A DNA stretch of 60,069 nt, filler included, from Basidiobolus ranarum (lineage: Eukaryota), in the NCBI GenBank assembly GCA_040143965.1. It is 13 parts of 13 records of this genome, joined end to end, with 100 filler letters (N's around TTAATTAATTAA, not from the genome) between each part and the next. Parts side by side here need not be neighbours in the genome. Positions count along the whole stretch, not along the records: positions 13,917 to 18,450 come from JASJQH010008800.1; 12 more parts are not named here. One strand, given 5' to 3'. Position numbers and translations under genes: made by a program. A model generated the notes under the pieces. The model was not told the origin of the DNA. It worked only from the letters and a program-made list of their open reading frames with translations, and made no database searches. Shown here one piece after another: positions 1-60,069 of the stretch (positions are counted from its first letter, which is position 1; the number at the start of each line of letters is the position of its first letter).

Positions 1-181
1 AGTTTGGGGCTTCTAGCACAAGTTTGAAAAAATCTATATATCTGAGAACTTCTAAGTTGGTAAAAATATTCTAAGTAAATTCCAATTGAGAATAATTGAT
101 AATATCTTAGTTCATTATAAGATAACTAAGTACTAAGCTATATATGACTATATAGGTGTTTAGGCAATGCTAATTTCAACA
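1..181 (-). mobile_element. Partial copia LTR (family A), cut by the window start
   Basis: Colinear with the LTR copies at 28661-29007 and 40549-40890; ends in TTTCAACA (TGTTGAAA on the minus strand). Confidence 0.75.
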
Positions 182-3100
182 CAATCCACCTATAATCAGA
201 AATTTTAGTAATCAATAAAATCTATCTGTATGTATTGAAAACCTAATACTGAATGCCCTGACCAAACAAAACCATGTGAAAGAGTAGTGAGACCTTAGCT
301 TTTGTGCATAGTACTGTAGTTCAATATAGGATGAATAAGTACTAAGTTATGTATGACTATGTAGATGTTTAGGTAATGCTAATTTCCACATTTGCTACAT
401 AAGTCACCATATTCTGTAACGAATAAACCAACAAAGCAATGTCACCAGTTTTGCTGAGAACAAGTATATTTGTTGAAATTGGTATTGCCTAAGCACCTAT
501 ATAGTGAAAATCATTAATTTCTCTAGTCCTCCAAGCCACTTCGTTATTATAAGGTTTCATGCTTTTCTTTTTCTCCAGATTCATGTAATTCCAGATCTCT
601 TATTCACTAAGTGCTAGAGAGCATAAACCCTAACTTTCACGACATATTGAGCCAAGATTGGATACCCATACTCATGTGGTCAACTTTATAAAGTTAGTGG
701 TGAAAGTTCAAACTCCATAAGCTTATGAAAAAGCTTCGTAGAGTCAGTGACTATACCTAATAAATTCTAGAAATAGATTTTTGTGAAATTCTGTGCAAAC
801 TCACTTTTATAGGAATGTAGTAGATATCTTGGAGGCATGCATGAGATGGTTAATTGACAGCAATATAAATAATAATGAGAAAACCAGGCAGTGCATCTAT
901 ACTTTTGATGAGGGGATTAATCCACTGTACATATCAAAACATCTATCGGGCATCTAAACTCATACTAACTTGATCAATGAAAATAATAACGACTCATGTT
1001 CTTCATTTGTATTATCCATTGTAAGCTCAAATAGCCAAATCCATGTGGTCATAAGATTGTCATCAACTCATACATGCCATACCATGGTTATTTGGCTTTC
1101 TGTGATCTTAATACTAGCAAATAATCTCATTAGATAGTCCCAAACATTGCAAAGTCAATATTCATACATCAAGAGTAAGTATCAAAAGTATACTTGATAT
1201 CTAAAAAGGCAAGGCACTATCCCAAGTCACCAACTGAATACAGTGATAGCCATATAATATATAGACTTGATTGGTATGGGATGTCACTATTCCCAGTGGT
1301 TTAATGCGGCGTTCAGAGAATTTGATGATTCAAATTAGTTGCCAAATTTGATCATCTCTAAGTATTTCTAAATTGGCTTGTACTGGGTTTCTTTTCGTAT
1401 GCTGATTGGTAGTGGCTTTAATGAGCCAAGTAATGTAACTTTTCAAGCAATAGAGATCATTAATTCAATAATCTATACCATTGGAACATGCAGCTTCGAG
1501 GTCACAGGGAACTGTGTGGGGGAGGGAAGAAACATGTATTACTAGCGAATCCATGGTAAATACATCTTTCATGCATCCAAAGTAAGTTAGATGGTGAATT
1601 TTATTTAACCAATATCTAGCATTCAAACGAACATATTGGAGAGGGTGCATTCAGCAATTAACCAGTTTTAAACTTGTTCAATGAAGTGTTCTTATGAAGA
1701 TATGTATACAGAGTCACTGCCACTACAAAGCATTGCGACTCTTGCAAGTTATGAATGGTAAACGAATCAATAAATCATCGCACGATGAAGTGAGTCGACT
1801 AGATCTAGTCAAATCACCTCCTGTTACTTCCGCGCTTGAATTACACGGTAAGGTGATTCCGCAGATGGAAAAGTTACCCTAAGACCTTGGTAAATGATTA
1901 CCTTTGTGCATTGATTGGGGCTGCTCGTGATATGATATGATTTGGCTTGGAGCAATCTAGCAATCAAATGGGCGGTCACTTTGATACGATTGAACCTTTT
2001 CTTACCAAACCATAACCCATCTAGTCATACCTCATTTACTGTTCCAAAATTGTCATTCAAATCATACCCATTTGGTTCCAAAATCACCGCGCATGGTTAA
2101 ACAGGTTTCTGGATCCATTTCGACCCGTTCCCTCTTGAAAGAAATCTCATGTCGTACTAATTGTTCGCTACAGACCCACCCACCCCAATTTAGTCAAGTG
2201 AACCTGGTTGCTAGTGTCCTCTAGGTTTCCACTCACATAGGGTCACTTTGTGGTTTTGGAGACTCCGAAACTTCAAAACCTGATCACTGACTCTATCCTG
2301 TATTCGGGCATGTTGACAAAGATCTCAGGGATGACATACCAAGAGAAGCACATGCACTGAAATGGTACTTACTAGGTGCCTTAGCTCAAGTCGATGATGA
2401 TTGTATTCCACTTGTATTCATGAACCACCAACACCATCCTTGTTACAGTATCATCAGAGCGCATGGTTACAATTTGCCTTACTATGGTACGGAATCAAGT
2501 TACTGAACTTCCCTTGAACCCCATACCAAATGCGAAATTCAAGGGGATTTTATCACTGAAACCTGTCAATGCCGGGTAGAGCTATTGGTCAGGTTTACCA
2601 TGGGCACTAGCTTCCACATACTAACTTGAATGTACAGCATTTTCGTTGGAATACGCATATTAACCTTCCTGGCACTAAGCATACTTGGTGCTTACCGCAT
2701 GGAAGCATTTCAATTGGAAGTGAGGCTTTCAGATGGATCTCCGTGTCTTTCAATTGAGTCCATGTCATATCACTGCTACAAACTCCTCTCCCCCGTCAAA
2801 TACAAACAAGGGTTGGCGATGAATGGGGACACTCCCGATAATCATACGAGTTGGTCCGCTCTCATCAATATGGAGATTCGTTGGTATCAGGTTTGAGGAA
2901 ACGCAAAGTGATTTAGCCAAATTAGATTTATTGAATTTGGAGGGGGGGAGAGAAAATTAAGCGATTTAATGATGTGTGAGTTATATATCTATACAAGATT
3001 GTGGATTAAGTGTGAACGAATTCCTAGTCCAGATCAATCAATGACTGGGAAGACGTTTGTTACTACATCATTCATGATGAAATCCATTCCAAATGAAATT

Positions 3101-3193
3101 GGATTTCACAAGCGTAGAAATTAGGCAGATAGTAATTATGGTACATGAAAAGTAACAAATGGCAATAGGAATATACTGTGTGCAGCTAGAAAA

Positions 3194-4429
3194 TTAATAT
3201 CTTTTCACATTCATATTGCGTTTCAACTCGACCTCCTCCGTGAAATGGTTGTGATAACCCTGGGTAGTTTCACAGTTGTTGCAAACCTCAATCCGTTTGA
3301 ACCACTCGTCTTCAAGAATATCCTGAACAGTAATCCGTTCACTGGGATTAGGCTCTAGTATACGCATCAAGAGCTCACGACAACCAGGTGGTAGCTTATT
3401 AAGTGGTTCGTAAGTTCCAAGACGTCGAAGTTCCAGAAAATTCTTGTAATTAGGGTCGTTTTTAGTTGCCGTACGGAAGGGGATGCCATGATATGTCATT
3501 GCGTAATAAACAATCCCACACGCCCAAATATCTACCTCCCGAGCATCATATTCTTTGCTGGTAAATGCCTCGGGTGCAATGTAAGGTTCAGAACCACAAA
3601 TCCCACGAGATAGGTGAGCTTGTCGTTCCCAGCACATCCTAAACACATCGGAGACTCCGAAATCGGTGATCTTTAAATGGCCATGGTCATCGAGGAGAAG
3701 ATTCTCTGGTTTGATATCTCGATGAGCAACGCCCATGGAATGCAAATATGCGACACCCTGTATAAGCTGCTTGAAACAGCAGTTGATCTCGGTGGTGGAC
3801 ATCCTACCGTTCTTGATGATATTGTACAAGTCACCACCTGGGCAGAACTCCATAACCTCACACCATCGATTATTTTCATCTAATACAAGGTCTATGGTTT
3901 CAACGACATTGGTATGATGTAACGATGAGGAGATACAAAACTCGGATGTAAGCTTCTTCACATATTCTCGCTCCCCTTCGTCCTTTCTGCGACGACGGAA
4001 GGACTTCACTGCGTACAATTTCTCATTCTCCGAGGAGCCAACATAATCAATCTTGTGTGCTAGACGAACAACTGCTGTTGCGCCTCTGCCAATACATCCC
4101 TTGTCGCAAACGTACTTCTTGTGTAGGAAATTCTCTCGTCTGACTCCCATCCGTTTGCAGTCACCATTTTCGGAAGGTGGGGGAGAGTTGAAGATACGTT
4201 GAAGGATATTCTTCTTTGTCTGTTCATTCTCAGTATCGTCCAAGTACGCGCTAGTGTTATCAGGTTCGGGGAGTGGGAGGGAAAGAACGTTGTTAGGGGA
4301 TGTCTTGGGGAAAGGGGACTTTGCGCTTCGAGCTGAAGCTTTTGTCTCACCAAAAAGTCCAGGCTCAGCCCTGCGACGGACATTTGAATCCATAGCGGGA
4401 GCCCAAAAGTCGGGGGAAAAGGTGACCAT
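3194..4429 (-). CDS. Ser/Thr protein kinase, HAL family (Hrk1/Sat4/Npr1-like)
   Basis: Intronless 411-aa ORF with GRGATAVV, YAVK, KKLTSEFCISSSLHHTNVVETIDL (typical of fungal HAL kinases), HRDIKPEN, DFG, GSEPYIAPE and DIWACG. Confidence 0.92.
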   Translation of the reverse strand: MVTFSPDFWAPAMDSNVRRRAEPGLFGETKASARSAKSPFPKTSPNNVLSLPLPEPDNTSAYLDDTENEQTKKNILQRIFNSPPPSENGDCKRMGVRRENFLHKKYVCDKGCIGRGATAVVRLAHKIDYVGSSENEKLYAVKSFRRRRKDEGEREYVKKLTSEFCISSSLHHTNVVETIDLVLDENNRWCEVMEFCPGGDLYNIIKNGRMSTTEINCCFKQLIQGVAYLHSMGVAHRDIKPENLLLDDHGHLKITDFGVSDVFRMCWERQAHLSRGICGSEPYIAPEAFTSKEYDAREVDIWACGIVYYAMTYHGIPFRTATKNDPNYKNFLELRRLGTYEPLNKLPPGCRELLMRILEPNPSERITVQDILEDEWFKRIEVCNNCETTQGYHNHFTEEVELKRNMNVKRY

Positions 4430-4542
4430 CTTGAAATAGAATATTGATGAATGGTCTTTACAAATCTGAATTGATGTCTAGCTGTTGCAAGTCGAAATAG
4501 ATGCTAATCTGCCGCGTTGAAGTCGAATATCGTAAGCTGTTG

Positions 4543-4642
4543 NNNNNNNNNNNNNNNNNNNNNNNNNNNNNNNNNNNNNNNNNNNNTTAATTAATTAANN
4601 NNNNNNNNNNNNNNNNNNNNNNNNNNNNNNNNNNNNNNNNNN
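4543..4642. other. Artificial contig linker (44N-TTAATTAATTAA-44N); also at 9181-9280, 13817-13916, 18451-18550, 23083-23182, 27713-27812, 32341-32440, 36969-37068, 41594-41693, 46217-46316, 50836-50935, 55454-55553
   Basis: Identical 100-nt spacers with stops in all six frames; the segments between them shrink steadily from 4542 to 4516 nt. Confidence 0.99.
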
Positions 4643-4819
4643 ATTTACCTAATTTCAACATTTCTGTGATGGGGGGATCTAGCAGCCAATACCTCAGAAA
4701 TCCAGGATCTCAATCATTTTGACAAGGAGAATATCAAGCCGGTATCCACACCAGTGCATCTCAATGTGAAATGAATCAAATTTCATCCCATGAGGCCAAA
4801 AATGGCTTAAATCAAAGCC

Positions 4820-5510
4820 AAGAGTTCCCTGTTCAGTCAACAGTGGGTTGTTTTGTGTGTATATAATTGTTGGAATTTGTCCAGATATTGTGGTGGCAGT
4901 TGGATATATCAGCCAACACCTCAGAAAACCAAGATCTGAGCACAAAACTGCTGTAAACAACTGTCAGGTTCTTTAGAGGAAGTGTAGATCTAGTTCTGTA
5001 ATAATCTGGCCCTTCTGATGCACAAAATGTGGAAGGCTAAGGTGATCCAGATTGGGGAAGAAGCCATGTGGATTGAAGATCAGCAACTGGCTACATGTTT
5101 CTCTATGGTAATGGAGCCATAACTTGGAATAGTAACAAGTAACCAGCCATAGCATTTTTCTTTAAAGAGGCAAAGTATATGGCTGCTTCTGCTACTACAC
5201 ATGGAGCTATGTGGCTAAGTAAGTTATTATAGACTTAGGATACATGCAAAAATGTGCTATTATCTTGAAGATAATCAAAGTTGTATTTCATTAGCTAAAA
5301 GCTGCATATTTCATAACAGAAAAATACATATATATATTGGCCATCATTTTGTTAGAGAAGCAAAAGAGAACAATACAATAGCATTGACTCATTGCCCTGC
5401 CAAAGGAATGATTGCAGACATCTCTGCCAAACCATTAGCTGAAACTTAATTTGAATTATCAACTTATAAGTAAGGTTTAAGACAAATGCAAATACTTAGT
5501 TGAGTAGGAA
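4820..5510 (+). mobile_element. Decayed Ty1/copia RT C-terminus and RNase H, followed by PPT and the start of a 3' LTR (TG at 5511)
   Basis: Broken frames give EFPVQSTVG, PDIVVAVGYISQHL, RSATGYMF, EDNQSCISLAK, HHFVRE and MIADISAKPL; then AGTTGAGTAGGAA|TGTT. Confidence 0.8.
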
Positions 5511-5939
5511 TGTTAAAATAGGTAAATAGCAACTCATTATTTAGTAGTTTGCTTATGTTTATTCTGATTGTTTAGCACTTGAATCTGCCATCCATTAACA
5601 TGTGCTTATTGCTCTACTTGATAGATATATCAATTAGGTAACTTGTAATAATTTCGCTATTTTCTTCAAGGTTTTCCAAAGCATCCAAAATTTTCACTCA
5701 TGATTTACTGGCATGTTTGGCAAAGTCTAAGCACATCCAATAGTACCATTTTGTGGTAAACTACAATTAGGACATATTCTATTCAACAAAATCAAGTGTA
5801 TAATTCTACATCTAATTCTTGTCCTAAACATATCCATATCCCCTGAACACCTTTATCACAAATGACCCATCCAGTGATTACCAATTTGTATACCATTAAG
5901 AGACTGTAGCTGCAACAAAATATAACTACTTACTACCAT

Positions 5940-8900
5940 TTACTTACCATCTAATAATCATCAAGCTAGATTTTGTTTGAATCAATTTTATTAGTTTCAA
6001 GTGTGAAATTTCAACACCTTTCAAGAAAGTTGCACTTGATTGGCTACAATCTCAGATAACTATGAATCAACACATGAGCACAAAATGTAAAACAAATTTT
6101 ATGCAACTCCCACTCGAATACTATTTTGTCACCTTCAAAATCTCTAGTTTGTTTGATATACTCTCCTGAATATTCTTATAGAGCTCTTCATACTCAAGAT
6201 ATGACTTATATCCCACATGAATTTTTATTAATAGCTCCATTAAAGCCCACTATTGCAATGATGTTGTTGAATCAACATTCTTCCAGCTATCTGGTGGATA
6301 CCCTGCAATATTGTGTTGCTCATTATTAGGCTCTTCCCAGATATCTGCATGATCAACACCCAACTGAATGTCAAGTTAAATGTTCTTCTTCTAAAGCAAC
6401 TTTCTGCACACTTGCATGCCATGTCTCCCTTCATAACTTTGAAAATACTCTTAAAGTGCTTTTACTATTTCAGTATGTGCTGGTGGTGTGACAGTATTTT
6501 GTCTACTTTGCAGGGTTTGGACAGCTTTTTGTTTGCCTTTAAGATGGGGTTAATTTTGACACTTTGAAATATACCAGTTGAGATTGGAGAGCTGTGAGTT
6601 TTATTTGCTGGTGTTTTAGCTTGTTGGGATGTACCAGGTGCTGGATAAACTTTTGGCTTTGGTACTCTTGCAGCTGGTATACTTGGATGCATGATGATAT
6701 TAGGCCACTTTGCCCATGTCTCTGCTGGTATATCAGACTCCACAAATACAGATGTTCATAATGGTGTGAATATATTGGTCAGTAAGATAGCAGTGCTTAA
6801 ACTCACTGGTTCCTTTGCTTTGCCCTTGATTGTACTAACTAACTTCCTTGTCCTTGATCACATTTTTGATTCTTTTCTTTGTTTTCCAAGACAACAATTG
6901 CATATATTTTTGAGATATTTAATGAATATGCTTATGCTAGACCATTTGCCATATGTATGCAAAAGCACAGGATAGGCCATATGGAATAAGCCAAGAACCT
7001 TCTGAGTAATGCCTGGTTGTTGGTTTTCCACAATTGGCCTAAATCAATGTGATTTTGGCAAGATTCCACCCTGTTTCCAAAATGTGAAGCCATTAATTAT
7101 TAGAGTATGTGATAACAGCTCTGACATTCAGAGTCTTTTGTTTTGATGGTTTTCCTGTGCAATTTCTACTTCAATGTGCACAAGCAATTTTGGGTTGTTG
7201 TGTAGGCTTAGTGGTCTGACACATGCTTTGCTCTGCAAAATTGTAATGGCAGTATTCATATGGATGATGTGAGATTGATTGAAATCCTGCATGAGAATTG
7301 ATGGTTGCTGTAGTTAAAGTACAAAATTCTGTGGTCTTGCTTCAATATTTAGTAACTTACTAACAGTTGACTAGTTGCTTCAGAATGTGGCATTAATTGC
7401 AAAATTGATGGCCTGTGTAGCAACTTTGTAGTTTTTACTTAGGATTGGGTACAAGTCTTTGTGGTGTACTGCCTGAGATTTTGTGGTGGTAATATTTCTA
7501 TCCAAATTTTCCATGGAGAGATGTTCAATAGCTGGCAAAGTGTGCATGTTGGAAGTTATCTGATTTGACAGTGTTCCTGCTGAACTTTGCTCAACTGCTG
7601 ATTTACTCTGCAATTGTGGGACCATAATCTCTTCACTGGCACTGTTGCTAGAAAGAGAAACATATGTATATGGTGGCACAATTAATGATTCCTTGTCACT
7701 TGAGTTTATTCCCAGCATGTTGCTGCCAAAGTGAGTATTAGATTGCAACAATGGTCAACAATTAGGTCATCTATTTTTGCTGGTTTGTTCCTTTTGTGAC
7801 AGCAGGCTTTTGCTTGCAAGCCAATTTTGTTTTTGACTTTGAATGCTTTTTGAATGGCTTTGAAATTTTCAGATTGTAAACTTGGTGTTATGAAATTGCT
7901 TAGAAAAAGGTTATAATAAATCAGGCTGCCATTCATTCCCAGAAATACCTTGTGAATCATAGGTGATACTGTCCCAGAAACACCTGATGATACAGATGGG
8001 AAATACTCAAATGCCAACCTTGCATAATGTGTGTTCTTTTTCTAAAATATCCTTTTCTTGCTGCAACACAAATATTTAAAGAAGACCTGCTATTAATATC
8101 ACAAATTATTGTGCTATGAAAGCCAGAGGCTTCATAGAAAATGATCACAAGCATGATCACTTTAATAAGCCACCAACTGCACAATGCCTGGTATGTGTAT
8201 ATATAACAACTTCAGTTATGCACACCAAGTCCATTAGCTGTGCTGTACCTCCATGTATGTGTAACACTGGTGAAAGTTGATATACCATACAGTTGGGACA
8301 GATGTGTGACAAGAATGCCTTACCAAGAGAATCAATTTGATCTGGATTGGATCCAATATTTGGGATTGCAAAACCATTAGTGGACCATCAAATTATGGGT
8401 GGCTTATATTCTACCAGGGGTTTTGATGGTGAGCTGGTGGCTTTTTGCACCTACTTGATGAAATTTGTACATTGCAAAACATTGATCATCATATTTGGCA
8501 TTTGTTATGTAATTTCCAACAATTTTCATGCTAAACTAATGTTTGAATGGCAAATTACAAGATTTGCTGCTATGGGAATTTGAGTTTAAAAGCATGCCTT
8601 TATTTGGTTATCTTAATCTTTGTATTCCAGCCATTATGGGATTTAAAAAATACAAGAATCTTGTTGCGTTTAGTCTCTACATAGGTACATACTTGACTGA
8701 TCAAACATAACTCAACTACATCACTGTCCTCTACCAGCAAACTAATGATGGAGAAAATTACTAAGCATCTGAAATCTTGAATAGCACTGACACTTGGCAA
8801 ATAGCTGACTCATTTAACCATTTACAATCACAACAAGCTCTTGGATTCTGGCAAATTTCCATAGAGAATTATGCCGCAATATCCCCAACTTGTGGTCAGC

Positions 8901-9180
8901 ATATGTCCAGCTTTGAGTAGATATTTGATTACTTGAATTGATTATCTTGTGGCTATAGCACTAATACTGTATATCTGAATCCATCTCACCAAGAAGTCTG
9001 TCATGCAGCTTTCCTACAAATATCATCAGATTATCACACAACCAATTAGTCCAAATTATGGAGGAACTCACTCTGTGTGCATGGATAGGGCTTTGTTGCT
9101 GTCACTGTACTCAAATAATGCAAAAACCCATGAGCATATTGAAAAGCGCCCTTTGTTGGAAGTTCAAAATAGTCTGGAGT
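5940..9180 (-). mobile_element. Decayed CACTA/EnSpm-like element, internal and 3' portion
   Basis: Reverse-complement similarity to 10320-12684 and 37069-38056, and to the post-Tnp2 segment 39570-40330. Confidence 0.65.
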
Positions 9181-9280
9181 NNNNNNNNNNNNNNNNNNNN
9201 NNNNNNNNNNNNNNNNNNNNNNNNTTAATTAATTAANNNNNNNNNNNNNNNNNNNNNNNNNNNNNNNNNNNNNNNNNNNN

Positions 9281-10000
9281 AATACAATAATCACCCATCT
9301 GAACCCCATTAATTAACTGTTCAAATTCCAGAATCAAATGCTCCAAGAAGCTATCTATAAGCACTGGTGATATGAATCCAGATATGATGGATAGTATCAA
9401 AATATTATGACTCTTATACCATTCAGAAGGAGGAAGATATAAGTATATTACAATTATTGTCCAGCAAGCCATTCCAACAGTATATTTGTTTAGTGAGAAA
9501 CCATCCCAAGCCAATGCAAATGCATGATTATACATGTTCTCAAAGACACCTGGACTTTTCAGATTCTGGTAGTGCTATCCATCAAGTTTATTGTTAATAC
9601 CATCAGCTTTATGGTGAGTACTTTGGTATTGGATCAATGATCTATATTCAGGTGATTTCTTCAAAACTTTAAGACAGGGAATCAATGATTTGTAGGCCAA
9701 ATATGAATAATATTTGCCTGGTTTAGTGATGGCCAATTGTGCACAAACAATACATGACTTCAGGTTTTTCAGATCACTGTTGAAAGTAAAACAACCATTT
9801 TGACATGAAGGTAGTTTAATTACTGACGGATTTTAAGTCATGAATTGGTAAGTGTTTTCCACTTGTGCCAGGTCTATGGCAAGCAACAGTTGCCAATCAA
9901 CTGTGGTACAAGTGTAGGAAACCCAATAAACACCCGGTTGCTAAGATTATATTTGAACTCTCCACTCCTCGATAATCAAAGCTGCTTTCTTTGCTGTAAG
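9281..10000 (-). mobile_element. Decayed Tnp2 (Transposase_21-like) transposase of a CACTA/EnSpm element
   Basis: AFALAWDGFS...YLPPSEWYKSHNILILSIISG..SPVLIDSFLEHLILEFEQLINGV matches the DGF / NLPP / GP..P..ID.FL.PL..E..L..GV pattern of Tnp2. Confidence 0.75.
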
Positions 10001-10319
10001 TCTTATGAGTAGACTAATGTTTGCAAATAACAAAGAGTCCATAACAAAACCATTGTCCTCTTAAACCTCTGATATACTACCATCAGTATTGGAATAACTG
10101 AGGTTAAAATCCAGCAGCAAGTCCTCAAAGTTGTCTGGACTTTCTGCTTTCAAGACTTACTGATTCAGCCAAAGTTGCATTTCTACCTATTTTATTCTGG
10201 TCATATAACTGTGGTAACTCCACGGTATCTTGACTTTTGGTAGTGTTACCAAAACCTTAAGGCAAAGTACAGCCACTGGACTCAATGGGCAAAACTAAAG
10301 TCAATTTAGTGCACTTATT

Positions 10320-12684
10320 ACTGTTGTTGTATGCCAGGCTTTGTGCAGCTGGTAGCTTTGTATTGTGACTGTGCTTGTGAATATCTTTTCTATGAAGCCT
10401 CTGGCGTTCATAGCACAAGAATTTGTGACAATAATAGCAGGGCTTCTTTGAACATTTGTGTCACAGATTGAGAAGGATATTGTAGAAAAAGAACACCTCT
10501 AATGTAAGGGTGGTATCTTAGGTATTGCCCATCAATCTCATGAGCTGATTCCAACAAGGTGTCTCAGATGAGTCATCAGGGGATTTACAAGATAATTCCG
10601 GTAATGGATGACAATTCTGGTTTATTATAAGTTGTTTCTAAGCAATTTCATTACACAAAGTTTACCATCTGAAGATTTCAATGCCTTTCAAAAAGCTTTC
10701 AAAATCTAAAAAAAATTGGCTTCCAAGCCAAAGCTGGCTAGCACAAAAGGAAAAAAACCAGCAAGAATGGAGGACTTAATTGATGAGCAGTCTAGCAATC
10801 CACTATCCACTTTGGAAGCCATTAACATGCTGGAAACTAACTCAAGTAATGATGAACCATTAATCAATTTACCAGATGTGTTCCTTTCCAGCCATAGTTC
10901 AAGTGAAGAGATTGTAATCCCTCAACTACATAGTAAATCATTACTTAAGTAAAGTTCAACCCAAACACTGTCAAGACCAGCAACTTCCAAATGGCTACTT
11001 TGCCCACTATTGAACCACCCTATGTAGAAAATTTGGAAAGAACTATTGTAACAGGGGAATCTCAGGCAGAACACTGCAATGATTTGTATGCAGTCATAGG
11101 TAAAAGCTAAAAGATTGCTATACAGGCCATGACTAGCAACAACACCACAATATTGCAATTAATGCAGTGTTCAGAAGCAATTAGTCAACAGTTAGAGAGT
11201 CACTTAACAATGCTACAAGACGTCCAGAATGCTGTACTTGAGGGTACAGCAACATGCTGCTCCCTCCATACATTCTCATACAGGATTTCAATTAAATCAT
11301 ACCATACTTATGAACATTGCCATGACAATCTAGCAGAGCACACTATGTGTTGGACCATTAAGCCTACACAACAACCCAAAATTGCTTGGGCACATGAAGG
11401 TAGAAATCTCCAAGGATAACTGGCTAACCAAAAGACTCTGAATGTCAGAGCTGCCAGCACTTGCTCTGATGATGAGTGGTTTAACATTTTGGAAACTGCA
11501 TGGAATCTTGCCCAAAATTGCCTGGATTTGAGCCAATCATGGAAAAATCAAAAACTAGGCATTACTCTGAAGGTTCTTGACTTATTTCATGTGGCTTATC
11601 CTGGGTTTTTGGAAGCAAATGGCAATTAGGCTAGTATAGGCCTATTCATGAAACATCTCAAAAAGGTATGCAATTATCAACTTGGAATAGAAGTAAAAGC
11701 AGCTAAACAAGTATTCACGGAACCGGAAGTTAGTAAACCCAAGAAAAAAGCCAAGGAGTCAGTGAGCTTAGATTTTACTGTCCCAATTAGCAAATGCTTC
11801 ACACCATTACAACCATCTGCATTTCCAGAGTTATATACTTACAAAAAAGCTTAATTTCACTATGAAACCAGATAAACAGTTGCAAGATTGCTAAATTCCA
11901 AAGTTAATCCAACACCTGGCATCTCTCAACAAGCCAAAACACCAGTGAGTAAAACTCATAGCTTTGCAACCTCAACTACTACTTTTCAAAGTGTTGAAAT
12001 TAGCCCCACACTTGAAGGCAAGCACAAGCTAAACAAACACTGTAAAGCACCCTCAATAGTGTCACACTACAAGGACTTATGACAATGATAAAAGTGCTTG
12101 TGGAGTATTTTTAAAAGTATGAAGGGAAAAATGCAGTGCAAGTATATAGAAAGTGGCTTCAGAAGAGAAACTTTTAACTTGACATTCAGTCTGGTGTTTA
12201 CTGTGCTGATATATGGGAAGAACTTAAAACAGAGTGGCCCAGTATTGCAGGGTACCCACTAGATAGCTGGAAGAATGTTGATTTGGCAATCTTGATACAA
12301 TGGTGGGCTTAGATGGAAATATTGGTTCAAACTCATGTTGGATATGAGCTAAACCTTGGGTACATAGAACTCTATAAGAATACTCAGGAGTATATATGAA
12401 AGAAACTAGGAATTTTGAAGGTGACAAATTACCATTCAAGTGATATATGTGCAAACTTATAGTAACATTTTCTGCACATTCATTAATGCATAGTTTGCCA
12501 TGATCATAGCCAATCATGAGCAACTATTTTGCAAGATCTTGACATTTCACTCTTGAACTTGAAAAAATTGATTAAAATAAATCTAATTTGACAATCTTAT
12601 GAAAGTAAGTTAACAATTAATCTCAAATGGATTTAAACAGTGATGTTTTCCTACAATAACAATACTCCAATTTTGGTCAGGGTG
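10320..12684 (+). mobile_element. Decayed CACTA/EnSpm-like element, second-ORF region through the terminus (...GTCAGGGTG)
   Basis: Multi-copy within the window; the terminus matches those at 38056, 41050 and 32049 (consensus CACCCTAAC read inward). Confidence 0.65.
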
Positions 12685-13816
12685 GTTTGTTTCTTGCTAT
12701 TCCAAGATATGGCTGCTTTACTGTAGAGAAAGGTATATCCAGTTGTAGATGTTCTGTCCTCTAGAGCACGTCCCCAATCTGCATAACAAAACCCTTAGAT
12801 CCTTATTCTTATAAGATAATGTGTACCTTAATTCCAAATCAACTATCCCTTAAAATGTCTGAAAATTTGCTTAACTGCTGAACAATGCTCAGATCCTGGG
12901 TCTTGCTCATGTTGACTAACTACTCCCACTGCAACACAGCTATCTGGCCAGTTGCCAGTTGTAGCATAGATCAAGCTACCTACCATAGATTGATAAGGGA
13001 ACTCAGGACTAAGAATGTCTGAGATGTATATAGCTTGATTCAGAGTAATAGATTTGCTTAGTATATCTCTATGGATCTGCAAGCTCAATAAAAACATAAC
13101 TTCACCTAAATTGATCTTGTTGAAATGGATTGATAGATCTCTTTTGGTGTTCCTGAAAGCTTCATCACTATTGGTAGCTATAATCAGATCATCTACATAT
13201 AAGGCAAGTCTCACCTTACTGTCCTTCTCTGTATTAAAGTAGATTTTATAATTCACCAAACTCTTTTGGAAATCAAGTGATTCCAAGTATACGTCTATCA
13301 TAGTGTACCAGGCCCTGGGTGATTGTAGAAGTCCATAAAGTAATTCTTGTAGCTTACACTTGTCCTCAGAGTGCTCAAGATCCACAAGACCATCTGGATG
13401 ATCCACAAATATATCCCATTCCAAGTCCTCATTCAAAAAAGCAGTTTTTACATCCATTTGATGGAGTTTTAAGCTGTGTTACTGCCATTGCTAGTACAGT
13501 TCTGATGGAATTAAACTTTGCTACAGAGGCATATTTTCATTATAGTCTATTCATTAGCTCGTTGCTTGACTTTAAACACTTTTTTTCATTCAATTGAGTT
13601 TGGTCATCTGGTAACTTAACGAAAGTACAGGTTTTCTTATCTAAGAGTCCCTTATACTCCTCTGCCATAGCAACACTCAAAAACTTTGTGCTGGGCCTCT
13701 CCATAGCCTCCTGTACTGCTCTGGGGTGATCAGAAAAAGCTAAATTAGCACTAGCCTCCTTTTGGCTAGTGTGAGAATAGTAATATGGCAGAGATCTGAT
13801 CCAATTGGATCTCCTA
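12685..13816 (-). mobile_element. Decayed Ty1/copia reverse transcriptase and RNase H
   Basis: MDVKTAFLN, LYGLLQSPRAW, LALYVDDLIIA, FPYQSMVGSLIY, ADWG and RTSTTGYTF; cut at WNSKKQT by the CACTA terminus. Confidence 0.9.
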
Positions 13817-13934
13817 NNNNNNNNNNNNNNNNNNNNNNNNNNNNNNNNNNNNNNNNNNNNTTAATTAATTAANNNNNNNNNNNNNNNNNNNNNNNNNNNN
13901 NNNNNNNNNNNNNNNNCACTTCTTTGTTATGCAG

Positions 13935-16545
13935 GTTATCTAATCCCATATCCACAAATGCATCCTTGGTTACTATGGATCTTTTGGATCAATCCAATGG
14001 CTTATGGCTTCAAGGCACTACTTACAAATGAGATGCGTGATCTTAACTTCCTTTGTGAGGGCACTGATGCCATTCCATTCGGACCAACTTATACAGATCC
14101 TCAATATAGAAGTTGTACAATTGCTGGCAGTCAACCAGGTCATCTTAGTGTTCTAGGTGATGACTATCTGAAAGCGACCTATGGATATCTCACTTCTCAG
14201 ATGGGCATTGATATTGTGGCCGTGATCCTATTCTGGCTATTTTTCGTTGCTTGCACTGCTCTTGCATTAGAGAAGATTGAATTCACTCATTCCGGCACAA
14301 CCCGTAGTGTGTACAAGAAGGGTATGGCACCTAAGAAAAATGATGCTGGTGCTGAAGAACAAGAGCTAAAGGAACAGGCCGAAGAAGAGAAGAATGGTGA
14401 CAAGCAAACCATGGACTTGAACACCAACACAACATTCACCTGGCAGCATATCAACTACACCGTTCCCGTCAAGGGTGGTGAACGTCAGCTCCTAGACGAT
14501 ATCGGTGGCTGGATCAAGCCTGGACAAATGACCGCCTTGATGGGCAGTTCAGGTGCAGGTAAAACCACCTTGTTGGATGTACTCTCAAAGAGAAAGACCA
14601 TCGGTAAAATCGAGGGAAGAATGTACCTCAATGGTGAGCCTCTTGGTATTGACTTTGAACGTATTACCGGCTATTGTGAGCAGATGGATGTCCACAACCC
14701 AGCTGTAAGTATTCACTTTCTTATAATATTGACGAGGTGTAGCTTGTGTGAATGTGAATGTCGCTGTGACAGAGAATGTAGGTGAGTGAGTGAGTGAGTG
14801 AGTGAATGTAGTTCTCATGAATACTCGCCACCTTTGTGATCAGCATCGACACCACCTTCACCAAATGAAAGCTTCTAACTTCAAATATAGTTTCAATTGA
14901 CTAATCAGCCCCATCTTATCTTCCCTTTCCACTCCAATAGGCCACCGTCCGTGAAGCTCTTAGATTCTCTGCATATCTCCGTCAGTCTCCAGAGGTCCCT
15001 AAAGAAGAGAAGGATGCTTATGTTGAGGAGATCCTTCGCTTAATGGAGATGGAGCACATTGCTGAAGCTTTGATTGGTGATCTTGAGTCAGGAGCGGGTA
15101 TTTCGGTTGAAGAGCGTAAACGGTTGACCATTGGTATCGAACTAGTGGCCAAGCCCAAGATTCTGTTCTTGGATGAGCCTACATCTGGTTTGGATGCTCA
15201 GAGTTCCTACAACATCATCAAGTTTGTGCGTAAACTGGCCGACCACGGAATGCCCTTAGTTTGTACCATTCATCAGCCAAGCTCGATTCTCTTTGAGTAC
15301 TTTGATCGTTTGTTGTTGCTGGCCCGTGGTGGTAAGACAGTATACTTTGGTCCCATCGGCGAGAACTCGAGAGTGATGCTGGATTACTTCGAGAGGAACG
15401 GTGCACCTTCATGTCCACCTGAGGCAAATCCTTCGGAATACATCTTGGACTGTATTGGTGCAGGTATCAATGGAAAGTCCAAGGCGGATTGGATCCAACT
15501 GTGGAAAGATTCCCCTGAAGCCACAGCGGTTCAGGCTGAACTGGAGGAAGTACAGAAAAACATGAAGCCCAAGAATGAGAACGTTCGTGAATTTGCTACT
15601 GGTGAGTGGGAGCAATTCAAACTTGTGTACAAGCGTATGAATAAGACTTGGTGGCGTTCACCTGATTACAATATGGGACGTTTTGCCAAGGTTATTGTTG
15701 TCTGTCTGCTCAATGGATTCTCCTTCTGGAAGTTAGGCGATTCCGCAATTGATCTGCAAGCAAGAGTGTTCTCTATTTTCCAAATTCTTGTTCTTGGTAC
15801 TTCTCTTGTCGTCCTCGCTCAGCCCAAGTTCATGTCAGAGCGTCAATGGTTTAAACGCGAGTATGCATCTAAGCTCTACAGTTGGCGTCCATTCGGAATG
15901 TCAATTGTCCTTGTTGAACTACCTTATCTGATCATTTGTGCGGCACTCTGTATGTTCTGTGTATATTGGACTATCGGTTTCCAGGCACTAAGTGATCGTG
16001 AAGGCTACTACTTTATCATGTTCCTATTCTTCATGTTCTTCTCTTGCTCCTTCGGTCAGATGGTGGCTGCTGCCTCGGCTTCTCTCACCCAGGCCTCCAT
16101 CTTCAATTCCTTCCTTAATTCGTTCCTCAACCTGTTTGCTGGTCTCTTAATGACACCACAAGGGCTTCCCTCTTTCTGGCGCTCATGGATGTATTGGCTT
16201 GATCCTTACCACTATTTCTTGGAAGGATTGATGGTCAATGAACTGCAAGACTTCAAGGTTAACTGTAAGGAAAGCGATTACATCAAATTCCTTGCTCCAG
16301 CTGGACAGACTTGTGGAACATACGCAACTGATTTCTTGAAAGCAGCCCCGGGTTACTTGGCTGATAACAACACTACTGGACTCTGCAGCTATTGCCCATA
16401 TACTCATGGACAAGATTTCACCGCAACTTTAGGCTGGGACTTCAGTCATCGTTGGAGAAATCTGGGTATTACTATTGGGTTCTGGGTGTTCAACGTTTTC
16501 GTCACACTTGTATTCATTTGGTTGTTTAGAAAAACCAAGCGTTAG
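13935..16545 (+). CDS. PDR-type (full-size ABCG) ABC transporter, 3' part; exons 13935-14704 and 14941-16545; 5' end missing
   Basis: Walker A GSSGAGKTT, CEQMDVHNP-ATVREAL across the GTAAGT..TAG intron 14705-14940, degenerate PDR signature ISVEERKRLTIGIEL, LFLDEPTSGLD, six TM segments and a Cys-rich external loop. Confidence 0.95.
14782..14805 (+). repeat. (GTGA)n / (GAGT)n microsatellite in the ABC transporter intron
   Basis: gtgagtgagtgagtgagtgagtga read directly. Confidence 0.9.
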
Positions 16546-16949
16546 TCATAGAATTTTGTAACCACCTATTCATCATATGAATTTTGTTAGAAATTGAGGA
16601 ATTACTATACTCCACCCGTACCTCATATAGAAGACCTAATTTCGAACACTCTATCCTTTCTATCAATCATTAACATTATTCAATTACTCTTATTTCAAGT
16701 TTTCATTGAAAATATTTAGTATTTGGTAATAAATATTGCATCTTAAAATATTTTTTTAAACTGGTATTGTCAAAATAGACATTATTGAGCGATATTTTCA
16801 AAGCAATGTATTCGAGTACTACCCACATCCGCTCTGTTTTCGAGATTACCTTCTTGATAGAGTTTCCAAGTCATTTGAAGACTTGTCATTTTTAATTCCT
16901 ACTTTAAAATAATCAGCTACAGTATTTAGTTTGTAATTGTCTATCTTAA

Positions 16950-17467
16950 AGGCACGATTGTAGTAATGATATATATCCACGACTAGAGATAGTCATTATT
17001 GATGAAGCTCATAATGTTAGAGAGAATGCTAACAGATATAAGAAGCTATACGATGTCTTAACACTCCTATGACAATATACGTCTATTGATTATTACAGTT
17101 ACTCGTATGATTGAGAAGATTATAGAAATAGATTCTTTACGTAATCCTATCGCCTACTCTAATAAAACCCACCAAGATATCACTCCTAGATATAAAGGAT
17201 AAGATATTAGGTACTCTCTATATTAGTAAATTCAAAGGTAGGCAATCAGAAGAGTATAAAAAAGATCAGAAACAAAATACTAAAGATATATATTCTAACA
17301 AAAGACAAACATCTCTAACTGTTGATTCTTTCTTTAATCCAGGTATACCTTTGGATGAACAAAGTGCTTAAATAAATGCTCTACTAGATTCATTGGTACC
17401 TGAAGAATTGTGTATAGTATTTTCATTTCTTGTCACTAAAGGAATTAGATTCTTAGAGTCAGATTGA
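16950..17467 (+). pseudogene. Frameshifted fossil of an SF2 DEAH helicase, poxvirus D6/D11-like or cytoplasmic linear-plasmid-like
   Basis: Three successive frames give IVIIDEAHNVRE (DEAH at 17001-17012), NIRLLIITVTRMIE (motif III-like) and YISKFKGRQSEEY..DIYSNKRQTSL..EQSAKINALLDSL..LCIVFSFLVTKGIRFL; no introns. Confidence 0.6.
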
Positions 17468-17746
17468 GTTAGATGGACTGATAATAGTGATAAGCCTTAT
17501 AGAAGTAATAGTACAATTTCAATGACTACATGCTATCTAATTCATTTGTCGAGAGTAAAATCTAATACGAATGGACCAAGTGTAGAATGTTTGAATTGAT
17601 GAGGAAAGTTTATTAAGTTCATGTGATTGTTAAACGAGAACAAGACCAAGTTGATTACTCTTGTCCTTCAACAGGAGGCAATCCATCGTCAACTATAAAC
17701 CATTCAAAAAAGTGAGTGTGAGGGGGGGGGGAGAGTATAGGTTCAA

Positions 17747-18450
17747 TCAATACGTACCTCTGCGTCTGTAAATGGTAATTTCCTGTTGTTTGAAGTATCT
17801 ACGGTTCTCTTCATCGATCAGGACCAAGTTGAGATAGTATCTGGTGGAGAATTTCTTGTTGACATCTCTGTAAGTAGGAGTCAAGTCGAAACCACCGAGG
17901 AACAGCCGAATGGGAATGGTTTCACCTATAAACGAAGAATCGCTAAATATCATTCAAACCAAAGTACACAAAAACGTTCACAACTTTACCACGAATAGGG
18001 GCACCATCCATGATTTCGAACTTGGTCAAATTCTCGCTCTCGTTGTATTGATTAGGCGCTAGAATGCAATACTAAGTTCCAATCGAAAGAAGAAACTTAC
18101 AGATTTAGTGGAAACAGAGGATACCTGAGCCAGTGGTTTCTCGTCTAATGATCGACAACTCCATATGCTTGATTTTAATACGGACCAACAAAAAGTAAAT
18201 CTTCCCTACAATGACGTCTTTCAGATGATATCTAAAGAACAGAAGTAATGTAAGAGATAGTTCAACAAATTGAGATTCCATCACTTGACTGAGAATATAC
18301 TTTGATTTGTTGTATTCAAATTCGATATGAAGACAATCTTCGATACCAACTTCCATTTTAATGGAATTGTTAGTATCCAAAGGCATTCTATACGAATAAA
18401 CCCAAAAATCTTTCTCCTTTACGAGATCCGATAGTCTACGGGAGACAGTA
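17747..18450 (-). CDS. VPS26: Retromer subunit Vps26 (Pep8), 3' part, four exons visible
   Basis: [66 protein letters not shown] and RRYFKQQEI, joined by GT-AG introns. Confidence 0.95.
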
Positions 18451-18550
18451 NNNNNNNNNNNNNNNNNNNNNNNNNNNNNNNNNNNNNNNNNNNNTTAATT
18501 AATTAANNNNNNNNNNNNNNNNNNNNNNNNNNNNNNNNNNNNNNNNNNNN

Positions 18551-18709
18551 GGCAGCATCGCCAATGAGTCGCTCCGAGTAGTTGAAGGCCACGTAGGATG
18601 GGGTAGGTGGAGTACCTTGGTCGTTGGGGATGATTTGAACCCGATCATTTTGCCATTCGCCAACACAAGAGTAAGTGGTACCCAAATCAAGTCCGACAGC
18701 TTTGGACAT
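18551..18709 (-). CDS. Cytosolic Hsp70 (SSA-like), 5' end only, with atypical substitutions
   Basis: [53 protein letters not shown]; cut by the contig edge. Confidence 0.85.
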
Positions 18710-18840
18710 TTGTATAGTATATATAATGTAGTATATAAGATATTCAAGCGTATTCAAGGAAGAGATGAATTAATTGAACTTCTGAGATCATAAATCTCCT
18801 CATTTTATAGTTTATTTAATTAGCAGGATGATATGATCCC

Positions 18841-18903
18841 GAAAATTCTCTTGAATTCTAGCATATTCTGGCTATGTTCGCGGGGTGACTATCTAGAAAT
18901 TTC
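18841..18903 (-). promoter_or_regulatory. Putative heat-shock elements upstream of Hsp70
   Basis: GAAnnTTC units at 18841-18848 and 18896-18903, about 130-195 nt upstream of the Hsp70 ATG. Confidence 0.5.
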
Positions 18904-19162
18904 TTTTTATATCATTCCTACTAATTTCCTAATTTGGATATCCTATAAATTACGTCGTTTATCGTAAGTTGGGCCACTAAGCCTTTTTGAATGCTTGCTT
19001 AAACCAGAGTTGGCCTTGTGTTGTTAACTGTACTCATAGTAACGACGTTAACCAAGGTTCTTCCAGAACGGTATGGCGTTGTAATCCCAATCTCTATTGA
19101 GAATAGCTTCAGTAAAAATATTATTTGAAGTATCTTCGTGTGGTGACTTCACCCAGCATTTC

Positions 19163-19209
19163 AAGGTTCGGTCTCTTTGAAGGTGTGGGTTCGAATCCCG
19201 TTCTCATTA
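19163..19209 (+). pseudogene. 3' half of a class II tRNA (Leu-like), decayed
   Basis: GGTCTCTTTGAAGGTGTGGGTTCGAATCCC resembles a Leu variable arm plus T-arm/B-box and is followed by a T-run; no intact D-arm or anticodon arm is visible. Confidence 0.45.
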
Positions 19210-19575
19210 TTTTAATGTTTAACATTTATACTGTGCTGTTGATTCCCTTATATCCACTTCGAGTCAATTTCGAATTTACCAATCTTTTACACTTTTCAAA
19301 GCTCTATTGTAGATTATTATTCCGTAGTTGCTTACTTGACGATTCAAATAACTCTTAGAGTTGATAAGATTAATCAAATGGTTCAAGCTATGTGGAACTG
19401 ATCAGTACCTGAGCAATGTTTATTTATCCGAGTAAATAATATGTCTACAATTAGAAAGCGGAACAATATCCCTAATTAGGGTAGTTTTTCCGAATACAAC
19501 CAAGTATAAAAGATATTGGATCGAAGAAGTTTCTTCAATTCAATTTTGAAATTTCCATACATCCGTTTATACATT

Positions 19576-20445
19576 ATGACAGTTCAAAGACATGTTACAA
19601 GTAAAGTTGAAGCTATTACTCAATCCGAGGGGGACGGAGCACGAGTCAGAAGGAGTATTGGAACTAGTGCACTCAAAAATTTCGATCCTTTCTTAATGCT
19701 GGACGAATTTATGGTCGAGCCTCCTGCTGGATTTCCAGATCACCCTCATCGTGGCTTTGAGACTGTGACGTATATGCTCGACGGAATAGTTGCTCATGAA
19801 GATTTCGCAGGTCATCAAGGTAAAATTGGACCCGGAGATCTTCAATGGATGACTGCTGGCCGCGGTATTGTACATGCGGAGATGCCGCAAACTAAGTGTC
19901 GGGGTCTTCAGCTATGGGTTAATCTGAGTGCTGCTGATAAAATGTGTGAGCCACGTTACCAGGAGCTCCTGGACAAGGAAATTCCAAGAATATCACCACC
20001 AGGGGTCAATGCAGTAATCAAAGTGATTGCTGGTCATTCCTTTGGAGTTAGTAGCCCTGTAGTCACCAAAACACCTACCATGTATCTAGACTTCAAAGTT
20101 GAAAAGCATTCCAAATTTGAACAAGTCATCCCAGAAAGCTACCAAGGCTTCCTGTATATACTGGAAGGGGAAGGCTTCTTCGGTTCAAAGAATACACTAG
20201 GGAAAGCACACCACACATTGACCCTCAGCGAGGAAGGAGGTACCGTTAGCATAGAGACCAAGGAGAAGGCAGTCCATTTTGTACTTGTGGCTGGTGAACC
20301 AATCAAGGAACCTATTGTTCAATACGGCCCATTTGTCATGAACCACGCGAGCGATATTCAACGTACATTTACTGACTATCGCATGGGAATCAATGGCTTC
20401 GAGCGAGCCCGTACATGGCGTTCTAGGATTGGAGATCAGCATTAA
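19576..20445 (+). CDS. Pirin (bicupin iron-binding protein)
   Basis: EGDGARVRRSIG, DPFLMLDEF, GFPDHPHRGFETVTY, LQWMTAGRGIVHAEMP, GLQLWVNL and GPFVMN; intronless, 289 aa from the first ATG. Confidence 0.95.
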   Translation: MTVQRHVTSKVEAITQSEGDGARVRRSIGTSALKNFDPFLMLDEFMVEPPAGFPDHPHRGFETVTYMLDGIVAHEDFAGHQGKIGPGDLQWMTAGRGIVHAEMPQTKCRGLQLWVNLSAADKMCEPRYQELLDKEIPRISPPGVNAVIKVIAGHSFGVSSPVVTKTPTMYLDFKVEKHSKFEQVIPESYQGFLYILEGEGFFGSKNTLGKAHHTLTLSEEGGTVSIETKEKAVHFVLVAGEPIKEPIVQYGPFVMNHASDIQRTFTDYRMGINGFERARTWRSRIGDQH

Positions 20446-21166
20446 ATGGATTCCGTGATCATAAAGTTGTACTATTCCGTTGTATTTTAAATTATCCAGC
20501 TGTCCTTTTTTCTCATTATGGATTGTTCAATTATGTACACACTTAGTTAAAGAATAATTAGGCTGTATTTCAACTCGTGTGAGTAGATCGCCCATAAGTA
20601 TATATATCCAAAGACATACTCTCAGCATTAGTAGTTGGTTGTGGAGTATGGTTTATCACGCTTATCTAGTATGGTCAAGTTCAATAACAATTCCATTTAG
20701 CACTCCTTGTATAACTCCTTTATATTTGCACTACATCGAACTACTCCATAAAATTCTGTCAATTTTGAATATCTTGTTCTAGTCATTATCATATCGTCAC
20801 TATTGGAAAAATACCACGGAAGCATCGGTATAGTAAATCCGTACACCATTCTATTGAAAAGAAGAGTTTCCGATATCTGGTAACTTTTGTCTCCGACGTT
20901 CGTTCGTTTCCAAATTTACGTCTTTGATAGATTAATGATAGTAGGAAAATATCTTTCTAGAAGTTGATAAAATTTTACCGACTGGCTCTGTAGATATTGG
21001 CGTATTAGCGACGTTTTTAGTAATTACGGGATGTGTAGAAAAGGTACAAATACTAAACTGGAAGAGTGTCGAGATAAGTAAAATATACAGATGATTGGAG
21101 TATTATTTTGTCTCCACAAATGCAGCCGCTTGTTAGTTGATAGCCCAATTAAGTGACAATAATAAA

Positions 21167-21238
21167 GCCTGCTTAGCGCAGTGGTAGCGCGTCAGTCTCG
21201 TAAACTGAAGGTCGCCAGTTCAATCCTGGCAGTAGGCA
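21167..21238 (+). tRNA. tRNA-Thr(CGT)
   Basis: Full cloverleaf: acceptor GCCTGCT/AGTAGGC, anticodon arm TCAGT-CTCGTAA-ACTGA, T-arm GCCAG-TTCAATC-CTGGC, downstream T-run terminator. Confidence 0.95.
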
Positions 21239-21599
21239 ACTTTTTTTATCGACCATTCGGTTCTGATTGTTAATTCGTTCTAACCCACTTCTGGTAATAC
21301 CTTCTTGTATTCAAGCCGGAGTCATTAGATCGTATGTACCTACCTAAAGCAGGAATGATGCTTGTTAGATATTTGATGTCAATCAGAGCACAAGGTGTCA
21401 CAATAAAGGAAGTACTCTTAAATGTTTACTGGTTTAATTAATGACAAACGTGTCTTACTTTATCTGTAAGCTAACATTATTCAAATCTTGTGAAAAATCT
21501 GCATATTTATCATTGCAATATCTGCTATCATACTTCATCCCACAATATACAACACAGAAATTTCAAATTAAAACTTGATCGATATGGTACGTAACAAGC

Positions 21600-21761
21600 A
21601 TACTTACCTGGCAGGGGGAGCCTACGATCAAGTAGGTGGGCTCTTCGTCTTGGAATTTGAGCATTGCACAGCGTCTCGGAGTCCTTGACGCGAACATCCT
21701 TTGGGGTGTCTCGACTGTTAAATTTTTGTTTGTGGGAGGTGAGCGCTATGCGCCGCCTCCT
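21600..21761 (+). ncRNA. U1 spliceosomal snRNA
   Basis: 5' ATACTTACCTGG, stem-loop I loop GATCAAGTAG (U1-70K site), stem-loop II loop ATTGCAC (U1A site), Sm site AATTTTTG and a 3' GC-rich hairpin. Confidence 0.95.
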
Positions 21762-22728
21762 ATCCTTCTCCATACCAAGTTACTATTAATCTCAAAAGGT
21801 TACACTTAGAGTTATCATGTTAAGTATGATGTATGCAGTTAATGGAACTCATTGTTTGTATTTTTCATTTTAATCGCATAGCGCTATTACAATCTCCATT
21901 TACAATATAAATATCATACTAGTACTACGTTAAACTTACAGACTATATACATAGCCCATGCAGACAAAAATTTCATTCATTACAGTACATAAAAGGCTGG
22001 CATCAACATATTCATACTACCAGATCGTATATATGTCAAAATCCGACAGCTTGGAAACGTAATTGATAAAACTTGATAGAAACTAGTAATGTCTACCTAA
22101 TTAGACTAGTATCTTATGTATCTTATGGAAGAGATGAAGGAAAATATTACTACCAAGTTGTAAAGAAAAGATATTTTCGTAAGTAACTTTCGATTGATGC
22201 ATATAAATAATGAATTCAGTAGGGGTGCAGACTCGTTACAGTTTAACACCTAGCTATTTATATATCATGCTTAACTTCGCAAGCATTCAACAGCTGATAG
22301 ACTTTCAGCCAGAATTACAATGCAACCTTTTCCCACTTTGGAGTCAGAGTAGTGTACAGTTATAGTTAAACCAGGATATAGTAAAATCACTGGAAAATAC
22401 AGAGAGAATTTATGTAGGAGGCCAGAGTCAATATTAGGCCAAGTAGCCAAGATAAGCACCTCTACTAGTTATAATATATTGAAGATATATCAGTAGACTC
22501 TTTTGGGAGGTGATCAATTTGGTGACTGGGTGCACACTACTACTTACCATAGATAATTCATATTCAACGTACACACGATAAAACATTATCAACCACACTT
22601 AAGTCATAATTCATGTTAAATTGAATGGTTTTAATAATGGGAAAATTAAACAAAAGTTACAATGACATTTCTAATGGAAAATATAATAGGATATATATAT
22701 ATATATACACTCACTCATGTATAAACTT

Positions 22729-23082
22729 TTAACTTGAAGATTGGGGGTTGGAACTTGTGCCAGCTTGAGTCTCTAGTGTGGTACCTCCTGAATGTTCCGT
22801 TGAATCGTTTCGGTTGGATCGAAGTGAAGATAAAGAGCGAATTCGGGACATTGTGACACCTGGAAGTAGTCCTGGAGCCGCACTAGGGATCAATGCTAAC
22901 TGACGGTCATTAATACCTAGGGATGTTGGAGCCCGTGGATCTTGACTATCAAGAGTATAAGATCTTTTACCACGGGTACGTTTTAGAGAGTCAAAACCAC
23001 TGGTAGGACCAATTAACGTTGTTGAGCGGCTAATCAATTCGGTGTTGGATTTTCTACGTGGAAGTGATGAGGGTTGCAAAAG
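22729..23082 (-). CDS. 3' end of an unknown protein with a Ser/Arg/Thr-rich C-terminus
   Basis: Open frame of more than 115 codons from the contig edge to a stop, followed by an AT-rich 3' region with (AT)n. Confidence 0.55.
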   Translation of the reverse strand, partial: LLQPSSLPRRKSNTELISRSTTLIGPTSGFDSLKRTRGKRSYTLDSQDPRAPTSLGINDRQLALIPSAAPGLLPGVTMSRIRSLSSLRSNRNDSTEHSGGTTLETQAGTSSNPQSSS

Positions 23083-23182
23083 NNNNNNNNNNNNNNNNNN
23101 NNNNNNNNNNNNNNNNNNNNNNNNNNTTAATTAATTAANNNNNNNNNNNNNNNNNNNNNNNNNNNNNNNNNNNNNNNNNNNN

Positions 23183-24295
23183 TATTGAATTTGTTGAGAA
23201 ACACTGAGAAGTGTTGTAATCCTATATTCATTGAGACACACACTAAACCAAAAGGTTCAATTAGCTTCATTTATACTTTTTGATAGCAAAGTGAATTAGT
23301 CAGTGCCAAGATATCAGATGACTAATTCTGATAAAAGATAATGTGATTGGATATATATATAGATAGATAAGTGAGTCATGTATCAGCTGAAGTCTTGGCA
23401 GTGAAAGATCATTGGTTGTGAATCTTGTGATGCATATTGACTTCTGTCTAGGTAGATGACTCAGAGGTTAATACTGATTGGATCATGATCATGTGATTGG
23501 TCATATGATCTGATAAAAGGGATAAGTGAATAGATAGTTAGTCAGGTGATAGGTCACATGATAAAGTCACTGGATAAGGTCAGGTGACTAGTTAGCAATA
23601 ATGACAAACTAAACAGATATTCAAACAAGTGTATAGATATGGCATAAGTTTAAACAACTTTGTATGTTGGTGCACAACAATTCTGATACAGCTAAAAACT
23701 CTGCTTGTCCTGCTCAAAGAAGGTTTCCTATCAGAGCTAATACTCTTGCTACAACTGAGTGGGCTGTCTGCTACTTTGCAAATGCTCCATATGTGCCTAT
23801 ATTAGAGCATAGAAAATATTTCAGAGACGCAGGTATGGATATTACAAAGCTTATAAATATGAGGTATATGAATCACTACACTCTTGAGATTATACTTGAA
23901 AAGAGTGTTGTCTCAGAATTCTCTGTGGAAGTACATGATAGGCTTGATTGGGAGCCAATTGATCATTGCTCCAAGGAAAATGCTGGTACCTCACTTTATG
24001 TTCCCTTTGCTTTAAAGGACACTCTGCTTAAAAGATTTATTTACTTCTAAAAAATTCCTCCTCTCCACTTATAACAAAATTATGCACAACTTCTACATTT
24101 CCCAGGCTAAGGGTTTCCATCCCCAAACTTTTATCCTATATGAAGAGGTTTGTGAAGCTGCACTAAACAGGTGTTAGTGAGATTACCCTTTGACTTTTAC
24201 TTTAATCTTGGCTTCTTTATTTATTCATGTTGTATGACTTGAAATAAATAAAGATTATACCTTTGGGTGCTTTTCATCCCCCCTAACCCTAACCC
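23183..24295 (+). mobile_element. Putative non-autonomous non-LTR retroelement: repetitive 5' region, ORF1-like ORF 23664-24050, AATAAA, hairpin and (CCCTAA)2CCC tail
   Basis: The ORF motif YFANAPYVPILEHRKYFRDAGMDITKLINMRYMNHYTLEI recalls ORF1-like proteins of fungal LINEs (from memory). The sequence is CpG-poor like the other TEs, and the tail abuts a truncated LTR. Confidence 0.4.
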
Positions 24296-24620
24296 GGAGC
24301 CTGTTAGAAGTTGCTTTGACAACTTGAGAAATTGGTGGTTTGCACTGATTGAAATATTGAGTTGAGAGTTGACATTCATACTTTTGTCAAAAAACCCAAT
24401 GTGCAGAGTATGTTATAAAGCATCCCAGGAGTATGTGTGCAAAGTTTGGAGCTTCTAGCACAAGTTTGAAAAATGTACCTAACTGAGTACTTCTAAGTTA
24501 GAAAAAATATTCCAAGTAAATTTTAATTAAGAATAATGGGTGATATCTTAGTGAAATTTATGATAACTATGTACTAAGCTATGTATGACTATATGGGTGT
24601 GTAGGCAATGCTAGTTTCAA
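24296..24620 (-). mobile_element. Copia LTR family A, missing about 13 nt at its left boundary
   Basis: Begins GGAGCCTGTTAGAAG where intact copies begin TGTTAAAGTATTTGGGAGCCTGTTGGAAG; ends GTTTCAAC. Confidence 0.75.
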
Positions 24621-25202
24621 CTATACATAGCACGTGATGCAGTTTTCTCAGTTTTATAAATATTTGTTATCCAGTGGATGCGTAATTTCAGCTAGTAATT
24701 GAAGACATGCCTAGGAAAGTCAAGAAAAGTATATACAAGTATTGCTATCATTACAACATCCAATAGGTAAGCATATTACTGGCAAAGTTAGTGAAATTGC
24801 CTTCATAATGAGAAGGACTGTCATTTGAGCTTTGTGTAACAAATAACACGTTAATGCATTGACTCAACAAAGCTATATTGCCATCTAAAAAATGCATGCA
24901 AAAATTATACCTATTATGAGCGCTAGAGTACAATAGTAACATGCTCCTAATGTTAATCGTAGGGTTATTGTAAGCAGAGATAGATGAATAAATAGCAAAT
25001 GAGTGTCATGAAAAGTAGAGAATAAAAGGCTGTTCTTTAATTGAAATGGGAATAAATAATAATAGTATGGTTGGTATTACTGCTTTATAAAAGGAATATC
25101 ACTAGAACCTCTATTGACATAACAAATAGACTAGCCTATGCGTACAGTAAAAATCACAGTAAATTTGGACCCACCGGCGGTCAATATTTTGGTTCATGTC
25201 CA

Positions 25203-25454
25203 TTATTTGCACATGGACAAACAGTCGTTCTGACTCTTTTCATTGGATTTCATGGCTCTTTCAAGATCTTGAGTGCAGCTTGCTCTACAACCAACATCTC
25301 CACAATATCTGAAGCAAGAATTGTAGGTATCCAAAGCTATATTGCTACTTCTGGAGTATTCGCTAATGCATTGGGAGCCACAGTTAGAAGCGTTGGTAGA
25401 AGAGCCCATCAAGCATAGAGCCAAAAGCAACACAGAAATGGGTTTTTGAAGCAT
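25203..25454 (-). CDS. Small secreted cysteine-rich protein (83 aa)
   Basis: Signal-peptide-like N-terminus (QKPISVLLLALCLMGSSTNA), eight Cys in four CX3C motifs in the mature part, and a TATA-like TATATATA upstream. Confidence 0.75.
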   Translation of the reverse strand: MLQKPISVLLLALCLMGSSTNASNCGSQCISEYSRSSNIALDTYNSCFRYCGDVGCRASCTQDLERAMKSNEKSQNDCLSMCK

Positions 25455-26849
25455 TGTAATGGCGGTACAGTAGAGAGTGAAGAGATGGTTTCATTGGACT
25501 TCACTACAGACCAATATATATATGTTTTGTGAAAACATATAATAGGTGCGTGTGAATCTATGATGGACTTTGAAGTGAAGAACAAAAGTAGCAACCCAAG
25601 TCTAGTAACCCTTGTAAAGTTTTTACCTTACTAATGTGAGCATCTTTGTAACTCCAAGGATGCAGTTGGTAGCAAATTAGGAGTGATAATGCTTAATACT
25701 GGGCAGTATGCAAAGTAGGCGTAGGTTGTACTACCTAACGCTAGTTATTTGATATTGGCACTTGAGGTGTAATATTTACATAAAATATATAGATGCTAGT
25801 GTTAGATCAGTCAACTCGAAAAAACAGATGTTAGGATTTCATCAGCATGTATCTTTAGCCTGTTCTATTTATTCACCCGCATTGTTATTGTGACAAGTAT
25901 TCAATCTTTTTAAGCAAATCCCTATCTGTTACTATACCAAAATAAATCCAGATATGTATACTTTACGACATGAGTAAATCCTATACGCCTTAGAGTAGTT
26001 ACTAACATTAGATGCTGCGTAACTCGTTTGAAATACTACTAATTTGAAGCAAGCCTTGGGTCAGCATCCACTATTCAAGATAAATGATCCAATGATTTTA
26101 TCGAATAGCATACAGAAAGTTGTCGCGCAACACATATTAAGAAAGAGATTGTTTACAAATTGCTTACTATTGGCACATATAGGCTTAGTGTATGCATAGT
26201 TATCATATATTTGTGCAGCATCTCGGCAACTGGATAATAATGCAACTTCAGATTTTTTTTCGATCAATCATTAAAAGGCGCTGGGTGAGTTTTACGCCGT
26301 AGTTCCCAACATTAGTGTTACCCAGATATCTAAAACTATTGTATGAATTCAGACTTCAATAAATGATAATTGCTCATTTTAAGATTCACTTAATTGCCGA
26401 TAAATCCTGGCACAATGGAACAAGTCTAATATATAAAATATTGTGACGAAATAGATTTCAACTTGCCACCATAGCTCAACGCACAATGGTGTGTATTGGT
26501 TTTACGCAAATGTTTACGCAAATGAATGAATCAACTGGCATTGTCTGCACTAAGAAGGAAAAATATCCTTTCAAGATAATAATCCCAGCTCTCTATTCCC
26601 AAAACTCTTCCTTTGGGCTGCTCTATCAGAGTAGTTAATGCCCAACTGGTGCCAGAAAAAGAGGTCACGTATTTGGACATTTGCTTTAATCGGCATTGGT
26701 TTCACAATGGCATGTAGTTAATAAGTATTGTGATACATACACAACCTAAAATCAGCTGCTTAACTAGACAAGCCAGTCATAAATTTCTTGTGTTATATCT
26801 AAAATATTAATTCTTCTCATTTTAGATAAAGACACTGTATCTAGAATAT

Positions 26850-27400
26850 CTGCTCAACTTCATCCTCCTGCGGCAAACTACATCCCAGTACTATATTACA
26901 GGGTTTTGCATTGCTAATTATGTAAACAAGATCTTCATCAAAGAGTTACTACTGAGTTGATATAGGATTACCTAATTTCGATTTGTGTATAACCCGTATT
27001 GCAATGACCAATGGATTGATTTTGCAAAGGAGTGGCTTTATCATGGGTAAAGGTGATACAATAAGATGACAATCACTTTTGTGCAGGAATATGTGCTACA
27101 GGCCTTAAACCCAAGGCTTTTACTCGTACAGAGAGCCTGGATCGGAAGTCTACTGCTCTCTTGATCGAGCTGTACTCAAGACCCCTGTAATATCCATCGT
27201 ACAGCAATTCAGAACTTGTCTAATCTACACAATGAGCCTGCAAAGAGAAGGTCCCTTAGGATAGATCTGGTTCTACCAAGTATACAACAATGGTTCTTCG
27301 GTGTGATTCTTAACTGATGTCACAATGAGTTAGGATTTACTTGAATGGGAGTAACTATATATGATCAATCAGGGAGAATGATTCTCAGCTCATGATACAA
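26850..27400 (-). pseudogene. Possible highly decayed non-LTR reverse transcriptase
   Basis: Weak motif echoes MDITGVLST and GNPIS..LFDEDL in the expected order; many stops. Confidence 0.25.
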
Positions 27401-27812
27401 AATGTACAGTGAATACTAATAGAATGATGACCAAGCCAATGTGGCTGTCAATCCTGCAAATAATTCTGCTCCAGGTATGGATGATATCCTTCAGTTCTAA
27501 GTTGTTGTACTTGGCTAAGACTTCCATCAGGTCTTCCTTGTGGTGCGTGCAGGAAGATTGATGGTGTGGCTTATGCAACTACTTGATCCTGAAGACACCG
27601 GAGCAAGAATATACTGCCAGCCATCTACCCAGGTTGTATTTTACCATTTAATTACATGAGCAACAAAATGAATTAAATTTTTAGAAATATGAATAAAATG
27701 CAGACAGAAAATNNNNNNNNNNNNNNNNNNNNNNNNNNNNNNNNNNNNNNNNNNNNTTAATTAATTAANNNNNNNNNNNNNNNNNNNNNNNNNNNNNNNN
27801 NNNNNNNNNNNN

Positions 27813-27968
27813 GATTGTGCTGTATATATCATATTGGATAAAGTATTCTAAAATTTATGCGGCACAATTTGGCACTATCCATCACCCTCTGGCATGATCA
27901 ATTTCAATCACATTTACTCTAATGTATTGATCCAAGGTCCAATAAATCTTGGCATGAAGGAACAAGTC
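27813..27968 (+). repeat. Dispersed repeat shared with 54586-54736 (and a short match at ~26400-26427)
   Basis: GATTGTGCTGTATATATCATATTGGA...CCAAGGTCCAATAAATC...GGAACAAG is near-identical in the two contigs. Confidence 0.75.
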
Positions 27969-27969
27969 C

Positions 27970-28423
27970 TCTATTTATTGTAATACTGAAAACATGCTTG
28001 CAAATATACTAACAAAACCATTCAAAACTTCAAGCTTTGAGAAGTTAAGAGCAGGAATAGGCATTAGCAAATATAAGCACAATGCTGAATAAGAGTTAAG
28101 GGAAGGTGTTGGATAAGTGATCTTTATTCAACATCATAGTTAACTTTAGTTATGATACATATATCAGAAACAGAAAGCAACATATCTATAGCCCCTATAT
28201 TCTAAATGCAAATATCTCTATATCTATATAACAAGTATGTCTTATTACCCTCACTTATCTATTATATCTTATTACACAAACTTCTGAATATCTCAAACAT
28301 TTGATTTACTTTTCAACTATATAAGTCACCATACACTCTTGAGAATAAAATAACTAAAACACACTATGATAAGTTGCTTCTAATACTCAAAGTCTACCCC
28401 CTTTATGTCAAGATCCTCCAACA
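27970..28423 (+). mobile_element. Copia RNase H C-terminus, PPT and 3' LTR (family B, 28107-28423)
   Basis: ENMLANILTKPFKTSSFEKLRAGIG, then AGAGTTAAGGGAAGG|TGTTGG...CCAACA; a second copy of the LTR end lies at 55344-55453. Confidence 0.75.
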
Positions 28424-28660
28424 GTTTTCTTCACCATAGTGCTTCTTTTGTTGCTTCACAAGCCACCATGTGTACAGCATTGATTGTTGAAAGTGCTGTG
28501 ATGGGTTGTTTATTTAAACTCCAAGAAATAGCTTCCTTATAGCAAAAAAACAAGTATCCTGCTGCAGATCTCCAATCTACAATATGTGTTCCCCAATTTG
28601 CATCTGAATATCCCATCAGATCAAAGTCTGACCCAGAATGTGAATTTTAAGCACAGATCC
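28424..28660 (-). mobile_element. Copia RNase H fragment
   Basis: GYSDANWG, WRSAAGYLF, ISWSLNKQPITALST and ACEATKEALW. Confidence 0.85.
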
Positions 28661-29007
28661 TGTTAAAGCATTTAGGAGCCTGTTGGAAGTGGTTTGGAGA
28701 GTTGGATAAATTAGTGGTTTTACTCATTGATTTATTGAGTAGGAAGTTGACATTTATAATTTTCTCAGGGTGTAAGCAAACTAGCATGTAGAATGTATTA
28801 AGGAAGGTCCCAGAAATTTGTGTGCAAAGTTTGGGGCTTCTAGCACATGTTGCAAAAATCTGTATATCTGAGAAATTCTAAGTAGGTAAAAATATTCTAA
28901 GTAAATTCCAATTGAGAATAATGAATAATATCTTAGTGAAATATATATAAACTAAGTACTAAGATATATATAATTATATAGGGCTTTAGGCAAAGCTATT
29001 TTCAACA
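28661..29007 (-). mobile_element. Copia LTR family A (solo, no matching TSD)
   Basis: TGTTAAAG...TTTCAACA, 347 nt, colinear with 40549-40890. Confidence 0.8.
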
Positions 29008-30150
29008 CAAATCTGTGAAGAGTTTTCTTAACCATATTACTTCTTTTGTTGCTTCACAGGTAGCTATGTATTCTGCTTCTGTTGATGAAAGTGCAATAGT
29101 AGGTTGTTTCTTTCAATTCCAAGAAATAGCTCCTTTACAGCAAAGAAATAAGTATCCTGTCATAGATCTCCTGTCTTAAATATCACTTTGTCAACCTGCT
29201 GCTGAATATCCCATCAGATCAAAGTTTGATCCGGAATATATGTATTTTAAGCACAGATCAGTTGAAATTAGCATTGCCTAAATGCCTATATAGTCATATA
29301 TAGCTTGGTACTTAGTTATCTTATATTTCACTAAGATATTATCCATTATTCTCATTTGGAATTTACCTTGAATATCTTTACCAACATAGAAGTTCTCAGA
29401 AATATAGATTATTTCAAAGCTGTGCTAGAAGCCCCAAACTTTGCACACATACTCCTGGGACCTTCCTTAACACATTCTACATATTAGTTTGCTTACATCT
29501 TTATAAAACTATAAATGTCAACTGAATACTCGATAAGTCAAAAAGTGAAAACCATCAATTCCTGTGATTCTCTAAACCACTTCCAACAGGCTCCCAAATA
29601 CTTCAACAAGATCCCCAGTATCTTTCAAATATTTGAATATCCACTTGGCTGCTATGATTTGATCAGATCTACAACTTTGAAGATATTGGCACATAACTCC
29701 CACAGAATATGCAATATCTCGCCATGTTCCAACCATGATATACATAAAACTGCCAACAATAGATTGATGAGGAAATATCTGGATTTCATTTGAATCCAAG
29801 AACATCTGATATGAGCCATTTTTGGTCAAGGTAAGATTTTTCTCCATAGGGATAAACACCAAATTATATTGTTCCATTTTTGGTCAAGTTAAGATAATTC
29901 TCCATAGGGGTAGACACTGAACTACATTGTTCCATTTTAAGATTCTTTAGTATATATAGGATATACTAAGACTGGTTTAAAGTTACTGTTTTGGTAGTTC
30001 TATTTATCTCAATTTGGATTTCAAGATAGTATGGCAGTTCACCAGGATCAGTCATTTTGAATTCAAAAGATAAGCTAGATTTGGTTTTCTTCAGAGACTT
30101 CAAGTCATTGGTTGCAATAATAAGGTCATTTACATATGAGGCTAATAATA
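29008..30150 (-). mobile_element. Decayed copia RT and RNase H, interrupted by a solo LTR
   Basis: FPHQSIVGSFMY and WIFKYLKDTGDL|CLKY...RRSMTGYLF...KKQPTIALSSTEAEYIA. Confidence 0.85.
29260..29608 (+). mobile_element. Solo copia LTR family A with 5-bp TSD AGATC
   Basis: AGATC at 29255-29259 and 29609-29613 flanks a 349-nt LTR; the host reading frame rejoins once the insertion is removed. Confidence 0.85.
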
Positions 30151-30154
30151 TCCT

Positions 30155-31665
30155 AACAAAAAAAAATTGATTTTATCTGGATTGAATCCACCCTTCTGAA
30201 GCATAAAGCCATCAGAGGACCATCACAATATTGGTTGCTTGTAATCAGCCAGACATCTAGATGGTGAGACAGTGGCTTCCTAACAGCATTATGATGGTAA
30301 ATGCATATGGTGAAATAATGATACTCATATTTGCAATGTGTTATTAAATTTCCAAAATTTTTGGAAAAACCAATTTCCAAATGGCAAATTATTGGGCCTA
30401 TTGCTATAGGAGCTCAAATTAATAGGCATGCCTTTATTTAGATATTTTAGGCTTTACATTCCAGCCATAATGAGAATCCAAAAATAAAAGAATCTTGTTG
30501 TTTTTAGTCTCTACATATGCACATACTTGCCTGATAAGAAATAACTCAAACATCAATATGCTATACCAGCAAACCAATGGTGGAAAAATATATAAACATC
30601 TGATATTTTTAGTAGTGCTGACACTTGGCAAATAGCTGACTCTTGTTACCACTGACAAAGAGAATAAACTCTTGGATTTTGGCAAATTTCCATAAAGAAT
30701 TCAGCTAAAATATCTCCAAATTGCAGTCAACAAATGTCCAGCCACAAGTAGATATGTCATTGCTTGAATAGATCACCGCATGGTTAAAACAATAATACTT
30801 TGTATCGCAATCTATCTCACCAAGAAATCTGTCCCATAACAAAAATGAAATTAATTTGATCCAGATTAGATCCACCCTTCTGGATTGCTAAACCATCAAA
30901 GGACCATCACATTATTAGTTTAGAACTTACACTTGGCAAATAGCTGACTCTTGTTACCATTCACTATGAGAATAATATCTTGGATGTTGGCATATTTCTA
31001 TAAAAAATTCAGCCAAATTATCTCCAACTTGCAGTCAACAAATTTCTAGTCACAAGTAAATGTCTCATTGCTTGAAAAGATCACACTGTGGCTGACACAA
31101 TAATACTGCATATCTTGATCTATCTTACCAAGAAGTCTTTCTTGTAGCTTTCCTAGTAATACCATCAGATTATCCTCCCAACAAAAATACAATCAATGTG
31201 ATTCAGAATGGATCAACCCTTATGGATTGCAAAACCATTACTGAACTATCACAATATTGGTGGCTTGCATTCTACCAGGGATTTTGATGGTGAAACAGTG
31301 GCTTCTTGATGGTATTTTTTTGTTATTCATACATGCTAAATATTTGATTGTCATCTTTGGCAAGCATTATTTAATTGCCAATACTTTTCACAAACCACTA
31401 ATTTTTGAATGGCTATTTACTGGGTCTACTGCTATAGGAATTTGCTTCAATATGCATGCCTTTATTTAGATATTTTAGGCTTTGTATTCCAGCCATAATG
31501 AGAATCAAGAAATACAAGAATTTTGTGGTGTTTAGTATCTACATATGTACATACTTGACTGATCAGACATAATTCAACTACATCACTATGATTTACCAGC
31601 CAACTAATTGTGAAAAAATTGCCAAACATCAGAAATTTTGAATAGCACTGACACTTGACAAGTAG
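30155..31665 (-). mobile_element. Tandem partial copies of the CACTA internal segment
   Basis: Repeated blocks (e.g. ACACTTGGCAAATAGCTGACTC) match 8330-9060 directly and 39640-40330 in reverse complement. Confidence 0.65.
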
Positions 31666-32048
31666 TTCCTTAACAAATAGACTTGTTCCATTTTATTGAG
31701 CCAGATCAGGCCAGCTAAAAAGTATGCCAGCACAAATTGGCATGTATAGGCACTATCCAACATGATGTTATTTACCATTTTGGAAACAGTTTATTTTACT
31801 TATGTGGTATATTTAGGAGAAGTACTTTTAGACATTTTTACACATTCAAAAGATGAAGAAAACTTTATTCATAGTGTCTTCAGTCTAGAGCTCTCAATGG
31901 ATATCTTTGAATATGAATGTACTGAGTATTAATCAAGATTTTGACTACATTGCCTAACTATGATCAATGCCCACAAAATGAGTTTCCTCAATACTTTCCT
32001 GCTTCAATGTTATATCTCCATAGGAAACCAAAGCTAAGTTCTACTCTG

Positions 32049-32340
32049 GCCCCTAACAGAAATTTGAGGATATTTATCATAGAAAAACTGTCACTATTTT
32101 AATCCATTTGGGATTGACCAGTTACTTACCATCATCAAGTCATCAAATTAGATTTCATTTTGATCAATTTTTCAGTTTTGGGAGTGAAATTTCAAGATCT
32201 TGCAAAATAGTTGCACATGATTGGCTACAATCTCAGAGAACTATGTATCAACACATGTGCAAAAAACATAACTCAAATTTTACACAATTACCACCTGAAT
32301 GCTAATTTGTCACCTTTGAAATCCCTGGTCTCTTTGATAT
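32049..32340 (-). mobile_element. CACTA-like element terminus
   Basis: CCCTAACAGAAATTTGAGG end plus subterminal sequence matching 41050-41340. Confidence 0.65.
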
Positions 32341-32440
32341 NNNNNNNNNNNNNNNNNNNNNNNNNNNNNNNNNNNNNNNNNNNNTTAATTAATTAANNNN
32401 NNNNNNNNNNNNNNNNNNNNNNNNNNNNNNNNNNNNNNNN

Positions 32441-32783
32441 GGGCATGACCTTCTTACGGAGCTCAGGCGTACCCTTCTTGACGGTGGCCATGACCATATC
32501 TCCAACACCAGCAGCAGGGAGTCTGTTCAATCTACCCTTGATACCGGTAACGGCAATGATGTAAAGATTCTTGGCTCCAGAGTTATCGGCGCAATTGATA
32601 ACAGCGCCTACTGGGAGACCCAAAGACATACGAAACTTGTTTCCTGAAGCTCCTCCGCGTCCTAATAAAGGGTGGAAAGTGGTGATTAGTGTGATTGTTT
32701 AAGGCAATGTATCCTTCATCCACTGGTATCCATCCATTGAATTTATTTATTGAACTGCGTTGGTACATACCGCGCTTAGACAT
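32441..32783 (-). CDS. RPL23: 60S ribosomal protein L23 (uL14); exon 1 32783-32771, exon 2 32661-32441; 3' end missing
   Basis: [40 protein letters not shown]...[22 protein letters not shown] intron. Confidence 0.97.
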
Positions 32784-33202
32784 CTTGCTTTGTAAGGTGT
32801 TGAGGAAAGAACGACTCAATAATTACTAGGCCCGGTTTTGTCTCTCTCGATCTTTCCATCTCCAAGATACAACCCCATTTTTAAACAGGGGTGCTTGCTA
32901 GTGAGATCGCAAGTTTTTTTCCTTAGTCAAGATTGCAGATAGGTAAAGTCAAGAAAATCGCCAAGAATCCTGCTGCCTGAGGCCAATAAGGAACACATCT
33001 TGTTATAAGATCGTTGTTAAACTAATCAACATTCGGAAAATGATTCATAGAAAAAAATGAAAGTCCGTTCTTTTTTTTTCTGATGGGCAAGGGGTTCAAG
33101 ATCGATATGGGTTGGGGACGTAAACTTGACATGTTTAAAAAGCAAAATTTACAACAGGAACACTCCTTTCACTAATTCTTGGCATATACTCCTGATACCA
33201 CA

Positions 33203-33718
33203 ATGGTGAAGTTCATCAAGCCCGGTAAGGTGAGTTAGCAAAAACATTTACCCTAATTAGAATAGCGACTGAAAATCAACCAGAATACAACTGCATCTTC
33301 GAACTTTACTAAACCATCCATCTCAATTCGATAGGTTGCTATCGTTCTCCAAGGTCGTTATGCTGGTAAGAAGGTCGTCGTCGTCAAGAACTTTGACGAA
33401 GGTACCAAAGACCGTCCTTATGGTCACGCCATTGTTGCAGGTGTTGAAAGATACCCCCTTAAGGTAAACAAGTCCATGGGTAAGAAGCGTATTTCCAAGC
33501 GCTCCAAGGTCAAGCCTTTCATCAAGGTTGTCAACTACAATCACATCATGCCTACTCGTTACGCTTTGGAATTGGAAGAACTCAAGAAGTCTGTCTCCCA
33601 CGAATCTTTCCAAGAACCTACTCAAAGATCTGCTTCCAAGAAGAACAGCAAGAAGATCTTCGAGGAGCGTTATACTACCGGCAAGAACAAGTGGTTCGTC
33701 ACCAAGCTCAGATTCTAA
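33203..33718 (+). CDS. RPL27: 60S ribosomal protein L27 (eL27); exons 33203-33229 and 33335-33718
   Basis: [22 protein letters not shown]...[22 protein letters not shown]...[21 protein letters not shown] intron. Confidence 0.97.
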
Positions 33719-34233
33719 ATTTTGTGATTTCTTGTTGGTCTTCCAATTAGTTTGCCGAGCTATATAGAGGACATTTATTCTCGGTTCTCACTGCAATGTG
33801 GGTTACCGTGGATATGAGAAAGCCAAAAATAAATCTATTTAAATCGTACATTCTATTTTATTGATATATTATATTGAACTCCGCTAAAGAATTTGAGGTT
33901 GTTTCCAAAATCATCAATAAACACCAGCACGAACGGTTGGCTGTCAGAAAGTTGGAACATTTGATGGGTAGTCGTTGAGTCGTTCTAATGAATCATCACA
34001 CCTATGCTACGCTAAAGCTAGTCAAGTATTTACTAATAAATCTATCGTGCTTTAAATCAACCATTCGTTCCTTTGCAAGAACCCAACTTTACTGCCATCT
34101 CAGTGTATATCTTTGGAAATTTATTAATGTATAAAGGTTGAACTTGAATACACAACGATGAGACTTAGAAATTCTGTACAGCCCGATGAACTCTGTTTCA
34201 TTTCAATTTGGCTAGCCAAAGTTTATCAACGTC

Positions 34234-36202
<1,969 letters not shown>

Positions 36203-36784
36203 TGTATGTATTTCAAAATTAGGTACACGAGAATAAATAAAACAAAATAAACGTTCTTATTTTTGTATCTCTCAAGTGGTTGATGGAATAAAGGAACAAG
36301 TTGACTTTTTCTTTCACTTGTTCAAAGCCTTAAACTAACCTATACGTATTACCGTCTCTACCCAACTAAAATTAATTCCTCATTGATGACGTTCTCAGAT
36401 CTATCCTTTCGAAAACTATTATCTGCTAATATAAATGTGGTAAATAAAATTCCATCTTTTTCCACTTGCTAAAATATTTGTAATTCAACTCAGCTTACGT
36501 CATATCTGAACTCGGATTGGGGTTAGGGTTGAGGGACATGATTAAATTAGACATAACTTAACCTTTGATTTTATGAGCCAATTTACAAGGCTCATCAGAA
36601 AGAGTAAAACAATTTTTTTTTCTCGAAGTCTAAAAAAAAGAATCCTTTCCAAGAAAAAAGAAATTCACCATATTCTGTTAAAGCATAGATATCAAGTGAA
36701 ATTTTGAACTTCATATAAATTCAAATAAACAAATAAATAATACCTTATTAGGTTCAACTGCTGAGAAACACACTTGATACGAGA

Positions 36785-36968
36785 ATGCCAAAGAGAGTTA
36801 AAGCAGTTAAACCGGTAGTGTTACCCGAGTTACCAGAGGAAGTCAAAGTTATGGACTTGAATGATATGGAGGCAGATTCTGACGACTTTGAAGAGATAGC
36901 CGAGCAAAAAGACGAATTCAGTGAAGATGGAGGCTCAGAATGTGAAACTGACGACGATGATATGGCTG
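36785..36968 (+). CDS. 5' end of a protein with a basic then acidic N-terminus, possibly a ribosome-biogenesis factor
   Basis: MPKRVKAVK followed by an Asp/Glu tract; upstream PAC-like GCTCATC (~36590) and RRPE-like TGAAATTTT (~36697). Confidence 0.6.
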
Positions 36969-37068
36969 NNNNNNNNNNNNNNNNNNNNNNNNNNNNNNNN
37001 NNNNNNNNNNNNTTAATTAATTAANNNNNNNNNNNNNNNNNNNNNNNNNNNNNNNNNNNNNNNNNNNN

Positions 37069-38056
37069 ATTGAAATTAGCCTCAAATTTAAAGGCAAGCA
37101 AAATGCCACACAAACACCACAAAGCACCCTCAGTAGTGTCACACTACAAGGACATACATAAGTAGTCAAAGTGCTTGAGGAGTATTTTCACAAGTATGAA
37201 GGGAAAAACATAGTGCTAGTATGCAGAAAGTTGCTTCAGAAGAACAACACTCATCTTAACATTCAGTCTGGTGTTGACTGTGCAGATATCTGGGAAGAAC
37301 TCAATAAAGAGGAGCACAATATCACAGGGTACTCTCCAACCTCAACTGGTACTTCTCAAAGCATTGAAATTAGCCCCAAATTTAAAGGCCAGCAAAAAGC
37401 CACACAATCACCCCAAAGCACCCTCAGTAGTGTCACACTACAGGGACATACATAAATAGTCAAAGTGCTTAAGGAGTATTTTCACAAGTATGAAGGGAAA
37501 ACCATAGTGCTAGTATGCAGAAAGTGGCTTTGGAAGAAGAACACTCACCTTAACATTAAGTCTGGTGTTGACTGTGCAGATATCTGGGAAGAACTCAATA
37601 TAGAGGAGCATAATATCACAGGGTATCTGGCAGATAGCTGGAAGAATGTTGATTCAGCAACGTTAATATAATGGTGGGCTTTGATGGAGATTTTGATACA
37701 AACTCATGCTGGTATGAGCAAAACCTTGGGTATAAGGAACTCTATAAAAATATTCAGTAGAATATATCAAAGAGACAAGGGATTTTGAAGGTGACAAATT
37801 AGCATTTAAGTGGTAATTGTGTAAAATTTGAGTTACATTTTTCAAATATGTGTTGATCCATAGTTCTCTGAGATTTTAGCCAATCATGTACAACCACTTG
37901 GCACAATCTTGAAATTTCACTCCTGAAACTGCAAAAATTCATTAAAATCAAACCTAACTTAAAGATTTTATGATGGTAAGTAAACAGTCTATCCTGAATG
38001 GATTAAAACTGTGATGGTTTTCCTACAACAACAATCCTCAAATTTTTGTTAGGGTG
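37069..38056 (+). mobile_element. CACTA-like 3' region with an internal ~294-nt tandem duplication and terminus ...GTTAGGGTG
   Basis: The ORFs at 37171 and 37465 are near-identical and offset by 294 nt; the terminus matches other copies. Confidence 0.7.
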
Positions 38057-40330
38057 AAGTTATGTACTGTTTGCATGCAATTGGCAATCACTGAAACAGG
38101 TAAATATTGTTCTTATTTGGCTTACATACTGTTCATTCCCTGTCTTAAAGTTTTGATGAAATCACCCAAATATAGATCATTGATCCAATACCAAGTACTC
38201 ACTGTAAAGTTGATGGTATTACTAATATACTTGATGGATATCACTACCAGAATCTGAAAAGTCAAGGTTTCTTTGAGAACACATATGATCATGCATTTGC
38301 ATTGGCTTGGGATAGTTTCTCACTAAACAAATGTACTGTTGAAATGGCTTGCTGGCCATTATTTTAATTAAATTAAATCTTCCTCCTTCTGAATGGTATA
38401 AGAGTCATAATATATTGATACTATCCATCTTATCTGGACCAAAATCACCAGTGCTTATAGATAGCTTCTTGGAGCCTTTGATTGTGGAATTTGGATGGTT
38501 ATTTAATGGGGTTCAGATGAGTGAATATTTTATTAAGGCTAATATCACTATATGTAATAGTGACACTCCTGCCATCAGTATGCTTGGATGTTTTGTAGGC
38601 ACAATGCACTATCTAGCTACAGATTTTGTCAAATCAATAGAGTTTACTCTATTGGGCATATGCATTACTACTATCCAAGTACAAAACTAAACTCCATGAT
38701 TTTACCATCAAGAGCCCAGACAGATTTCAACATGATCACTGATATCAATTGCCCAAATAGCAGTCTAACACCAAACTTAGTATTAGCCATAAGCCTACGA
38801 TTATATTGCTAAAGAGGATCAGCTGGAGCCAGAGCTTCCCATTAGGCACTGTGCACTTACTATTTAACAACATTCCAATACTACTTACTCAGCTGTATAG
38901 TGGATAATTTAATAAAAATGAGCCATTTAAGATAGGATCAAAGTTTGAATTGATTGGGGAAATGCTGGAAAACATCAAGATAGCATCATTTTTAACAGGA
39001 CTCCCATCAGTATCCACTCATCTAGGTGCTTATTCAAATGCAATGACTGGTAGTATTAGACTTGTATATTTTCAAGTGGAATCCTAAAAAGATTTCTGCC
39101 TGATAAGTATTAGCAATATTGGGAGTTGCTTGTGGATGTTATTATATATTCTTATGGTATCAACTCACATTGGCAGATCTCAGGCAGACACAGCAACTGA
39201 GCAAAGATTTTGTAATCAGATATGAAAACTTTATTACAGGTTCAAAGAAGATAGACTGAATCTATGCCAGTATTCATTACATTCCCTGCTGCATCTTTTG
39301 CAATGCTTAAAGATTATAGTTCCTTGCTATACATTTTGGGAGTTCCCAATGGAGCACACCTGTGGTGAAATGATGCTTCATGTGAAATTGTCAGTATTAC
39401 TGTATGCTAATCTGATTAACAATGTATCAGCAAAAGCAGATACGGATGTAATGCAATGGTTAAGGAGACTCCAATGTATATTAACCTTTCAACAACGGAC
39501 TCTCTTCAATATGATCATAGATTTTCACATTGTTTGTGGACAATAATAGCAACAAAGCCCAATCTATGGACACAGAGTAAGTACCTCTATAATTTGGACT
39601 AATTTGTTTGTGTGATAATCTGATGGTATTTCTAGGAAAGCTGCAAGACTGACTTCTTGGTGAGTTATATTGAGATATGCAGTATTATCATTTTAGCCAT
39701 GAGGTAATCCATTCAAGCAATGACACATCTACTTGTGGCAGGACATTTGCAGACTGCAAGTTGGGGAAGTTTTGGCTGAATTCTTTATGGAAATTTGCCA
39801 AAATCAAAGAGCTTGTTCTCATTCTGAACATTAACAAGAGTCAGCTATTTGCCAAGTGTGAGTGCTATTCAAAATTTCAGATGTTTAGCAATTTTTTCAC
39901 CACTAGTTTGCTGGTAAAGCATATTGATGTTATTGAGTTATGTTTGATCAGTCAAGTATGTGCATATGTAGAGACTGAACACAACAAGATTCTTGTATTT
40001 TTTGATTCTCATTATGGCGGGAACACAAAACCTAAAATGTCTAAATAAAGGCATGCATACTAATTTGAATTCCTACAGCAGTAAACCCAGTAATTTGCCA
40101 TTTGAAAATTATATCTTTGCAAAAATTGCCAGAAATTATATAACTCCTGCCAAATATGAGGATCAATATTTTAACATGTATGAATATCATCAGAATACCA
40201 TCAAGAAGCTGCAATCACACCATCAAAGTTGTTGGCAGAATGCAAGCCACCAATATTATGACAGTTCTTGGACAGTTTTGTGATCAAGAAGGGTGGATCC
40301 AATCTGAATCAAATCAATTTTATTTTTGTT
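38057..40330 (+). mobile_element. Decayed Tnp2 transposase and downstream region of a CACTA/EnSpm element
   Basis: AFALAWDSFS, NLPPSEWYKSHNILILSILSGPKSP..IDSFLEPLI, CNSDTPAI, HNALSSYRFC, HSLLHL and CYTFWEFPMEH, spread across broken frames. Confidence 0.8.
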
Positions 40331-40548
40331 AGGGGTTTGCTGGTAGAAGATTTCTTTTTGTAGTCTTCAATAATCAATACTGCTGTGTCTAATGCAAAAG
40401 TTATGTAAAGTCTTGTACTTTACCAAACCAATGAAATGGTTTAGTGCAGAGCTGTAGAACTATTTGAACAGGAGATATGTGCGGAATAGATCTTACTATT
40501 ATGGGCTTGGGAATAGTAAAGCTAACTATGTAATACACAAAATGTTGG

Positions 40549-41049
40549 TGTTAAAGTATTTGGGAGCCTGTTGGAAGTGGTCTGGAGAATTCAAGGAATT
40601 GGTTGTTTTTACTTATTGATTTATTGGGTTTAAAGTTGACATTTATAGTTTTATGTAAACAAACTAACATGTAGAATATGTTAAGGAAGGTCCCAGGAAC
40701 ATGTGTGCAAAGTTTGGAGCTTCAAGCACAAATTTGAAAAATCTATATATCTGAGAACTTCTAAGTTGATAAAAACATTGTAAGTAAATTCTGATTGAGA
40801 ATAATTGATAATGTCTTAGTGAATTATAAGATAACTAAGTACTAAGCTATATATGACTATCTAAGTGTTTAGGCAGTGCTAATATCAACACTCTCCCTCA
40901 ACTAAATAGTCATAGAAACTAATCCTAACAAAGGTCTAAATTTCTCAAATTTCTGTCTAGCCAATGGTTTGGTTAATGTATCAGCAATCTTGTCTTCTGT
41001 AGAACAATAAGTTAAGTCAATAAACTTATTCCGTATAGTCTCTCCAATG
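40549..41049 (-). mobile_element. Copia 3' end: RNase H tail, PPT (40891-40903) and 3' LTR family A (40549-40890)
   Basis: The minus strand reads IDLTYCSTEDKIADTLTKPLARQKFEKFR, then AGTTGAGGGAGAG|TGTTGA...TTAACA. This defines the family A repeat as an LTR and fixes its orientation. Confidence 0.88.
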
Positions 41050-41593
41050 AACCCTAACAGAAATTTGAGGATTGTTATTGTAGCAAAACAGTCACAATTT
41101 TAATCCATTTGGGATTGACCATTTACTTACTGTCATTAAATTGTCAAGTTAGATTTGATTTTAATCAATTTTTTCAGTTTCAGCAGTGAAATTTCAAGAT
41201 CTTGCAAAATAGTTGTGCATGATTAGCTAAAATCTCAGGGAACTATGGATCAACACATGTGCAAAAAACAAAACTCAAATTTTACACAATTACCACTTGA
41301 ATGCTAATTTGTCACCTTTGAAATCCCTATTCTCTTTGATATCTTCTCCTGAATATTTTTATAGAGTTCATTGTACCCAAGGTTTAGCTCATACCCAACA
41401 CAAGTTTGTGTCAACATCTCCATCAAAGCCCACCATTGTATTGACGTTGCTGAATCAACATTCTTCCAGCTATCTGGCAGAGACCCTGCAATATTGTGCC
41501 ACTCTGTATTAAGTTCTTCCCAGATATCTGCATGGTCAACACCAGACTGAAAGTCAAGTTGAATGTGCTTCTTCTGAAGCCACTTTCTGCATA
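41050..41593 (-). mobile_element. CACTA-like element terminus inserted into the copia RNase H
   Basis: ACCCTAACAGAAATTTGAGG end directly abuts copia coding sequence; the remainder matches 37510-38056 in reverse complement. Confidence 0.7.
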
Positions 41594-41695
41594 NNNNNNN
41601 NNNNNNNNNNNNNNNNNNNNNNNNNNNNNNNNNNNNNTTAATTAATTAANNNNNNNNNNNNNNNNNNNNNNNNNNNNNNNNNNNNNNNNNNNNTT

Positions 41696-42040
41696 CCTGG
41701 ACATCCACTTAACTACGGCACCTATATCCGTCTTCGCCACGTTGAGACTAAGCGTCAAGCTCACAGTCATAATGGTCTTAGAGCATTACGTTCATCACAA
41801 CAAGAAGCCACTGGCTACGGTGGAGAAACTTGCACCGATAACAATGACCACTGGATAGTGGAAAAATATGGTGGAGGACACGGCGCATGGTCAGCTAACG
41901 ATATTGTCACGTTCCGTCACGCTGAAACTGGACGTTACCTTCATTCTCACCCCGAGATGATTGATAACGATCGTCAAGAGGTTACTTGTGGTGGAGATGG
42001 TAGAGATGAGAATGACAAGTGGAGAGTCTGTTTTCATTAA
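41696..42040 (+). CDS. MIR-domain protein (SDF2/PMT-loop-like), 3' part
   Basis: YGTYIRLRHVETKRQAHSH..QQEATGYG..DNNDHWIV and FRHAETGRYLHSH..RQEVTC...DENDKW are two MIR repeats. Confidence 0.85.
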   Translation, partial: PGHPLNYGTYIRLRHVETKRQAHSHNGLRALRSSQQEATGYGGETCTDNNDHWIVEKYGGGHGAWSANDIVTFRHAETGRYLHSHPEMIDNDRQEVTCGGDGRDENDKWRVCFH

Positions 42041-42700
42041 GCAGAAAACCATTTAAATGAGTGAAGTTTGCAAGGATATTAATACTAAACTCCATATCTG
42101 ACCTTATTTCCATCAGTCATTTGTATAGTTTTATTGCGATTGTTTCCAACCTTCTAGTATATCATCATTATTCCTTGCATGATTATTTGAATAGTAATAA
42201 AGTAATCACTTGTAACGTACGTACACGTACTGAAGAACATATATCTCCACACTGACCCATCTTGTAAAGTATGTACTAATACTAGCGTAGTTGCTTTGTT
42301 GCTAGATGGGTGATATTTCCAAGAAAAAATTGTTTCAATGTGATATCATGGGATATACCCTAGATCTTTTTATATCTATTGTTACATTTATAAATGTGAT
42401 TGATAATTTCGTCTATAATTATAGAAGTAAATTGCTGATAGCGGGGGAATTCAAAATTCAGTAATAGAGTAGAATGTGAGGTGATTTCGAAAAAAAGAAT
42501 TAGTACGTTCGTAAACTACGCAATATAAAAAAGTTGGGTGTGACTAATAGTTAACGATATACTAACGAGTCGGTATTTACATACTCAGCTTATGGGGGAG
42601 GGGGTAGTATGTTGTGATAAAAAAGAATAAGAAACCCAAAATTACCACCAAAAAGCGGCGTTATTACATTATATGAGCGAGTTGAAAGTGTGTCTAGTAA

Positions 42701-43244
42701 TTATAGGATAGATGTAACTGTGCTATAAGAATTCATAATACATACCAACGTATGTATCATACCCCATAAGCAAGGTACCCAAGTTGACATTCGAAAGGAG
42801 CCAGCGTTATACACTATGGCTAAGACGTAACCTTATTGAGAAATAGGTTGAACATTGGTGAATTACTCTTCTAATACAATTAAAAACAGTTTATAATTTA
42901 CCCATCACTGAGCCACTACAGAAAGCTGCAACCAAACCAAGTAGTAGGAATATTATCGGAACTAAAAAGGACCATCGAGTTCGTCGTATGGAAAAAAATG
43001 CCCATATTCCAAGAACACCGTGGACAAGGCCTGCAAATATTAGAGTCCACACAGTGGTGAAGATCCAAACATCTAAGGTGAAAACGGTTAAATTTCAGTC
43101 AAAGGTAAACACTTTATGGAGAAGTAAACTAATACCATGTAGATAATAAAGAAATCTTCCGTTGACATCGGTGCTAAATGGCCAATAAAGTGAAGGCCAA
43201 GGCGGTCGAGCATAGCCTGGGGGTACGGAGGGGAGATTGGACAT
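42701..43244 (-). CDS. TMEM170-family membrane protein, 136 aa; exons 43244-43136, 43072-42902, 42831-42701 (absent from the ORF track)
   Basis: Splicing two GT-AG introns gives MSNLPSVPPGYARPPWPSLYWP...LYYLHDVWIFTTVWTLIF...GSVMGYVLAIVYNAGSFRMSTWVPCLWG; 411 nt in frame. Confidence 0.85.
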
Positions 43245-44917
43245 CAATATGACGAAAAGAAATGTTGTGAAGATATCAAAGTAACATGATTGATGAAGTA
43301 GAAAAACCCCGCAGCGCTAAATCAGCTGTGACCTAATATCGACCTAATGCTCTATTAGCACCATCATTCTCGCAGTGACACAAATCTGTATCTAATTCCT
43401 GTGAATTTCGCTCGTGTAATATACGAGATAGGACGGACTATCCAATAAAAAGGTCCCATAATATCTCACCTGTACCAGTGATAGTGAGTCCGACTCTTAT
43501 TGGGTCAGCATAGTTATCTGGTGGAACTTGATTGGTAGGGGGTTAAACAGAGCACAAAGTAAGCACCCAAGTTACATAAGCTAAACCCAAGGGGCATATT
43601 AGTCACATATGATATCTATCTAAACCTAGGTTTACTGCCATCAGAGTTGATCTAATACTCCTGGAATGAATGGGAAATAATGGTTCACTCGAAAAGCATA
43701 TTCCATCGAAGACGCAGCCTCGGGGTTTCCAAAAACGAACTCTGAAGCAAATGTACGGCCATGCATTCTGGTGACCAAATACAACTCCTAGCAGCTCCGT
43801 TAGTAGTTTGTACATTCATAGGCTTGGGCAGCCTTTAGAGTCAGGTATTTAAGGTTGGGTTATACTGTAGCACTTGTCAATCATGAGGTATGTCTGATTT
43901 AGATTAGCCTTGGCACACTGACTTGGCTTGTGGACATTCTTGTTTCAATAGTAAGAAAAATCTTGGTCTCGATCTCAAGATAGTCTCCCTTCGTTCGTCA
44001 ACGATTGGTGCACCATGCTAGCTTTACGTGTTAAGCTTATTTCGCTCACGCTTAATCGTTCACACGCCCCTGGGATGTAAACTTCATGATGCAATCACAC
44101 TTTGTATCATTTGATATCTTGTTGAACCTTAAACACCAAGCGATCTTCCAAAATCGAATGGGCACCGGGAGTTTCTATTCCAGTCAAATGGTAGTTCAAG
44201 AGATGTCTCAGCAAAGGGGCCAATGATGCTGTCAATCACTTGTTTGCTCAGGTATTGCCGACGATAACTATGAGACTGTAGTAGAGCGAGAGTACCTGGT
44301 GGATTGAAAATAAGATGTGCTGCGTTGCTGTACCCCGTACGGCTGACGGCTTGCGAATTCATTTTGTAACAAGATCATCTGATACTAACCGTAGGAGCAC
44401 TCTGGTAATATCGGCTGAAATGACAATTGATCTACTAATGATGTCGTGGCAGTTTGCTATAATATCATTGTTAGATAAAACGCAGTCAAATAACCTACTA
44501 TTGATCCAAATCTAGCTAGTTTAGTGACTATGTTGCCAAGCTTGTCTTACTATCCCAGGGCTCTACAATATATATTGCTATATTTTTGACAAAGGTTTTG
44601 TCAGTTTAAGGTGTACCCACGCAGATCTTGAAATTTGTCGCATATATTAAACGCCGATTCCTCTGAGGTGAGATATTCCTTCGCAGTATATAATTCCCTA
44701 CTTATTTAGCAGTTGCTCGGATGCTCTCATAAAGTGCCTATCTTTACCTAATCATTCTCTTGTTAATCTATATTTAAAGAAGGCGTTTTATTTCCAACGC
44801 CACATCCACATTGCATCTATCTATATCCCCAAGCTTACTTCCAATACTTAACCCTCAAACAAACGCATCACTTTCAAGGCCTGCTTGTGAGATACGCTAA
44901 CCATAAAGTACTTCAAC

Positions 44918-46002
44918 ATGGGCTATAATACTTTCGAAGCCGATAAGCGCAACGAATGCTCCAAGACGTCGATTACTTGTTCTGAAGAAAGCTTAAACTC
45001 CACTGTTACTATTAAAAGTATAACTTACGAAGTAGACGACGTGACTAGTATTAGTGACAGTTTCCTTTACCCAAGTCTCTCCCATAAAACGGAAACTGCC
45101 TTTCTACATTCAATACTGCCCCAATGTGATGCAGAACTTGCATCGAGAATCATGCGCCGCATGGATCATCTTGCAAACCACGATGATGCCGCACGTTTAG
45201 ATACTATGACATTCTATTCCGTCGCCTTACGTAGACTTCCGGCTATAATGGTCACTCTACTTTTAGAAATGTTTGTGGTCGGGTTCATTGATCATCACCG
45301 AGATACTATTGTAAACCATGCTCTAATTGCGAGCTTTTTGCCTGCGATATCAAGTGTCTCAAGTAAGTTTATGAAATATCCTCCAAATACCAATTTCCAT
45401 TGTTACTAAACATTCTCATCTTATAATCCCATTTGATTACAGCTAATATCGGTTAGTTACTAGGCTCTTCACCTCTCCCCTATTTTATGTTTACTAACTG
45501 TAACTGATAATTAGGCCTTCAATCGTCCACCTCAACATTACGGGCTCTGGCTACAGGCCATGCTCCCAACACTGATCCTGTTACCGTGTTCCGTTTTGTA
45601 TTTAAAGAGCTTTGTTCAGCAATATGTACGGCACTATTGTGTGGTACGTTAATAGGGATAATCGGAGGTGTATGGGATAACACTTTTCGCTTTGGAATGG
45701 TCACTGGTGTGAGGTAATATCTATACTCCTGAGAGTCATACAAAATAGCGTCTATAACACTTTCCATTTAGTATGATCTTTAGTACCGTACTGGCGGGAA
45801 TTCTTGGCACTTTAGCACCGTTTTTTTTTACTAGACTTCAGATTGACCCTGCACTCATGGCTGGTCCCTTTGAAACCGCTTTTCAGGTAATTTCTTGGTT
45901 CGCCGAATTCAGCAACATAAAGTACTGAAATCAACCGAATTTATTTCTTAGGATATGACTGGAATGGGGATATACTTGGTTATCGCCAGTATATACCTTT
46001 AA
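44918..46002 (+). CDS. MgtE-type divalent cation transporter (membrane domain only); exons 44918-45362, 45443-45451, 45515-45713, 45772-45886, 45952-46002
   Basis: The spliced product has RRLPAIMVTLLLE, ASFLPAISSVSTNIGLQSSTSTLRALATG and IDPALMAGPFETAFQD, matching MgtE motifs GN.G.Q....R.LA and DPA...GP..T...D. Confidence 0.8.
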
Positions 46003-47066
46003 ACGTTCGATAATGATCCGAAAGCAAGTATCGTACTTTTCTACGCAACACCAAGCCGGCATTACCCTACTCTAGATCTCAACTGCTCGCAGTCGATCAT
46101 CTTTCCACCCTAAGCAGCAAGCTGAGGCCATTTAATATTATCTTGACTTCTGTCTGAAAATAAAATGCTGGTTTAAGTTTTCAAGTAACTATTTGAAACG
46201 CGGGGGATAGCGGATGNNNNNNNNNNNNNNNNNNNNNNNNNNNNNNNNNNNNNNNNNNNNTTAATTAATTAANNNNNNNNNNNNNNNNNNNNNNNNNNNN
46301 NNNNNNNNNNNNNNNNATCGAAAACATTATTTTTAAGGTAAGAAAATAACCCCCGATGTTCTATGGTAAAAATGGTACCAAAAATTTGTATCTTTTTAGG
46401 GTACTTCCTTTTTAAAATTGTTAAAAAAGATAGGAAAGGTGTCTAAGTAAGGTAGTGTTAATACCCTATGTGTTACAAGTCCATAGTTTTGCCATCTTAT
46501 TCCTAAAATGCATATTTATGTCGCTGATTAACTTTCATAACGATGTTGAAGTATTTCTCTTTTAGATAGGTTCAAGTTCATGGTGGGAAAAATTTTGTTG
46601 ATTTTAAAATTGTACATATGAAAGTTAAAAGAATTAACCGAAATGGCTGAAGAGAAATGAACGGTGATACGGGCTAGAATCTGGGGGAATGGAACATGAT
46701 TGTCCCAAGTAACCACCCATAAATACTACTATGGGGAGGTCAGCTATGGATTAGGTTCACAAACATGATATGAAAACAGGGTATGCTTGGAAGCAAGTGG
46801 AGAAAATTGAAAGCGGAACTTCAGTAAAAAGACTAATGATCACTAGCTGCAAAGGAATCTCCAGTATTCAAAAGAAGGAGTTGAAAATAGGCCTGAGAAG
46901 ACCGTTGGAACATGAGGGAATGCATAACCGAAATAAATAGTAAACTAAAGAACTAATGAGAAATACACGAAAAGAGGGAAAATTTTAAAAGTATATTCGT
47001 TAACATATGTCTGAAATAAGTTTGGGAATGAGGAGCTCAACAATCATTCGAGTAATGACTCGATTG

Positions 47067-50000
47067 TTAATGCGAACCAGCTCTGCTCCTTTGGCTAATC
47101 AACAAGACTTCTTTTCTTGGCTCACGCTTTAAACTGATAGCGTACAATTCTTCTGGATTCCAGCCAGATGACGCTTCAATTTGATTAGTGAGGTATGAGC
47201 GCAAAGTAAGTGCTGGGGCCAAGTTATAGGGAACTTGAAATCTTTGGATTTCTTCGATTATTCTTACGGTTTTGACGTGTTTACTGAAGTTGATCACTTG
47301 TAAATCAGTGCGTCGGAAGGAAGGATTTCCGTCATCCATGAATGTTAAATCCGTCAGATAAACACCTAAAAAATGATGTGAGCAAACGTACGATATGAGC
47401 TATAAACTCGAATGTATACCCATAAAAGGTAGACAAGGCAACATGGCTTGCTTGATTTGTTTGCGATATTCGTGATAATTTCGACTGTGATCGGTAACGT
47501 GTCGAAGGTTGTCAATTAACAGCTGGTATTTACTAGGAAGCAACTAGAAATACAAAAGTCTCAACAAAAAGATAATGCAGATGAAACTTGTGAGCTCACT
47601 TACACTCCAGGTACGCTTCAATCTAGATACCATGGATATATTCAAACCACACATAATGGCCATCAACGATTGGAAATTATTCAAGGAGTAGCATTTCTAC
47701 GAAAAACAGTGATGGCATTGATCTTGGTGGCTCGATGAATTCGATATATATAATCACAGGACTTACCTCGGCTAGACGAATAAAATAACGTAGAAGATCT
47801 AAACGCTTCCGAATGTTCTCTTCTTGAATAATACTAAACGCCACCCACTCCGTTATCTTCATAAAGATGAATCAGCCAAGAACCCAGGAGCTCACCATCG
47901 ATATTATTTAATGAAGACAACATACCTTTGTACTCATCTTGGACATCTTTCTCACATTAAAAGACAGGCTGTCTTCTTTCTTAGAAAACTCCTGGCCAAT
48001 AAGTTCGTGTGGCCGAATAGAGCAAAACATCTCGTTCTCCATGAGAGTAAGTTGTCTGGCCACTTCCGTAGGATCGATTTCCACTAGATTTACATCTTGT
48101 CTTGCGTAGAGCATATCTAGTGTTGATTTCATTAACAGCGTGGGTGGAGGTGGCTCATGAGGTACCTGAGCTGCAGCTGCAGCCATTAGTCTTCCAACAG
48201 ATTTCGAATTTTTTAAACGTAATGAGCCAGTGTTGGCAGGTAGCTTTTCCATTTTATTCGTCAGCTCCATCTGGGTTTCAGATTAGTTTAAGGAGATACT
48301 TGAAACAGTTTACAAATGAACTTCCCACCTTTTCGTTGATGAGATTTACAAGTCTTTCTGCAGGCACCGGCATCATATTTTTCATACCATTTTGTGCCAG
48401 ATTTAGAATGGACGACAAGCATTCGTAATCTTCGTCTTCATAAAAGTAGGACTCCAACCAGGCTTTAAGTATGTTGTGCACCCTGGGTAGAAGACACATC
48501 AGAGAGATACTTGCAAGTCTTGGAAATTAGAAAATCAACAATACCTGAGACGAATAGGAGTGAGCTTACGCTCGTCCCAGATACGAAGCTCTGCTAAAGT
48601 TAGCCCTTGTGGAGGACTTAAATTGAATCTAGCTAGGAGCAATTGGCAGAATAGCATTGGAGAACAGAAATTTCGGAACGTGAGTAAAAATACGTTCACG
48701 AAATCAGAATCTAGGAAAATCCGTCTTAGTATTCGAAAGATTAAATCAGTATAGAGATATGGACATACCGATTGTCGTGTCGTGTAAAGTTAACCTTTCC
48801 ACGAGAACTTGAATCGTACCACCAATTAGTTGACCTTCGCAATTGAAGACAATCTCTTCATCAGAGTAATCGTAGCCAAGATACCATTCTCCAGTCTTTG
48901 TGTCCTGTAAATGATTAGTTTACGAAAATTTGGTTTAACTTGAAAATAAAGACGACCTACATGAGAATTTCTTTCACTGGCTCCACTACGGTCTGAATGC
49001 GAATCCTTCTTCCCGGAAAGATCAAAGATAGATCTCTTGCGAAAAAACCCTATATGTAACGAGTATAATTTCAGAAACGGAACCTCAAAATCCACAGAGA
49101 AACCATTCGCTACTTACCCATACGCTTGGGCGGCTTGTCAGTATTATTTGACGAGAACAAACCAGAAGTTAAAGCAATTGGTAGAGACGGCCTTCTAGCT
49201 GTATTGAAGCCTAATGAGAAGGACAACTTTGATGATATCGAAGGAGGGATTTGACTAGTAGGAACGGGTGGTTTACGAAAATCGAAAACTGACTGCTTTC
49301 GCGGTTTTTGATGAGCTACTTCATTCATTGGATTAATTGGCAAAGGGTTGGGTGGCTCGATATTTGTAGGCGATTCGCATATATGAATCGTTTGAGCTGA
49401 GAAGTTACCTAATTTCAGTAGTCGATTGTCGCGCCCAACACCTCCTTGAAGAAAGGTATGTTTTGGTCCTTCATTGGACGGAGTGCGTTGCCTGGTCTCT
49501 ATATAACGCCCTAGATTCTCCACCGAAGAACATTGGAAATATTTCTGAGCTTCATCTCCAACAAGGTGAGGATCTTCATTTGTATGACTGCTCCACACTG
49601 ACGATGTGGAAGAAAAACTGGATGAGCGTGTACTCCCTCTTCCAACAGTGTTATCACTAAGGTCGCTAGTCTTACTAAATCTCACACAGTGCGCTCCATC
49701 GACATCCTCTTCCCAGTCACTATCAAGCTCTTCCTCCTCTTTCAGACTCCTCAAGCTAGTAGCTCTACGCTTGAGCATTTGCAACTCTGACTCGGGCTGC
49801 TCCGCTCCTAAATCATCCAATAAACTAATTCGAGCGACGAACTCTTTTTCACTGAGCAAACGCTTCGTGCTCATCACCAGTTCTTCGGAGGAGACAAGCA
49901 CTCGCATAACATGTGCCGTCATAGGAGGATTGGTATTTTCTCGTACAAAATCAAAAAGTAAAGCTCGCGCTCCGGTAACCAGTTGATTTACGTCATTGTA

Positions 50001-50835
50001 CATGTTGCGTTTCTTTTCTAGAAATGAGCGATGTAGATCAAATATCTTCGGAGTAAGATCCAAAAATGTGGTGTCATTAGGGGTTGGCACGCTCATGTTT
50101 TCAACCAAAGAGAGCAGCTGCCCGATCGCATCTATGGTTTGGCAGATTTGATCTACAAGCTCACCGGTGCAGTGAGCGTCTAGTGACAACCGATTGGCAG
50201 ATTTTGCAACCTTGGAGACTTTTGAGATGATACACTCGGCAAAGGAATCCAGTTGACTGATGAATTCATCTTCACTGTAGCTAGCGCCTTGCAAGCACAT
50301 TTCTTTATGAAAAGTCGACCCATTGGGATAGTTATATTGCTGGTAGATGGATTTGCGATCATCGACAATAGGTACAGGGCGTAGAGCAATCTGGTGATGC
50401 TTTGCTAAAACGGCAAAATAACCGATAGAATCAAGCAGTTGCCTTGACTGCGATCTAAGTTTACAAATTACATCGCTTGGAGGCCATATGCTTTCAGCTA
50501 ATTTGCAGATCACCACTAACCAGTTGACCTCCCCAATCACCTTATGTAGTTGATCGGAAAGGTCTGGATGTTGTAATGGCTCCGATGTCCAGTATAGTGT
50601 GCCTGAAGCAAGCAACATCTGGCGGATATTAAATATCACTTGATGCACCTGCCTGACATATTCCCGTTTTTCTAGGTTATTGATAGATACTTCTACTTCT
50701 GATAATAAGTCCTCCCAAGAGACCGATTTGGTTTGACACGGATAGGAACCAATAGTAAGAAAATTGGAATCATTACGGATAGAGTGGATGGTCCTGATTA
50801 CTCTTCTGTGTGAATCCTGAGGTCTTGAAGGCACA
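47067..50835 (-). CDS. Ras guanine-nucleotide exchange factor (Cdc25-like), multi-exon, 5' end missing
   Basis: REM segment (DSDFVNVFLLTFRNFCS, RVHNILKAWLESY) and RasGEF domain (DPTEVARQLTLME, PCLPF, DDGNP, INFSK, EIQRFQVPYNL, LYAISLKREPR). Confidence 0.92.
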
Positions 50836-51012
50836 NNNNNNNNNNNNNNNNNNNNNNNNNNNNNNNNNNNNNNNNNNNNTTAATTAATTAANNNNNNNNN
50901 NNNNNNNNNNNNNNNNNNNNNNNNNNNNNNNNNNNGCTTCTTTTTACCTAGTGACGCACCAATATACATTCCCGCTTCTTTCCTATTGATCTTAACCTTT
51001 CTACTTGATTAG

Positions 51013-52009
51013 ATCCGTAGATTCAGCCCAAAAGCGAGCCAACCACAATGCTTTGGAGAGGGCTCGACGTGAATCCTTGAACAATAAGTTTCAAGAATTG
51101 GCCAACGCTATACCTTCCCTTTCTCTCGTACGAAGACCATCGAAATCCATTATTGTTCAAAAATCCCTAGATTTTGTAGAGAGAACTAAGACGAATGCCG
51201 AATTGTATACTACTGAAGTGGAGAAACTTCAATCGGAAAATATGGAACTCCGACAAGAGGTAAACATGCTAAGAGAGAGACTGGGCTTACCACTGCTCTC
51301 ACCCAGACCGCAACCTGTCCCATTGCCTCCCATCATCGACGTTACTCAAGATGTAGATCACGGCAGTGAACAAACCTCAAGAAAGAGTTCTATATCAAGC
51401 CCCCCACCCAGGGATTGTAAAACGGGCACTTGTTATGAAGCATTCAAATCGGATCTTGAGGAGATGATCAGTACAGATGAGGAGAACGAATCCGAAGGGG
51501 CGACCATCACATCAAAAGGTATGTATGTTGGCTTGATACCGGCCAGTGTATGTCCCAGACTAATGCTGTAAAATAGCCTCCGAAGACAACCTAAACCAGA
51601 ACATTACCTTCTCGATGGACATACCGCAAAGTAACAGTATTAATCACTGTTCTATTGAAAATTACAATGGATTTGATTTTAGAGGTAAGGATCCACTCGA
51701 AATCACCATCACTTAAGGTACTATGAAGCTTTACTAACAAGACCAATTTACTTAGACGCGTCATTTGTACCTACCCCCAACGATTACACAAGAACCCTCT
51801 TTCTTCAAGATCAAAGTGGGACTCCATCCTACGCTAATTCCGACTTGGGTCTGGATTTATCGTCGGATGCCATTTCCAATATGGGGGAATTACATAGCAT
51901 GGGCCAATTTGAGGAACTTGCTTTAACATCGGAGGTAAATTATAATGGACTAGAAACGAATCTATCTCTTATGTCAAGCATGCCACAATATGAAAATGAT
52001 CAGAATTGA
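51013..52009 (+). CDS. bHLH-ZIP transcription factor (Max/Mlx-like); exons 51013-51518, 51577-51683, 51756-52009; 5' end missing
   Basis: KRANHNALERARRESLNNKFQELANAIPSL...PSKSIIVQKSLDFV followed by a leucine zipper; downstream exons join in frame through GT-AG introns. Confidence 0.88.
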
Positions 52010-53099
52010 CCGTGAATAATGTTCGGATAACTTTCAATTGCCATTTGTCCCAAGGATATGGTTAACATTCCTTTGGATAGCCTGACCAGTACTTGTAATA
52101 TATAAAGAATGATTTGAAAGCGTGCTTGAATCAGATCTCCCATTGGAGTTAATGACTTGTGAATATTCGATGTTTCTAAGTGCACATCTATCATTTGTTT
52201 ATGCTGGGTTGGGAGCAGAATGACTAGACTTGAATTAGATAAGGGTGCCATTTCAATGCGTCAAGGATGAAGCAGAGCAGGTATCTAGATGGGACCGAGA
52301 ATATGCCAAGTCGGCTACTGCTATCACCATAAGTGAGTATTGACTGTACCATCTTTGCTGTAAGGAAGTAAAAGATCTTTCATCGAGGTCAGTGAATAGA
52401 TCAATTAAATCTCGACTTAAACTGGGCCAATCCCCTTCGAATCAACCCAAGAATCGGGGAGGTCCAGAATAGGAGTGATGGAGGGTTCGATGGAGTAAAT
52501 ATTCACCTGTAACTGCACCAATTGTGTGACCCACTCATCTGTCCTACTGGATTCAAGCATCTCATTTGTGCGGATACTCTGTAGCCAAGTCCATTGGTGA
52601 AGTGAATAAAACAGTCAAAAATCCTCATCACTCCATTTCTCAGCAGTAAGCCAGCATCGTATGTCCCGGCGGTGGGTCTTTGAACGCTACCGGCCTTCTG
52701 TTGCTAAACCCCCTACACTTCTCTGCTGGATGGCCAGACTCAACTTCCTTTGAATGATGGTGTGACTAGCATTTCCAGGCTTGAAGGATCAAACGGGCAT
52801 CTTCGCAACATACATGAACACCAGATCTTGTTGAATTGCTAAAAAGAGTAGTGGATGAGATACAAGCGAAGGGGATCTGCCCCATATTCCATTCCGTGTT
52901 GCATCGTCATGTTACAGGCTCACTCTCAGACAATACGGAAAAATTTTGCTAAACAGTAGGGATGCTATCTTACTGACATCCTTGTGATAGCCAAATGTAA
53001 GTAATTCATGGGCAAGTCCAGGGAACATTAGTTGAACTCGGCCCAAAATTGGCACAAAAGGCTAATACTAGTTAGAATTGATTCTATTGTGAAACTTGG

Positions 53100-53870
53100 T
53101 CTCACAACAGTGAGAATCATGCATTGATTTAGCTCTGATTTCAGGGTCTTGATGAAGAGCCTAATGATTCTTCATACGTGTGGTCCTATTGTTGCGATAG
53201 TGTTAAGAAGAGATATTAATCGAGTAATTTGGGGTAAATACTCCGGCTTGCTTCATACCCTTGCAATCTAATGTGATCTGCTCCAATAGTGTTGATGGTG
53301 TAAATCGCGATGTATCCTCTAGACTGCATTTGCAACTGTTGAGGAATACCAAACCTGTTCGTTCCAAAAACCATGGATTCTATGATTTTATCAGCCAAAC
53401 TCGTCATCAGCAACACACAGCAGCGATATGCATGCTTAGAGTAAAATGAATCAAGAAACATGAATTTCCAGTCTAACTCTGATGAGTAGTGGACAGAATA
53501 TTCCGAAATTCTGTAGTGAACTATACCAGATTAAGTTCTCTTTCTCGCCTTCCATCATCAGTATTGTGCTATACTCAAGAGGGGTACACATCCTTGTCCT
53601 ATGCCTCCAGTCGAATCAGCTTCTTCTCTGGGAAACATTCGGACAAGCACAAGTAGTGCCGAAACTGGTTTTTGATACATCCTAACCGAGTCAACGAAGG
53701 GCAATTTACGGGCCAGACCCAATGAAAGTTGGAAATACAATCCAGTAATATTAGATAACCCTGGCTATACCAAGCTCTGATGATATCAACTGCATTTTAG
53801 TCTTACGTAGGGTTTTGCTATAGCAGCTAAGCCTAATACAGTTGGTAAAGTCATCTACTAGCAAGCCATA
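53100..53870 (-). pseudogene. Decayed non-LTR (LINE) reverse transcriptase
   Basis: In order on the minus strand: IAKPYVRL (cf. KAYDRV), KLPFVDSVRMY..TGGIGQGC (cf. GVRQGC, ~53588-53608) and LLCVADD (~53403-53423). Confidence 0.5.
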
Positions 53871-54585
53871 CCATGAGCGGTATTGTATTCCCACTTGATA
53901 TACAAAAAAGTAACATTTAAAAACCCAACGGTTTATTTAGCACTATTGCTATAATAAGTTCTATTTCACGTAGCTGATTTGTTATACATATGCCAGTATA
54001 GATATGTGGGAATATGTTATAGTAAAGTCAGTCGAAGCTATGGTTAGAAATGCGAATTTAGATACTGAATTCAATGTAACTATATATCCCAGATTAATTA
54101 TTCTCGATACTGTTGAAACATTGGAATCAACCACCACAATAGTCATATATTCTGTGTAGCATTCTTAATATTCATTCACCGATTTTTCGCCATCAATATG
54201 GCACCATCTATTGTTAAGAAACGATAGAGCTTTCAAAGTAGTCTAAAGCTCCCCTAACCTTCTCAACAACCTCCCTATAACTTTAGGATTGTAAATCAGT
54301 TACTATTATTTATCCTTTTCAATACAAATATAAATGCCTTTTTTTAGCTCGATACCCTCAGATATGCTGATCAAATTCTTTTTGGATGATCCTCAACATA
54401 ATTCATTCCAAATACTTACCGCAGGTTATGAGTCATGTGTAAACATATTGCGGGAAGTAAGATCTACTTTTACAGTTTGTTTACCAGGTAAAAAATCGGA
54501 TGCTCGAGACTTAGCTTTGAGCCGCATGTATCGTGGTTATCAGTATTCAGTATAAATATTGGACTTGTTCCCTGGGATAGTGTCA

Positions 54586-54736
54586 GATTGTGCTGTATAT
54601 ATCATATTGGAAAAAATATTCTGAAATTTATGCGGCACAATTTGCAACTATCCAGCACCCCCTGGCATGATCAATTTTAATCACCATTACTCTAATTGAG
54701 CCAAGGTCCAATAAATCCTGGCACAATGGAACAAGC
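54586..54736 (+). repeat. Dispersed repeat shared with 27813-27968
   Basis: Direct sequence similarity between the two segments. Confidence 0.75.
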
Positions 54737-55343
54737 CATTGAGCTTACCGAGAGTAGGACATGGGTGCTCAATACCTCAGTATGCTATTAATTCAAAAAT
54801 TCTAATACTTTTTTACATCTTTCAAACAACTGTACAGCTTTCAAAATGCTTATTCTTCAGTAAATTTTGATTTCTTCTTAACACAATATAAAATCACAAA
54901 AGAGTAGCAGAGAATTTACAAAATTTTGCATTTCTTTGTTTGGTATATATACAGAAGATACATATTGTGTATGCATAAATCTCATCTAAATTTGAATAAC
55001 CAAGCACACTGTGTGAATACATGCAATTCAGCTCATTGTATAAATTATGTACCATGGTGATGGCAAAGCTTAATCAATGTGCCTATTAATTGTAATGATC
55101 CATGACTGCCATTCTCATTGAAATTACTAAGGTATCAAGCCAACTGGCACATAAAGTTTGGCATACCTTCTTACTTAGCTACTAATTATACTTGGAGATT
55201 AAAATAACTCTCATGTTCATTCTTATAACAGATATAGTGAAAAAAATCAATTATCAAATTTCCCAACAATACATTAATTTCCTGAATAACTGCCCACTGT
55301 AGAGATTTCTACTACTAGTCAACTCAAGCACACTAAGGCATAT

Positions 55344-55453
55344 TGTTGGAGGATCTTGACATAATGGGGGTAGACTTTGAGTATTAGAAGCAACTTATGA
55401 TAGTGTGTTTTAGTTAGTTTATTCTTAAGAGTATATGGTGACTTATATAGTAG
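55344..55453 (-). mobile_element. Copia LTR family B, 3' end
   Basis: Reverse complement of ~28315-28423. Confidence 0.75.
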
Positions 55454-55996
55454 NNNNNNNNNNNNNNNNNNNNNNNNNNNNNNNNNNNNNNNNNNNNTTA
55501 ATTAATTAANNNNNNNNNNNNNNNNNNNNNNNNNNNNNNNNNNNNNNNNNNNNGTAACTAAAATAGTTTTTGCCGAGTCAAGGGATGGATAATCTAGTCA
55601 CATTACATGACGTATCCTAGCTCATACTTCTATAGCCGTAAAAATTAGCATATTGAAGTGTAGTGAAGGCATAACCCTAATTTCAAAGTAACTAGTATCA
55701 AACATCCCTACTCATAATTTCGCGTACACAAAATGAGTGATCGATATATCTTGATATACATGTGTTACTGAGTATTGAGATCAGGAAAGAAAAAAAAATA
55801 AGTTTTGTAATATTGCATCAGATCCATAGCAAGTAGTTTCAAGTTAGAAATATTTTACATGCATTCACTGAACTTAATATATAGGTATTCAATTAAATAA
55901 TGGATTCACTTTTTATTTACAGCTCTTGGTGATGCTCTTCCTCTTATATTATCGATATTAATCAAGGAATATTTAATCTTATATTATTGATATTAG

Positions 55997-57218
55997 TCAA
56001 GGCACACTTAAGATACGGGTGTACTCGGCTATTTGATGTGGTATAATTAAAGTTTCATTAAGTTTAGAGAGTCCTTTAATTGTATCTCTGAGTGGGTCTG
56101 ACACTGTTCCGATGTTACAATTTGGATCCTCTGCAAGTGCTATCCCGTTTACATCGTGACAGTACACGGCGAGCCCTTTCTCATTCAGGTATATTTCTTT
56201 AGGATTATGCATTGAATTTAGCTTCTTTGGATTACTTCCAACCACTGGGTCTTTGTAGTTTGTTACTCGAGCAATATTTACACTGGGAGAGCTGTCTTTA
56301 AAGGTGTTGTAGACTAAATAAGCAAAGTCTTTCGATCCAGAACGTGGAGCCCCATAAGTATGGAGGAATATGTTGGACCTTGGAATTAATGATTTAACCG
56401 ATGGAAGCTCAGAATTCAGCTTTGGGTTGATATATAGGCGCTTCAACTCCATAGCAGCAATAGTTGCCACTGCGCCACCCTTGGAATCTTGTTAGAGCCT
56501 ATTTACATGTTTGTAGATTAAAGTTAACTTACCATGGAATGACCAGCAATAATCAGCTTATAATCGTTTCCTTCTGATCCCAGCTTCAATGCTAGTTCCT
56601 CCAGTCGCCGAAACGCAACAGATTGAACTTTTTTAAAGGCTAATAGAAATCCTGAATGGACCTCAACCCCTCCAATTATCAAAGTCTCTCTAACAAGTTT
56701 TAGTTCTTTTAGCCAAGACTCTGGTAACTCAGGATACGGATATTCAACTTGTAGTCGTAGTACATCGGTCAGAACACTCATATCTGCATCGGTCCTAAAA
56801 TGTAGTTAATTTAACATGTTTTGAAATATCCATTTCTGAATACTAACCCTTTGAAAGCAAAAACCACCTCCTTGTGCAAATTGCTATATCCAATATATCC
56901 ATACAGACCATGTAGAGTAGACTTGAAATGAGAAGTAACTACAAGGTCTGCAGGCTTCTGAGGACAGCACGTATCAAAGTCGATGGGCCCAAGCTCAACT
57001 CGATCGTCTGGCCAACATTTATCTTCACTTAGCTTGGCACAGTAAGCTACGCTACTGTAGATAGAGTGGCGTGCTAATTCATCACGGAAAGATCGGTCAA
57101 TTTCCACATATTGGTTTCCCTGTATACTTCCAGTAGGTAGAGGTTGCACTAGTATTACTGAAACTGAAAAAACCACGAAAATGGGCACCCATCCTTTAGC
57201 CATCGAGAAGCAAGTCAT
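55997..57218 (-). CDS. Secreted class 3 lipase; introns 56795-56847 and 56480-56532
   Basis: Hydrophobic N-terminus, YSSVAYC, VVFAFKGT, VHSGF, IAGHSMGG (nucleophile motif split by an intron), TYGAPRSG, RVTNYKDPV and a C-terminal His. Confidence 0.9.
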
Positions 57219-57419
57219 ATCTCCCACTAAAGAATTGTCATTGTAGCTCCAAATTATATATATATCTTCCTGATGTTACACTAAATTTACAACAGAAGAG
57301 GTGAATATTAAAATCTTACCTACATATTATTACTAGATATCAAAGGGTTACTTGGTACTACCATGCTGCAGATGCTGCTTCATTAGATATCTTTCCAATA
57401 ATAGTTGCTCTGTCTCAGG

Positions 57420-57620
57420 AGCACCAATATATTACCTCTTTACTTTCACTAGAGTGCGCCAGATGTTGTTAAATCAGGTTACGAACATTAACCTGAAAGA
57501 TGATTTTGGCCATCACCCTACAGGATGGGCTGGTTTGATTGGTGAAGTTCATAATCTAATGGAATGTCAGATAAATTTACTTCTAAGACCACTATATCAA
57601 ATGATTTCTAACCGACAATG
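57420..57620 (+). pseudogene. Possible ankyrin-repeat remnant
   Basis: MLLNQVTNINLKDDFGHHPTGWAGLIG resembles LL..GA.IN..D..G.TPLH.A...G. Confidence 0.3.
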
Positions 57621-58541
57621 ATGAACATGAGGCAAATTACTCACCATATCATCCTTGAGATACAAAGAGGAAAAACCTCAATTCGGACTGCTGTTTAATG
57701 ATGAGAACTTGACATGTGGCGTTTTTGTAAACTTTTTTTTTGTAAACTGCTAGTGTTTGATTCAAATTTTCTCCGAATTGCAAGCTAACTAGATTACCAG
57801 GCAACAAACGTACCCTATGACAAGTAAAATTGTAAGCATATATATTACCCAGGCTATTGAAAGCAGATATAACATGATCGAATCTACCATAATAAATCAT
57901 ACAGAATCAATCATAAATCTAAGTATCATTTGCTCAAGTCGGGTCTAAACTAACTCAGCATAATAAATTCAATTGCGGAATACAAACAATGTATTCAACA
58001 GCCTAACAGTAAACCTGATTATGGGTAAACCCTAGACGATGTATCATTAGATGCTTTACAAATTAAAGCAGTTTACCCAGTATTATTCTAGTAGCAATCG
58101 AAAATCGAAAAAGCCTCTAATCATATACTCTGTCATTTTACTTCTTCAGAGTTACTCCAGTCAGACGCCTTTCATGCAGTTGCAGTTACTCATATACCTT
58201 CAAACCACGAGTGCACTCACATATATCTATTTGGTTATGTAAACACTCAGGTTTCACTACTGAGAAAAGTCCTCATCATCACATCCAGTCTTAAAATAGT
58301 CCAGACCAATAATAGAGAGATCTTTAATGGCAGGTATCAAGCTGGTCCTGGAGTTGAAACCGACTTTAAATTAGCAACATAAAGCAATTAAAAATACTCC
58401 TCAGATCATACTAGGGACCATACACTGTAAAATCAGCAATCTAAGAAGTGTGAGTATTCAACCTCCAATGTAAAATGTCAACAAACTATCTTACTAGCAA
58501 TAAGCAAAATTAATATATTGTCATTTATCTCCTTAAAAGAA

Positions 58542-58613
58542 TGCCTACTGCCGGGATTGAACTGGCGACCTTCAGTTTACGAGACTGACGCGCTACTACT
58601 GCGCTAAGCAGGC
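58542..58613 (-). tRNA. tRNA-Thr(CGT), variant copy, possibly a pseudogene
   Basis: Identical to 21167-21238 except D-loop GG changed to AG and a T-stem T-to-C change that creates an A-C mismatch. Confidence 0.8.
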
Positions 58614-59265
58614 TCCCTTCAAAATTCATCTACTTCAAATATCTCACCTGAGTGCGATATCTAAATTTTGATTTACGGTATTTTTATGGGAATGGACCCA
58701 GAGGGAAATGAGTTGCATTGCCGCGGAATTTGAGACTTTTGTATGGTGGTTTGTTCTGAATTTGGAACCTGAAGTAGAATAGTAAAAGTGTTCATGCGTG
58801 TTACTCAAAACCTAATCTAAGCAAGATTTTGATGTATCTGCATGTAGCAGATGAAAATAATATATGGACGGGTAAACCTTTAGTTGTTGATTGGATCAAA
58901 AACCTATGATTGTAACTTTTGATTAATAATAGTAGGAGATATGGTCAACGCATCGGCACAATTTCCCACAGACCAAATAAATGGTTACTGGTAGTTGGTT
59001 CCTAATTGTTGACTTTCCATCTAGAGCACTTAAGACAACTAAATAGTTGTCATGGCAGTGACTTGGCCGTAAGATACCTAATCACCGTGGCATGTGCACA
59101 CGATCCAAATATTCTATCAGCCACTGAGTACTACTTTATAAAGTCTAGTGTCAGAGATGGGAGGCCATACGATTTCTCCACAACTGAAGATAATTTGACT
59201 GAAAAAGTACAGAATCAGTTGAAAATTTGGATATCACAATGATGGCTACAAGCAATGAAAAAACA

Positions 59266-59337
59266 GGGCTCAACCGGGAATTGAACCCGGGACCTCCACG
59301 ACCCGAACGAGGAATCATACGACTAGACCATTGAGCC
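59266..59337 (-). tRNA. tRNA-Pro(CGG), variant
   Basis: Acceptor GGCTCAA/TTGAGCC, anticodon loop TTCGGGT, T-arm CCGGG-TTCAATT-CCCGG and a T-run terminator; D-loop has CG instead of GG and the anticodon stem has a U-U mismatch. Confidence 0.8.
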
Positions 59338-59898
59338 CTCACTGAAAACTTTTTGTGAAGTAAATAGAAATCATGAGTAAAGTATAATCTCAGCATGTAA
59401 CCAAGACTCAAGCGCTAAGATAACTTGGAAATTAGGAACTAGTAACAAGTCGGAATGCATGTACTCACAAGCACGTATAAATCTATATAATCGCAATATA
59501 ATAAAATAATTACGAAAAAACACTACGGGAAGAATATTCTTATACTACTACCTTGAATCTGCAAGATAACTCTCAAAGTTATTTATCTGTATACACTTCA
59601 AAGAACCATACTCTTTAATCATGTAACAAAAAAATCGACATTCAAATTTTGATTTGTAGAAATGAAAGAAAGTGTTGAACTTGAACTATCCATTGACTCA
59701 AGAAACTACCTCATCTTCAATTAGTAATCTAAATACAACGCTACTGATGGGTTTGATCAGAATATGACGATTGAACTAGGTTAAAATATGGTGGATGTCT
59801 TGGATAAAATAATGCCATTAAAAACGATTATGATAGCTAGAGCCGCATAAAGAAAGGAAACAAATAACTGGGCAAGAAACATCCTGTATATACCGTTG

Positions 59899-60069
59899 AT
59901 TCAATCAGCTATTCAAGAATAGTACATAATATTTAGTTGAGTCAGAGTCCAACAGGTTATTCAATCAGCTATTCAAGAATAGTACATAATATTTAGTTGA
60001 GTCAGAGTCCAACAGGTTATTCAATCAGCTATTCAAGAATAGTACATAATATTTAGTTGAGTCAGAGTC
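59899..60069. repeat. Perfect 60-bp tandem repeat, about 2.85 copies, running off the window end
   Basis: Unit ATTCAATCAGCTATTCAAGAATAGTACATAATATTTAGTTGAGTCAGAGTCCAACAGGTT is repeated without differences. Confidence 0.95.

Follow-up and report, generated by a model that had tools for sequence, protein, structure and literature searches.

A spacer of about 1.1 kb between two nuclear genes of Basidiobolus ranarum, one for a PDR-type ABC transporter and the other for VPS26, holds the broken remnant of a helicase gene. The remnant is some 500 bases long (positions 16977-17458, + strand) and lies in four collinear pieces, which together cover positions 121-288 of a family profile of about 600 positions, that is 168/~600 or about 28% of the gene. 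It takes in motif II (DEAH), motif III, a middle part specific to one family of helicases, and the first strand-helix of the second RecA lobe. With a probability that we put at roughly 80%, it is a nuclear copy, now dead, of about a third of YKP4, the helicase gene (pGKL2 ORF4 type) of a VLE, or cytoplasmic linear dsDNA plasmid. Since this fossil sits between two nuclear genes, the Basidiobolus lineage would once have carried such a plasmid. The kind of element is already known, as a NUPAV-type fossil of a VLE gene; the host belongs to a lineage for which no report of a VLE was found. All positions refer to the window, by which is meant the whole 60-kb stretch of DNA that was analysed.

Anatomy of the remnant and its nuclear setting

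The two flanking genes are convergent, as the first-pass annotation had it, and both are identified by Pfam (Table 1). The spacer runs from the stop codon of the ABC transporter (16545) to the last exons of VPS26 (from about 17655-17750 upward) and has a GC content of 29.9%. There is no N run between the two genes, and no second copy of the spacer is present in the window. Searches of the spacer with Pfam and PHROGs found no other plasmid-like or virus-like piece. The remnant lies between nuclear flanks and not beside other YKP genes on a linear plasmid with terminal inverted repeats. It has the character of a NUPAV, a degenerate and apparently plasmid-derived sequence that is contiguous, in the assembly, with nuclear genes.

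Table 1. The helicase remnant, its lesions and the flanking nuclear genes (positions in the window; profile positions and hmmsearch E-values refer to the profile of the helicase family, and identities are from tblastn with P0027, the closest relative)
Feature	Position	Strand	Description	hmmsearch E	Identity to P0027
PDR-type ABC transporter, last long exon and stop	14941..16545	+	Pfam ABC2_membrane E 5.3e-45, PDR_CDR E 1.5e-7, ABC_tran E 7.6e-6		
Possible weak 5' continuation (unsure)	16929..16976	+	in-frame TAA 16947-16949		
Piece 1, frame of 16950	16977..17063	+	motif II IIDEAHN, DEAH at 17001-17012; profile 121-149	4.9e-9	16/24
First frameshift, frame moves +1	17059..17064	+	TGA 17070-17072 ends old frame		
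Piece 2, frame of 17062	17065..17199	+	degenerate motif III; profile 150-200	7.7e-8	29/52, 6 gaps
Second frameshift, variable-length loop	17200..17206	+	7 nt against 4 codons in P0027		
Piece 3, frame of 17132	17198..17368	+	middle region KG.Q..Y, RQ.S, IPLDEQS; profile 202-258	5.9e-16	52/83 (pieces 3-4)
Nonsense codon TAA, in frame	17369..17371	+	site of near-invariant lysine (EQS.K)		
Piece 4, frame as piece 3	17372..17458	+	start of second RecA lobe, motif IV region IVFSF..KGI.F; profile 260-288	9.8e-7	as for piece 3
VPS26 C-terminal exon	17750..17953	-	Pfam Vps26 E 4.1e-16, profile positions 232-275 of 275		
VPS26 further exon	18105-18449	-	Pfam Vps26 E 4.4e-40		

At its 5' end the remnant may extend a little beyond piece 1: the tblastn alignments of some homologues reach 16929-16941 (residues 111-148 of P0033 and 115-148 of P0027), and the piece upstream of the TAA in this stretch gave no match to the family profile. 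At the first frameshift, pieces 1 and 2 meet at the adjacent profile positions 149 and 150, and the alignment with P0027 continues across the junction, from ...LL to HSYDNIR; the TGA that ends the old frame is where the first-pass annotation placed it. Within piece 2, motif III reads ITVTR (17092-17106) against ITATP in the family, the near-invariant A and P having become V and R, and an in-frame deletion of 18 nt (6 codons) between 17145 and 17146 appears as a six-residue gap after SLRN in the profile alignment. At the second frameshift the old frame is closed by TAA at 17200-17202; the last base of piece 2 is 17199, and piece 3 aligns, in the next frame, from 17198-17207 onward. Piece 3, which gives the strongest match of the four, is parted from piece 4 by a single nonsense codon at the site of a lysine (K263) that is invariant in the family alignment. 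Piece 4 lies near the position at which the Pfam Helicase_C domain of the homologues begins; it is followed by TGA at 17465-17467, and the next piece downstream (17468-17596) matches neither the family profile nor Pfam.

In one detail the first-pass annotation was wrong. The three peptides quoted there are indeed present, in three successive + frames, but what had been described as an 82-codon open frame at 17219-17467 is not open. It consists of 50 codons, the TAA at 17369-17371, which had been misread as lysine, 31 further codons and the terminal TGA. The remark that motif I (Walker A) could not be found upstream is borne out: profile positions 1-120, which include Walker A, match nothing on either strand of the 60-kb window, and the same is true of positions 289-600. 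Two features of base composition that had been singled out are real without being distinctive. The remnant is AT-rich (30.7% GC), but this does not set it apart because the spacer as a whole is equally poor in GC and other intergenic stretches have 27-35%; it keeps seven CpGs, at an observed/expected ratio of 0.57, but the ratio is 0.52 in the window and 0.62 in the ABC transporter exon.

Altogether the remnant has suffered two frameshifts, one nonsense codon, the 18-nt deletion and the loss of both ends, and it does not preserve the full set of SF2 motifs I to VI within a single open frame. Among the 35 columns within the covered span that are near-invariant in the family (at least 94% conserved), 27 are kept and eight are changed, the site of the TAA being one of the eight. 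The helicase gene is a pseudogene, and a fragment rather than a working member of its family. From one stop in 161 codons, the substitutions accumulated since inactivation can be put at about 0.04 per site, with a very wide range (0.001-0.23); the estimate is rough and gives no date. The reading of TGA as tryptophan, as in the mitochondrial code, was considered by eye and rejected: it carries the frame past 17070 but loses motif III.

The helicase family to which the remnant belongs

Direct searches with the separate pieces were poorly informative. Against Pfam, piece 1 alone had matches, all of them below threshold (DEAD_2, E 0.0029; DEAD, 0.013; ResIII, 0.1), and the other three of the four pieces had none. 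The best PHROGs matches had E-values of 0.067 or weaker and were to families of unknown function; in a word-index protein search with piece 1, none of six candidates reached an E-value of 1; and phmmer searches of the PDB with three pieces gave 0, 1 and 0 matches respectively, the single match being to an irrelevant cilia protein (E 1.3). These initial results by themselves were also compatible with a DEAH motif that had arisen by chance in AT-rich DNA.

A phmmer search of 1.84 billion representative proteins with the translation of 17132-17464 (pieces 3 and 4, the TAA read as X) returned exactly seven proteins, of 571-610 amino acids, with E-values from 7.7e-14 to 1.3e-5 and 30-49% identity, the matched region lying at residues ~200-290 of each. 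In every one of the seven, Pfam finds ResIII/DEAD, SNF2-related and Helicase_C domains. When these proteins were compared in turn with the window by tblastn, they gave three collinear matches in three frames, over residues ~104-303, with a summed E-value of 6e-32 in the case of P0002. A profile search with the seven then found 31 members at E-values of 7.9e-160 or better, which, with three of the first matches that were not relisted, make up a set of 34. This family of proteins of ~600 amino acids is sharply bounded, the next tier of relatives being longer (650-1,070 amino acids) and scoring at 5.9e-50 or weaker. Over about 160 columns the remnant is 32-60% identical to the 34 members. Its closest single relative is P0027, with a summed tblastn E-value of 4e-42 and 60% identity over 161 aligned columns.

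The profile of the 34 helicases was compared with every one of the 3,240 stop-to-stop pieces of at least 12 amino acids in the six frames of the window. It matched only the four pieces of the remnant, the next best piece having an E-value of 5.5. Read in the aligned frames, 160 codons are free of stops; the six straight frames across this stretch have 9-17 stops per 160 codons. The signal exceeds by far what chance would give.

The best relatives of known structure point to the same kind of enzyme as the first-pass annotation, which had recognised an SF2 helicase of the poxvirus D6/D11 type. Among 13 PDB matches to the profile of seven, vaccinia NPH-I (D11; E 1.1e-19) and VETF-small (D6; E 2.5e-18) came first; the other 11 were mostly SNF2-type remodellers, Rad5 and Rad54 (E 4.4e-4 to 7.3e-3). 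NPH-I and VETF-small share the helicase superfamily and sub-kind with the family of the remnant. The relationship is a distant one: the viral homologues run to greater lengths and have no counterpart of the middle region that is specific to the family, and it is the family profile that matches the two PDB chains, whereas the pieces of the remnant alone match neither.

A quick maximum-likelihood tree was built from 38 rows, comprising the 34 family members, three distant outgroups and the remnant. The remnant falls inside the family, beside P0027 and P0029 (SH-aLRT 84), and within a clade of 20 rows (94) that also holds the protein from Cunninghamella echinulata; the protein from Coemansia reversa lies in another clade. 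The outgroups sit at the ends of very long branches, the rooting is uncertain, and the placement inside the VLE YKP4-type family comes from a quick search.

These two proteins are the only named members of the family, that of Coemansia reversa being encoded on a contig of 10.2 kb and that of Cunninghamella echinulata (448 amino acids) on one of 69 kb. Contigs of 17.4 kb or less carry 32 of the 34 members. This is weak evidence for plasmids because most metagenome contigs are short, and the two exceptions, on contigs of 27.2 and 69.0 kb, mean that some members may themselves be nuclear. According to the main text of Heneghan, Salzberg and Wolfe (Genome Biol Evol 2026, PMC13348850), free VLEs occur in Coemansia, Cunninghamella, Umbelopsis and Podila, with a possible further one in Kappamyces, and carry the housekeeping genes YKP3-YKP11, of which YKP4 encodes the helicase. 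In the account given in PMC6211774, pGKL2 ORF4 resembles vaccinia D11 (NPH-I) and D6 (VETF). We read the family as YKP4 because the named genera carry VLEs with YKP4 and because K2ORF4p resembles D11 and D6; the reading draws on the names of the genera, the length of the proteins, the size of the contigs and the text of PMC13348850 rather than on an alignment with pGKL2 ORF4. The remnant conforms to it in being an SF2 helicase of the D6/D11 kind, in which motifs II and III and the motif IV region follow one another as in the family and at the same spacing, and in having its named relatives in VLE-bearing genera. It differs from YKP4 and pGKL2 ORF4 in that little more than a quarter of the gene is left, broken and chromosomal where theirs is carried by a linear plasmid, and in its host, Basidiobolus, a lineage that goes unmentioned in the main text of PMC13348850.

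Source of the fragment

The first-pass annotation proposed that a helicase of the pGKL2 ORF4 kind had been captured in the nucleus, and this proposal is supported by the 60% identity to the nearest ~600-residue family member together with the nuclear flanks. It named a linear plasmid or a large DNA virus as the possible source. A linear plasmid fits much better, and descent from the D6/D11-like helicase gene of an endogenised giant virus (Nucleocytoviricota) seems improbable. Such an origin would agree with the poxvirus enzymes NPH-I and VETF-small being the best solved relatives of the family, with the nearest large ESM-Atlas clusters, all of which are Nucleocytoviricota helicases, and with the abundance of distant relatives in giant-virus contigs of IMG/VR; fungal nuclear genomes with giant-virus pseudogenes are also on record, in reports cited in PMC13348850. 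The comparison of profiles speaks against it. A far profile built from 89 more distant, giant-virus-like relatives gives pieces 1, 2 and 3 only 21.5, 8.3 and 3.8 bits, piece 4 being outside the best 12 of 74 rows, against 32.9, 29.0, 55.8 and 25.3 bits for pieces 1 to 4 with the plasmid-type family profile. The remnant does not fit the Nucleocytoviricota homologues of D6/D11 better than it fits other groups; it nests in the ~600-residue family, more than 100 orders of E-value away from the 650-1,070-residue tier, and no other virus-like piece accompanies it in the spacer. Scans of metagenomes and IMG/VR yielded, among the matches listed, only distant and mostly giant-virus-like relatives (21-48% identity in the best segment), and tblastn of P0027 against the PLSDB plasmids gave no match.

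A somewhat poorer prospect still is that the remnant descends from a plasmid-helicase copy that once functioned in the nucleus, either domesticated or borne by a transposon, and was not dead on arrival. The Cunninghamella echinulata member on its 69-kb contig could be a case of this kind, and PMC13348850 raises the possibility that some Coemansia isolates depend on nuclear housekeeping copies. Only a third of the gene is detectable in Basidiobolus, profile positions 1-120 and 289-600 being unmatched in 60 kb, and because the fragment fills the 1.1-kb gap between convergent genes there is no room for a promoter and the full 1.8-kb gene. No other copy of the spacer occurs in the window, and AT-rich VLE genes are described in PMC4431711 as poorly expressed from the nucleus.

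Decay of a duplicated cellular helicase gene of the SNF2/Rad type is very hard to credit: the homologues do match Pfam SNF2-rel_dom (E 4e-8 to 1.6e-5), and piece 1 has its weak DEAD_2, DEAD and ResIII matches, but in the PDB profile search the closest relatives were not cellular SNF2-family ATPases, and the piece with the strongest match (profile positions 202-258) is peculiar to the ~600-residue family. Best matches to SNF2, Rad3 or Dicer helicases had been named at first pass as the outcome that would overturn the viral or plasmid reading, and this is not what was found, because the SNF2, Rad5 and Rad54 chains come far behind NPH-I and VETF-small. Equally implausible is an assembly artefact or contaminant, in which plasmid reads were misjoined into a nuclear contig; the contiguity of the remnant with its flanks is indeed given by the assembly alone, but a degenerate fragment with frameshifts, a stop codon and truncation is unlike the gene of a live high-copy plasmid, and the fragment is short and flanked on either side by AT-rich spacer that is unique, no N run being close to it.

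Two further matches in the window were considered and set aside. A DNA-polymerase-B-like motif on the opposite strand (16849-16992, -) gave the only match among ten flank and antisense pieces (Pfam DNA_pol_B_exo1, E 0.03). It is put down to chance, since about 0.4 such matches are expected over 14 peptides and PDB support is absent; the four PDB matches of this motif had E-values of 0.29 or weaker and none of the four was a polymerase. A P-loop match at 34978-35133 (-), found with the far profile (E 0.0047) and also by tblastn, belongs to the exon of an AAA-ATPase, which by eye is proteasome-ATPase-like, and is unrelated to the remnant.

On the preferred reading, that of a dead copy of a plasmid helicase gene, a fragment of plasmid DNA would have reached the nucleus and been joined into a chromosome break, as in the NUPAVs of budding yeasts. 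The gene would then never have been complete at the site of capture, and the later lesions would reflect neutral decay of a sequence that presumably has no function now. By analogy with K2ORF4p, the intact plasmid protein would belong to the SF2 ATPases of the poxvirus D6/D11 kind; it would associate with DNA and with the RNA polymerase of the plasmid itself, and may act as a transcription initiation factor. For K2ORF4p, PMC6211774 shows an association both with the RNA polymerase of the plasmid and with its DNA, and proposes that the protein is an ATP-dependent initiation factor.

Linear plasmids outside the budding yeasts

For a long time, budding yeasts were the only known hosts of cytoplasmic linear killer and helper plasmids. 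Reports from 2025-26 have extended VLEs to the non-Dikarya genera listed above, Kappamyces again being a possible case, and the main text of PMC13348850 argues that VLEs date back to the ancestor of terrestrial fungi. The suggestion at first pass that the element behind the remnant might be undescribed therefore holds only in part: the class is known from early-diverging fungi, but none was found reported for Basidiobolus. The words 'Basidiobolus' and 'Entomophthoromycotina' are absent from the main text of PMC13348850, whose supplementary tables may list matches, and a literature search found no paper joining Basidiobolus and a linear plasmid.

The NUPAVs of budding yeasts, described in PMC4431711 and PMC11848437, provide the closest precedent. 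Like them, the Basidiobolus remnant is AT-rich and degenerate, lies amid nuclear genes, would be derived from a plasmid, and would stand as a non-functional record of past carriage. It differs from them in its host, which is outside Dikarya, and in the gene captured, which is a housekeeping gene of the helper-plasmid type. In the parts of PMC4431711 and PMC11848437 that bear on this, the emphasis for yeast NUPAVs is on immunity and toxin genes, and the main text of PMC13348850 describes toxin clusters without housekeeping genes in Pezizomycotina.

If it is correctly interpreted, a fossil of a helper-plasmid helicase in a Basidiobolus chromosome adds an independent host lineage, and indicates that nuclear capture of plasmid housekeeping genes has taken place also outside Dikarya. 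It would offer a route to detect past carriage where plasmids have been lost or were never sequenced. This is a modest extension of the recent work on VLEs and brings no new kind of element. The fragment alone cannot show that a living plasmid persists today. That the Basidiobolus lineage still carries, or carried until very recently, a helper-type plasmid of the clade known only from the environmental contigs of P0027 and P0029 is a tentative idea, which we consider possible and on balance doubtful. The single stop in 161 codons, with its ~0.04 substitutions per site, points towards a capture that is recent relative to the age of the family. Were the idea true, a third early-diverging lineage would join the known hosts of VLEs, and nuclear fossils of this sort could serve to trace, and to date, the carriage of plasmids among the non-Dikarya fungi.

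A gene elsewhere in the window, as a single marker, also points to a Basidiobolus-like host. A complete, single-exon kinase gene (3194-4477, -) encodes a protein 83% identical to one from Basidiobolus meristosporus CBS 931.73; the next named relatives of this kinase are mostly from Mortierellomycotina, with at most 72% identity over partial alignments.

Helicase relatives of the fossil

The two closest relatives of the plasmid-helicase fossil, the family members P0027 and P0029, are 664-667 amino acids long, about 60 more than the rest of the helicase family, and P0027 has an insert at about residues 440-500; in the tree of the helicase family the two form a small separate branch. A further member, P0035 from Cunninghamella echinulata, has only 448 amino acids and is borne on a 69-kb contig, whereas most members are found on small contigs. 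In this second early-diverging fungus, P0035 may be a copy of the plasmid helicase that is truncated or integrated in the nucleus.

Matches set aside

An antisense peptide at 16849-16992 contains a YKLNTVADYF-like motif, and gave a weak match to the Pfam family DNA_pol_B_exo1 (E 0.03). A search of the PDB with this peptide returned no polymerase, and the likeness was therefore rejected as chance. Weak P-loop matches of the helicase queries at 35.0-35.1 kb are explained by the exons of an AAA-ATPase gene located there.

Neighbouring genes and runs of N

Other features located in the window
Feature	Position	Strand	Remarks
HAL4/SAT4-like Ser/Thr kinase gene	3194-4477	-	single-exon, intact; 83% identical to Basidiobolus meristosporus protein; served as taxon marker
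Antisense peptide	16849-16992	-	YKLNTVADYF-like motif
Hsp70-like protein, N-terminus (17 protein letters not shown)	18503-18769	-	read by eye; adjoins VPS26
AAA-ATPase gene	34234-35369	-	several exons; GPPGTGKT; proteasome-Rpt-like by eye

The window holds 24 runs of N (1,056 N in total), as paired 44-base runs with one pair per approximately 4.6 kb, for example 13817-13860/13873-13916 and 18451-18494/18507-18550. Such even spacing makes masking a likelier origin than gaps in the assembly; both example pairs, though, exactly bound the 100-letter non-genomic filler at record joins (13,817-13,916 and 18,451-18,550). One pair breaks VPS26 and the adjoining Hsp70-like gene.
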